DNA of 64,000 nucleotides from Octopus vulgaris (lineage: Eukaryota): positions 41,788,001 to 41,852,000 of the forward strand of contig OX597826.1 of assembly GCA_951406725.2 (NCBI GenBank), in the 5' to 3' direction. Below are positions 1-64,000 of this stretch, piece after piece. The translations under genes were made by a program, and so were the position numbers. A model generated the notes under the pieces. The model was not told the origin of the DNA. It searched no databases and was given only the letters and a program-made list of their open reading frames with translations. Within the stretch, counting starts at the first letter, position 1, and the number at the start of each line of letters is the position of its first letter.

Positions 1-1660
1 TGCATGATATTCAGAAATTGACTTGTAAATTTGCAAGGTCGTAATCAACAACATGGGCAAAATTATTAAGGATCATGTACTTAAAAAGTGTATACGGGTG
101 GTATATCAGAAAGATTGGATGGAAGTTCTTTGCATACACTGGATCTTTGTCCAGTTTGAAGAGAAAATAATCTTCGTTTTCCACCAGATTTTTGGGGTAC
201 TTTTTGTCATTATGCACTTCTTCGTCAGCACAAGAATCTATTTTCGCATCAAAAGTTCAAAGTACTTATTTCTTCTGTGAAAATGTTATGCAGTTCAATG
301 GCCTTACCGGTCTTAATCGTGTTGATGCTTATACTGGGCTCTTCGATAATAAACTGTTAAGTCAATTCAGAGGTTTGGGAGTGATTTACTCGACCTACTT
401 TTGGCCATGGCTGTTTAATGGTGCATTTCCCATAGAGTAGCAGTTCTGAAATGGTTGCTGGTGATGGTATACTACTGCGGGGTAGGGTTCGATGGATTAA
501 TCGGATGAAGCTTTACACCTTTCAGTTGATTTTTTCTGTATCTGTTGTCTCAACCAGATTACATCACTTCTGCTGTTGATGTTGGGTCTTTCGCCTACTT
601 CAATGATACTTTCAACCAAGTGATCAGACTCATAGAGCAGTTGGTATTTCTCCTACAGTTTGGTAATTTGAGCATCAAGACCCGGACGTATTGAATGTAG
701 CTGCCTCTTTAGATATTCTTGAGGACTGCTTGGTGCACATATTTGTGGAATTACCACAATTCTTGACAAACTTCCTTTTTAGAGATGGACGACTTTTTAG
801 AAAAGGACAATTTCGTTTCTAGAGACGAACAACTTCCTTTCTAGAGATAGACAATGTTTCTTCCTAGATCTTGAAAGCCAAACCATTTCGCTTACCTCAA
901 GTTGAATTTTCTTCGGAAAGGAAAAGTAACTGAAAATGATTGCCGCATTGACTGTAACGCTGACGGGACGATATTGGGTCTTAGCAGTGAGTCCAAGAAT
1001 AGATTCTTGTTTAATCCATTGATCTTGTGGCTTACAAACACGATTCCAAAGTTTTACACCACCGAGGAACTTCGATTGTTTGGCATCTAAACCAGACACA
1101 TATGGCTGTTTTCAACCCATGATTGTATTGCATCTCCTTCAGTGTTGTTGTTGGCCTACCCCCTTGCGTGCTGTGACTACTGATATCTTCAATCACAATC
1201 TTCAGTAATACGAATGATGGTATTTCAGACATGTCTAGGGGGCGTGAACGGCCGTTTGTAAACTGAGGTAACGGTAACTCCTCGGCGCCCAATGACTTCA
1301 TAGTTATTTTTCTCTCTTTGATGTTGGTTTGGTGATTTCCCAGTGTTTTGGTGGGATAATGCTATCACATTTTTCGTGTAGTCTGTCCGTGGGGTGGTCA
1401 TACCTTCCACATTAGGGCGAGAGATTTTGGTCCATGGTGGGTTTATTGTGGACAGAAAATATCTCAGTGATTATCTTTGTATAATCTTGCAACAAGTTCC
1501 TGGCAACAAGACAACTTTTCAACATTCCGAGATATAATAATTAGTGCTCGACATAAAGGCAGAAGTTACCTTTATTCTTGCTCCAAGTTGCGGGGCTTCT
1601 GGCATCTGTTAGTAATATTTAGTATTACTGGGTAGGGATAGCGACGTAAACATGAGACCC
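1..1660 (-). mobile_element. Decayed retroelement 5' region, probably the N-terminal ORF part of a Penelope-like element
   Basis: Minus-strand reading with stops and frameshifts gives SLLSKSPV*AST...TFSQKK*VL*TF...KNLVENEDYF, resembling the PLE N-terminal SLLSKGxxFxPT...FxRKxRL motif. A donor-like aag/gtaact lies near 1570, and the region abuts a (TACC)n tract. Confidence 0.4.
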
Positions 1661-1710
1661 CTACATTTAGTTACACAGTTACACACACACATACATATAT
1701 TAACAAACAC

Positions 1711-1785
1711 CTATCTACCTACCTACCTACCTACCTACCTACCTACCTACCTACCTACCTACCTACCTACCTACCTACCTACCTA
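1711..1785. repeat. (TACC)n microsatellite
   Basis: Direct reading of the sequence. Confidence 0.95.
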
Positions 1786-2253
1786 TCAGTACACACAGAC
1801 AAACACACGCACACACACATACACACATACATACGTACCTATATGAATTTCCTTTGTAACATTTGCTCTCCATCAAGCTGCTTACCTGATCACACTCTAA
1901 ATGACATTGACATTGTAATAATATATCATCGTAGCTTCTTTACTGTTTGCTGTTGTGGTGGTAATTACTGTTAATTATAAACTCAACCTTCTGATTGTTA
2001 AGCATTACTATATGTATATATACGTATATGTGTGTGTGTATGTAAATTTTTAATGTTACATATATATGTATGTATGCATGTGTGTATGTATATATGCATA
2101 CCATATGTTACATATATATGTATATGTATATACATACACACACGCACATATATATGTATAGGACGGATTCTCGGGTCGGTTTCGACGTATGAGGCTCCGA
2201 TAATGTACTCTCTCTTTGTCAGTCATAATGCTTATATCGAATGTAATATTTAA

Positions 2254-3472
2254 GTGCCACCAATGATTTGCAAAGGAAGTCACAGGTGTTGCAAGTATGA
2301 GGGTTACAGGTCAGTGCAGGTGGAATATTTGCAGCCGCTTTTCTCTTTTGCCATGCACTCCGACTTGAGAGAGAGAGGGGCTTTAAAAATCTTAAACGTC
2401 TTCAGAGACCACGTCTTCGTCTACACCACAAAACTACTCGTTTAGAATTTGCTCAGAATCACCAAACCCGGGATGTTCACAACTGGAAGAACTGGTTTTA
2501 TTCTCAGAAAAGAAGAAATTCAACCTTGATAGTCCTAATGGTTTACAACGGTATTGGCATGCAAAATACATTCTACCGGAAACTTTTTCAACGAGGCACA
2601 GTGGTGGAGGTTCTATCATGGTGTGGGGTGTTTTGTCGTACAGAGGAACTATGGAACTTGAGGTAGTGCAGGAGCGTCAAACAGCAGCTGGCTATGTTGG
2701 CATGTTAGAGTGCGCATCACTCTTGTCGAAGGCCCTCGTTTGTGTGGAGAGGGCTGGATTTATCAACAGGATAATGCTACAATCCGTGGAGGCGCAATGG
2801 CCCAGTGGTTAGGGCAGCGGACACGCGGTCATAGGATCGCGGTTTCGATTCCCAGATCGGGCGTTGTGAGTGTTTATTGAGCGAAAACACCTAAAAGCTC
2901 CACGAGGCTCCGGCAGGGGATGGTGGTGATCCCCGCTGTACTCTTTCACCACAACTTTCTCTCACTCTTACTTCCTGTTCCTGTTGTACCTGTATTTCAA
3001 GGGGCCGGCCTTGTCACTCTCTGTGTCACGCTGAATATCCCCGAGAACTACGTTAAGGGTGCACGTGTCTGTGGAGTGCTCAGCCACTTACACGTTAATT
3101 TCACGAGCAGGCTGTTCCGTTGATTCGGATCAACCGGAACCCTCATCGTCGTAACCGACGGAGTGCTTCCTCCTTAATGCTACAATCCATAATGCTCACA
3201 GGCCAATGGATTTCTTCAGAAGAAATAGTGTTCATCTTTTGAATCAACCCCCGTGTTCTCTTGACATAAAGCCCTTCGAAAAACTATGGAGATGGATGAC
3301 AAGAGACGTTTACAAAAATGGAACACAATTTGAGAATGTGGATGTTCTTCGCCAGGCAATCTTCATCCCGTGGCATAACATTCCAGATAATCGCCTGCAA
3401 ACGTTTGTGTCGAGTATGTCACAGCGAACGTTTGAAGCTATTCGCAGAAATGGTAGAGCTACTAACTACTGA
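2254..3472 (+). pseudogene. Tc3-like (Tc1/mariner) transposase pseudogene, split by a SINE
   Basis: Motifs [33 protein letters not shown][SINE]H, PPCSLDIKPFEKLW and [30 protein letters not shown] match the Tc3-type DDE domain. Frameshifts are present. Confidence 0.88.
2786..3174 (+). mobile_element. tRNA-derived SINE, family A (young, full length)
   Basis: tRNA-like head with A box (tggcccagtgg) and B box (gtttcgattcc). 14-bp TSD taatgctacaatcc at 2772-2785 and 3175-3188. Near-identical copies at 25618 and 44658. Confidence 0.95.
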
Positions 3473-3622
3473 TTCCCTTTGTTTACTATTTATTAATTGT
3501 CTTTGTATGCTATTCGTCATGATCTTAGAGTGTGTGTGTGTGGGTGTACATAAAATGGTGTGTGGTATGAGTATGGAGTTGAACATTGTGTATGGGTTTT
3601 TGTATAACGGTGTATATGGTGA

Positions 3623-3684
<62 letters not shown>

Positions 3685-3747
3685 ATATATGTATATATGT
3701 ATATATATGTATATATATATATACAAACAAACATATATATGTATGTA

Positions 3748-4345
3748 TACATTGAAGCGCAAAAGAAACGCAGTTTTTTCAAATGTCATTTTTATTCAGT
3801 AAATTCTGAAAATTTATTTAGAAGATGTAATTGTAAATATTACATTACATGCTGGTGTATGGCTGAGATCCAAATTGCAGGTAACCTTTCAACTTGCCCT
3901 GAAACGAGATGTCAAAACGCAGCTGCGTTGTATGTCGTGGGTGGCGGTCGCAAACAATTGTCGTGAAAACCGAAATGCACGTGCATCCCGAAGAGGTGCA
4001 TTATAGGTATTATTATCAACTTGAACCGCGTTTCTGACATTCGTAATTTGGATGCATCAGGTATGACCCGATTGTCAACAGCGCAGAGAGAACAAGCTAT
4101 CGGCCGGTTGCAAGCAGGGCAGCGTGACCTGGTTGTTGCGGACAACTCGTGTGGAACTGGAGATAGCTTTACTCAGGGTGTGGGCACAGGTGCCAATGGC
4201 TTTTGTGGACCGCTTCGTGCACTCCATGTACCGACGGTGTATGGCCGTTTTAAACACTCAGAGAGGGCATACACAATATTGAACATGTCACGCCCTCCAA
4301 TCTCGATGTGGTTGATCCGCCCACTAACAGAACATATGACAACGA
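3748..4345 (+). mobile_element. Internally deleted Tc1-like element remnant
   Basis: Tc1-type end (tacattgaagcgcaaaagaaacgc), N-terminal MTRLSTAQREQAIGRLQAG, then a decayed WPxxSPDLNPIEH-like motif (SRPPISMWLIRPLTEH). Confidence 0.65.
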
Positions 4346-4499
4346 CCCATACACTGTGGTTAACCTACATCCAAGAAATTGACTTTATCAGATTCATCAA
4401 AATTCATCACTGATTTATTGTATTCAGATGAGTGTGGCATAATAACCCATTCAGTCAGAGACGTGCAGCACCTAATATTTAAAATTAGCTAACAATAAC

Positions 4500-5650
4500 T
4501 TTAGATAAAACTGTTGTCATGTTTCAACCAGCTTCCAGACACTGTCCTTCAAAACAGAAGACCGAATGCTGTAGATAGATTTACATATCTTAGAAGTGTG
4601 CTGAATCGTGTTTCTTCTTTAGATCATAAAATAGCGGACCGTTTTCAAAAAGGATCTCAGTTTTTCAAGAGTCTTGAAGAGCGAGTTTGGTCTAATAGAG
4701 ATATTACCAAAAGTACAAAGGTTGCAGTGTACAGAACTTGTGTACTTTCATCCCTTCTTTATTCATATGAGACATGAGTGGTACAGAGGAAGCACCTCAA
4801 ATTACTAGAACGATTTCATCAGCGATTATTGCGCTCTATACTGAAAGTCAAATGCGCGAACAAAGAACCAGATTCTGAAATATTTGAGTGTGGCGGTGGG
4901 AATAGCATTGAAATTGAAAGTCACTGACACTGGCTTTGCCAAATTGGTTTTTGATAAGGGAACCTAATCAACGTATGCCCAAACGACTGCCATTTGTTCA
5001 GATAAAAGGAGCAAAGACATCACAGTGTAAACCAAAATAGCGTTTCAAAGATGAAATAAGTAGCTCTCTAAAGAGCTTCAATATGATGCATGCTAACTGG
5101 AAGGGTGATGTAACGGACCGACCAAAATGGAGGAGAAAATCTGAGAGCGTGCTGCCTTGTTCAAGGGTAATAAGCAGAAGCATGCACTGATAAAGGAAAG
5201 GATTTGCTATTGGCCAATGGTTGTTCCCCACTAACTTGTAATACCTGCAACTGTATTTGTCTCTTCCCAAAGCGGAAGCATGTATATGTCTTCTACTGAC
5301 TTTTCACATTTACAGTCAGCTGAATTAGATTGTTGTGTTGGGCAAAGAAATCTGCAGAAGTAAATCTGGATTAACAAAGCACAAAAAATGTCCCGGCAAT
5401 TTCCAGCAGTCTTTACAGTGAAGTGAAGCATTTTCATGTCGTCTGTGTTATACAGTTTTGTAAATCTCTTCCCGGACTAAGGAGTCATTCAAGGTCACAC
5501 AAATAATGATAAACTGTAAATATTCAGCTCCATGTTGCTTGCAAATCTGTGTGTTGTTGGTTTTTAACTAGTTTGGTGTCAATGTGTATGCAGTCTGTCA
5601 GTGCTGGAGTTGAGAAAAGTCATTCTCGATTAATGAGACGATAACCATCA
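4500..5650 (+). mobile_element. RTE-clade LINE, 3' part of ORF (RT thumb to C2H2 fingers), decayed
   Basis: VDRFTYLRS...VWSNRDITKSTKVAVYRTCVLSSLLYSYET*...KLLERFHQRLLRSIL, RFKD...DRPKWR, then CxxC...H zinc-finger remnants. A (CATA)n tract follows. Confidence 0.85.
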
Positions 5651-6117
5651 CTTGTGTATACATACATACATACATACATACATACATACATACATACATA
5701 CATACATACATACATACATGCATACACACATACATACATACATAGTCATTTTATATTCTGTTAAGAACGTAGTAGTGTACAGTATAAAGCTCGTCCACCT
5801 TCAAATTTCCCCCTGAGCTATCCAGTAATAGTATTATACGTACTTGCAGGTTTGCGTTTGGACTTCTGTCGTGTGTGAATAGATAATTGAAAAACATTTG
5901 TAGTCAACAAGAAAGAGAACAGTTTGATATTTATTTTCAATCACTACAATTGTGTCTATGCAGCCTAGTTCTCCGGGCATGCAGGTACTTGATTATGCAA
6001 CCGCTTACCTGCATTATGAGATCTAGTTGTGTTTCCTCAGGCGATATGTATATATTGTCTCCGCAAATTCAAATTTCGGCTTCAAGAGTATCTTCTGTGT
6101 CTGTCGTGCCTGAAATT

Positions 6118-6139
6118 AGTAGTAGTAGTAGTAGTAGTG

Positions 6140-6184
<45 letters not shown>

Positions 6185-6275
6185 TATATATATATATATA
6201 TATATATGAAAATATAATTATTGATAAATAATAATGCTAATAATAATAATAATAATATTAATAATAATAACAATG

Positions 6276-6341
<66 letters not shown>
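6118..6341. repeat. Compound (AGT)n/(TA)n/(AAT)n microsatellite
   Basis: Direct reading of the sequence. Confidence 0.95.
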
Positions 6342-6342
<1 letters not shown>

Positions 6343-6378
6343 GTGGCTGGCAAACATAAAAACCAAGAAGGTAAAATT

Positions 6379-7012
<634 letters not shown>

Positions 7013-7744
7013 ACTAGGTATGTATATACTTATTCACAAGACAGACTCACCTAAATAGTTTCAGATAATCATTTGGATTAAAAAAATATGACTAACTTCA
7101 GGATAATGTGCCAGGTATGTTATATACAAATCTCTATACACATCACTATTCAACGGTTTACATTCTGTTAATCTTACATCTCTTTATCCATATGGCGGCC
7201 TTGGCAACTGTAACAACGGCTTTAAGAGGGATTAATAACAGATTATTCTGTGATGTGGGACTTCGTTCTATCAAACCTGCTAAAATGACCTGATGGTTAA
7301 TTATTATTAACCTTGTAATTTATTACGGATTTGAATTATCAATGACGATTTCAGTTTGGAGAACACTTTTGCATCACGGTCTGCCTATCAGTATAGCGTA
7401 TGAAGCGCTGGTTTTAGGCAGAAACGTGAAACTTACTGAGAAAGATATTCCTTGTGGTGTATTTTGCAGTCCTGTTTCAGCCCTTCTGTATTTTGCAGGC
7501 CTCATATCCCACTCTGGCTTCAACTAGGACTTTCATTCCTGTGAGATCATTAAACACGAATTACTAATGAGATAGTAAAGGGTTCGTTAATCTATGCCAC
7601 AACCACCACCATCACCACCGTCATCGTCACCACCACCACCGTCATCGTCACTATTGTCGTCGTCATGGTCATCATCATCATAATCATCATCATCATCACC
7701 CCCCCTTCACTAGATTTTATTGTCTCAAGTCTTTGTTTTCATAA

Positions 7745-7940
7745 GGCCGGTTCACTCAGTTTCCAGTGCGTATCATTAATATACCCATTGAACGGGATTT
7801 CAAACCGTCGCAAAGTTACTCATTTGACTTGAGTAACGTGAAATAAAGTGTTTTGCTCAAAACAACGCACCGACCGACCAATCCAGGAATCGGAACATCG
7901 TTCTTGTAAACAGTGAGTTCAACAACTACATCACCACGCC
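7745..7940 (-). mobile_element. Old CORE-like SINE, family C fragment
   Basis: gtgaaataaagtgttttgctcaa...aggaatcggaac is homologous to 25372-25435. Confidence 0.65.
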
Positions 7941-8109
7941 ATGAGTCTTCACTGCCATCAGCGCAACCTCCCAAATTTGTGGTCTTTTCGCAGTATTATA
8001 AGGTGAGTAGGGATCATGGATTAGTAGTGCCGACTGAAAGTAGGGAGAAGTGCTGCTGCGTTTATTTCGGCTTTGAGTTATCAATAATTTTTAATCATAT
8101 CTGATATTA

Positions 8110-8300
8110 TTGTTTTCAAATTCTGGCACATGGCCAGCAATATCAGGGGAGGCGGAAAATCGATCACAGTATTCAATAGGTACTTATTTTATCGACTCTG
8201 AAAGGATGAAAGTTAAAGTCGACCTCAATGGAATTGGAACTTAAAGAGTAAAGATGGACGAAAAGCATTTTGTCCGGCGTGCTAACGATTCCGCCAGCTC
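8110..8300 (-). mobile_element. SINE family B, decayed
   Basis: Shares the family B core tatcgac(c)ccgaaaggatgaaaggcaaagtcgacctc...ccggcgtgctaacg. Confidence 0.8.
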
Positions 8301-8374
8301 TCATGTCTGATATTATTACAATTTATTTTGTTATTTCTGCTCAGATGGCTTCATAATTTTAGTTTATTGAAGGT

Positions 8375-8652
8375 TTTGTTTGTTCCTTCTCGAGCCATCC
8401 CTGGCTCATAAGGACCGGTTTCCCGGTTTCCTTGACGCCAGTCTGTCGCAGGTGAGCTGCAAGATGCAGAAGGAAAGAGTGAGAGAAATTTGTGGCGAAA
8501 GAGTCAGCAGAAGTTCGCCATTACCTTCTGCGGGAGCCGCGTGGTGCTTAGGTGTTTCGTTTATAAACACACACATCACCCGGTCTGAGATTCGAACCCC
8601 CGATTCCTCGACCGCGAGTCTGCTGCTCTAATCACTAGGTCATGTGCTTCCA
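8375..8652 (-). mobile_element. SINE with a family A-type tRNA head and a different 3' body
   Basis: Reverse complement starts gtggaagcacatgacctagtgattagagcagcagactcgcggtc, like the family A head, and ends in a tail not shared with family A. Confidence 0.75.
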
Positions 8653-8904
8653 CTTATTAAATGTAATTTTAAATATTTATCTTCGATGCAGCTTTTTTGC
8701 TTCTCTAAAATACTAATCAATACCAACCAATATTAGGATAAATTACTAAAAAGTCACGGCTATTAACTAATTATTAGGGCTAATTAACTAATTAACTAAA
8801 AATTGGTCTAATTCAATACCATTAAAAAATTAGGCCCAATAATTATGGGTAATGTACCAACGCTCAGTCTGGGTCCCGATTTCCCCTCTAGGTTTCTTTC
8901 TGTG

Positions 8905-9115
8905 GTCACTCCGATTTGCTAGAGATTTCAGTCAAACATTACTCAAACTGAACTTTATTGTCCTGTGAAAGAAGACATTTTAGACAATGTTATCCTTGAC
9001 AAAACTATGCTTCAATATATACTCTCCAAAAAGTGGTGATGGTCATGCTTGGAATGGCTTTGATGATAGGTCTACTGGACCAGAGCTGATTTGTGACTGA
9101 ACAACAAGAATACAA
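8905..9115 (+). mobile_element. Old SINE 3' part, family D
   Basis: tgctaga...tgat(c)ataggtct...cagagctga...aacaac motif is shared with 21375-21545 and weakly with 24150-24280. Confidence 0.55.
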
Positions 9116-9656
9116 CGAATAGACATATACTCTATTAACAACAACAAATCTCGTGGCAGGAATAGAAATAATATTTAATCAAAGTTTTTGGCTGAGAAGT
9201 TAATAATTGAAGATGTGTAACGTATTTAGTTGAATCACCAATTATTTCAAAGAAATAACCATTACCATTTACTTACTGGTGTGAAACTTTTTATGGCATT
9301 TCGTTTTCTATGGAACAGGTTTCAGTTTTCGTATCATCTTTAGCTCATCAAATATATATTTGGATAGAAGTGGTTGACGTTGTATGGAAGTGTGTCCGGT
9401 TGGAAAGATGTGCATCAAGTATTTAATATTCACGAAACAGAATAAAGGACACAATTCGATAAAGAGTTAAAACGTTTTCCCATTAACCATGAACAAACAA
9501 AAGCGGCCACCTCAGCTTTTGTACTGTTTGAGAAAAAGCAGAGTAGACAGTCAGTGAATCAATTAAGCAAACAAACCTGGTGAAGGTATGGCTACCAATT
9601 TTTAACTGGTTGGATATGAAAAGTGCTTAGTACTACCGTTGTAAGACTATTAATGC

Positions 9657-10190
<534 letters not shown>

Positions 10191-10875
10191 TATAAATATA
10201 TATACGCACACACTAATACTGTTATGATTGTGAACGAGAATTCTTTTAACCTTAGCAAAGTACTCGAAAGCATAGAGCCACAAACAAGATAGCGTATTAA
10301 AATATTACAAAATATTATAATGTATACCGTTATCTATTCAGTTTAAATCACTTATCAGTAAAAGAAGATTATATTAATAAGTAATTCGAAATATCTGAAT
10401 TATTAATTAACTTAATCGCTCGAGATACTGCTTACCGTGCTCAGTTTATCTGCTGATATAGAGTTAGTGGTTAACAGTTGAGGACTGTAGGACTGACTCG
10501 GCGTTAAAAATAAAAGTACTCTGCTTCAATTCAGCCTATGTGTGTGTGCGTGTGTTTATATACATATAGCATATATGTATCTATTTTATTATGGTAAATT
10601 AATGTTTGTTATGCCATTTTCCGTATAAAATGCTATTAAACATTAATCTAAAAGAATACTCAATGCATTGTAGAGTATATATTTATTCAAATTTATGAGG
10701 ATAAAATTTCATAGTGACTTCCAAGTTTCAGGTTACACACAGTCTGACGAAAGCTAGCATCTGAAACTTTGAAGTGATCGTCAAGCTTTTCCTTGGAACA
10801 GTTAATATGTTTGTGTGTGTGTATGTGTGTGTGTGTGTGTGTGTGTATGTGTGTATGCGTGTGTGTGTATATATT

Positions 10876-11109
10876 TACTATATAAAATCCGTTCTGTCTG
10901 TCTGCGTGTGTGTCTTCTGGGATCTCGAACATCCTCCATCCGATTGCGCTCAAATTTGATATGTAGATACCGACGGTATCAGGGCGTGTATAAAAATTAC
11001 AAAAAATCGATTCCAGATGAGAATGCGCTCGATAAAGCCGTGGGAACGTGCATTTGTACGCGCAAGTACATCAGCTGTTGCGATCGATACTACGCGTACG
11101 CGAGAAAAA

Positions 11110-11110
<1 letters not shown>
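10876..11110 (+). mobile_element. Non-autonomous Helitron/Helentron-like element (HINE-type), 5' part
   Basis: Starts tactatataaaa, then (tgtc)n and ccgattgcgctcaaatttg, the usual layout of non-autonomous Helitron-like repeats. The 3' end was not seen. Confidence 0.5.
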
Positions 11111-11161
<51 letters not shown>

Positions 11162-11167
11162 CATACA

Positions 11168-11198
<31 letters not shown>

Positions 11199-12029
11199 GT
11201 GTCTCTGTGTGTAAATGTGTATTCGCGCGTGTGTGTGTGCGTGTAAGCGTGTGCGTGCATAAACGCGGTTACAGAGAAAACTATGAACTATATTTCATTG
11301 GCGTGTTACTCTGGAGCTTCTATGGTGTGCATCTGCTTCTTTACATAACCCAAATTAAGATCAATACGAATTTATCTAAAAAAATTTAGTCGTGAATTAC
11401 TCAGCATAATTTGCTGTGTACTCGACATAATTTTCTCAGTACTTCTCAAACAAGCGTTTTGTTAATGTAATCGTCCGTCTAGTAACAGCGTGACACTGCC
11501 TATATCTAAAATAATTCTTCTAATTACATACACAGCAATCATCCTTGGGGTTTCCACACAGTTTCCACCTACGGAATTCCTGTTACAAGACTGGGATTGC
11601 CATGAATTTGATGCAACCGAGAAGGATCGATGTCAAGTATTTAATTATATTACACATGCACACACACACACACACACACAAGAACACACGCACACACACA
11701 AACATACACACATAGACACAGGGATGTTGAATTGCAACTAACCTGAATTCCAGTCGGGGGTGTCCTAAAATTAATATGACATTACTTATTGGAGAGAACC
11801 TATTAGATACAATATATATGAAATATTTATAAATTGTTCTATGTGGGTAGAACCGTGATGTTATTTATTAATTAACTACCCTCGCCCACCCCCTCACGTT
11901 CAAGAATCAAGGTTAATAATCGGCAAATAATTATTTAATGGTTGGTTGGTAGATCCGCACGCAAACATAAACATATCACACGAAACTATTGAGGGACATC
12001 CCTCATACATACGATAGCATTAAGAATGA

Positions 12030-12640
12030 GTCAATATAGCTAGCGTTTCAAATATAGCAAGCGAAGTAGAAACTTCAGCTAAGAGGAATGCCCTTATTAC
12101 ACTCAAGGATGTTAAACCCAACTGTCTGATTAAACCAGTTATATCAGAAATTTCACCGATGAAAAAGGATATATTAAGGAAGATAAATGACGAAATAATA
12201 AAGGCAATCCTTCTTTACGTATGGTATAACACCAGTGAAGTACTTTCCTGGTTTAAGGTGAGTCAGAGTAAAGGCAGAGCAAGGTTCACCTAATTGGATA
12301 TAGTGAGTTTTTTAACCGTCAACAACAAAATGGTTACTAATAAAGAATCGTATTTTCGCTAAGAAGTTTACCGTTAGCGAAAGAGAATAGGGGTGATAAT
12401 GTACTCCAGACAAAGTATGTTGTTCAACAAAGGTTTGTCCTAGGTCAAACAAACTGATCCACAAATCTCATTCGATGTGGTAATGGGAGCATTCGATAGC
12501 GCCGATATCTGCGACGTCATAGTATTATTTATACTTGACACCATAAGAAGAAATTCCCGGCAAACTGCTTTGGCCTATACAGGGATTGCACAGAGTTAGG
12601 AAACACCTCATTCGCATACTTAAATCCCTTGGACTTAAGG
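12030..12640 (+). mobile_element. Penelope-like reverse transcriptase remnant
   Basis: Decayed motifs ALITLKD, CLIKP, WYNTSEVLSWF, LDIVSF, SRQSMLF, FDVVMGAFDSADICDVI and GLYRD. Confidence 0.85.
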
Positions 12641-12834
12641 CAGTTCTATATTTAAAGATGAGGAATTATGTACATTATTTACATTTGACGGATATTTGTC
12701 CTCATCTTGTTAGAATCGAACTACACTCTTTGAAATTTGCACTAAGAAAAAGATAAAATTACTACCTGCTTTTATAGCAAGTTGATACAAGTAGTTTACC
12801 CCGTCCCTTTCCGACTTTTAGTTCATGCAACTGA

Positions 12835-12900
12835 AAAAACCTTGGACCGAACAAAGCCTTGTGAGTAGATTTGGTAGACGGAAACTGAAAGAAACTTGTC

Positions 12901-12987
<87 letters not shown>

Positions 12988-13670
12988 TGTATGTATGTAT
13001 GTATGTATGTATGTATGTGTGTTCGTGAGTGTGTGTTTGTATGTGTATGTGCTTGTGTGTCTGTGCGTGTGTGTATGCGTGTGTCACTTTCTGTCTATGC
13101 TTGTTCTCCAAAACCGCTTGAAAACGGTGTTGGTATGCTTACGTCCCCGCATCTTAGTGCTTCACCAGAATATGCCGATAGAATAAGTACAAGTCTTGAA
13201 ATAAAAAAAAGAAAAGAAATTTATATTTCCTGTTCGAAATATATAGATTTCAAAGAGACAACAAATCACTGATCCATAAAATAGAAAATTACTATTTGTA
13301 AATCTCTCAACGAGAAATATTCAACAATAGTACTCTAGAGTACAGATTATTTACCAACATATCATGGCAGTCCTGGTTTAGGACAAATGTTGCTGTAATT
13401 TAGCCCCAGGAGATATTGTCTCCAGCTGGCTATACAACACAATCTGTGTCCTTATATTTTCGAACAAGGATATTTAGCCCTCCCACTCAGCTCAAAACAA
13501 TAATACTACTCTCGTAACTTAGCAGTTCGGCAAAAGAGACCAATAGAATAAATATTAGGCTTACAAAAAATAAGTCTTGAGGTCGATTTCTTCGTCTAAA
13601 AGATCTCTAAGGTGGTGCTCCAGCATGGCCGCAATCATATGACTAAAGCAAGTAAAAGAATAAAAGAATA
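12835..13670 (+). mobile_element. Family E SINE fragments (12835-13200 and 13512-13670)
   Basis: gccttgtgagtagatttggtagacggaaactgaaagaa and the tail ggtgctccagcatggccgca match 9799-10190. Confidence 0.8.
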
Positions 13671-13889
13671 TTTATTCATATATAGGTATATGTGTGTGTG
13701 TGTATGTGTGTGAGTGTATGTGTGTGAATGTGTTTGTGACTGTGTGAGTGTGTTTGTGTATGTGCACATGTGTGTGTATGCGTGTGTGTGCGTGCGTGCA
13801 TGTGTTTGCATTGTCTGTGCGTTTCGATTGACAATCATTGTATCGCTTGAAAGACTATCAAAATGGCTGCAAATAATCTAGTAGCAACA

Positions 13890-14056
13890 CTATAGCTGTT
13901 TAGTCGGCGATATGATCTAAGGCTTCGAAGTTGACTATCTAGCCGGCGGAAAAAATACTATTAAGGTGGCCATTTAACCGGCGAAATTGCCTGACATTGT
14001 CAAGTTGGCTATTTAATCGGCGAAATAATCTGACGCTACTAAGACGGCTATTTAGC
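13890..14056. repeat. Degenerate minisatellite, unit about 39 bp, 4-5 units
   Basis: Recurring (g/t)tggctatttaa(c/t)cggcgaaat..ctgac...aag. Confidence 0.75.
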
Positions 14057-14372
14057 AATATGGTTTACTTAGTGTATTCTCCAAGGAGTTCCAAACAAAC
14101 ATTCTTAACCTAATTCCTTTTTTTTTTTTTTCTCAAAGAAATATTCCTGTCACTTTTACAGATGCTGGAAAAATTATACGCATATTTGTCTGGTTTGGAA
14201 AACCCTGTAATAAACAATGAACAGGAGTTTTGAAAGGGGTGAAGGAGTCTGCAGAAATATATAAAATAAGGGGCAATGTGTGAACTTTCTGAAAGAGGCT
14301 TAAAGGGTAAAGCAACAGTGAAAACATCTTTGACGTATATTGAGAACCCATTAAGAGTCACTATACATATAC

Positions 14373-14485
<113 letters not shown>

Positions 14486-14610
14486 CATATTTAGCTATTA
14501 GAGGATCACTTTTCAACCACTATATGCAACAATCATCATCTGCAATGATATGAATGTATGATGGGTAATTTGATAGATACACGAATTACAGTGCATATAT
14601 ATGTATATGC

Positions 14611-14722
<112 letters not shown>

Positions 14723-15204
14723 TTATCTATCTGTCTGTCTATCTATCTATCTATCTATCTACCTATCTATCTATATATGCACTGTAACTCGTTAATCGAT
14801 CATACTCACACACACACACACATATACAGATACATATAATGTATGTATAAATATGTACCTATATATACATATACATATACATAAACCCACATATATATAT
14901 ATATATATAACTATATTCATATATGTATGTGTATATATGTATGCGTATATATTTGTGCGTGTGTGTGTGAGAATGCGTGTATGCGCAAGTGTGTAAACTC
15001 GGACATACACATACACTCACACTCGCACAAATATAGCTGAGAAACTGTTCACGAATAACTAAATAAACACATAAATAATATAGTGTTATATAAATAGCAT
15101 TTAATGTTTCATAATACTCTTCCGCAGTTACATACACAGACGCGCTGATACATACATGCACACATACATACATATGTATACATGCATACATACACATGTA
15201 TACT

Positions 15205-15251
<47 letters not shown>

Positions 15252-15282
15252 ATGTGTGTATGTGCGTGTGCGTGTGTGTATG

Positions 15283-15343
<61 letters not shown>

Positions 15344-16119
15344 GCACGAATATACGTGTATGCATATATGTGTCTATGCTATATGCGTGTGTTCTTATTT
15401 CAGGAGAACAGATGTCGATGACGCCCTTAGAAGAGAACGCATTATTTAACAATAGAGAATGTGATACAGGGTGGTATTCCGAGGAGAGTTTAACGATAAT
15501 ACAAAAGTATAAGGGTCGGATGTGTTGGATGGGTGTAGGGTTATATATCTGACGATTCTGAATGCTTGTTATAAATACACAGAAATTTTCTTGAATATTT
15601 ATTTATGATTGTTAATTTGAAATAAGCTTTCATGTAGAAATCTGTCGAAAATTGCTTGAGAAAGTGGAAAAAAAAATGGACCACGATATGAAGTCATAGA
15701 GTTGCTGATGGTCGCCATATCTGTTACAAATGATATCACATACCACACGCAAATAACGATTCAAAATATTTCTTTTATTTTTTTTCTTTCTGCCTTTTGT
15801 TAGGCTAAGTAAGCTAAGGTGGTCGAGTGGCAAAACTATTGAGCACCGATCATATTTTCTTGTTAGATCTGTTTAAGCTTTGGGTGTTCTACTAATTATT
15901 CAATTTCAATTCTTATTTTTTATAGACGCATGCCGTGTATTTCTTTTTTTCTTCCCTCGGATTTTTGTTTTGGAGATGTAGCATATTTTAGAAAGCAATT
16001 AAGCTTTTATCAGGTGTTATTCTACATCTTTGTGCATTTTGATTCGAGACGAATGTTCTTAGGGAGGGGGGTCTTCATTCAAGAATAAATTTTCTTTTGA
16101 CACGATTTAAAATTTAATG

Positions 16120-16549
16120 GGATCTTTTCGGTTTGAACGGCAGTTTTTTCTAGCGGTGTCATATGAAATTGTCACCCATAATTATGATCCTAGTATCGAT
16201 CTATTGCATTTCTGTTTGTTTTAGGGTTAGGATTAGTTAGGGTTAAGGGTGGGGGAAGGGTATATATTTTTTTCTTCACAAATGTAAATAAACTCAATCT
16301 GTTTCTTAAACGAGGGACATATTCATACGGCACAGAATGTTTTTTTTACCTCAATAGACGTCAGTGATTGGTTGAAATTGCAGAAATTGAAGAAAAATAA
16401 CAACAAATATCTTACAAACTATAGAATTTTCTCAATAAAGCCAAGAGAACAAGATGTTTTATAAACATATTCTACCAGTATACGAAGTTCAAAATTTTTT
16501 AGTTATCTAGAAATTATGTTAAAAACTGCCGTTCAAACCGAAAAGATCC
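16120..16549. mobile_element. MITE with 29-bp perfect TIRs and 8-bp TSD (Merlin-like, tentative)
   Basis: TIR ggatcttttcggtttgaacggcagttttt at 16120-16148 and its reverse complement at 16521-16549. TSD atttaatg at 16112-16119 and 16550-16557. Internal ttagggttag repeats. Confidence 0.92.
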
Positions 16550-18009
16550 ATTTAATGTCCTTTGTTGTCATCACTATTATTGTTGTTCTTGTTACTGTAG
16601 CTATGATTGAAGGCAGTGCTTCAGCATGACCCCGTCCATTGTGGCTGAAAAAAACTGAAAAACACTGAGGCTCCATTTTGGCTCCTTCATGTTGCTTTCA
16701 GCTGCTTACAAGAAAGTTGTTGTTGTTGTTGCTGCTGCTGGTGGTGGTCGTGGGTTTAATAGTATTGGTGATGGTAGTGGTGAGTTTAATGGTGGTGGTG
16801 GTGGTGGTGGTGGTGGTAGTGAGATGAAGTGGAAAAAAAGGAGGGTTGTGATCTTCGTATGTTTTTCCCACCCTACCAACGGGATATTAACACATTAACA
16901 TTGGGATCAATCATTAATTGAAACCATATTGAGGAAGATGTTTGCCTGGGATTGAAATCTTGCCCTACCAGAACAACTCTCTGATATTCCAACAGATAAC
17001 AACAAGAACAACAGTAAATCGTAATTTTTGTTGTTTTTGCTGACTTATCATGTTTCATGTTTAAAATGTAAGATAAAGTATCATTTATTTCTTGATTTTC
17101 ATATTGAAAATAAACAATTATCAGAGCCTGTTTTTGTCCTAAGAAAGAAAAAAAAGAAAAAAAAAAAAGAAACAAACTAATATCTATATATATAAAAACA
17201 CAAAAATGGAATTCTCCGAATATCTGTTCTCTTGAAACCAAATCTAGTTAAGATCCATAAAGGAGGACTATTTCTAATGGTTTTATATACGCCTAGGGCC
17301 TTAAATCCCAAGGGAATTCTAAAAATGCCTTTAGGTTATTATATTTCTGCAATGGGTGGGGGTAATAAATGATTTTATTAGATCAGGGGTATTCTTTTTC
17401 ATTTCTTTTGAAAACTTTGTACAATGCTGGAGTCTATGTAGATTATTTCAATCTAATTGCAATATGAGTATCTCAAGTTCAATCTCAACAAAGGTGCTAT
17501 TTTTATATTTCTAACAAAATTCGATACTGTTTTTATTATCTAAATATTTTCTTTATTAAGATCACTTTCTGGGTTAGAAATGTCCTTTTCACTTGCATTA
17601 TAATCAGAATGAACAATGGTGGAAACTGGTAGATACGGTGGAACGTCAGACATGTCATGTATAATGTTACGTTCCTTCATGTTCCGAGTTCAAATCCTGC
17701 CAGCGTCTACTTTGTGGTTTATCTTTCAGAAATCGATAAAATAAATACCAGTTTAATATTTGTGTCGAATTAATCAATGAAATATCTTAAATTTATGATC
17801 ATGTACATGTGTTAGAAAATGGAGAAGAGTGGCGAAGCAAACGATTGAGTCTTCGAATCCCATTGTACATGGTGGAATTGTAGAAACACTAAAGTACCGG
17901 AATAAATATCAAGTACAACCGAAATTTCCTAGTATATCTTCTGTGTGTTGTATTTTGTTTTCGAAAATCTACGTTGAATTCAAATCCTGCTCTGTTTATA
18001 ACCAAGAGA

Positions 18010-18982
18010 TATAATTCCTAATATCCCAGAATACCAAAGTATAAATAGACACCTTGAGATGAGGCTATATCTTACTGCTGTAGAATACAGATAAACTGGT
18101 ATGTGATAAGTAAAGGCTTCATTAGTTGATAGTGTTCAGATGTCCTCCTCCAATAATAAGACTCACATCGGAAGGGGAATTAACTCCGTTTGGCTGACAT
18201 GACCAAGACTCACTATACTCAAAAATATTTTTTTAAATGTATCCTTTTGTTGTAATATTCTTCTTAATAATCTTCTGAATAACCCTAAATTTTAACTTTA
18301 TTCAATATGGCAATATTGTTTAAAATATTTAATTATAGTACCCCATGATAAAATTTCTCCTGTCTCTATCAATGCTCTACTAGTGGCTTGCCCCTTTAAT
18401 TGTCCGCTAACATCTTGATTTAAGATTTCCTTTACCAAATCTCATTATATTGCTTCAAATTAATCTTGATAGTTTTATGACTATACCCACTATGATTTCT
18501 GTCAACTCCCTCAGTCCCCTTCCTAAAGACACTGCTCCTTGTTCTTTGGCTTTAGATTTTGATATACAAAGATTTGATAAGCAAGACTATAAATTAAAAC
18601 TGACCCCAAAATAACAGTGACAAGCTAGATCTTAAACAAGTCTTTTTTCCTGATACCTTAGTAGCTTCTAAGCTGAAGGGAAGACAGCATGTTTTTTGTC
18701 TATCTCCTTTACTTTCTTGGAGGTTTTAGGTAAAATTATACTAATGTGTCCATCGGTTTTAATTTAAATTAATTATATGTCTGTATGCATCTGGGGATTG
18801 CTATGCATTTAAATTGATGTAATGATTGCATTGTTCAATTAAATGGAGTTGCTTGAAACGATCGTACTGCATTACCTCTGGATATCTTTGTTGCTTATTT
18901 TAATCATCTTATTTTGAAATTGTATGGATAATACCTTGCTAAATTCTGGTGCCTCAACTGAAGTACCTAATTCATCTGAATC
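18010..18982 (+). mobile_element. HHR-bearing element, family H1, copy with decayed core
   Basis: 18716-18982 is homologous to 56054-56327, 59843-59979 and (inverted) 58600-58830. The interior is homologous to 59350-59470. A (TATG)n tract follows. Confidence 0.8.
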
Positions 18983-18994
18983 TAAATTTTTGCT

Positions 18995-19026
<32 letters not shown>

Positions 19027-19384
19027 TGTATGTATGTATGTATGTATGTATGTATGTATTTATGTATGTATGTACTTATGTGTGTGTGTGAAATTGATAA
19101 TTAAATATAATTTACGATAAAAATCTGCGGTTTCATTTTGTATCAAACACCAACGACTTCAGAGCAAAACACTCACACTACAGTCTGCGTGCATTTAGTG
19201 TCTCTGACCACCACGCACTCTCACTCCAGTTGTTTCTTTAATTTTTCGATATATATATATATTATATATATAGGTGCAGGCGTGGTTGAGTGTCAAGAAG
19301 TTTGCTTCCCAAACACATGGTCCTCCGGCGACCAGGCAAAAAATATATATTGAGTATGTGCATTCGGTAATGTTTAAACACTAA

Positions 19385-19617
19385 ACATGCCAAGCGTTGG
19401 TGGTGGGCAAACACAGACACAAAGATTGACAAACGCATAAATATACATATACATATATACACGACAAGCTTTCAAGTTCCATCTACCAAATCCATTCACA
19501 ACACTTTTGTTAGCCCGAGGCTTTTGTAGAAGACACTTGTCCAAGCTGCTACGCAGGACTGAACCTAGAACCATGTGGTTAGGAAGCAAATATTTTACTA
19601 CAGAGCCACGTCTGCGC
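19385..19617 (-). mobile_element. Family E SINE, 5' half
   Basis: Reverse complement of the 9799 head and CORE region. Confidence 0.8.
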
Positions 19618-19952
19618 CAATATCGACAAAAATATTCTTCTGAAATTCTACAACGTCCTTTTCGAAGCTAAAGAAGTTATTTGAGAGAATTTTTCCTTAT
19701 ATATGAAGAAATTGGAGGACATCGTTCAGTTACCGCCAGTTCTGCATTTCAAATTTATGTTTCAGACATTTTCCACCATTATTCGTCACTAAAATTATCT
19801 TCAGCAATTAATACTAATTAGATGCCTCCTCAAATTTCTAGAAATGCCTATTTATCGAACAAACTTATTAAAACATGTAAACAAGAAAGATAATCCTCAG
19901 ACATGCTACGTACACGAGTGTTGTGTATCTTATAAATGTACATGCGTGTATA

Positions 19953-20038
<86 letters not shown>

Positions 20039-20613
20039 CATACATACATACACACATCTCCGAAAACACTGGTTATAGTCTTACTGAGAATAATTTTAGG
20101 AAATAAAGATACTCCAGTCAGAAGGAAGTAGAAACCACATCTTGCGGCAGTTTGCCAACTGCGTCTCGAATGACATTTAACCAATTCCATTTAATTGATT
20201 CTACCGTCGTCCGTCTTAAACGATTATCTCAGCTTTCACACGGGTTAGTAGTAGCAAAGAGAACTCATTATACTAGGTTTGCATTTGAATTTTACATGAG
20301 TTAAATTGGTGTAGCGGATTTCATGTAGTGAGTAAAGTAAATCTAATTAATTAAGTACATGAAGAGGAATACACATTAATGAGAAGAAACAAACTGCCAA
20401 TGGGTAGGAGATATAAGGAGTTGGAGTGAATAAACACTGGTGGAACTGGAGAAAAAACTCTGAGTATAACCCCTGCATAAAAGCGAGCAGTTAAGTGATT
20501 GTTGACTTATCTATATCATCTTAGTAATCTTTTAGCATCGTAGTTTAGAAGTTACATAAAATAGAAAATACTGGATATGTTTAGGAAATTTACTAACTAG
20601 AAGTAAATTTAGT

Positions 20614-20896
20614 TCTGAGTCATAACATCGACGACAAAGTGGATCATAACATGAAAACTAAAGTGGGTCTTAACATCAAAGTCACGCTGAGTCTTAACAT
20701 TTAAAGTACGGTGGGTCATAACAGCAGAAACACGATGGATCATATAAACAATAAGAATCTTGCGGAATAACATCAAAGCTAAGGTATAGGTCATAACATC
20801 AAAGCTGGGTCATAACGTCAAAGCCAAGCTGTGTCATAACAGAGAGTTAAGTTGGCTGATAACATTGAAGACAAGCTGGATTATAACATCAAGGCG
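20614..20896. repeat. Degenerate 24-bp tandem array, about 12 units
   Basis: Conserved tg(g/a)(g/a)tcataacatc followed by a variable half, with a period mostly of 24 bp. Confidence 0.9.
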
Positions 20897-21374
20897 AGAT
20901 TAGAATTACACTACCAAACGTTTTCTCGCTTTATTGGCTCCAATTTAAGAGTTGATATGACTGCTGTTTCTAGCTGGTCGAGTTGATAGCAAGGTTGTTT
21001 GTAACTCTTCCAGGATATAAAATTATTCTCCTATATCTATATTTTTAAATTGAAATATTTTTGTTTCTCAGTGGATGGCTAGGGTTAAAATAAAACCTGC
21101 CCAGTTTTAAAAGAAAAACAAAAAGCTAACTGAAGTGACAGCTGTCCGAAATTCTAAATTGGAGTCAATGGTTAAAAACCGATAAGAAAAGCAGACACAA
21201 AACAAAAAGCACAGCTTGAGAAAGTTGCAGTTTTTCTGTTCAATAATTCACACAACACATGCATGTATGTCCATTAATATACATTGCTTCAGAGGGCAAA
21301 TACTACAAATATTATCTTGTCAGAAGTATTTTAATACACATGCATATACAATGAATGTGTACAAGACAACAAGG

Positions 21375-21656
21375 TAGCCATGATATGGTCATTCCATTTG
21401 CTAGAAATGGCAGGCTAGTCTCCCTCAAACCACACACACACCGTCTTCAAAAAAAAGAAAGACACAATTGGTCCAGGATATAGAAAACTACACTTGTGAT
21501 CACAGGTTTGTTTGATCAGAACTGACCTGGGATTAAACATCAAGAGCATACATGACATCATGCATACACTCAATGCTACATACATACATGCATACAAGCA
21601 TACATGCATGCATACATACATACATACATACATACATACATACATACATACATACA

Positions 21657-21687
<31 letters not shown>

Positions 21688-21837
21688 TTATATACATTCA
21701 TTCATTCATTCATTCATTCCACTGCAACATAAATGATATAATAATGGTTTTAAATTTTGGCACAAGGCCAGCAACTTCAGGCGAAATGCCGCTTAGCATT
21801 TTGTCCGGCATGCTAACGATTTTGTCAGCTCGACGCT

Positions 21838-21891
<54 letters not shown>

Positions 21892-22075
21892 TTGTGAGAA
21901 AAGGCGAGAAGTTTTGCGAGAAGGAGTTTAGTCGTAGACGTCGATCCTAGTATTCTATTAATACTTTATTTTACCGTTCCTGCAGGAATGAAACCAAACT
22001 TGACGTGGGTGAGATTTGAATTCCGTATCGGATAAAATACCACGAAGCAAATCTAATGCTTCTGCCAATTTCTGA
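21375..22075. mobile_element. Family D SINE tail (+, 21375-21545) and family B fragments (-, 21745-22075) between microsatellites
   Basis: Homology to the other copies in the window. Confidence 0.6.
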
Positions 22076-22674
22076 CTGAAATGTACCTTATGTGGAAATT
22101 AAGGCAGTCGACGAAGCAATAAGCAACGACAAAAAACAAAAAAAAACAACCTATTTTTGCGCCCTTAACTCTGTCCACAGTTGCCGTAGGCTGGAATTTT
22201 AAGACGAGAATATTGCATAGTGGTATTTGAGAATTTAAAGCTTGGAGTGAAAGAGGGAGAGAGGGAGAGAGAGAGTGAGTGAAATAGAGAATAGGAGATA
22301 GAGAGAGTGTATATGTGTGAGTGGGAGAGACAGAGAGACATACAGACAAAGAGAAGAGTGATGGCACGGGTGGCGGTAGTGGTTTGTGTAAACATATTCA
22401 CTTGCACCGCGTATATCTGAAAAAAATTCAAAATCAATAAGATTGATTTCAACTCCAAAAACTTATAGTAGTTTAACAATTTCTGTAAATTTCTTTTAAT
22501 AATCGATCGAACTTAACTTATTCCCAGCAAGTGCAATGAAAAAAACCTATTGACTTTAATAAGTTGAATACCCATTTAGAAATGGTAGGTTGTGGTCTTT
22601 CTATGTTTCACCTCTTAGTTTCCATTTACTCAATTTTCTTTTGTGAGTGTTGTAAAATCGAAGTTGTGACACTG

Positions 22675-22716
22675 CCAGATGGATACCAGATGGATACCAG
22701 ATGGATACCAGATGGA
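22675..22716. repeat. (CCAGATGGATA)x4 tandem repeat
   Basis: Direct reading, 11-bp unit, last unit incomplete. Confidence 0.95.
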
Positions 22717-22814
22717 AACTAATTGTATACTTATATCTTTATTATTAAATATTATAAGGAACTGAATTGTATTTTAAAAATTGTTGAAAATATTCCGTGT
22801 ATATTAGAAATATA

Positions 22815-22962
22815 TATTTCTTTATTGCCCACAAGGGGCTAAACATAGAGGGGACAAACAAGGACAGACAGAAGGATTAAGTCGATTACATCGACCCCGG
22901 TGCGAAACAGGTACTTTATTTATCGACCCCGAAAGGATGAAAGGCAAAGTTGACCTCGGGAC
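22815..22962 (-). mobile_element. 5'-truncated family B SINE
   Basis: Family B 3' half. TSD attagaaatata at 22803-22814 and 22963-22974. Confidence 0.92.
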
Positions 22963-23090
22963 ATTAGAAATATAAGCAAGTTATTATCTTAGTATGGCTC
23001 CCTTAGTGTAGGGGATGGGCAATATTGAACCCTGCCTAGGATGTTTCATTGCTGTCTGCATACGCCTTTACCAACAAGACCACCAGGACA

Positions 23091-23211
23091 GCCGACGACC
23101 ATATCACGTTTGAATGCAGCGGTTCTCATCCGATCACTGAGGTTAAGAAATGTCTAGCCTACTTAGTACTTAGATGGGTGATTGCTTGAGAAACCGGGGT
23201 GCAGTAAGCAT
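23091..23211 (+). pseudogene. 5S rRNA pseudogene, full length and diverged
   Basis: gccgacgaccatatcacgtttgaa...gttctcatccgatcactgaggttaag...ttagtacttagatgggtga...ggtgcagtaagca is colinear with invertebrate 5S rRNA. Many substitutions and no T4 terminator immediately downstream. Confidence 0.9.
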
Positions 23212-23217
23212 CTTACA

Positions 23218-23472
23218 ATTTACTATCTTTTACTTGTTTCAGTCATTAGACTGTGGCCATTTTGGGGCACCGCCTTAAAGACTTTATTGAATGTATTAAC
23301 CACAATACTCATTTTTAAAGCCTAGTACTTATACTATCGATCTGTTTTGCCTAATCCCTAATTTACAGTTAACAAGTGGTGGTGGTTGCGTGTGTGAGTG
23401 GGTGGGGGCAAACACACACACACACTACGGGTTTCTTTCAGTTTCCGTCTACCTAAAATCCACTCACAAGAC
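23218..23472 (-). mobile_element. Family E SINE, 3' part
   Basis: ttttacttgtttcagtcattagactgtggcca...tttcagtttccgtctacc. Confidence 0.8.
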
Positions 23473-23473
23473 T

Positions 23474-23530
<57 letters not shown>

Positions 23531-23629
23531 TAATCACAGTGTACAATATTATAGATTCATTCCAGCCAATTTTACCAATAGGTTTCGTACTGGGTACTGG
23601 ATGACCAGATATTAGATAGTGTGCGTGCG

Positions 23630-23687
<58 letters not shown>

Positions 23688-25049
23688 AATATCAACACAT
23701 CTAGCAACGATTTTGTAACGTTCTGGACGTATATAAGTAAATCCGTAGCAAACACAGAGAAAAATTTATTAGTAGTACTATTAGCAAAGGGCGGTAGATG
23801 CACGAATGTTAAAAGTAAATGTACAATTACCACTTTTTATTTAGTTGCATATTGTGGGGTTTAGTGAAAGAGTGGTGAAATGACAGACAATGTAATAGCA
23901 GACTAAAATCTTCTGGGATCAAACTCTGTTGAGGCTGACTTTGCCCATCATTGTTCTGGCCAACGACGAAAATCCTGCTATGGATCCACATTAAATCCAT
24001 TATTCATGAGCCTCACTAAATAATATGTAGCCTCTTGCCAAGTATAAGTAAACAACAGCGATATCAGCAAGAACAACAACGACAACACACCAACAGCATA
24101 ATGATCCAAGGCGGAAACTACGAGCTAATATGAGAAATGCTGCGTCTTCCCTCAATCTGCAAGAAATAGCAACTAAATCGCACTCAGATTACCACTTGTA
24201 TGAGGACAGGAGACAGACATCAGCAACAACAATTAGCCCTTTAGGTCATAGTTGACTGGATTGGACACCACCACAACAACAATGACAATACTAGCAGAAC
24301 CCCCATCATTAATAACGATAAATATAATACTACGACAAAAACTATAGCAATACCATACCGTATCTAAATCATTGATTCTAACTTGTATACAATAATAAAC
24401 GATACATTTAGGAGCGAGAGGGAGGTTCTGATCCTATTCAATAAACTTCCGGTGTATTGTTTGCCAAAATGATATTACTCTCAGACGGGGAGGGGAAATA
24501 ACTAAATACCACAAGATGTGTTTTCTCTCCTTCCACTACACCCCACAATTCGTAAATACAGCGCCCTCGCTCGTGTCATATAAGACAATCATGTTAAATT
24601 GTACATTGTAAAATGTACATCTTTATGGCTATTTTTCTATTACCACCATCTTGTTATTAGCTGTCACCTGAAATCGATTTTCAGGTTTAATAGCGCAGGG
24701 CGACGTATTGTTCTGGTTTGTAGACACAAACCGGAATCAAACACCTTTGCAAGCTGACTCATTTTCTCCTCTCCTCCCTTTCACTTCTTCACTCAGTTGT
24801 CTGGCTTTAAGTAGTGATGAGGGTGGTTGAGTGATAATCAAATTTAAATAATATTGTTGTTGTTTGTGGTACTGTTAGTCGTTGTTGTTCACAATTTGTG
24901 GCGACGACAAAAGACTTGCTCAGCTTCTTCTCTCTAGTATGGTCTGTTTCTGTTTCTCACCAGAAGGGTACAAGTTTGTCACCATCGTTTCCAGCATTGT
25001 GATCTAATGGCAGGACCTCTTTTTCTGTTTGACTGTCTATCTGTCTGCG

Positions 25050-25122
<73 letters not shown>

Positions 25123-25129
25123 ATATATC

Positions 25130-25460
25130 AACTCGACTCCGTCGATCACGAATGATCATGGGTTCCCCTCTGGGATACAAGTCTGGGCAGAAAGTCGCCT
25201 CATCGGTAAACGCACAATCTAGGGTTGTTTTTATGGAAGACAACAGTCGCCCATGCATACCAGCCTCCCCTCTCCACGCCACCGATGGTATTCAAGGGAA
25301 AGGCAAAAGCTGATACAGCTTGGCACCAGTGATGTCGTAACTCATTTCTATAGCTGAGTGAACTGGAGTGAGGTGAAATAAAGTGTCTTGCTCAAGATAA
25401 GAGCACAACACGCAGCCCATTCAGGGAATCGAACTCACAACCTCACGATCGTATCCTCGA
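25130..25460 (-). mobile_element. CORE-like tRNA SINE, family C
   Basis: Minus strand has B box gagttcgattccc and cttgagcaagacactttatttcac. The 3' end adjoins an (AG)n tract. Confidence 0.8.
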
Positions 25461-25617
25461 CGTCGTGTATTGGAATGTAGTACCTTGACATTTTCAGGCA
25501 ATGCTGCTGATCACGTGTGATGTCTTCTACAGAAAAGTGACAGAATAGACATTTTCAGTTGCATCTCGGGGCTCTAAGGACTTCATTTACTCTTTTGTAT
25601 CATGTATTTTCTAGCGA

Positions 25618-26009
25618 GTGGAGGCGCAATGGCCCAGTGGTCAGGGCAGCGGACTCGCGGTCACATGATCACGGTTTCGATTCCCAGACCGGGCGTTGTG
25701 AGTGTTTATTGAGCGAAAACACCTATAAAGCTCCACGAGGCTCCGGTAGGGGATGGTGGTGATCCCTGCTGTACTCTTTCACCACAACTTTCTCTCACTC
25801 TTACTTCCTGTTTCTGTTGTACCTGTATTTCAAGGGGCCGGCCTTGTCACTCTCTGTGTCACGCTGAATATCCCCGAGAACTACGTTAAGGGTGCACGTG
25901 TCTGTGGAGTGCTCAGCCACTTACACTTTGATTTCACGAGCAGGCTGTTCCGTTGATCGGATCAACCGGAACCCTCATCGTCGTTACCGACGGAGTGCTT
26001 CCATCCATC
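25618..26009 (+). mobile_element. SINE family A, full length
   Basis: Near-identical to the 2786 copy. TSD attttctagc(g/t)a at 25606-25617 and 26010-26021. Confidence 0.95.
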
Positions 26010-26029
26010 ATTTTCTAGCTATCTCCTTT

Positions 26030-26640
26030 TCTTGGATTGAAATTGCATATCCTTTGAAATGTGATATGATGCAGCGATCACAAGTCCAAGAGTGGGAACA
26101 CTTCATGTCAATACAACTGTCGTCTTCATGTCTGCGGGAAACGCTCACATGCATTGTATTTTCTCCTTCTTTTTCTTTTGGTGTGTTGAGCGTTTCACAT
26201 CTAGGTTTTCTTTGAAGTATGTTAGTCCAGCTGCTTTGAGGTTGTCATGAAGAGAGTGCATCTTGAGGAGCTCCCATCCAACACGCAGGATGTCGTTCTC
26301 TTCGCTTTTCAACACTAAGTTAAGTATTTATTTTTGCAGCTGTTGTTTAGTAGTGCTGTCTGAGAAAAGCTCCACGACACTCGAAAACTCTCTGACCTGA
26401 TCTCAAGCCTCAACCTCCTTCGGCTCTTCTTAGATAGGGTTTGTCGATAACACTGTTTCCGTGGAAGTTTTCAACTGATATCAGGATCTTGTGGGCTTCT
26501 ATGTCTACGGAGTGAATTTCCTTTACAGCATCCCAAATGTTGGTATAGGCTCTGGTACTGAAATTACATTGTGGGATATAGCTTTGTAAAAGGAGAGTTC
26601 CGACTACCGTATTTTTCTAAGCCTGATGCGATATTCTTTA
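26030..26640 (-). mobile_element. R4/Dong-like non-LTR retrotransposon, post-RT region, decayed
   Basis: EIHSVDIEAHKILISVENFHGNSVIDKPYLRRAEGG*GLRS resembles ELxxLDxKTRKxL...H...DxxRLYxxRxxGGRGL. Confidence 0.75.
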
Positions 26641-26849
26641 TTCACGGTACCTTCCTATGGTGTGCATACATGCATGCATACCTGCATACATGTATGTATG
26701 TATGTATGTATGTATGTATGTATGTATGTATGTATGTATGTATGTATGTATGTATGTATGTATGTATGTATGTGTGTATGTATGTATGCATGTTCTATAT
26801 CTCTTTCTCACTTTAGAGTAAATTTCGACCGGCCACCCACTTGGTAGCA

Positions 26850-27160
26850 AGGTTGGGAAGGAGAGTGTCTTGTTTTAACCATCGACATTTAAATCTTAAG
26901 TTCTTGCAGATTTTTATAGTCCCAGACATCATCATCATTTGTTGCATAAGAAGTAAGGATTTACATTCTCTCCCCCAAGATCCCAAATTCAGCCATACTT
27001 CTCCAGATGGGTTGGTATGTATCCTGTTGCTCCAATAATAATAGCTGAAAGTTTATCTTGGGTGCTGGATTTGCAAACTCCTTATCAATGGTTTACAGAT
27101 GTCTTTCTCTTGTACTTTTTCTAACCACATTCGTATCTAGAGGGCAGTTGATTTCTACAA
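26850..27160 (-). mobile_element. R4/Dong-like restriction-like endonuclease C-terminus
   Basis: VEINCPLDTNVVRK...EKD...LIRSLQ...IIIGATGYIP. Confidence 0.7.
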
Positions 27161-27372
27161 AAGAGCATGTATGTGTGTAGGTATGCATGCATGATCTGTT
27201 TTAATACTTTCTGTGGGGAACGAGTTGGTTTCTAACAAAGATACAAAGCTCTGTCACTGAAATGTAGATAAAAACAAAGTCACATTTTAAACTTGAGAAG
27301 AGTTTTGCATATTTTTACTTTTCCACTTACAGATTGTATTTGTACTGTATGCATGTACATACGTACATATGC

Positions 27373-27698
27373 GAGTGAAGGCGCGTGGTTCAGTGGTTAG
27401 GGTGTTCATCTCAGAATCGTAAGGTCGTGTGTTCAATGCCTCGCGGTGCATTGTGTTCTTGATCAAGACACTTCATTTCAGGTTATTCCAGTTTATACAG
27501 CTGGCAAAGATGAGTGTACCTATAATTCAAAAGGCAAGTCGTGTCACATTCTGTATCATGCTGAATTTTCTTGAGAACTATGTTAGTGGTACGCGTGTCT
27601 GTGGAATGCTCAGCCTCTTGCACGTTAATTTCACGAGCAGGCTGTTCTGTTGATCGAATCAACTGGAATCCTCGTCGCCGCAACCGACAGAGCGCCAC
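27373..27698 (+). mobile_element. Older SINE with a CORE-like middle and family A 3' half
   Basis: tRNA head, tgttcttgatcaagacacttcatttca, then cacgttaatttcacgagcaggctgttc as in family A. Confidence 0.8.
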
Positions 27699-27717
27699 GA
27701 CGTATACATGCATGTAC

Positions 27718-27788
<71 letters not shown>

Positions 27789-28064
27789 CATATATATATG
27801 TATAAGTATATATGACGTGTGTGTGGAGAGAGAGAGTAGTGGGTATATGTTCGAATATTTATGATATTCGCTTCACAACCAGGAGTTTCAGAGTTCGACT
27901 CTACACATTGAGATCGAATCCACGACCCTAAAGTGCGAGGCTAAATACCATTTTTCTGTATCACAGATCCACCAATACCCTGTGAGTTAAGATAGACGGA
28001 AACAGTGTAGAATTCCGTCGAATGGATTGTGCCTGTTATTCGAAAGGTACATTACATATATACA

Positions 28065-29225
28065 TTTTTTTGTTTCAGTCATTTGACTGTGATCCTGCTG
28101 GAGCAACGCTTCAAAAGGGTGTTAGGCGAAGAAATCGATCCCGGGACTTATTGTTTGTAAGCCTAGTACTTATTCTATCGGTCTTTTTTGCCGAACCGCT
28201 AAGGGGACATAAACACACCAGCATATACTGCGCTGCACTGATTCTACCAGAGAATTATAACAATGGCACATGTGTCTTTGGAATACTCATCCACTTACAA
28301 ACTAATTCACAGAACAGGTAGTTCAGTTGAGCCAATAATGATGATCCACCTATATGGCAACAAGCTGAGTAAAACTATTGCCTGTGAATATATATGGAGT
28401 CGAGGGCGGTGACCTGGTAGCAGGGCTAGCTCGCCGGCCAAAATGGTTAGCGGCTTTTCGTCCGTCTTTAGGTTCTGAGTTCAAATTCCACTGAAGTCGA
28501 CTTTGCTTTTCATTCTTTTGCGGGTCGAGAAAATAAGTGCCAGTCAAGCACTAAAAGTTGATGTAACTGACTTACTCATTTCCCCGAAATTTCTGGCCTT
28601 GTGCCAAAATTTGAAATCAGCATATATAGATTTAGCTTATTCTCACTTAGAAAGTTAATGTATTCAACCGCTATGAATCATTCTGTCTATTGGTTCCCAT
28701 ATCAGCAACTTCCTACGTGTATATATGGCTGTACGCACGCCTATATATTTATTTATATGTGTTAGTATATATATTATATGTGTAATACTGCTGTAATGTC
28801 TATGATAAAAGTAACAAGATTATGAAACAACTGCACACGAATGGAATAAGCATCTATCTCTCACCTCATTTCTCTTATCTGTTCTATACACACATACACA
28901 CACACACACATACATACATATATACATTATTTTGTTTCAGTCATTTGACTGTGGCCATGCTGGAGCAACGCTTCAAAAGGGTGTTAGCCGAAGAAATTGA
29001 TCCCATGACTTATTGTTTGTAACCCTAGTACTTATTCTATCGGTCTGTTTTGCCGAACCGCTAAGGGGACATAAACACACCAGCATCAGTTGTCAAGCGA
29101 TGGCGGGGCAACAAAAATACAAACACACACACACACAAACACACAGACACACACACAAATATATACATATGCATACACACACACATACATACATACATAC
29201 ATACATACATACATACATACATACA

Positions 29226-29293
<68 letters not shown>

Positions 29294-29380
29294 GGATGGG
29301 CTTCTTCCAGTTTCCCTCTACCAAATCCACCCGGAATTATGTGGTTAGGAAGAAAGCTTCTTACCACACAGTCACGCGCC
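28065..29380. mobile_element. SINE cluster: family E (-, 28065-28225 and 28930-29380) and family B (+, 28405-28620)
   Basis: Homology to the other copies. The two E tails are near-duplicates. Confidence 0.8.
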
Positions 29381-29393
29381 TGTGTTCTGTACA

Positions 29394-29428
<35 letters not shown>

Positions 29429-30257
29429 TCACTGGACATTGCCCCAGTTTGATCTGGAAGAATAAATTCTGTGCAGACAATTCCTTTCGCATCGATGAAA
29501 CAAATCATCATCGTCTAGACATTGGATATCACCTGACGCAATTTTGAGGCCTTTCATTGACTTGATTGCTGCATTGTCACCAATGATGACCTTCGTCACC
29601 AGTGATGACCTTCGAAAAAAGGTCCGGATCAACTTCCAACTGATCTTTTAGTTCCCAACATGCATTAAGTCGACTGCTTTTGATCTTCTGTGAGTAAGTG
29701 AGGCACAAATTTTGCTGCAAATTTCGCATTACTCGCTCAAATTCCGTTGGAAAGCGCTCCAGAACAAACCAAGCATATCAACAAGTTTGTCAATTTTTCG
29801 GCGATGATCCTCCAAGATCAGATGATAAATTTTCGTGATGTTTTAATTCGTTCGGAAGGTTCGATGGTTGCTTTGAATGAGGTTGTTCTTGAAGCGACAA
29901 GTGACCATTCTCAAAGCATGAAAACCAGCCATAAACTTATGTTCTGTTCATAGCAGTGTCCTTGTAAGCTGTTTGAGGCGTGAAAACTATTTCGGCACCC
30001 GTTTACCCCGTCAGAAAACAGAATTTCATGGAAGCACGCTGTTCCTTCGTTTGAGCTATCGCAAAAATCGACTGACAGGGGGAGAAGATTGCAAAACAAA
30101 GACGCACCACATGGCAGCAGGGCCACACTCGACGACGCCGGTCGGCAGACTAATGCCTGAGGTATGCATGAAGTGGCTTCTAGCGGCGGAAGACAGAACT
30201 ACTGCTGGCTTGCCCTACAGAGGACGTTCCCGGTTACTTTTGAGTACACCCTCGTAT
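29429..30257 (-). mobile_element. mariner remnant (5' TIR plus decayed transposase)
   Basis: TIR tacgagggtgtactcaaaagtaac. EQRASMKFCF...AYKDTAM...[34 protein letters not shown]. Confidence 0.88.
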
Positions 30258-30274
30258 ACATATGTGTATGTGTA

Positions 30275-30336
<62 letters not shown>

Positions 30337-30342
30337 CATAGA

Positions 30343-30401
<59 letters not shown>

Positions 30402-30433
30402 CTAATACATACATACATATACTTACATACATA

Positions 30434-31354
30434 TATTGGGTTATCCCATAAATAATGCGATTTTTCAGTTGCTTGAACTAAAAGTCGGAGAGGGACGGCA
30501 TAAACTGCCTGCATTAACTTAATATAAAAGCAGGTAGTAATTTTACCTTGTACTTATTCTTATTGGAGATTTTGAAGAGTTCAGTTCGATTCTAAGAGTC
30601 ATTTTTTCAAAGCTATAATGGAAATTAAAAAGGAGTATATTCGGTATATTTTGCTTTATGATTCCAATAAAGGCAACAACGCAATGGAAAGTGCGAGGAA
30701 TATTAAAACAGTATATGGGGATCGGACCATAAGAGTAAGCCAGTGTCAACGGTGGTTCCCGAAATTCCGAGCCGGAAACTACAGCCTAAAAGACGAACCT
30801 CTTTCTGGAGGATGTGTAGAGCTCGACGTGGACATCCTGCAAATTCTGGTGGAACAAAATCCCATCGCAACTTCTGAGGGACTAGCAGAGAAACTTGGAT
30901 TTGGTCATTCAACCATTCATCAACACCTGGGATAGAAGAAAAACGACCATCTTCGGGTTCAAGACGAAAAGTGATCTTCCATCAGGATAATGCTCGGCCA
31001 CACACACAGAGAGGATGACATTCTAAAGACCGGAGTAGTTTGAATGGGAAGCGATACCGCACCCACTATATTCACCAGACATTGCCCCATCTGATTATCA
31101 TTTATTCTGCTGTCTTCAAAGTCATTTGGTCGGAAAAAATCAACTCACTAGTCGAGGTCAGAACATTACTGGAGCAGTATTTATCGTCACGGACAAGTGA
31201 ATTTTGGAAGAGAGGCCTGGCAAGTCAACCAGATAGATCGAAGGGCATTGTAGAAAATAAAGGAGAGTATATTGTAGATTAAAAAAGAATTTTGTTTATC
31301 TTAATTTTGAAAAATAAAAGATTTATAACAACCACATTTATGGGATAACTCAAT
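30434..31354 (+). mobile_element. mariner element with both TIRs and an internally deleted transposase
   Basis: TIRs ttgggttatcccataaa / tttatgggataactcaa. ORF 30618-30935 encodes the HTH (CQRWFPKFRAGNYSLKDEP). FHQDNARPH and HPLYSPDIAPSDYHLF follow. Confidence 0.93.
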
Positions 31355-31362
31355 GTGTGTGT

Positions 31363-31434
<72 letters not shown>

Positions 31435-32211
31435 ATGTGTGTGTGTGTGTGTTGGGGGACCACAGCACTTCAACTTCAAACGCAAACGCCTTCTCGTATC
31501 TGGCTACGTTCTCGTTACTACACGATGACCTATAAAATAAATTTTTGACAAAGAACTATCGGCTAAAGTTCTTCAAGGTAATGCTTCTGCAGGATACTGA
31601 TGCCAGAAAAAGAACAAAATATAACCAAAACTTTAGGCGTAGCAAATACCACACAGTTTCAATTCTCTTCGCTCCGCATGTCATGCTTCAGAGGAATACA
31701 AGGATACCGGAACTTTCGGTGACTTTTTAAAATCATTCTTTGGTGTTTTGTACCGAGAAATAGGCGTTGATTATCAAAAGAACAAAATATTAATTTGTTG
31801 AAAGTAGTATTGATATGTAGAAACTAGAACACGGTGCCCTTTTAAAGTAAAAGTGTGTTCAAACTTTTGTGTTTATACTGTTCAAGTATTGAGAAGCGTG
31901 TCATTCATTAACTCTAAGCGGTGTCCCTTTAATGAAATATGTTGAGAAACTGCCATTCCGCACGGTCTCACGCCTGGAATAAATGGAATGGAAGAAAATA
32001 AATAAATAGATAAATTGAATTCATTGTTTCAAACAAGAAATTTATTATGAACTAATAAATAATCAAATAAATAAAAGTTACCGCCACCCACTCACGACCA
32101 ACCACAACATTTTTATTTACAGATGTTACACTTTCACTCACACACAAAACTGTATTTTCTCACTTAATGATTCTCTCTCTATCAATCTATCTCCTTCTCT
32201 CTCTCTCTCAC

Positions 32212-32258
<47 letters not shown>

Positions 32259-32292
32259 GCATGCAGGCATACACTCATCCCCACACATGTCC

Positions 32293-32362
<70 letters not shown>

Positions 32363-32370
32363 TACATACA

Positions 32371-32811
32371 CAAGAGAAACAGGAAGAAAGTGTGAGAGAA
32401 AGTTGTGGTGAAAGAGTACAGCAGGGTTCGCTACCACCCCCTGCCCCCTGTGGAGGCGCAATAGCCCAATGGTTCGGTCAGCGAACTCGCAGTCTTAGGA
32501 TCGCGGTTTCGATTCTCAGACCGGGCGTTGTGAGTGTTTATTGAGCGAGAAAACCTAAAGCTCCACGACCTCCGGCAGGATTCGGTGGTGAACCCTGCCG
32601 TACTCTTTCACCACAACTTTTTCTCGCTCTTTCTTCCTGTTTTTCTTGTACCTGTATTTCAAAGGGCCAACCTTGTCACACTCTGTTTCACGCTGAATCT
32701 CTCCGAGAACTACGTTAAGGGTACACAATCCTGTGGATTGCACAGCCACTTGCACAGGCTGTTTCGTTGATCTGATCAACTGGAACCCTCATCGTCGTAA
32801 ACAACGGAGTG
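32371..32811 (+). mobile_element. SINE family A (about 32449-32811) preceded by an inverted internal fragment of a family A-type SINE
   Basis: 32371-32428 is the reverse complement of about 32591-32648. Confidence 0.88.
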
Positions 32812-32820
32812 CCACACACA

Positions 32821-32849
<29 letters not shown>

Positions 32850-32855
<6 letters not shown>

Positions 32856-33325
32856 AATAAAATATATGCATATATATAAACATATATGTACGTACCTACC
32901 TCTACATGTACATATACACGCATATATGTGTACAGGACACCAAAAAGACGTCGAACACATAGAGAGACGAAAAACATAGACACAAACCAAGGAACAAGAC
33001 AGGCAAAAAAAAGGAGATACAGGACAATAAGCACAACGAAAAATCCCCTTCTTCAGATGGACGACGGGAATGGGGGAGGAGGAGCAAGAGGAAGAGAGAG
33101 AAGAAGGGGAATGGTGCGAGGAGACCATGAGGAACAGTGAGGGGGAGAGAGAGAGGAAGAGACAAGTTAAGTGAGGGAAAAAAGACGAAAAAGGGAATGG
33201 GAGAGAAAGAAAGAAAGATGCAGAGTCGCGTGAGAGTTAATATCAAGGCGAACTTGATAAACAGAACAATCTTACTTAATAGGATGCGTGCGTTTAGTCG
33301 TATAATATGTTAATAAAATATATAT
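32850..33325 (-). mobile_element. PLE pseudo-LTR-like low-complexity segment with a partial HHR core
   Basis: Minus strand is pyrimidine-rich with ctgaagaagggga near 33050 and no matching GAAAC. Flanked by (TA)n with a direct repeat atatgttaataaaatatat. Confidence 0.4.
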
Positions 33326-33628
33326 ATATATATATATATATACATACATACATATATATATATATGGACGCGCAATGGCCCAGTGATTAGGGCAGCGGAC
33401 TCACGGTCGTAGGATTATATATATATAAACACACAAACACACATAGACATGTAGTCTCTGTTTTAGATATCTCACTAGGAAAAAATTCCAAAATGAGAAA
33501 AATTCTGCCACATTGCGAAGCCAAAGATCTTGCTCTTGCTGTCTCCGGACTATTTGACTTTTTAGGTGAGGGCTTAGCGGTGTTAGGCGAGCTCTTGTTG
33601 AGTCTAAATTTGAGCATTGACATTCCTG

Positions 33629-33678
<50 letters not shown>

Positions 33679-34080
33679 ATATATGTATGTATGTATGTAT
33701 ATATATAACACATTTGTGTAGATTTTCTTGTCATTGTTGTTTCTGTGCTTGTTTTATCTGGTCATGGTAACGTTTGTGTCAGGTAGTTTTACATTTATCG
33801 ATGAATCTCTCTTCATGATATTGTGTTATCTGGCAAACTGATAGTCAGAAAGAAACTAAAGAAATATATATATAAAAAAGAGAAGGAAAATACAAAATAA
33901 AGATATCAACAATGAAGTTGGCAACAGCACCACCACCAATAATAACAATAATAAAGAAGTAAAATTTCAGGCTCTGCTCTACATTATTATCACATGGTAC
34001 AACGCGGTTTACGGCAAATATTGATGTACAGCAAAAATGAAAACACAAACACACGCACACACTTTATGTGTTACAATATT

Positions 34081-35095
34081 CGTTTCTACACTAGGCAGAA
34101 GGCCCGACAACTGGTACTTAATTTATCGACCCCGAAAGGATGGAAGGCAAAGTCAACTTTGGCGGAATTTGAACTCAGAACGAAAAAAACAGATTAAATA
34201 CTTATTTATTTACTGCCTACAAGGGGCTAAACACAGAGAGGACAAACAAGGACAGAGAAACGGATTAAATCGATTATATCGACCTCAGTGCGTAACTGGT
34301 ACTTATTTAATCGAACTCGAAAGGATGAAAGGCAAAGTCGACCTCGCGGAATTTGAACTCAGAACGTAGCGGCAGACGAAATAACGCTAAGCATTTCGCC
34401 CGGAGTGCTAACGTTTCTACCAACTCGCCGCCTCATATGTTACAATATTATTATCGCAAAACTGGCAGAAACGTTAGCATGCCGGGCGAAATTCTTAGCG
34501 GTATTTAGTCTGCCGCTACGTTCTGAGTTCAAATTCCGCCGAGGTCGACTTTGCCTTTCATCCTATCGGGGTCGATTAAATATGTAGCGGTTACGCATTG
34601 TGGTCGATGTAATCGACTTAATCCCTTACTCTGTCCTCGTTTGTCCCCTCTACGTTTAGCCCCCTGTGGGCAATAAAGAAATAAATATTGTTATCACTAA
34701 TAAGGCAGCGTGCTGGCGAAAACGCTAGCACACCGAGCGAAATACTTGGTGGTATTTCGCCTGTCGCTTCGATCTGATTTCAAATTTCGCCGAGGTCGAC
34801 TTTGCCTTTTATCCTTTCGGGGTCAATTAAATAAGTACCACTTACGCACTGGGATCGATATAATCGAGTTAATCCATTTGTCAGTCCTTGTTTGTCCTCT
34901 CTGTGTTTAACCCTTGTGGGTAGTAAAGAAATAGGTATTTCGTCTGCCGTTACGTTCTGAGTTCAAATTCCGCCGAGGTCGACTTTGCATTTATCCGTTC
35001 GGGGTCGATATATTAAGTACCATTTGCGTGCTGGGGTCCATCTAACCGACGGGCCCCTTCCCCCAAAATTCCGGACCTTATACCTCGAGTAGAAA
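34081..35095. mobile_element. Cluster of five family B SINE units: two minus, then three plus
   Basis: Minus units about 34081-34200 and 34203-34432. Plus units about 34460-34684, 34703-34932 and 34933-35095. Confidence 0.93.
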
Positions 35096-35328
35096 CGGAT
35101 ATTTACGCTTTCTGTACTTCAGTTTAATCGATACTCGTACTTTTCTGGTGTTTTGTCAAATTCCGCTCGCATAAAACTTATCGTTAATGTGTGAGTGTAT
35201 ATGCGTATATGTACACAGAAACACAGACGTGTATGAAATAAATATACATATACACACACACAAATAAATGCGCATGCATAGATGTATATATGTATGTATA
35301 TGCATATGTGTGTGTGAGTGCGTGCATG

Positions 35329-35370
<42 letters not shown>

Positions 35371-35371
35371 T

Positions 35372-35690
35372 AGGTGTGGCTGTGTACTAAGAAGTTTGCT
35401 TCCACTGACAAGATTCCGGGTTCAGTCCCACTGCGACTCTTCTACTCTGTGTGTGTGCGTGTGGATAAGTATGTATGCGTATATGTATTTGTGTGTGTGT
35501 GGCTGTGCATGTTTGTTCCCCACCATCGATTTACAACGGGTATTGGTTTGTTTACGTTCGCGCGATAGAAAAAGTACAACGCTTTACAAAATAGAAAAAT
35601 ATACTAAGTAATGGGACCGATAAGTTCGACTTAAATTCTTAAATTCTTCAAGGCAGTGCCCCAGCATGGCTGAAACAAGTAAGAAAAAAA
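35372..35690 (+). mobile_element. Family E SINE, decayed
   Basis: ttccgggttcagtcccactgcg head and ccccagcatggctgaaacaagt tail. Confidence 0.75.
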
Positions 35691-37378
35691 AAAGAAAGAT
35701 ACATACACAGTCATACACGCACATCTATACATTTATGGTGGCGCTTATATAAAAAGGTAAAAAATGTTTAGAAACGTTACTCTTTTCAAGTACGCTAGAG
35801 TCAACCCGCTATCTTGCAGGTAGCTAAGTGTTGCAGGAGTGGGGCTTTTACTTTTAATCGCGACCTATCTCCGTGCAGGCTTCTTCTAGTATATATAATA
35901 TATACGTACATCGGACGGCGAAGCGTAGTCAATGTGGTAGGTCACAGGGGATGAGTTGAGCAACCAATTTAATTGTTGAATGTCATACACAGACGCGCAC
36001 ACGCACACATAGAGAAATTAGTTTTATACGTTATTAGCTTTACTTGCCGTCTGTTTCGGAAAACGAGGCACCGATCATGTTGCACTAGATTTAAGATGCA
36101 ATGCAGGCAGACTCCATAGCTGCACATAATTTGCCGCTGGCCCATTTTTGGACAGGATCTGTCGGACAACCACTTGAATTTGAGGTCGTTTATATCGAGG
36201 TTCGTTCCCGATTGGTTCTTGTTATATTTGACCCTAGAATGTTGAAAAGTATACTCAACTTGCAATAGAATTCGAGCTTAAAAAAGCTTAATACCACGAG
36301 AAAGTTTGTTGGATGCTCCAACGCCTCTGCCAAACTGCCACGTCCATGTTAGTTTGCTTTATCTATATTCTTAATGAAATAACACTCAGAGTTGTGACTT
36401 TCATTCTTTTTCCGAAAAAATTATTAGACAAATGTCAGGAAAATGATGTTCGTCTTACTTTATTCACGCCGAAAACTATAGTTATTTTTTCAGAGACATA
36501 AAGATCATTTAGGGTAGGGAGGTTACGCTGTGATTTTTATGCTTTTCTTAAAGGTCCTACAAGTGAAACAATAATGAATTGAGTATCAAAACTGCCGGAG
36601 TATAGCTACCACCGAATGATTACGGCGTAACGATATTTCGAATTATATATGTTAATTGGCGCTTTAGTTAGTTTCAGTTCGTTGATCTGCTCTCTATATA
36701 TTTGTATAATAATACACCACCAGCTGCAGAAGTATATCAAATATTCATTTACATCTTATTAATAATTATTGATTAATATGTCAAATTAATTCTAATTCTA
36801 ATTAGAACGATTTTAAATCAGAGAGCCTGTACTGATTTTATCGAGAGTTAAATCAAAATCTTTACCCGATAATTATTGCTATAGAGAATATTGTTATAAA
36901 ACGGATTTGAAATGATTAAATCGCTAAAACACAACTTGGCAAAATAACACAACTGTCATACTGCAATGTAGTTGGGTGAAGTCAATCAGGCGGAACATAT
37001 CCTTGCCCTTATCGATACACTCGGCAGAATCTCGAGCAATTATTGTCAACGAGCGACGCAATCGTCAATAAAACGTAACTCGCATTACTTACAGTGGTGA
37101 GTAATAGTGACAATTAATAATAAGATATTTACGGCTAAATGAATAACTATTATGTATTATTTAAGGAATATTGCCAGAAGCACAATGGTTGTAGATACAA
37201 TGGTGAGTGTACAATACAATGTCAGAGAAGGAGAGAGAAAGAGAGAAAGAAAGAGAGAGAAAGAAAGAAAGAAAGAGAGAGAAAGCGAGAAAGAGAGAAA
37301 GAGAATGAGAGAAAAAGAGAGAGAAAACTAAGGTGTAAACTTCTTGGCAGGTTGTTATTCCACTTAGTAATTCTCTCT

Positions 37379-37440
<62 letters not shown>

Positions 37441-37577
37441 AGCACACACATATACATAAACATTATACACAAAAATACAAATAAATAAATGAATATACAT
37501 ATATATATACTCATATATATATATATATGTGTTTGTGTGTGAATATATATATACATATACATACATACATGCATACA

Positions 37578-37632
<55 letters not shown>

Positions 37633-37639
37633 GCACCCA

Positions 37640-37800
37640 CTCGACTTCAACTTTATCCTGCAACTTCCGAAATCCTACCACCTGCCCTCTAAGAGGATCC
37701 TGCCTCTCAATGGCTGTAGTATACAGAACCACCCTTACACCATCCGATGGCATTACTAGGCACTATACGGGCATAACAACCAATGACTTCAAGGAAAGTT
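37640..37800 (+). mobile_element. Penelope-like GIY-YIG endonuclease fragment
   Basis: [27 protein letters not shown]...[11 protein letters not shown] matches CNCR...CPLxGxCL...VVY...YxGxT...FK. Confidence 0.85.
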
Positions 37801-38019
37801 GAGGCACCTCGTTAGGTCGGAATAATATACACACACAACAATATGTAAATACCAACTTTGGTTAAGGATGTTCTCCGGGTCAGGAGGTCTTCAGACCATG
37901 TAGCCCACTTGATGCTGGGTGTTTCGACTCGGAGGTCACAAGTCTGCAGAGAAAGCGCGTCAGGGAAGTGGAGTTCTCACAGTCCCTGGATCTAAATGAA
38001 TTCAAGTGCTGGGAGAATA

Positions 38020-38816
38020 TTTCCTTGAAGTCTTCTACTATCGATATTGGTCTACCACTATTAGCTATCCAGTTTGCAAGTGATATTTTAATGTCACGTT
38101 GAACGGTAGCACTGACCGGATGATCAGACCGACTCAATATATTTCTTTTTACTAGCCACAAGCGGCTAAACACAGAGGAGGACAAACAAGGACAGACAAA
38201 CGGATTAAGTCGATTACATCGTCCCCAGTGCGTAACTGGTACTTAATTTATCGACCCCGAAAGGATGAAAGGCAAAGTCGACCTCGGCGGAATTTGAACT
38301 CGGAACGTAACGACAGACGAAATACGGCTACGCATTCCGCCCGGCGTGCTAACGTTTCTGCCAGCTTGCCGCCTTAAACTGACTCAATATAGTTTTCTTG
38401 GAGGTAGATGACACCGCCGTTGTAGACTGACTAAATGAAGCAGACTTTGCGAAGTGAGGTTTCGAATACTTTAGCAAGTATTTGTTTTGAAGGTGGTAAG
38501 TAAGCGATGTGTTAGATCCATAGTATGTGAACGATTTGTCGCAATGGATTCAATAAACGTTATTTTGATATTACTGTCAGCGAACAATTTAAATCCGAAA
38601 TGTTCATGTAATCGACCTGATAAAGATTTATATTTCATAACTTGATTCTTCTCTGCCGCCATTTTACTTCCCGACTTCCGGCACATTTATTAATGATGGG
38701 TAGAAAATTAAATAAGAAACCGATTAATAAAAATTAATCGTTAAAACAAAAATTTACTCGTTGAAATAAATTAACGGTTAATCGATTAATTAATCTTTAA
38801 CTATTAGCAGCTCTAA
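38020..38816 (-). mobile_element. hAT transposon 5' remnant (BED finger region)
   Basis: End tagagctg with ttaatcgattaa subterminal repeats. CDKSFTYYGSNTSLTYHL (BED-like) and LANWIANSGRPISIVED. Confidence 0.8.
38142..38375 (-). mobile_element. Family B SINE inserted in the hAT remnant
   Basis: Full length. TSD gactcaatata at 38131-38141 and 38381-38391. Confidence 0.95.
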
Positions 38817-39054
38817 TATATATGCATGCATATATCGTTGAGTTTGACCTTAAGATGTTTCCAGTAGTGGGGTCATGTTTCGGGAGTTCCAGAGTTTTTA
38901 GGGTTATGGAACGAGGGCTTAGCCAGACGTCTTCCTAGGTCTTCTTTGATTCTTTTAGCGTCTCGGCTCTAGGTTAAGAAGTATGGTATGAAAGAAACTC
39001 CGAGCACAAACCCTCACTGTCTTGGGAGTACCTTAAGAAACGGAAAAGGGTTGG

Positions 39055-39353
39055 GGAGAAAATCAAGAAGTGGAAACTCTCAGACAGCTTATCTGGCCAC
39101 CACAGTCCCCAGATGTCAATATTATTGAACATTTATGTTGCATTTTAGAAAAACAAGTAAGGAATCAATATCCACTGTCATCACTATAAGAACTGGAGAC
39201 TATTTTAGCTGAAGAATGGACAAAAATTCCTTTGGAAACAATTCAAACTTTGTACGAGTCCATACCTCATAGTATTTAAGCTGTAATTGCTGTCAAAGGC
39301 GGTCCTGCCACATATCAAAATAAGTTTGAAATTTTAAGGTGTTTCCATTATTT

Positions 39354-39357
<4 letters not shown>
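39055..39357 (+). mobile_element. Tc1 transposase 3' remnant and right end
   Basis: WPPQSPDVNIIEHL...EEWTKIPLETIQTLYESIP...AVIAVKGG. Confidence 0.88.
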
Positions 39358-39409
<52 letters not shown>

Positions 39410-39984
39410 CACAAACACAATCACCTACATATTTAGATATTGAGATATAGTTTGGAATGTAAAATGAAGTCTCAAGGATTGTCATCGGGATTTCCTTCAA
39501 CAGTGGCTTTCGAGGTTTACAGACAACAATAATAGAGGATCAGAAGAAATTAGAGGAGAGGGCGGAGGAATGGTTCCGCCAGATATATAAAGGATAACAA
39601 TAAAGTAGAAAGAGATAAGATGCTAACCACTCGTTACCATTAGTAAGTGTTACCGGAAATAAATGAGAACAGAATAGAGAATTGTCTGTCTCTGAAGCTA
39701 CTTAGAAATTTTGAGCGGAAAATACGCTAGCACTGATTGGTTTAGAATTGTGTTACATGAGAAGGCATCTTAGTTATATCTGTGCGAAAGAGTGTATGCG
39801 TGTGTGGTATGTGTCTGCGTACATATTTAAGTGTATATATTTGAGCATGAATTTATGTCGGTACATATATGCATACATACAATCATATATATGTATGTAT
39901 ATATTCCTGGTAACGTCAGAAGTACACTTAACACAGAAACACTGATACTGATGTATGTGTACGCATATTTGTATTATAAGTATG

Positions 39985-40047
<63 letters not shown>

Positions 40048-40954
40048 TACTGTAATACATACATACTTAGGCGCATGCATGTCGGTGTGATTTAGAATCT
40101 CGCTTAGAACCATGAGATTTCGGGATCAGTTCCACCGCTCAGCCTCTTGGACAAGTGTTTTGTACTATAGCTCTGGGCTATAGTACAAAAACAGCGACTT
40201 GGAAAATTCAGCTTGCGCTTCCGTAAGAAAGTTTGCCAGAAACAAGACAACCCGTGGAAAAACTTTTAGTACGAAATATCCTTGAAAATATCAGTGTTAC
40301 ACCCGGTACAAACCAGTCACTCAACACCCTAAAGTCCCCAATTGCAGACAAATGCATAAGCTTGAAGAACAAGCGAGTCGAGCAAGCGACACAGCACCGA
40401 ATAGAAAGGTCGCTGAAGCCAATTCGTGACCGGAAAACTTTTCACGTCTATTTTTTCAAAAACTGACGTCAAGTTTTTGGACAGAAAAGTTAAGTTTTCA
40501 GAAGGCAGAATAATGACAGAGTCGCTTTGCAAGCTCGCGTCATCGCGTATTTACCTTCATCGCCGTTCCGATCATCCACATCATAATTAGGTCAAATTCA
40601 AAATCTCAGTTTTTGAGGATAAAACGGATTTGTACTGATATTGGGGATTACTGGAAACATGCAAATGTTTTTGTACGCCATTAAGTCAAACTCCGTTACA
40701 GTGAACCACTGTTAACGGAAATTGCAAATGACATAGCTAAAATTAGCAAGGAGAGCCATACATTCACGTATAATTCTAGCAACCAAAGTAAAATTTGTAA
40801 ACGAATTCCTTTACAGATTAATTGGTGCCGAAATTTTTCTGGCATATCAAAAGTGTTGCATGAAAGCTACCAGCATATTTCAGAAAAATATCCTCGTTTC
40901 AAATAAATAATCTCTCACCCACCTATTCGAGCCTTTAGGCAAAATAAAAATATA

Positions 40955-41187
40955 TGTTTCTTTACTACCTACAAGGGGCTAAACATAGAGGGGACAAACA
41001 AGGACAGACACACGGATTAAGTCGATTACATCGACCCCAGTGCGTAACTGATACTTAATTTATCGACCCCAAAAGGATGAAAGGCAAAGTCAACCTCGGT
41101 GGAATTTGAACTCAGAACGTAGCGACGGGCGAAATACCGCGAAGCACTTCGACCGGCGTGCTAACGTCTCTGCCAGCTCGCCGCCTT
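40955..41187 (-). mobile_element. Family B SINE, full length
   Basis: TSD aaataaaaatata on both sides. Confidence 0.93.
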
Positions 41188-41233
41188 GTGAAATAAAAAT
41201 ATAATAGAATTACTAACCACTGCCTCTAACCCC

Positions 41234-41470
41234 ATGAAAACTTTCATTGGAGTTTCTGAACTCTGCACTCTGAAAAACAGCCGCAAAGGAGGTAAGTCAA
41301 GAGTTAATTCCATTACAAATTATAACAGAGATGTTATGATTTATACAGAAGATGGGATGCATCAAGTTTTTCATTTGGTACTCGCAGCGGAATGCACCAA
41401 ACACAGCTTGATTTATGCTGGTTGTACAACAGAACAATTAAATAAAAGACTGTTACCGTCACTCTAAGCT
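41234..41470 (+). mobile_element. Penelope-like GIY-YIG fragment, second family
   Basis: AAECTKHSLIYAGCTTEQLNKR resembles IYxxxCxxxxxxYxGxTxxxLxxR. Confidence 0.6.
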
Positions 41471-41953
41471 CCAGCCTCGTTAACATAATTAGGATTACTT
41501 TTCATTATTGACATTTCTCTCATAATTGATGTATGTGTTTTAAGGTTACCAGCAACTAGTAATTATATTGTACTACCATCGCTAGACAGGGTGTCAGCCA
41601 AGACTTCCAAGAGACCTCATTGAATCTGTTTATCCTGCGCTGGTCACCACCTCCAGTATTTATTCCCGCAGCAAATAAAGTCTCATATTGTTGGGTAGTC
41701 GTTAACTCTAGTGAGTTCATCCACTCTATAACAAGTTTTTGTTTTTCTTCCTTTAGAGTCTCCAACAAAAGCAACCTCTTTTTATCAGACAAGTGGTTGG
41801 TAGGGTCTCCAGTTTCGTCAACGACGGCCCGACCATGAAACAGGTTGTGCTAGGTTACATGTTAACAATAGCACTAAATGTGACCTGACATATTAAAGAC
41901 TCAAGGCCCATATTAAACAAATTTATTATTATGATTATTATTATTATTATTAT

Positions 41954-42500
41954 TGAGTGAGAGAGCAGTGCATGCCATCAAAGTGACACTGGGGTAAAAT
42001 ATACGAAGCCCAGTATACCCATCATGACTACCCGTCTGATAAAGGTACACTAGGCACATGCATCACAACCAAATGCGCGCGACATGGTGATCTCATATCA
42101 AGATAAATAGCACATGACCTTGCAGGTGGAGCCCAGTTAGAATTTTCTTCTGGTCGAGTAACCCATCCCGCTCAAAAGGTCCCTGATTAAGGGTTGTTTA
42201 AGGATGTTGAACGAAACACCCCTGTTTCCAAAGGTGAATTATTCAACCCCTAAAGAATCCCTCTCAACACATGGCTATGATGCTCCCCCACTACTTCTGC
42301 TCGTGATCAGAGATGCACATATCGTCAGCCACTAAGGGACATGCTCAACTGGTTAAGGTCAAACAACTGACAAGCAAATCTGTGGTATTGAGCAGAATAT
42401 TTGCTGTAGCCCATCTTTTATACCAAGACAAAACAATGTACATGATAACATTTCCAATCAGTTAAGATCAGAAGCCATGAGAGCCACTGCCTGGTACTGC
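41954..42500. mobile_element. Non-coding element of about 550 bp inserted in (ATT)n
   Basis: Complex, GC-balanced block with sharp borders to (ATT)n on both sides. No ORF, TIR or tRNA head was recognised. Confidence 0.65.
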
Positions 42501-42614
<114 letters not shown>

Positions 42615-42854
42615 GATGAGTTGGACTGAGAGAAATATGAAATTGTCAAACACCTCAGTTCAAATACCGCCGAGACCAACGTCCACACGCAGAACTTCGG
42701 GATCTATATATTAAGTGATCGATCAACGTCTTCGTGTAAAATCAATCGGCTTCACAATTCGTCTCCGAATCTGTGCTTTATGTCACTCGAACAAATTACC
42801 ATTATTATTGCACTTCAGGGGCGCTGCTGCCGCTGCCGCCGCTGCCGCCGCTGT

Positions 42855-42913
<59 letters not shown>

Positions 42914-43404
42914 TAATGTTGATGCTATAAAAATTGTTTGTTAAGCAGACGAACTAATATCAATTAGAACAGGTCCGTTCTGACGTGAAATCGATGGATG
43001 CGTCTCCTAGATTAGGGCCTAATACTTCCGCCTCATTTATTATTCATATCTTTCGTGGGGACATGGCACTATTAATGTCTCTCTCTCTCTCTCTTTCCTT
43101 AATTTCTCTCTCTATATCTCACCTTCTCACGCTCTTCTCGCTTCTCTCCAGTCTTTCTTCCTTAATTTCGTTTAGTTCTTCAACACTTTTAGGTAAAAAA
43201 AATAGACAGCGAACCAACACGAGCGCGGATATATAAATATGAAATATGTATGCATATATTCTGTCTGTGTCTGTCAGTCTATTTGCCTGTTTGTCTGTTT
43301 GTCTGGTTGTATGTATATATCTAGTTTGTATGTATGCTTGTACGCATATATGTATGTGTGTATGAATGAATGCATACATGTATCTATATGCGTTTGTGCA
43401 TGAA

Positions 43405-43570
43405 GCCCAGTTACAACTACAGCCGGCTATTACCGGTAAAGGTTTTAGTTGCCAATTCTGTACAAGACATTGTAGGTCTTTGGCTGGGCTAAAAAGTCAC
43501 ATTCGATCACAGCACCAGTAACAGTTTAGCTTTGTGCAATGGCCATACTCGATAACGAGGGGGCAGCCAT
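43405..43570 (+). mobile_element. RTE LINE extreme 3' end (C2H2 finger)
   Basis: GFSCQFCTRHCRSLAGLKSHIRSQH*, followed by a tail catactcgataacgag similar to that near 5620-5645. Confidence 0.75.
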
Positions 43571-44280
43571 AATTATATGAAGTACGTTTGATCAGTAAGT
43601 TTGGTCTATAACTCCAGCATTGTACCCCTAAGAGAATGAGCTACGAGAAATTTCTCAGAGAAGTCTGTGGCATTTTTCTTTTAACAACAAAGACTAATAG
43701 GGGTATATCAAATAACATGCTAGACAAGTTCTTCATCTATTCAAATTATCACCTCTTCCAAGAAGGATAAATCGATCGCTTGGTACCAACTCAAAACGAT
43801 AAGAGGATATGATTTCAAGAATCAAGAACCCACCCCACCCCAAATCGATATGTCATTAAGGAGAAAATAGTCTAATATGTGAAGCCAAGACATGTGTTCC
43901 TGTCTCAATAGGCATCACCAGCACAGCAATAGCTCTACATTATCTTCTGTAGACATGACCCTTTACATATGTATAAAAAAAACCCTATTATCTGTGTAAT
44001 TTACTATAATGCCTCTACTCTTTTATTTTTACTTAATATATTCAGGACTATATTCTTCAACATGTTTTTACGTTTATAAAACAGCAGAGAAATTTCGCTG
44101 CCTCTTCTAGAAGATGGAGCAACCACGTAGACGCCATCTCGTAAAGACGGACGAAATGCTACTAAGAATTTTGCTCGGTGTGCTTACGATTCTGCCGGCT
44201 CGCCGCCTGAAGTAACAAAATATTCCCGACTATCACAGAGAAAAAGCTCAGTTTATTGTGAAAGAGCTGTATATGAAATA

Positions 44281-44325
<45 letters not shown>

Positions 44326-44657
44326 TACACACACAAGGGTTTCCACGTACTTTCCGTCTAATAAAACCACATCGGTTAGCCCGGGGCTCATGACACTTGC
44401 TCATGATAACGCGTAGTGAGACCGAACCTGAAACCACGTGAATGAGAAGCGAAGTTCTCAACAAACTTATTGTTTATAAGTGAATCTAGTCGAAATAACT
44501 AAATTTTAATTAGTAAAATAATTTTGTCATTACACATTGTCTACATGGAATTAAGTTTACCTGGGATGAGAATTTTTCTATCCACGAATCATCATTAAAT
44601 ATTTAAGTATTTTTCACCTTATAGAATAGTAATTCAGACTGGCATACACCAGTTTTA

Positions 44658-45041
44658 GTGGAGACGCAATGGCCAAGTGGTTAGGGCAGCGGACTCGCAG
44701 TCATAAGATCGCGGTTTCGATTCCCAGACCGGGCGTTGTGAGTGTTTATTGAGCGAAAACACCTAAAGCTCCACGAGGCTCCGGCAGGGGATGGTGGTGA
44801 TCCCTGCTGTACTCTTTCACCACAACTTTCTCTCACACTTACTTCCTGTTTCTGTTGTACCTGTATTTCAAAGGGCCGGCCTTGTCACTCTCTGTGTCAC
44901 GCTGAATATCCCCGAGAACTACGTTAAGGGTGCACGTGTCTGTGGAGTGCTCAGCCACTTACACGTTAATTTCACGAGCAGGCTGTTCCGTTGATTCGGA
45001 TCACCCGGAACCCTCGTCGTCGTAACCGACGGAGTGCTTCC
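44658..45041 (+). mobile_element. SINE family A, full length
   Basis: TSD acaccagtttta at 44646-44657 and 45042-45053. Confidence 0.95.
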
Positions 45042-45949
45042 ACACCAGTTTTAAAAACCTAATTCACCTACACTACTGATTTATTTTAAATCTATTTTAA
45101 AACTGAGAATTTAATTATTTTTATACCAAAATTTTTGATTTAAAATACGCTCTATGTAAAATAAAAAAAATCCTCAGTTTTAATACATTATGAAAACACT
45201 TGTAGATGTTTTTAAAAGGAACTTTAAAGACAAGTGGCTGTTTCGTTTTTCTCTATAATTTACAACTATTAATGAAGCCTTCATTTTGTGGAGACACTGC
45301 CTAACTTCGTAGCAATTTATAACGTTTTAAACATCTTTCCCAGTCTCAAAATTTTGTGTTGCCACCTTCTTTAAATAATTATGGCAACAGAACCTTTTGT
45401 AATTAATAATAAATAATTTACGATCAATTTACTAATTGAATTTGTCATACCTAGAAACATGCCCTTTACAACCGACTCTTAGAAAACATTTCGCCATAAC
45501 ATGCAAGTGAGTGATCCAGGTTCGAATATTGAGGGTTGAACATTGCTGTAACTAGTTGCAACTGTTGTCATGTAGCATTGAATTATTACTTAATCCTGAT
45601 TATAAAGAAAACAGAAAACTTGTAGAATCATTAACACGCTGAACAACCTGCTTAGTGACATTTATTCTGGCTTTTTACGTTCTGAGTTCAAATTGACTTT
45701 ACATCCTTTCGAAGTTGTAGTCTAGTATTAGGGTCCACGTATTTGACTATGCCTTTCCCCTAAAATTGCTGGCAATGTGACTAAATCGCAAACCACAAGT
45801 ATTATAGTTTAAATTTATTATTGTTATTATAGTGTGGGTATATTTTTCTTCGGTTCATGCGTCGAGGAGGTGAATTTGTATTATTTTATTAATTGTCCCA
45901 CTTTGAAGAAATAAAACTTTGATCCAGGATTTAAGTTTTTAAGAGGAGG

Positions 45950-46700
45950 TAGGCTGAGCCCATTTGGCGCAAAAGGAACGAAGAGAGAAGATTAATTCCT
46001 GTTCACGGTGAAGGCGGGAGTTCGGGCGGCCCTGTGCAGAGACAGTTCGAACACAGACAGATGTTGTAGCGAATCCCGGAGGTGCTCCGCGAACCGGTCA
46101 GCCAAAGTTTGAGCAATGTACAGGGAAGGACAGAGAAAGCAGGACATGCAATAAATGACGTTATAAGAAATGCAAGTAACGGAGTCGGTGACTTGATAGG
46201 GACAGTGATGGATGCCTGTGAGGATGATGATGCTGGAGATGTAGGGGTAGGTGTGACACCGTGGACGGGAGCAGGGGGAGGAGCCCAGCTGAGAGCCGGG
46301 GGTAGGGAAGAAACTGTGAATCAGGAGGTCACGCAGGTTATGGGCTCTTTTGAAGGAGGGAAGGGGTAGGAGGTTAGGGACGATTTGCAAGGTGTAGGAG
46401 TCGGACTGGAGTCGTCGGAAGGCTCTGAGAATGGTGCGTTGGAGGGGTAGGGTGGAGGGGAACACGAAAGGGTAAGGGTGGGTGGGTAAGAGGAGAAAGA
46501 GCAGAGGCTCGGTCCACAGATCGTGCTCGGGCAAGGGCAGTGTGGTGAATGGTGAGGGGATATCCGAGTAGGATGAAGTGGCGAGCCATGAGTTGAGTCA
46601 TGGTCGTCACTGCAGAGCCTGCGTAGACGGAGGAATTGGGAGTAGAGGATGGAGAGCTTGGTGTTGGTTGGGTGGGAGGAGGAGAAGTTAATGTAGAAGT
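45950..46700 (-). mobile_element. Penelope-like element (Neptune-type) RT thumb, linker and GIY-YIG remnant
   Basis: FLRLRRLCSD, MARHFILLGYP, SFKRAHNLRDLLIHS, PCSRPRCHT, TCISYNVIYCMSCFLCPSLYIAQT..RFAEHLRD, REQELIF. Confidence 0.92.
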
Positions 46701-46714
46701 GTGTAGTGCTTTCT

Positions 46715-47090
46715 GCTACAGGTACAAGGCCTGGAATTTTAGGGGAGGGGACCTGTTGATTATATCGAGACCAGCGCGTAACTGGTACTTACTTTATCGA
46801 CTCCGAAAGGATGAAAGACAAAGTCCATCTCAGAAAGTGAAGAGAGACGAAATACCTATTTCTTTACTACACACAAGGCGCTAAACACAGAGGGGACAAA
46901 CACGTACAGACAAACGGATTAAGTCGATTATATCGACCCCAGTGAGTAACTGGTACTTATTTTAATCGACCCCGAAAGGATGGAAGGCAAAGTCGACCTC
47001 GGCGGAATTTGAACTCAGAACGTAGCGGCAGACGAAGTACCGCGAAGCATTTCGCCCGATGTGCTAACGTTTCTGCCAGCTCGCCGCCTT
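46715..47090 (-). mobile_element. Family B SINE dimer
   Basis: Full unit about 46856-47090 plus a second partial unit at 46715-46855. Confidence 0.9.
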
Positions 47091-47091
47091 C

Positions 47092-47250
47092 TAATATAAT
47101 ATAATATAACATTAATATAATATAATATAATATAATATAATATAATATAATATAATATAATATAATATAATATAATATAATATAATATAATATAATATAA
47201 TATAACATTAATATAATATAATATAATATAATATAATATAATATAGTATA
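47092..47250. repeat. (AATAT)n pentanucleotide microsatellite
   Basis: Direct reading of the sequence. Confidence 0.95.
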
Positions 47251-47739
47251 ATATGATACGATAATATATTAATATATAAGATAGTAATATCGTAGAATAC
47301 ACACACACGTCATTATGCACCAAATGTGTTTTGTTCAACAAGCAAGAAAATGAGGTGAGGGACTTGACTTGACGATATACACAGAAATAGTGATAATTTA
47401 GTCCATTACTCTTGTTAATCCCAGTTAATGCCAGCAAAATTCATATATACACACACTCATAGACACATACACATACGCGCGCATGCACACGCACATACTC
47501 AGGAAAGAGACAGAAAGAAAAAAGAGAACATTTATGATCGAAGGCAAGTATAAGAAAGAATGGCAATTTTGAAGTTAAATAGACGTCTAGAGAAATCGAT
47601 AGATATAAATCGGTAGATAGGAAAATTGTTAGAGCCGTAGGTTGGTTGACGTAGAGATAACTCTATAGGCAAATAGATAACTAGACCGCTAGACAAATAT
47701 ATTGATTGAAAGATGGACATGTAGGTAGATAGATAAATA

Positions 47740-47787
<48 letters not shown>

Positions 47788-47829
47788 AATCCAAACGGGA
47801 AACAAAAAAACAACAACAAGGGAACAATT

Positions 47830-50389
47830 ACAGTATTATTATTAATAGGCGCTCAGGAAATGGAAGCAGGGAGGTATGACGTTTCGAGCGGAGCTCTTCG
47901 TCGGAAACATAAAGAAGGAAGAGAGAGGAAAGAAAGATCCCGGAGCGGGCAACGGAGATAGAGAAAAAAACGGCTGGTGTTAGCAGAAGCACATGGTGAA
48001 AGGCGGATGTTTACGATAACAAGAGCAAAGTGGGTTTTTAAAGGCAAAAGAGTGGAGACAAGGTTGGTAACGCAACAGATGTGTGTGTATGTGTGAGTGT
48101 GTGCGTGTGCGTGTGTGTATGTGTGTGTGTGAGGCGAGGTAAAAAAACAAAAAATATATGTATGTGTTAGTGTGTGCGTCTGTGTGTAGGCGTGTGAGGT
48201 AGGGCGAGACGGTGGTCAGCATAGCAGCAGCATAGCAGACAAAGGTCAGTAGTGAGAAAAGGGAGGAAGGAGGAAGGGAGGGAGGGGAAGGGGTGGGGGC
48301 GTATGTAGCGTGCCAGCGTGTGTTGAGTAGTAGTGTGTGTGTGTGTCCAGTGTCGTGGTAGTATTAGTGGCGAGTAGATTGAATGTGTGTAAGAGTGATG
48401 TATATGTTTAAGCAATGTGTGTATATGTGTGCGCGTGTGTGTAACGAAAAAAAGGGGGGGGGGGGTTTAGGAAAAGGACTCCAGCGGAGGGGAAGATGGA
48501 GGAGTGGTCCCGCGGAGACGGGCGTGGGAAAACCCAACGACAAGCGACATCCCAGGAACGGGCGGGAGGTCTCGTCGGATCCAAGGGCGAGGTGCATGCG
48601 GGCGCATGCGTGCGCGAACCGGCGCAAACGCGTGTGTGCGCGAGCCTGCGAGTATGCGCGTACGTATGTGTGCGTGTGGATGTGTGAGTGTGTCTGTGTG
48701 TATGTCTGGGTGGCAGTGTGTCCGATGAATGTATGTGAGTATGTGTGTATATATGTGTGTGCATAGATGTATGTCCGTGTGTGTGTGTGTGTGTGTATGT
48801 GTGTATGAGTGTGTATGTATGTACGTGTGGGTGTGGGGAAGTGTGTGTATGTGCATGTGTGTGCGCGAACATACAGGTGTGTGAGTGAGTGCGTGTGTGT
48901 GTATGTATGTGTGAGTGTGTATGTATGTGTGTGTAGGATGCATGTATGTGTATGGGTGTATGTATGCGTGTGTGTATGTATGTATGTGTACGTGCGTGTG
49001 TGTGTGTGTATGCGTGTAGGTGTGCGCGTGTGCATGCGTGCATGTATGTGCGTATGTGTGTGTGTGTGCATGTGTGTGGGTATATATGTGTGTGCGTATA
49101 TGTGTGTGTATGTGCGTACATGTGTGTGTGTGTGCATGTGTGTGTGTAGGTGTGTAGGCGTGTGTGTATAGGTGTATGTATGTAAGTATGTATGGGTGTG
49201 TCCGTGTATGTGTGTATGTATGTGTGTGTATGTAGCTGTGTGGGCGTGTGTATATGTGTGTGTATGTAGGTGTGTAGGCGTGTGTATATAGGTGTATGTA
49301 TGTATGTCTGGGTGTGTCCGTGCATGTTTGTGTGTGTGTGTGTGTGCATGTGTATGTAGGTGTGTGTGTACGTGTGTAATGTATGTGTGTATGCGTGTAG
49401 GTGTGTGTGTAGGTGTGTGTGTGCGTGTGCGTGTTTATGTTGGTGTGTGCGTATGTGAGTGTGAGTGTATGAGTGTTTGTCATGCATGTGTGTGCGCGTG
49501 CAGGTGAGTGTGTGTGTAAGTATGTGTGTGTGTATGTTTGTGTGAGTGTGTATGTGTGTATGTCTGTGTGTATGTATGTGCGTATAGGAGTATGTAGGTA
49601 TGTGTGTGTGTATGTATATGGGTGTATGTATGTGTGTGTGTGTGCATGTGTATAAGTATATGCGTGTGTGCGTATGTGTGTGTATGTGTATGTGTGTGTG
49701 TTTATGTATGTGTGTATGTATGTGTGTAGGCGTGAGTGTGTAGATGTATCTATGTATGGGTGTGTGTCAGTGTGTGTTTGTGTGTGTGTAGGTAGATGTG
49801 TGTGTCTGAGTGAGGGTATGGCTGTGTAGGTGTGTGTGTGTATGAATGTAAGTGTGTGCGTATACAAGTGTAATGTATGTATGTGGGTGTGTGTGTGTGT
49901 GTATGTGTACGTGTGCGTGTGTATGTGTGTGTGTGTATGCGTGTGAGTGTGGGTGTATGGGTGTATGTCTGTGTGTGTGTATGTCTGAAGTGGGTATGTG
50001 TGTGTATGTATGTATGTGTGTGTGTGTGCGGGTATGTGTGTGTGTGTATGTGTGTGTGTGAGTAGGTGTGCGTGTATGTATGTGGGTAGGGATGCATGCG
50101 AGTGTGTGGGTATGTATGCAAACATACGCAAGCGCACATCCGAAGCAAGCCCACACACACGAAGCGCGCTCACGCACACAACGCACAAGCAGTGCAACGC
50201 AAGCCCAAAGGGGCCGACCGAGCCCCCAGCGCGCGCCAAGGCGCGCGAGCGCAAAGGCCCTCGAACGCCCCGCTACGCGGGAACCGAGGATCCATCAGCC
50301 AAAACCGGAAAGCAGAAAAGAGGGGGGCTGCCTGGATGCAAAAAGGTGTATGTGTGTGTGCATTCAGTGTTCGGGTGTGCATGTGTGGG

Positions 50390-50390
<1 letters not shown>
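47830..50390 (-). mobile_element. PLE pseudo-LTR-like region with about 1.5 kb of degenerate (GT/GTAT) repeat and two GC-shifted patches
   Basis: 47830-47960 is homologous to 52745-52860 and carries an HHR-like motif. The extent beyond 48400 is inferred. Confidence 0.55.
47874..47908 (-). ncRNA. Minimal type I hammerhead-like motif with CCGACGA core (family H3)
   Basis: gttt-CCGACGA-a-gagc-tcc-gctc-GAAA-cg-TC-atac. Confidence 0.7.
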
Positions 50391-50450
<60 letters not shown>

Positions 50451-50525
50451 ATAGCTGGATAGATAGATAGAGAGATAGAGAGATAGATAGACAGACAGAC
50501 AGACAGATAGATAGATAGATAGATT

Positions 50526-50588
<63 letters not shown>

Positions 50589-50589
50589 G

Positions 50590-50644
<55 letters not shown>

Positions 50645-50650
50645 TGGATG
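50391..50650. repeat. (TA)n/(GA)n/(GATA)n microsatellites
   Basis: Direct reading of the sequence. Confidence 0.95.
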
Positions 50651-50971
50651 GATATGGAGAGAGACAGATACATTAGTTAATATGGACACAAGTTCAGTGA
50701 GTTATATTAATTTGGCAGGAGGAGAAATGAAAACATTGACAAATTAAGTCACCTTCACAGATATTACACTGGCTGATAAGTGCTGTGTACAAAGTAAACA
50801 AACAATTGGCTTCCCAGTTTGGTTACTGATTCTGTCTTCTTTTTCCCATTTATTTATTTGTTGTTGTTGTTGTTGTTAGCCAAGTCTCTTGGCTTTTGTG
50901 GCGAACCACCACTTTTCCCGGGATGCTGTCCTTTCTTTCGTTTTCTCTCTTTTCCTTCCTCCCTCCCTCTC

Positions 50972-51022
<51 letters not shown>

Positions 51023-51454
51023 ACCTGTCCGTTACTGAGATTGATGTCTGTTTACCTGGCCACGTTTGAAGTAGATTTACAGTCCATTAAGTCATTAGCA
51101 GGGAGGAATTAGGCGAAAAAGGAAACAACAACAACATTAACAACAACAACAAACACACACACACAAACATTAACAAAAGTAAAAATAAAATAAAACAAAC
51201 TATAAAGCAATGCAACACAAAACACAGTGACTACTACTACTACTACTACTTGTACACAACAATCTATGACAAACAAAAAGTAACGGAAACAAATGCTGCA
51301 TCAATAACAACAATACACCATCATTGTCATTGTCATCATCGTCATCATCAACAACAGTCATCAAATTAATACGGAGAGCAAACATACACGAAGACACCCA
51401 GGAAGAAGACAACGGATACATATATGCATTAATGGATCTCACAGCAATCCTAAT

Positions 51455-51456
51455 AC

Positions 51457-51524
<68 letters not shown>

Positions 51525-51677
51525 GTAATAATAATAATAGTAATAATAATAATAATAATAATAGTAATAGTAATAATAATAATAATAGTAATAGTAATAA
51601 TAATAATAATAGTAATAATAATAATAATAATAATAGTAATAGTAATAATAATAATAATAATAATAGTAATAATAATA

Positions 51678-51713
<36 letters not shown>

Positions 51714-51734
51714 GTAATAATAATAATAATAATA

Positions 51735-51765
<31 letters not shown>

Positions 51766-51786
51766 TAGTAATAGTAATAATAATAA
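51455..51786. repeat. (AAT)n with interspersed AGT
   Basis: Direct reading of the sequence. Confidence 0.95.
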
Positions 51787-51869
51787 ACAAATATTAAAAA
51801 TAGATCGAATTACATTAATCATCACCTGATTATATTTTATTTCTATCTATATTTTATTTCTATCTATCC

Positions 51870-51969
<100 letters not shown>

Positions 51970-52646
51970 GAGAGAGAGAGAGAGAGAGAGAGAGAGCACT
52001 TTGCTCTCATGTGTATATTTCCTCCCTGCCTGAGGTTACCGTGGTCTTTTCTGTAGGCTTTTTCTTCCCATATAAAATCTTGTTTGTTACTTTGAAAAAA
52101 TAATTTTTTATTTCTGTGATACACGATCCCTTTTAATCGTTCTTTTTTCCCCCCTATACTTTTTGATCGAAATTTTACATTTGTTTCCTTTTTTTTTCTT
52201 CTTTTTTATTTTCCATCTTCGAAAAGAAAAGCTATACATTTGTAATTGTCCCCTCTGTGTCCAGCCCTGTGTGGCTAATAAAGAAAGTTATCTATCTATC
52301 TATTTGTCTCTCTCTCTCTCTCTCTCTCTCTCTCCCCCCCCTCTCTCTCTCTCTCTCACACTCTATCTATCTATCTATTTATCTATCTATATGACTGTCT
52401 GTCTATCATTATCTTCATCAGTATCATCACCAACATCATTTCGGGTCAGTTCAATATATATGTTTTGTAATTAACTGGGACAGAAGAAAAGAGAGAGTGA
52501 AAAGAGAGGGATTGGGAGAGAAGAAATGATGACGGTGGAAAGAGAGACCTTAGGTGCGAGAGAGAAAGAAGGATGAGTGAAAGATATAGAAGACTATACA
52601 CGCGTGCATGCGTCTATCTACCTGTTTTTTAATCTATCTATCTATC

Positions 52647-52696
<50 letters not shown>

Positions 52697-52788
52697 TAAT
52701 CCAAACAAGAAAACAAAAAGACAACAACGCAAGGACGTGGAACAAATAAAGTATTATTAGACGCTCAGGAAAGAAGGGAAGAAGGAGG

Positions 52789-52823
52789 GTTTGACGTTTC
52801 GAGCGGAGCTCTTCGTCGGAAAC
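52789..52823 (-). ncRNA. Minimal type I hammerhead-like motif with CCGACGA core (family H3), in a short pLTR fragment (52690-52865) inside (TA)n
   Basis: gttt-CCGACGA-a-gagc-tcc-gctc-GAAA-cg-TC-aaac. Stem I gttt/aaac is perfect. Confidence 0.75.
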
Positions 52824-52870
52824 ATAGGAGAAGGAAAGGTCCCGAGAAGGGAAGGCAGAGGAAAAATATA

Positions 52871-52931
<61 letters not shown>

Positions 52932-53038
52932 CCTTCGTTTGTAATATATTTGTAATATTCTGCCGATTAAAAAATAAGTTATGTATATACTCTCATGTAT
53001 TGTCTTCTGTTTCTCCTGAAAGCTCTCTCTCTTTCTCT

Positions 53039-53080
<42 letters not shown>

Positions 53081-53099
53081 GTGTGCGTGTTTGTGTGTT

Positions 53100-53130
<31 letters not shown>

Positions 53131-53584
53131 GTATATATGTGTGCGCGCGCGCGTGTGTGTGTGTGTGGTTGTATAATATCAACTCTAGTACTTGACGGGG
53201 ATGTTTTCAATCTCAAGCACAGATCCGGGTACTGGTTGAATGTGTCACGTAAAACAGAGTTTCCTCGGCGTTTTTGACAGAAGTTTGTATTTTAGAAGTT
53301 ATTTCGTATTAAAGTTGGCGTATTTGGGTAATTTTTAACCAGTCAATGACGTGTATTCAACTGAAGAAAGTTACTGCTGCTGTTTGCGAACAACTACTTC
53401 CGGGTCCATTGACAAAACGAGGAATCTTCGACAGCAGTAAAAATTTAAACTGAAAATCTTCCCTAACAAAACCCTTCCTTTATAACTAGAGATGTTTTTA
53501 TAGTAGCATATATGAGAATGTGTCCATCTATCTGTCTGTCTGTCTGTCTATCTATATATCTATCTACCTACCTATATCTATCTC

Positions 53585-53678
<94 letters not shown>

Positions 53679-53688
53679 CATACATACA

Positions 53689-53720
<32 letters not shown>

Positions 53721-53932
53721 CACACACATTAATAATAGGCAGAAGTTACAGAGTGACAATGGCCAAATTCGTGTTTGATAAGTGCCAATACACGAAACTC
53801 TCAGCTTTTGACTTACTCTCTAACTTCTGCCGATGATATGTATACATGTTACATATATGTGTAAAAAAAATCTCATCACGCAATCGAACCAATGAAGGAG
53901 CCTCTATCTGGTCACCCGACACGCTAAAAATA

Positions 53933-53968
<36 letters not shown>

Positions 53969-55534
53969 TGTATGTATGTATGTATGTATGTATGTATCTG
54001 AATGTTTGATCCAGTTTACACATCCACACCAGAAGCTTCCAGTTTCATTCGAACTTTCTGTACAAAGAATCTTGTAACATTGGTAATTTCAAAATCGCTG
54101 TTCTGCACACATGGCAACAATCACTACCTGTCGTTTCATTTCTTGTTATTTCTTCTCCCAAGAATGATTTGGAAGAAATAAAACCATTTTAATTTGAAGA
54201 GAATTTTATGCTAAGAATTAAGTGTCCTCAAATACCCCTCACCCGTGCCCTGTAAATAGATAAATAGTTAGATAGGAAAGTAGATATATGAAGAAAACTA
54301 ACGCATAATATAACTATCTCCTCTCAGATTGGGTGTGAGTTGGTTATTCTAGCGCAGTCAAGAATACATGTAAAATAATCCCATATTCAAATGTGGTGGA
54401 GGTGAGGGTGGGGGATGCTGTCACTAACAAATTCACCTGAGATTTTTTTTTTTCTTTTTCAAATTATCCTGGTATAGATATTTCAGATACCAGCCCCCTC
54501 ATTGAACTGACGTCCCGGAAACTAAACATCAGGTTGCTCTTGATTTTTTTTTTTTTAGTAGAGTCCAATCCATTGCAAGTGACGGTGTCACCAGAAACTA
54601 TGTTCTCCCCACTAAACAGTAGTTACAGAAGCCCCTAAAAGAATAACTGAGGCTACACCTTCGACCAAACGATGAAGAACTTATGGCCGCCACAACAGCT
54701 GTTACCTCGTCACTTGGGTATTAAAATACTCATGATACAATATATCGACATTTGTTTATCATAATTGCTAATAATTACTTTCTGTATTATGTGTGTTGTG
54801 TTAGCATGAATCTGTTTCCCACCCACGAACCAGTGATAAAGTTTCGAGGTAGTCGCTTGTCTTGGCTGAAATAAAAGACAAACTTCTGACTCTCTCATAT
54901 GGTACCTAAACATCTTAGATAATTAAAAATAACATGGGAGAACATATACTTTAATACAGGTAAATTGTGTCTAAAAAACAAATGGGATTGATATTGTTGG
55001 GATATCTTCGATTATGAACAAAGGTAGTTCTCTTCGATCAGCGATGCCCTATTACTACAAAACAGTTACAACATCAAAAGCAGCAACAAACAAACTTATG
55101 TTATTGATATAAAATTAAAAGAGATGAATTATCATTAATCATTGGTATTGATTAAAATCAAGGATTACCGATTAACCACTTACCAATCACAGATTATATT
55201 CTACGGTGTCTGTTACGCCGATGGGATGATCTTACTTCTAGCAAACTATTAGGAATTGAGCCAGAGGTATGTAATATATTCAGAGTCAGGTCGATAGCCA
55301 ATCAGAACCTCTTCGATCACTATTACTCAGTGTACAGTTCAAACAATCCTCATTGAATAAGGACCATTCACTGATATGTATATATACATACATGCATATA
55401 CACACACACACACATGCATACATGCATATATACATGCATACATACTTGCATACATACATACATACATACATACATACATACATACATACATGCATACATG
55501 CATGCATGCATACATACATACATACATACATACA

Positions 55535-55568
<34 letters not shown>

Positions 55569-55689
55569 CATACATACATACATACATACATACATACATA
55601 CATACATACATACGTACGTACGTAATTATGGCTATCATTTACAAAATCCTGGTTTCTAAGTGTCGGCATCTTACATAATGTCACAAACC

Positions 55690-55945
55690 CGTCGAAAACT
55701 CTCCCGTCGAAGACGTCTTATGAGCGTTCAGCTTTTGCCAAACAACATGCGCGAATGATTTGTTCATAGTGATCAAATGTTCATGTTGCACATAAGTTCA
55801 CTCTCTACATCAAATCGACGGTGTACCACGCGTCAAGTGTCGAAGTGATCGCAAGCCAACCTGAGATGAATACTACGCACTCAGTCTAGGAATTTAAATT
55901 GCGATCTAGCGATCACGAGTGCAACACCGTAACCACTTGCTATGT
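55690..55945 (-). mobile_element. Old SINE fragment (family C-like)
   Basis: cgatcacgagtgcaacaccgtaaccact (tRNA-head remnant) and gtgtcgaagtgatcgc...tgagatgaa. Confidence 0.5.
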
Positions 55946-55968
55946 GCCCTTGACTATATATATATATA

Positions 55969-56327
55969 TCAAGATAAGCAACAAGACTATCCAGAGGTAA
56001 TGCAGTACGATCGTTTCATGCGGCTTAATTTAATTGAACAATGCAATCTCCTCTTGGAGATTTTGGGTAAAATTATACTAATGTGTCCTTCTAATTTAAT
56101 TAAATTCTATGTCTTTGTGCAGCTGAAGGTTGCTCTACGTTTTAAATTGATGTAATGAAATGATTGCATTGTTCGATTAAATTAAGTCGCATGAAACGAT
56201 CGTACTGCATTACCTCTGGATATCCTTTTTGCTTATTTTGATTTTAATCACCTTATTTTGAAATTGTATGGTTAATACCATACTAAATTCTGGTGCCTCA
56301 ACTTAAGTACCATATTCATCTGAATCT
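55969..56327 (+). mobile_element. Miniature family H1 element with an inverted partial terminal repeat
   Basis: 55969-56048 is inverted relative to 56161-56242. HHR-like motif at 56117-56210. (TA)n and (TC)(TA)n flanks. Confidence 0.85.
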
Positions 56328-56352
56328 CTCACTCGCTCTCTCTCTCTCTATC

Positions 56353-56421
<69 letters not shown>

Positions 56422-56470
56422 CACAGTAGTACCTCGGTTTTCGAACAACTCTGATATCGAATAAATCGTG

Positions 56471-56508
<38 letters not shown>

Positions 56509-56552
56509 TAGTACCTCGGTTTTCGAACAACTCTGATATCGAATAAATCGTG

Positions 56553-56628
<76 letters not shown>

Positions 56629-56673
56629 CACGATAAATTCGTGATCAGAGTTGTTCGAAAACCGAGGTTCTAT

Positions 56674-56675
<2 letters not shown>
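56422..56675. mobile_element. pogo/Tigger-like MITE: duplicated left end, (TA)n interior, right end
   Basis: cagtagtacctcggttttcgaacaactctgat occurs twice (about 56424 and 56506), and inverted atcagagttgttcgaaaaccgaggttcta at about 56644-56672. Confidence 0.85.
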
Positions 56676-56737
<62 letters not shown>

Positions 56738-57426
56738 TCATAAAAGAATACGTGGATGAAAATCACATTAATAATTTTTATCAAGTAGTCAGCATACTAT
56801 AAAAAATGATAGGCAAATGATACATTAAATTTATAATAATGTACATGATTATTAATCTAATGAAATTGCGTATATATATATATGTGTGTGTGTGTGTCTG
56901 TCTGTCTGTCTGTCTGTCCCGTCTGTCTGTATGTCTGTGTGTGTGCATATATTGTCGTCGTATATAGGAATGTGTGTATGTGTGTCCATGTATATTTATG
57001 TATGCATACATGCACACGCATACACAGATATATGTATTATGTATGTATGTATGTACATATATAAGTATAAAATACACACACAAACAAATACATCGTCACT
57101 GAATTTAAGCATACATCATTGAGTGAGACAAAAAAAACCCTCTGTTTCACGATGTATATTCAATGTTACCAATGATGTAGGTAGTGCAATTAGAGAGAGT
57201 GTGTACTCACACTTATATACATATATATGCATTAAGATATGTATGTATGCATGTATGCATGTATGCATGCATACACCCCACACAAGCCTCCACATATATT
57301 TCCTTCATCAAATTCCACTGCCAAGCCAATTGTGAATGCAATGATAGAAGCCACTTGTTGAAAATGTCACGATGTTGGAGGAAGCCAGGAAATGAACTCT
57401 TTCACTATGTGATTAATATAATATAA

Positions 57427-57500
57427 AGCGGCCACATGTAGCTGAAACCGCCACATGCGGCTGAAGCGGTCACGTGCAGCTGCAGCGGCCACATGCATCT
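57427..57500. repeat. 19-bp tandem repeat x4, rich in E-boxes
   Basis: Unit agcggccacatg(c/t)agctga. Confidence 0.9.
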
Positions 57501-58535
57501 ATTGTTAAACAATATTTAAATACATAGTAATTATTAAGAGTAATTTTACATAATGCTGTATGCATATGACCCTTGTAACATAATGTTGATGTGGGATGCA
57601 GAGCGTACGTCGTGATCTGCCATTAAGCTTGTTGACTTCCGTCCGCATGTGCCTTATTATAATTATATACTATAATGTAATATGATGCGATGAAATATAA
57701 CATAATATAATATATGTGCACGTGTGTGAGTGTGTGCATGGATGTGTGTATGTGTGTATGTGTGTGCACGCGCACGTGTATGGACATATGTATATACTAG
57801 CAAAATATGCACGAGCATATATACTAACAAATAGCCAAACATCTTTGTCTAGACTATTATATGCGTATTCGTGTATACTAATGAATATTTATATATATAT
57901 ATATATGTGGTGCCCCAGCATGGCCACAGCCTTTGGGCTGAAATGTGTAAAAGAATTGAAGAATATATTCATACATACATACATACATACATACATACAT
58001 ACATACATACATACATACATACATACGTACATACATACATACATATATATTCACTAAGCTGTATATATCATGTATATATATATACTAATCAAATATATAC
58101 CTACACATACAGTGACGAACTTACACGTATATAGAAACCAATATATACATATATCCTGGCAAAGCAAGTCGCATGCTTAGTTAACTAGTACTAATTGCGG
58201 TTTTCACAAAAGCCCAAGGTCACACGAGAACTTATTCTAAAACGTTTACCGTAGTTTCATTGTTCTTATCTATTGCAGTACTGCTATTGAATATCCCACA
58301 CTTCACTAAGTCTATAAAGTATGTAAATTTTTCTTTCTTTAAATATAAACGAGCTTTATAATCCTCACTGCTGGCGCTCAGAATTTTTATATATTTACCT
58401 GTCACGCTTAAACAGTCAGTCACAAAACAACAGCTTGAGAAGCCGAACGAAACTTTTCTCACGGTTAATAACATCTTTTAGATTTTGTTAATCAAGTCGT
58501 TAAACCAAATGTTACCAGCTTCATTTCATGTACTT

Positions 58536-58602
<67 letters not shown>

Positions 58603-58726
58603 AGAAATAATTAAGATTCAGTTGAATTAGGTACTTAAGTTGAAGCACCAAGTCAGTTCGGTATTATCCGCACAGCTTGAGGTAAGGTGTATAAAATCAA
58701 AATAAGGAACAGGATATCAAGTAGGA

Positions 58727-58814
58727 ATGCAGTACGACCGTTTCAAGCGGCTCCATTTAATTGAACAATCCAATCATTACCTCAATTTAAATGCAGTGTA
58801 ATCTTCAGCTGCAC
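58727..58814 (-). ncRNA. Type I hammerhead-like ribozyme with long stem II (H1)
   Basis: gtgcag-CTGAAGA-57 nt hairpin-GAAA-cggtcg-TA-ctgcat. Confidence 0.72.
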
Positions 58815-59859
58815 AAAAAATAGAATTTTTTAACAAGTAGAACTCATTAATATTATGCAAGATACTTATACTATATTCATATAAGCGTATAAATGTTTGT
58901 GTATATGTATGTGTATATGCACAAATATATATGTGTGTGCATGTATATATATATAAACAAAACTCTTTGTATATATATATATCTGCATGCATTATTTTAC
59001 ACTTTGCACATAGTTATATCAGCATATATTTTTCGAGTATTTACATTCTTTATGCTTTAGATTTTTTGATTTTTGTTTAAATGTGTCTATGTATTACCAT
59101 TATCTCAATATCCTGCTCTGATTCATGGCTTAAAATGAATAGATAGTATGTATATCTTTCCAGATATTCCATTTGTAAGTGGCTTGAGCAGTCTTTATAG
59201 AAACCACCTAATAATTAGTTAATTAAGTTCAAGAATGCTATTAAACTGACTCTACATAATCTTCTTTCTTAATGTTTATAATTAATACACACACACCGTT
59301 TAGCTATTTTGGTTATGACATTTTTTGGAATTCTTAAATATTATTTTTATACAACATAACAATATTGTTTATAAACATTCCCCTATCGTGCCCCGAATAA
59401 ATTCTCCCTGTATTAGCATCTGAAGTTTCTTAGTCTCTTGCTCCTTAACTGGTAATTAACATCATGATTTAAAGTCTACCCCTATCCTGCCTCTATTTTT
59501 ATAGACACTTACTTCTATCAAATTGACTCTTCCTAATGTTTTATTTCCTTTCTCTTGGGGAAAAGGGATATCTATGATAATATTTATGACCATACCACTT
59601 GTTCTTTATTCAAAATAAACACTGTCTTCTAGTTTCAGATTCAATAGATGATAAAGAGACAATTAAATTAGAAATGAATTACAACCCTCACAACCCTATG
59701 ACCCCACTACGCTCCATGCGATTCTAAGAAATTATAGTCTATTCTTAGCCACTTTGCCACAATAGCGACAACATGAATTTCTTCCAACTTTTTACTCTGT
59801 TAAAATATTTAAGAAAAATTATATTACTGTGTCCTACATGGTAAAAAATTCTATATTTT

Positions 59860-59947
59860 GTGCAGCTGAAGATAGAACTGCATTCAAATTGATGTAATGA
59901 TTGCATTGTTCAATTAAATGGAGCTGCTTGAAACGATCGTACTGCAT
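59860..59947 (+). ncRNA. Type I hammerhead-like ribozyme with long stem II (H1)
   Basis: gtgcag-CTGAAGA-57 nt hairpin-GAAA-cgatcg-TA-ctgcat. Confidence 0.75.
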
Positions 59948-61404
59948 TACTACTTGATATCCTGTTGCTTATTTTGATTATATATATATATATATATATA
60001 GTTGCTAACATGCAAAAGTGTCGTAAGTCGAAAACGTTGCTTTTTCAGAAAACGAATACTTTCACCATTTCATAGCAAAACCGTTGTACTGCACTTAGAC
60101 AATTTTTGATATCTTGGCATCTGGAGCAGCTGGAGATATAATAGTTTGACCAAAAGAATTGGCTATTGCAAACAAAAATAAATATTGAAAAAAGCACGGT
60201 CGGCCAAATTTGGACATTATCTATGATTAATGTTGTCCCCACCCCCACCCCACTGTATAATATTTTCTTGTTAAGTTTCTCATGCTCTCTGCATTTTAAC
60301 ACTAGCTTAACTGCGGATGACGTATCTGAATTATTTATTTCTCTTAGCTACTATAACACAAATTAATCAAGAAGTTGGAGGCCATATAAGATAGTCAACA
60401 TATTATGAAATTCATACTGTATAATTTCATATTCACATTGGACATATAACACACAGTTGAATCATTTGCGGGCAGTGGATTAACAAACTCGTGTGAGCAT
60501 CCGTAAACGTTTTCCGGTATTTGATCATGCTCTTTACTTCATGGTTTCAAATTTTGCTGAGATTAATTTATGCCTTTCATCCTTTCACGGTCGCTGAAAT
60601 AAAGTACTATTTAAGTACGGAGATTGATGGTATTGACCAACTTCCTCGTACGCAGTTGCTAGCCTTCTGCTTAAAATTGAAACAATATACATTTGAAATG
60701 TTAGAGACCAGATAATCATTTTTAAAAGCCAATTATTAATCCTACAGAGATATTCTGCAAAAGAATAATAAACTGCAAGCTGGCTCTTAGAAACATGATA
60801 AGGAAACGTAAGTCTAAACATTTGCACTCTAGAAATTCGAGATTGTTCTGTTGACTCAATAAATAAGACAGCCGAGAAAAAATTTCGATATTTAATATTG
60901 ACTAATATTCTTCCTTTACTGTCACAGCTGGTTGCCTGAAAAGAGTGACAGTTTAAAAGATGAAAGAGCTATGAGTTTGTATTTTCTCCCCATTGCTATG
61001 ACCATAGTTTTCAGTTCGCTTATCTGTAGGCTGTAGCTACCATGAAGTGCTAATTTTCTGTGTCACAAACGATTGCTTCATTCGTTAGCTTTCAGTGATT
61101 CAGTGATCAATGTCATGTGAAAAAACTTACGCTTTTATCGTACTCTATTAAAGGGTTGGCAGTTGTACTTCAGTGCTACAATAGCTTGGGATTTCGGATA
61201 AGCTCCATGTATGCCAGGACACATTCCGTTAGTTGTGAAGAATCAGGAATGTTTCAATTTCACAACTTTGGAGAGAAGGGTATAATCTATTTACAGAATT
61301 ATTGCCATCGAGCTGGTCAACAGTAAAAGAGGTTCCAATCCCGATCGTCCTTCTTTTTTTTGTTTTTTAGATATAGTGCATTTAGTGTTACACTCTTTTA
61401 TCTT

Positions 61405-61740
61405 TTAACTTTTACTTGTGTCAATAATTAGACTGCGCCCATGCTGGGGCACCGTCTTGAAGTATTTTTAGTCGAATTAATCAACCCAAGTACTTTTTTC
61501 AAGCCTGGTACTTATTCCATCGATATCGTTTGCCGAACCGTTAAGTGACGGAACATAAACACACCACCACCGGTTGTCAAGCAGTGATGGTGGGGAAAAC
61601 ACAAAGACGCACACACATAGATATATACATACATATATACGACAAGCTTCTTTCGGTTTCCGTCTACCAAATCCACTCACAAGGCTTTGGTCGGTTCGAG
61701 GCTATATTAGAAGACACTTTCCCAAGGTTCCATGCAGTAG
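61405..61740 (-). mobile_element. Family E SINE
   Basis: Reverse complement of the 9799 copy from the CORE region to the tail. Confidence 0.85.
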
Positions 61741-61920
61741 GAGTGAACTTGTCAGGTTACAAACTCACAAGTGAGACTGGAGCTAGGGATCCGCACTAGG
61801 CTTCCGATCCAGCAGGTATGCGATAGGGGAAAAGAAAAAAAACAGTACGAGTATCTCATGTCGTTTAGAATATTTAATTAGAGTGAAGTGAATTAAAAAT
61901 GGAGATGTAGAAGTAATTAA

Positions 61921-61998
61921 TGCCTTACAACTGTTTCTGGTACATCCCAAGTGATGGGCCAACATCTCCATACACTGGCTATACTGTCATCAGAGACA
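61921..61998 (-). ncRNA. Type I hammerhead-like ribozyme with intact core (H2)
   Basis: tgtct-CTGATGA-49 nt-GAAA-cagttg-TA-aggca. Confidence 0.75.
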
Positions 61999-62439
61999 GG
62001 GTGTGTATTTAGGAAAGTTCCAGATAGAGACTTCACAGTATATAAAGTATAAAAAAGTAGATAGAAGAATAAATATAAAAGAATAAAGTTTACCGTTGAT
62101 CTTGTTCCAGTGGGTATGGTTCTTAGTCCGTACTTCCGTGTAAGTATAGCCCCTTAAGTATAATCCCAGTTTGTAAAAAAAATGCGGATTATTTTTCTTA
62201 CAACTTAACCATTTGATCTATTCCCTCAGTCTGAATGCAACATTCAAAATACTGCCTGGATTTAGCTGGGATTATATATTTAAGGGGCCATACTTACACG
62301 GAATTACGGACTAAATTCCATACCCTCTGGAACAAGATGAACTGTGAACTTTATTCTTCTGTCTTTATTCTTCCATCTACTGTTTGATTCTTTTATATGC
62401 TGTGAATTCTCTGTCTGGAACTTTCCTACATACGCATCC

Positions 62440-62517
62440 TGTCTCTGGTGACGGTATAGCCAGTGTATGGAGATGCTGACCCATCAACTGGGATATCTCA
62501 GAAACAGCTGTAAGACG
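62440..62517 (+). ncRNA. Type I hammerhead-like ribozyme with core A6>G (H2)
   Basis: tgtct-CTGGTGA-49 nt-GAAA-cagctg-TA-agacg. Confidence 0.65.
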
Positions 62518-62638
62518 TTAATTATTTGTACTACTCCATTTTTGATTCGCCTTACCCTAATTAAATATTCTAAATGACCTGAGATACTCGTGCTGCCTTG
62601 GTTTCGTTTTCATTTTCTTTTAATATTCTTTTACAAGA

Positions 62639-62669
<31 letters not shown>

Positions 62670-62676
62670 TACATAC

Positions 62677-62741
<65 letters not shown>

Positions 62742-62835
62742 TGTATATTTACATATATAAGTACACGGACACATACGCACACAGAAACATACACGCATAC
62801 ACAATATACTACACACACAAACACAGATTCTCACA

Positions 62836-62889
<54 letters not shown>

Positions 62890-63454
62890 TATTGATCAAT
62901 TCCTAGATCGATAATCCAGTAAAATCTGTCTTCCTCATTTGTTTAGATTTCCTCATTGTTAACATTGAGGTGTATTATTTCGTACGAGACTGTATTTGTT
63001 CCGATATCTTTACGTAATTTACCGTTCCAAACCGGAAATAGTCTTTCATACTAGCGTTCAATTGGAGCACATCTTTCTTGTCCTCAGCACCATCTTCTCT
63101 CTCTATTGTTCTTTGAAGTATACCGTAACAGAAGTGCACTCTCTCACTCTTCCTCCACTCTCTGTCTCTCTCTCTCTCTCTGCACATTTTACACTTTGTC
63201 TCTCTCTCTTCTCTGTCTTCAGCGCTCAACATTACATTGTTTTTTTTTTCTGTAATTCTTGTTTTATCGTCTGATAAGCAGTGTCACAGTTCCCAGATTG
63301 ATTCGTTTTGTATGTTTTAAAAATATTTCTTCGTTTCCTGTCAACCTGGCTTACTGCATATTCCATTTCGTACATTTTTCACCACTCGCTGCCTTGTGTA
63401 TTTATCCCGTCTTTCTATCTATCAGTCTCTCTGCTTATGTATGTATATATTTTT

Positions 63455-64000
<546 letters not shown>

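What the first reader, a model, noticed from the sequence alone, without database searches (positions are those of the whole stretch)
58600..59979. Element in (TA)n bounded by two outward-facing hammerheads with a giant stem II (family H1)
Seen: inverted termini, each reading stem I (gtgcag/ctgcat), CUGAAGA, a 57-nt insert that folds as a long hairpin (cattt[a]aattga..gtaatg/cattgt..tcaattaaatg), GAAA, a palindromic stem III (cgatcg) and a GUA site. Four full motifs occur in the window, all near simple repeats. Known: Penelope-like elements and retrozymes carry type I HHRs with a palindromic stem III that act as dimers, and PLEs often have inverted pseudo-LTRs, but their stem II is usually short. 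Inference: this is a non-autonomous PLE/retrozyme-like family with an atypical ribozyme, in which a transcript of either strand could self-cleave near its 3' end. The base of stem II is not cleanly paired, so activity is unproven.
Basis: partly seen in the sequence, partly recalled or inferred. Interest (0 to 1): 0.8.

Follow-up and report, generated by a model that had tools for sequence, protein, structure and literature searches.

The report
Long-armed hammerhead in Penelope-like repeat
The two outward-facing motifs are worn copies of a very abundant repeat end that carries a hammerhead-type RNA motif with an unusually long middle arm; it likely comes from a Penelope-like jumping gene, a known pairing, and self-cutting is untested.

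Summary
The motifs are real: both have stem I, CUGAAGA, a 57-nt insert, GAAA, ACGATCGT and a UA site (generic descriptor: 2 hits, 0 in 100 shuffles). But 58.6-60 kb is not one element with fixed inverted termini. It is a ~970-nt copy (59007-59978) and a short inverted 5'-truncated copy (58856-58614) of a high-copy family, separated by ~150 nt of near single-copy microsatellite. Public contigs show 9 different head-to-head junctions. Both window pairs have one short (+37 nt) and one long (+120 nt) 3' end. These are known signatures of Penelope-like element (PLE) insertion into (TA)n. Only 2 of 4 complete copies keep the core, and those two have damaged stem II bases. A read-through RNA would fold the arms into a 167-bp duplex that hides the ribozyme. 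Family-level lines keep CUGANGA with only N7 varying, and a U·U junction like Hydra-clade PLE hammerheads. No ORF remnant was detected. No Rfam hit. A ~54-nt stem II is already published for a plant PLE. A second, unrelated head-to-head family with a 49-nt insert lies at 61.8-62.6 kb. Verdict: new variant of a known kind; activity untested.

The parts
58541..58600 (.). (TA)n left flank, likely insertion target
58614..58856 (-). Copy L: short 5'-truncated inverted copy with the long 3' end (about 120 nt past the predicted cut)
58727..58814 (-). Hammerhead-like motif of copy L (core intact; stem II base and stem III palindrome each carry a mutation)
58857..59006 (.). Degenerate TA/TG microsatellite spacer, near single-copy, not family sequence
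   Evidence: depth 51 in bin 58949-59009 against flank 49 (run X1); 58890-58994 was skipped there as repeat
59007..59859 (+). T-rich body of copy R; multi-copy, depth rising towards the hammerhead; colinear with 17925-18770; no ORF remnant detected
59860..59947 (+). Hammerhead-like motif of copy R: stem I, CUGAAGA, 57-nt insert, GAAA, palindromic stem III, predicted cut after 59941
59948..59978 (+). Short 3' end (37 nt past the predicted cut), followed by (TA)n
17925..18984 (+). Long solo copy C18 (core mutated to CTGGGGA), long 3' end, followed by (TATG)n
55968..56048 (-). Copy C56.0: inverted, truncated inside the insert, short 3' end, ends in (TA)n
56050..56327 (+). Copy C56.1: 5'-truncated, core CTGAAGG, 63-nt insert, long 3' end, abuts C56.0 head to head
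61843..62595 (.). Second, unrelated head-to-head family (H2) with a 49-nt insert: - motif from CTGATGA 61993, + motif from CTGGTGA 62445

Best explanation
This is a head-to-head pair of decayed copies of a high-copy repeat whose 3' end carries a type I hammerhead motif with a 57-nt stem II, likely made by the copying machinery of a Penelope-like retroelement inserting into (TA)n. Inferred mechanism: the hammerhead-sense strand is the RNA template; a PLE reverse transcriptase/endonuclease (partner not identified, probably acting in trans) nicks AT-rich DNA and starts cDNA at one of two sites, about 37 or 120 nt past the predicted cut. Synthesis usually stops early, and a second cDNA of opposite direction joins the first, giving pairs with variable junctions and one long and one short end. 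In the source RNA the motif would cut after GUA as a dimer through the ACGAUCGU palindrome, with U·U closing a 2-3 bp stem II base, an internal loop and a long AU-rich extension. The two flagged copies are probably inactive.
For: Shown: summed contig depth 741,789 and 870,557 over the motif against 49 and 43 in the left flank (runs X1, X2), falling to 465 at 59010 (depth is only a rough guide, order 10^4 copies). Nine distinct left-arm-to-right-arm junctions among the 27 joint rows shown (286 rows not shown; most rest on one contig). Two discrete 3' ends, one of each in 2 of 2 window pairs. Each pair shares three private bases. Microsatellite at the 3' end of 5 of 5 copies. CTGANGA intact with only N7 varying (3 A, 3 G) in 6 of the 7 loose-end consensus lines that cover it. 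GAAA and UA intact in 5 of 5 copies. From print: inverted 5'-truncated copies, a tail at one end only and (TA)n targets in PLEs (PMC8557442); two RT start sites make the tail (PMC11167929); opposite-strand hammerhead pairs 100-700 bp apart and dimer-type stem III (PMC4209133); 'ctgaNgat...tgaa' junction in Hydra-clade hammerheads.
Against: No reverse transcriptase or endonuclease remnant in the body on either strand: scores within the shuffle range for a 123-protein Neptune-like and a 12-protein Naiad-like profile, while control PLE remnants in the window scored 95 and 193 bits; no Pfam hit better than E 2.6 in 12 frames. No Rfam hammerhead match at E up to 10. No G10.1-C11.1 pair. Insert folding not better than shuffles; the hammerhead-compatible monomer fold is 4.5-7.3 kcal/mol worse than the free ensemble. 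No covariation above control in 4 sequences (369 of 500 shuffles as high); the consensus fold pairs the core in a rival way. The seventh consensus line (run X19, 10 contigs) lacks the intact box. One 5' variant would mismatch the first pair of stem I. The tail is ~83 nt, not 30-40. No direct tandem seen.
Confidence: 0.68

Rival explanations
1. PLE-derived as above, but the motif is vestigial: a once-short stem II was swollen by an insertion and the fold now serves only as a protein-binding hairpin or not at all.
For: Weak folding, rival registers and a second CTGCAT inside the insert of copies R and L that competes for stem I; the 5' half varies more than the 3' half; hammerhead cleavage is dispensable for insertion in vitro in an anole PLE.
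Against: Core box kept with only N7 varying in 6 of 7 consensus lines; a second 5' variant pairs with the same 3' strand right up to the junction (-10.7 and -12.9 kcal/mol with copies R and L; phase not observed); an unrelated family in the same window also has a long insert with core, stem I and palindrome.
Confidence: 0.25
2. A SINE-like or LINE-mobilised non-autonomous element that captured a PLE terminal repeat.
For: About 1 kb, no ORF detected, 5'-truncation gradient.
Against: No poly(A) or fixed repeat tail (five different junctions to microsatellites); head-to-head pairs with unequal tails are PLE signatures.
Confidence: 0.12
3. A non-LTR retrozyme replicating through circular RNA.
For: Type I hammerhead with palindromic stem III, no ORF, length near the published range of 51-972 bp.
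Against: Retrozymes are defined by tandem units; no tandem array of this unit in the window; copies are truncated and inverted.
Confidence: 0.07
4. One 1.4-kb element with terminal inverted repeats.
For: 167-nt arms 89% complementary inside (TA)n.
Against: Arms end at different points; spacer near single-copy; 9 other junctions; solo copy at 17.9-19.0 kb.
Confidence: 0.04

Closest known systems
Type I hammerheads in pseudo-LTRs of metazoan Penelope-like elements (Cervera and de la Pena 2014, PMC4209133)
   Same: Type I topology, short palindromic stem III, extra nucleotide before stem II, dispersed truncated copies, pairs on opposite strands
   Different: Their stem II is 6-8 bp with a conserved G10.1-C11.1 pair; here 57 nt lie between the boxes and the junction is U·U
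Hydra-clade PLE hammerheads, including Hydra-1_Obim (Craig et al. 2021, PMC8557442, File S2)
   Same: 'ctgaNgat ... tgaa' junction, often followed by tgc; motif 100-200 nt from the 3' end; (TA)n target
   Different: Stem II 3-7 bp there; the Hydra-1_Obim motif differs in sequence; no Hydra ORF shown here (not tested)
PLE-X1_sMoe / PLE-X1_sTam hammerheads and Naiad 'HHR_half_core' cases (same paper)
   Same: Long distance between the core boxes (about 54 nt in PLE-X1_sMoe; 35-50 nt in eight Naiads)
   Different: Plant or Naiad elements; there a large loop caps a clean stem, here a long irregular hairpin; octopus Naiad consensuses lack this motif
Animal non-LTR retrozymes (bioRxiv 10.64898/2026.07.22.740005)
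   Same: Non-coding, type I hammerhead, proposed PLE derivation
   Different: Defined by tandem units; none seen here

Membership tests
Type I hammerhead ribozyme | CUGANGA box | tested here: met
   2 of 4 complete window copies; 6 of 7 consensus lines, N7 variable
Type I hammerhead ribozyme | GAAA box, stem III and NUH site | tested here: met
   5 of 5 copies; palindrome perfect in 4 of 5
Type I hammerhead ribozyme | Open stem I flanking the core | tested here: met
   6 bp in 3 of 4 copies, 5 bp in C18
Type I hammerhead ribozyme | Stem II helix next to the core, usually G10.1-C11.1 | tested here: inconclusive
   U·U junction then 2-3 bp; 66.7% of cells paired; broken in R and L; same junction as Hydra-clade motifs
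Type I hammerhead ribozyme | Covariation in the helices | tested here: inconclusive
   4 sequences only; 369 of 500 shuffles as high
Type I hammerhead ribozyme | Match to an Rfam hammerhead model | tested here: not met
   No hammerhead family among 26 matches at E up to 10 in 58500-62700 or in the 150 of 234 rows listed for the window
Type I hammerhead ribozyme | Self-cleavage | not testable with these tools
   Only contigs were available
Penelope-like element | PLE reverse transcriptase with or without GIY-YIG endonuclease | tested here: not met
   Neptune-like and Naiad-like profiles within shuffle range; Hydra, Poseidon and Nematis profiles not available, so it is filed as PLE-derived by behaviour, not as an autonomous member
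Penelope-like element | Hammerhead near the 3' end; 5' truncation | tested here: met
Penelope-like element | Inverted 5'-truncated copy joined head to head | tested here: met
   2 pairs in the window, 9 junctions in contigs
Penelope-like element | Tail present at one end only | tested here: met
   2 of 2 pairs; about 83 nt against 30-40 in print
Penelope-like element | Direct partial tandems (pseudo-LTRs) | tested here: inconclusive
   None in the window; no genome held
Non-LTR retrozyme | Tandem units each with a hammerhead | tested here: not met
   window only
Non-LTR retrozyme | Circular RNA intermediate | not testable with these tools
   no raw RNA reads listed
MITE / TIR DNA transposon | Fixed, matched terminal inverted repeats shared by copies | tested here: not met
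   unequal ends, variable junctions

The most novel reading that the evidence does not exclude
In this animal lineage (octopus-like, by recall) several unrelated Penelope-derived families carry active, dimer-forming type I hammerheads whose stem II has grown to a 49-57-nt hairpin: a class of tens of thousands of ribozymes per genome that Rfam and published descriptors miss, with subfamilies that rebuilt the stem II base by different 5' strands.
Probability: 0.33. Interest if true: 0.6.

Novelty: new variant of a known kind. Interest (0 to 1): 0.42.

Why it matters
If active, long-stem-II hammerheads would widen the fold space of natural hammerheads and mean that PLE families scored as lacking canonical hammerheads, or left unclassified in cephalopod repeat libraries, need a re-scan with a longer spacer. 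The two 3' ends and many head-to-head junctions give a large natural data set for the two-start-site model of PLE reverse transcription. The general association of hammerheads with PLE ends and inverted pairs is already known, so the surprise is moderate.

Tried and rejected
Coding remnant in the body: motif chains matched by eye on either strand (Naiad-like on the antisense, Neptune-like on the sense strand) failed three statistical tests against shuffles and are rejected as unproven. A word-based protein search with one frame of copy C18 gave no hit at E up to 10 among 257 candidates; the full HMMER search gave one hit (P0124, E 7e-4, unnamed 105-aa protein), unexplained. The window's two Neptune-like remnants (40.4 and 46 kb) are not linked to this family. 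Collection scans: 0 hits of the full motif in metagenome and viral contigs; 2 hits of a 19-mer lacked the core and stem I. The family model found 0 matches in 22 loci picked by a Naiad-type RT pattern; its 36.1-kb hit has no core. Expression: no RNA holder listed; the RNA-guess run X19 covers the motif at 1.6% of the X1 depth, against 1.9-4.5% for the neighbouring repeat, so no enrichment; contigs cannot show ends or strand. No whole genome is held. The script machine was lost, so a planned core-versus-flank count was not made.

Full report
Observation. The sequence shows both motifs as described. On the + strand: GTGCAG 59860-65, CTGAAGA 59866-72, a 57-nt insert, GAAA 59930-33, ACGATCGT, predicted cut after 59941, CTGCAT 59942-47. 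On the - strand: CTGAAGA from 58808, GAAA from 58744, CTGCAT 58732-27. A generic type I descriptor found 2 motifs in the window and 0 in each of 100 shuffles. Five family copies exist. Two have mutated cores and one lacks the 5' half, so 'four full motifs' holds for outline only. Rfam gave no hammerhead match. The host looks like an octopus from its SINEs and microsatellites; this is recalled, not tested.

What the unit is. The body of the right copy (59030-59850) aligns colinearly with 17925-18770 upstream of a solo copy (interior score 109 against a shuffle maximum of 79). Contigs of four public runs laid on 58400-60200 (4 of the 24 runs listed) give depth 43-49 in the left flank (runs X1, X2), 51 at 58949-59009 and 465 at 59010-59070 (X1), rising unevenly to 741,789 over the motif. 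One record spans 59007-59875. The tool warns that summed depth is not a copy number; I take it only as order 10^4. So the right copy starts near 59007, the left near 58856, and the ~150 nt between are not family sequence. Among the 27 joint rows shown (286 not shown), nine distinct junctions join an inverted motif to a forward one at different truncation points; most rest on single contigs with 29-52 letters on the short side where given. The window holds a second such pair with no spacer (55968-56327). Copies end either 37-38 nt or about 120 nt past the predicted cut, and each pair has one of each. Each pair shares three private bases, which suggests one insertion event per pair.

Comparison with print. 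Craig et al. (PMC8557442; passages; supplement parts 1, 2, 24, 52 of 59 and searches) describe inverted 5'-truncated copies, a 30-40 bp tail at one end only and (TA)n targets. Frangieh et al. (PMC11167929; parts 1-2 of 4) trace the tail to two internal RT start sites, and find the hammerhead protein-assisted and dispensable in vitro. Cervera and de la Pena (PMC4209133; parts 1-2 of 4) report dimer-type hammerheads and pairs on opposite strands 100-700 bp apart. File S2 of Craig et al. lists Hydra-clade motifs with the same 'ctgaNgat...tgaa' junction and a plant motif with about 54 nt between the boxes. The motif itself was not found in that supplement by exact search (line breaks can hide a match), and the octopus Naiad 3' ends and the Hydra-1_Obim motif differ. 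Seven paper searches showed no report of this family. I saw passages only of PMC6962438, PMC6765202, PMC10886601 and PMC13282606 (no mention of hammerhead or ribozyme in its main text; supplements closed) and parts 1-2 of 5 of the retrozyme preprint.

Is it a ribozyme? For: GAAA and UA intact in 5 of 5 copies; stem I 6 bp in 3 of 4; palindrome perfect in 4 of 5. The loose-end consensus lines keep CTGANGA with only the free position N7 varying in 6 of 7 lines (agreement about 0.6; the seventh, 10 contigs of run X19, does not). They show two 5' strands for stem II. The common one gives U·U, then 2-3 pairs, an internal loop and an AU-rich extension; this register is the minimum-energy fold of the isolated insert in copies C18 and C56.1. 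The other pairs with the window 3' strands up to the junction (-10.7, -12.9, -7.1, -6.5 kcal/mol), but its own 3' strand was not seen in phase and it would mismatch the first pair of stem I. Against: insert z-scores -0.11 to -1.4; the hammerhead-compatible monomer is 4.5-7.3 kcal/mol worse than the free ensemble; no covariation above control in 4 sequences. Copies R and L each break a junction G-C pair and L breaks the palindrome. A read-through RNA of the whole unit is predicted to pair the arms over about 167 nt in both the minimum-energy and centroid folds, which would hide the motif; only one motif is in sense on either strand, so no dimer partner lies in cis.

Body. It is T-rich on the hammerhead strand (39% T). 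Profiles from 123 Neptune-like proteins and 12 Naiad-like ORFs (of 22 loci) gave scores within the shuffle range on both strands of both long copies, with three methods, while two control remnants scored 95 and 193 bits with the Neptune-like profile. The body is thus a long 3' untranslated region, a non-autonomous body, or an ORF of an untested clade decayed beyond detection. The mobilising partner is not identified.

Second family. A relaxed pattern found a third motif at 61993-61926. It has a 49-nt insert that folds as a hairpin with a 5-bp base, a 5-bp stem I and a near-palindromic stem III, and an inverted partner at 62445 with a perfect palindrome and a mutated core; the arms are 85-86% complementary over more than 300 nt. 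Its sequence is unrelated to the flagged family, so long stem II occurs at least twice in this genome.

Verdict. A real, high-copy, PLE-like 3' end with an atypical long-stem-II hammerhead motif, seen here as an ordinary inverted insertion of two decayed copies. Architecture and dimer logic are known; the long stem II has precedent in plants and Naiad half-cores, but I found none for a high-copy animal family with this fold. New variant of a known kind, interest 0.42; cleavage is untested.

Noticed in passing
window 61843-62595: Second head-to-head family with a hammerhead-like motif and 49-nt stem II insert; palindromic stem III; (TA)-rich repeat from 62639.
   Followed up: partly
window 46785-46034 (-) and 40417-40999 (+): Two decayed Neptune-like Penelope ORF remnants (thumb, linker and, at 46 kb, GIY-YIG), not linked to the hammerhead family.
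   Followed up: partly
window 59315-59375 and 18256-18424: Best-conserved part of the body; its antisense translation matches an unnamed, internally duplicated 105-aa protein P0124 (E 7e-4). Unexplained.
   Followed up: partly
window 60010-60200: Another high-copy repeat directly right of the (TA)n flank (depth up to 258,645 in run X2).
   Followed up: no
window 23091-23210 (+): 5S rRNA match above the gathering score (55.8 bits); gene, pseudogene or 5S-derived SINE head.
   Followed up: no
window 2786-3170, 25617-26003, 44657-45042: Young ~385-nt repeat family, 95-97% identical; tRNA-SINE-like families at 34.1-35.1, 38.1-38.4, 40.9-41.2, 46.7-47.1 kb.
   Followed up: no
window 2301-2812 (+): Tc1/mariner transposase remnant (PF01498, E 5.5e-4).
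   Followed up: no
L003-L024: Several prokaryotic genome records carry ORFs that look like animal Naiad-type Penelope elements, probably host DNA in the assemblies.
   Followed up: partly
window 6040-5950 (-): CTGAGGA followed by a long hairpin but no clear GAAA/stem III; possibly a further decayed motif.
   Followed up: no
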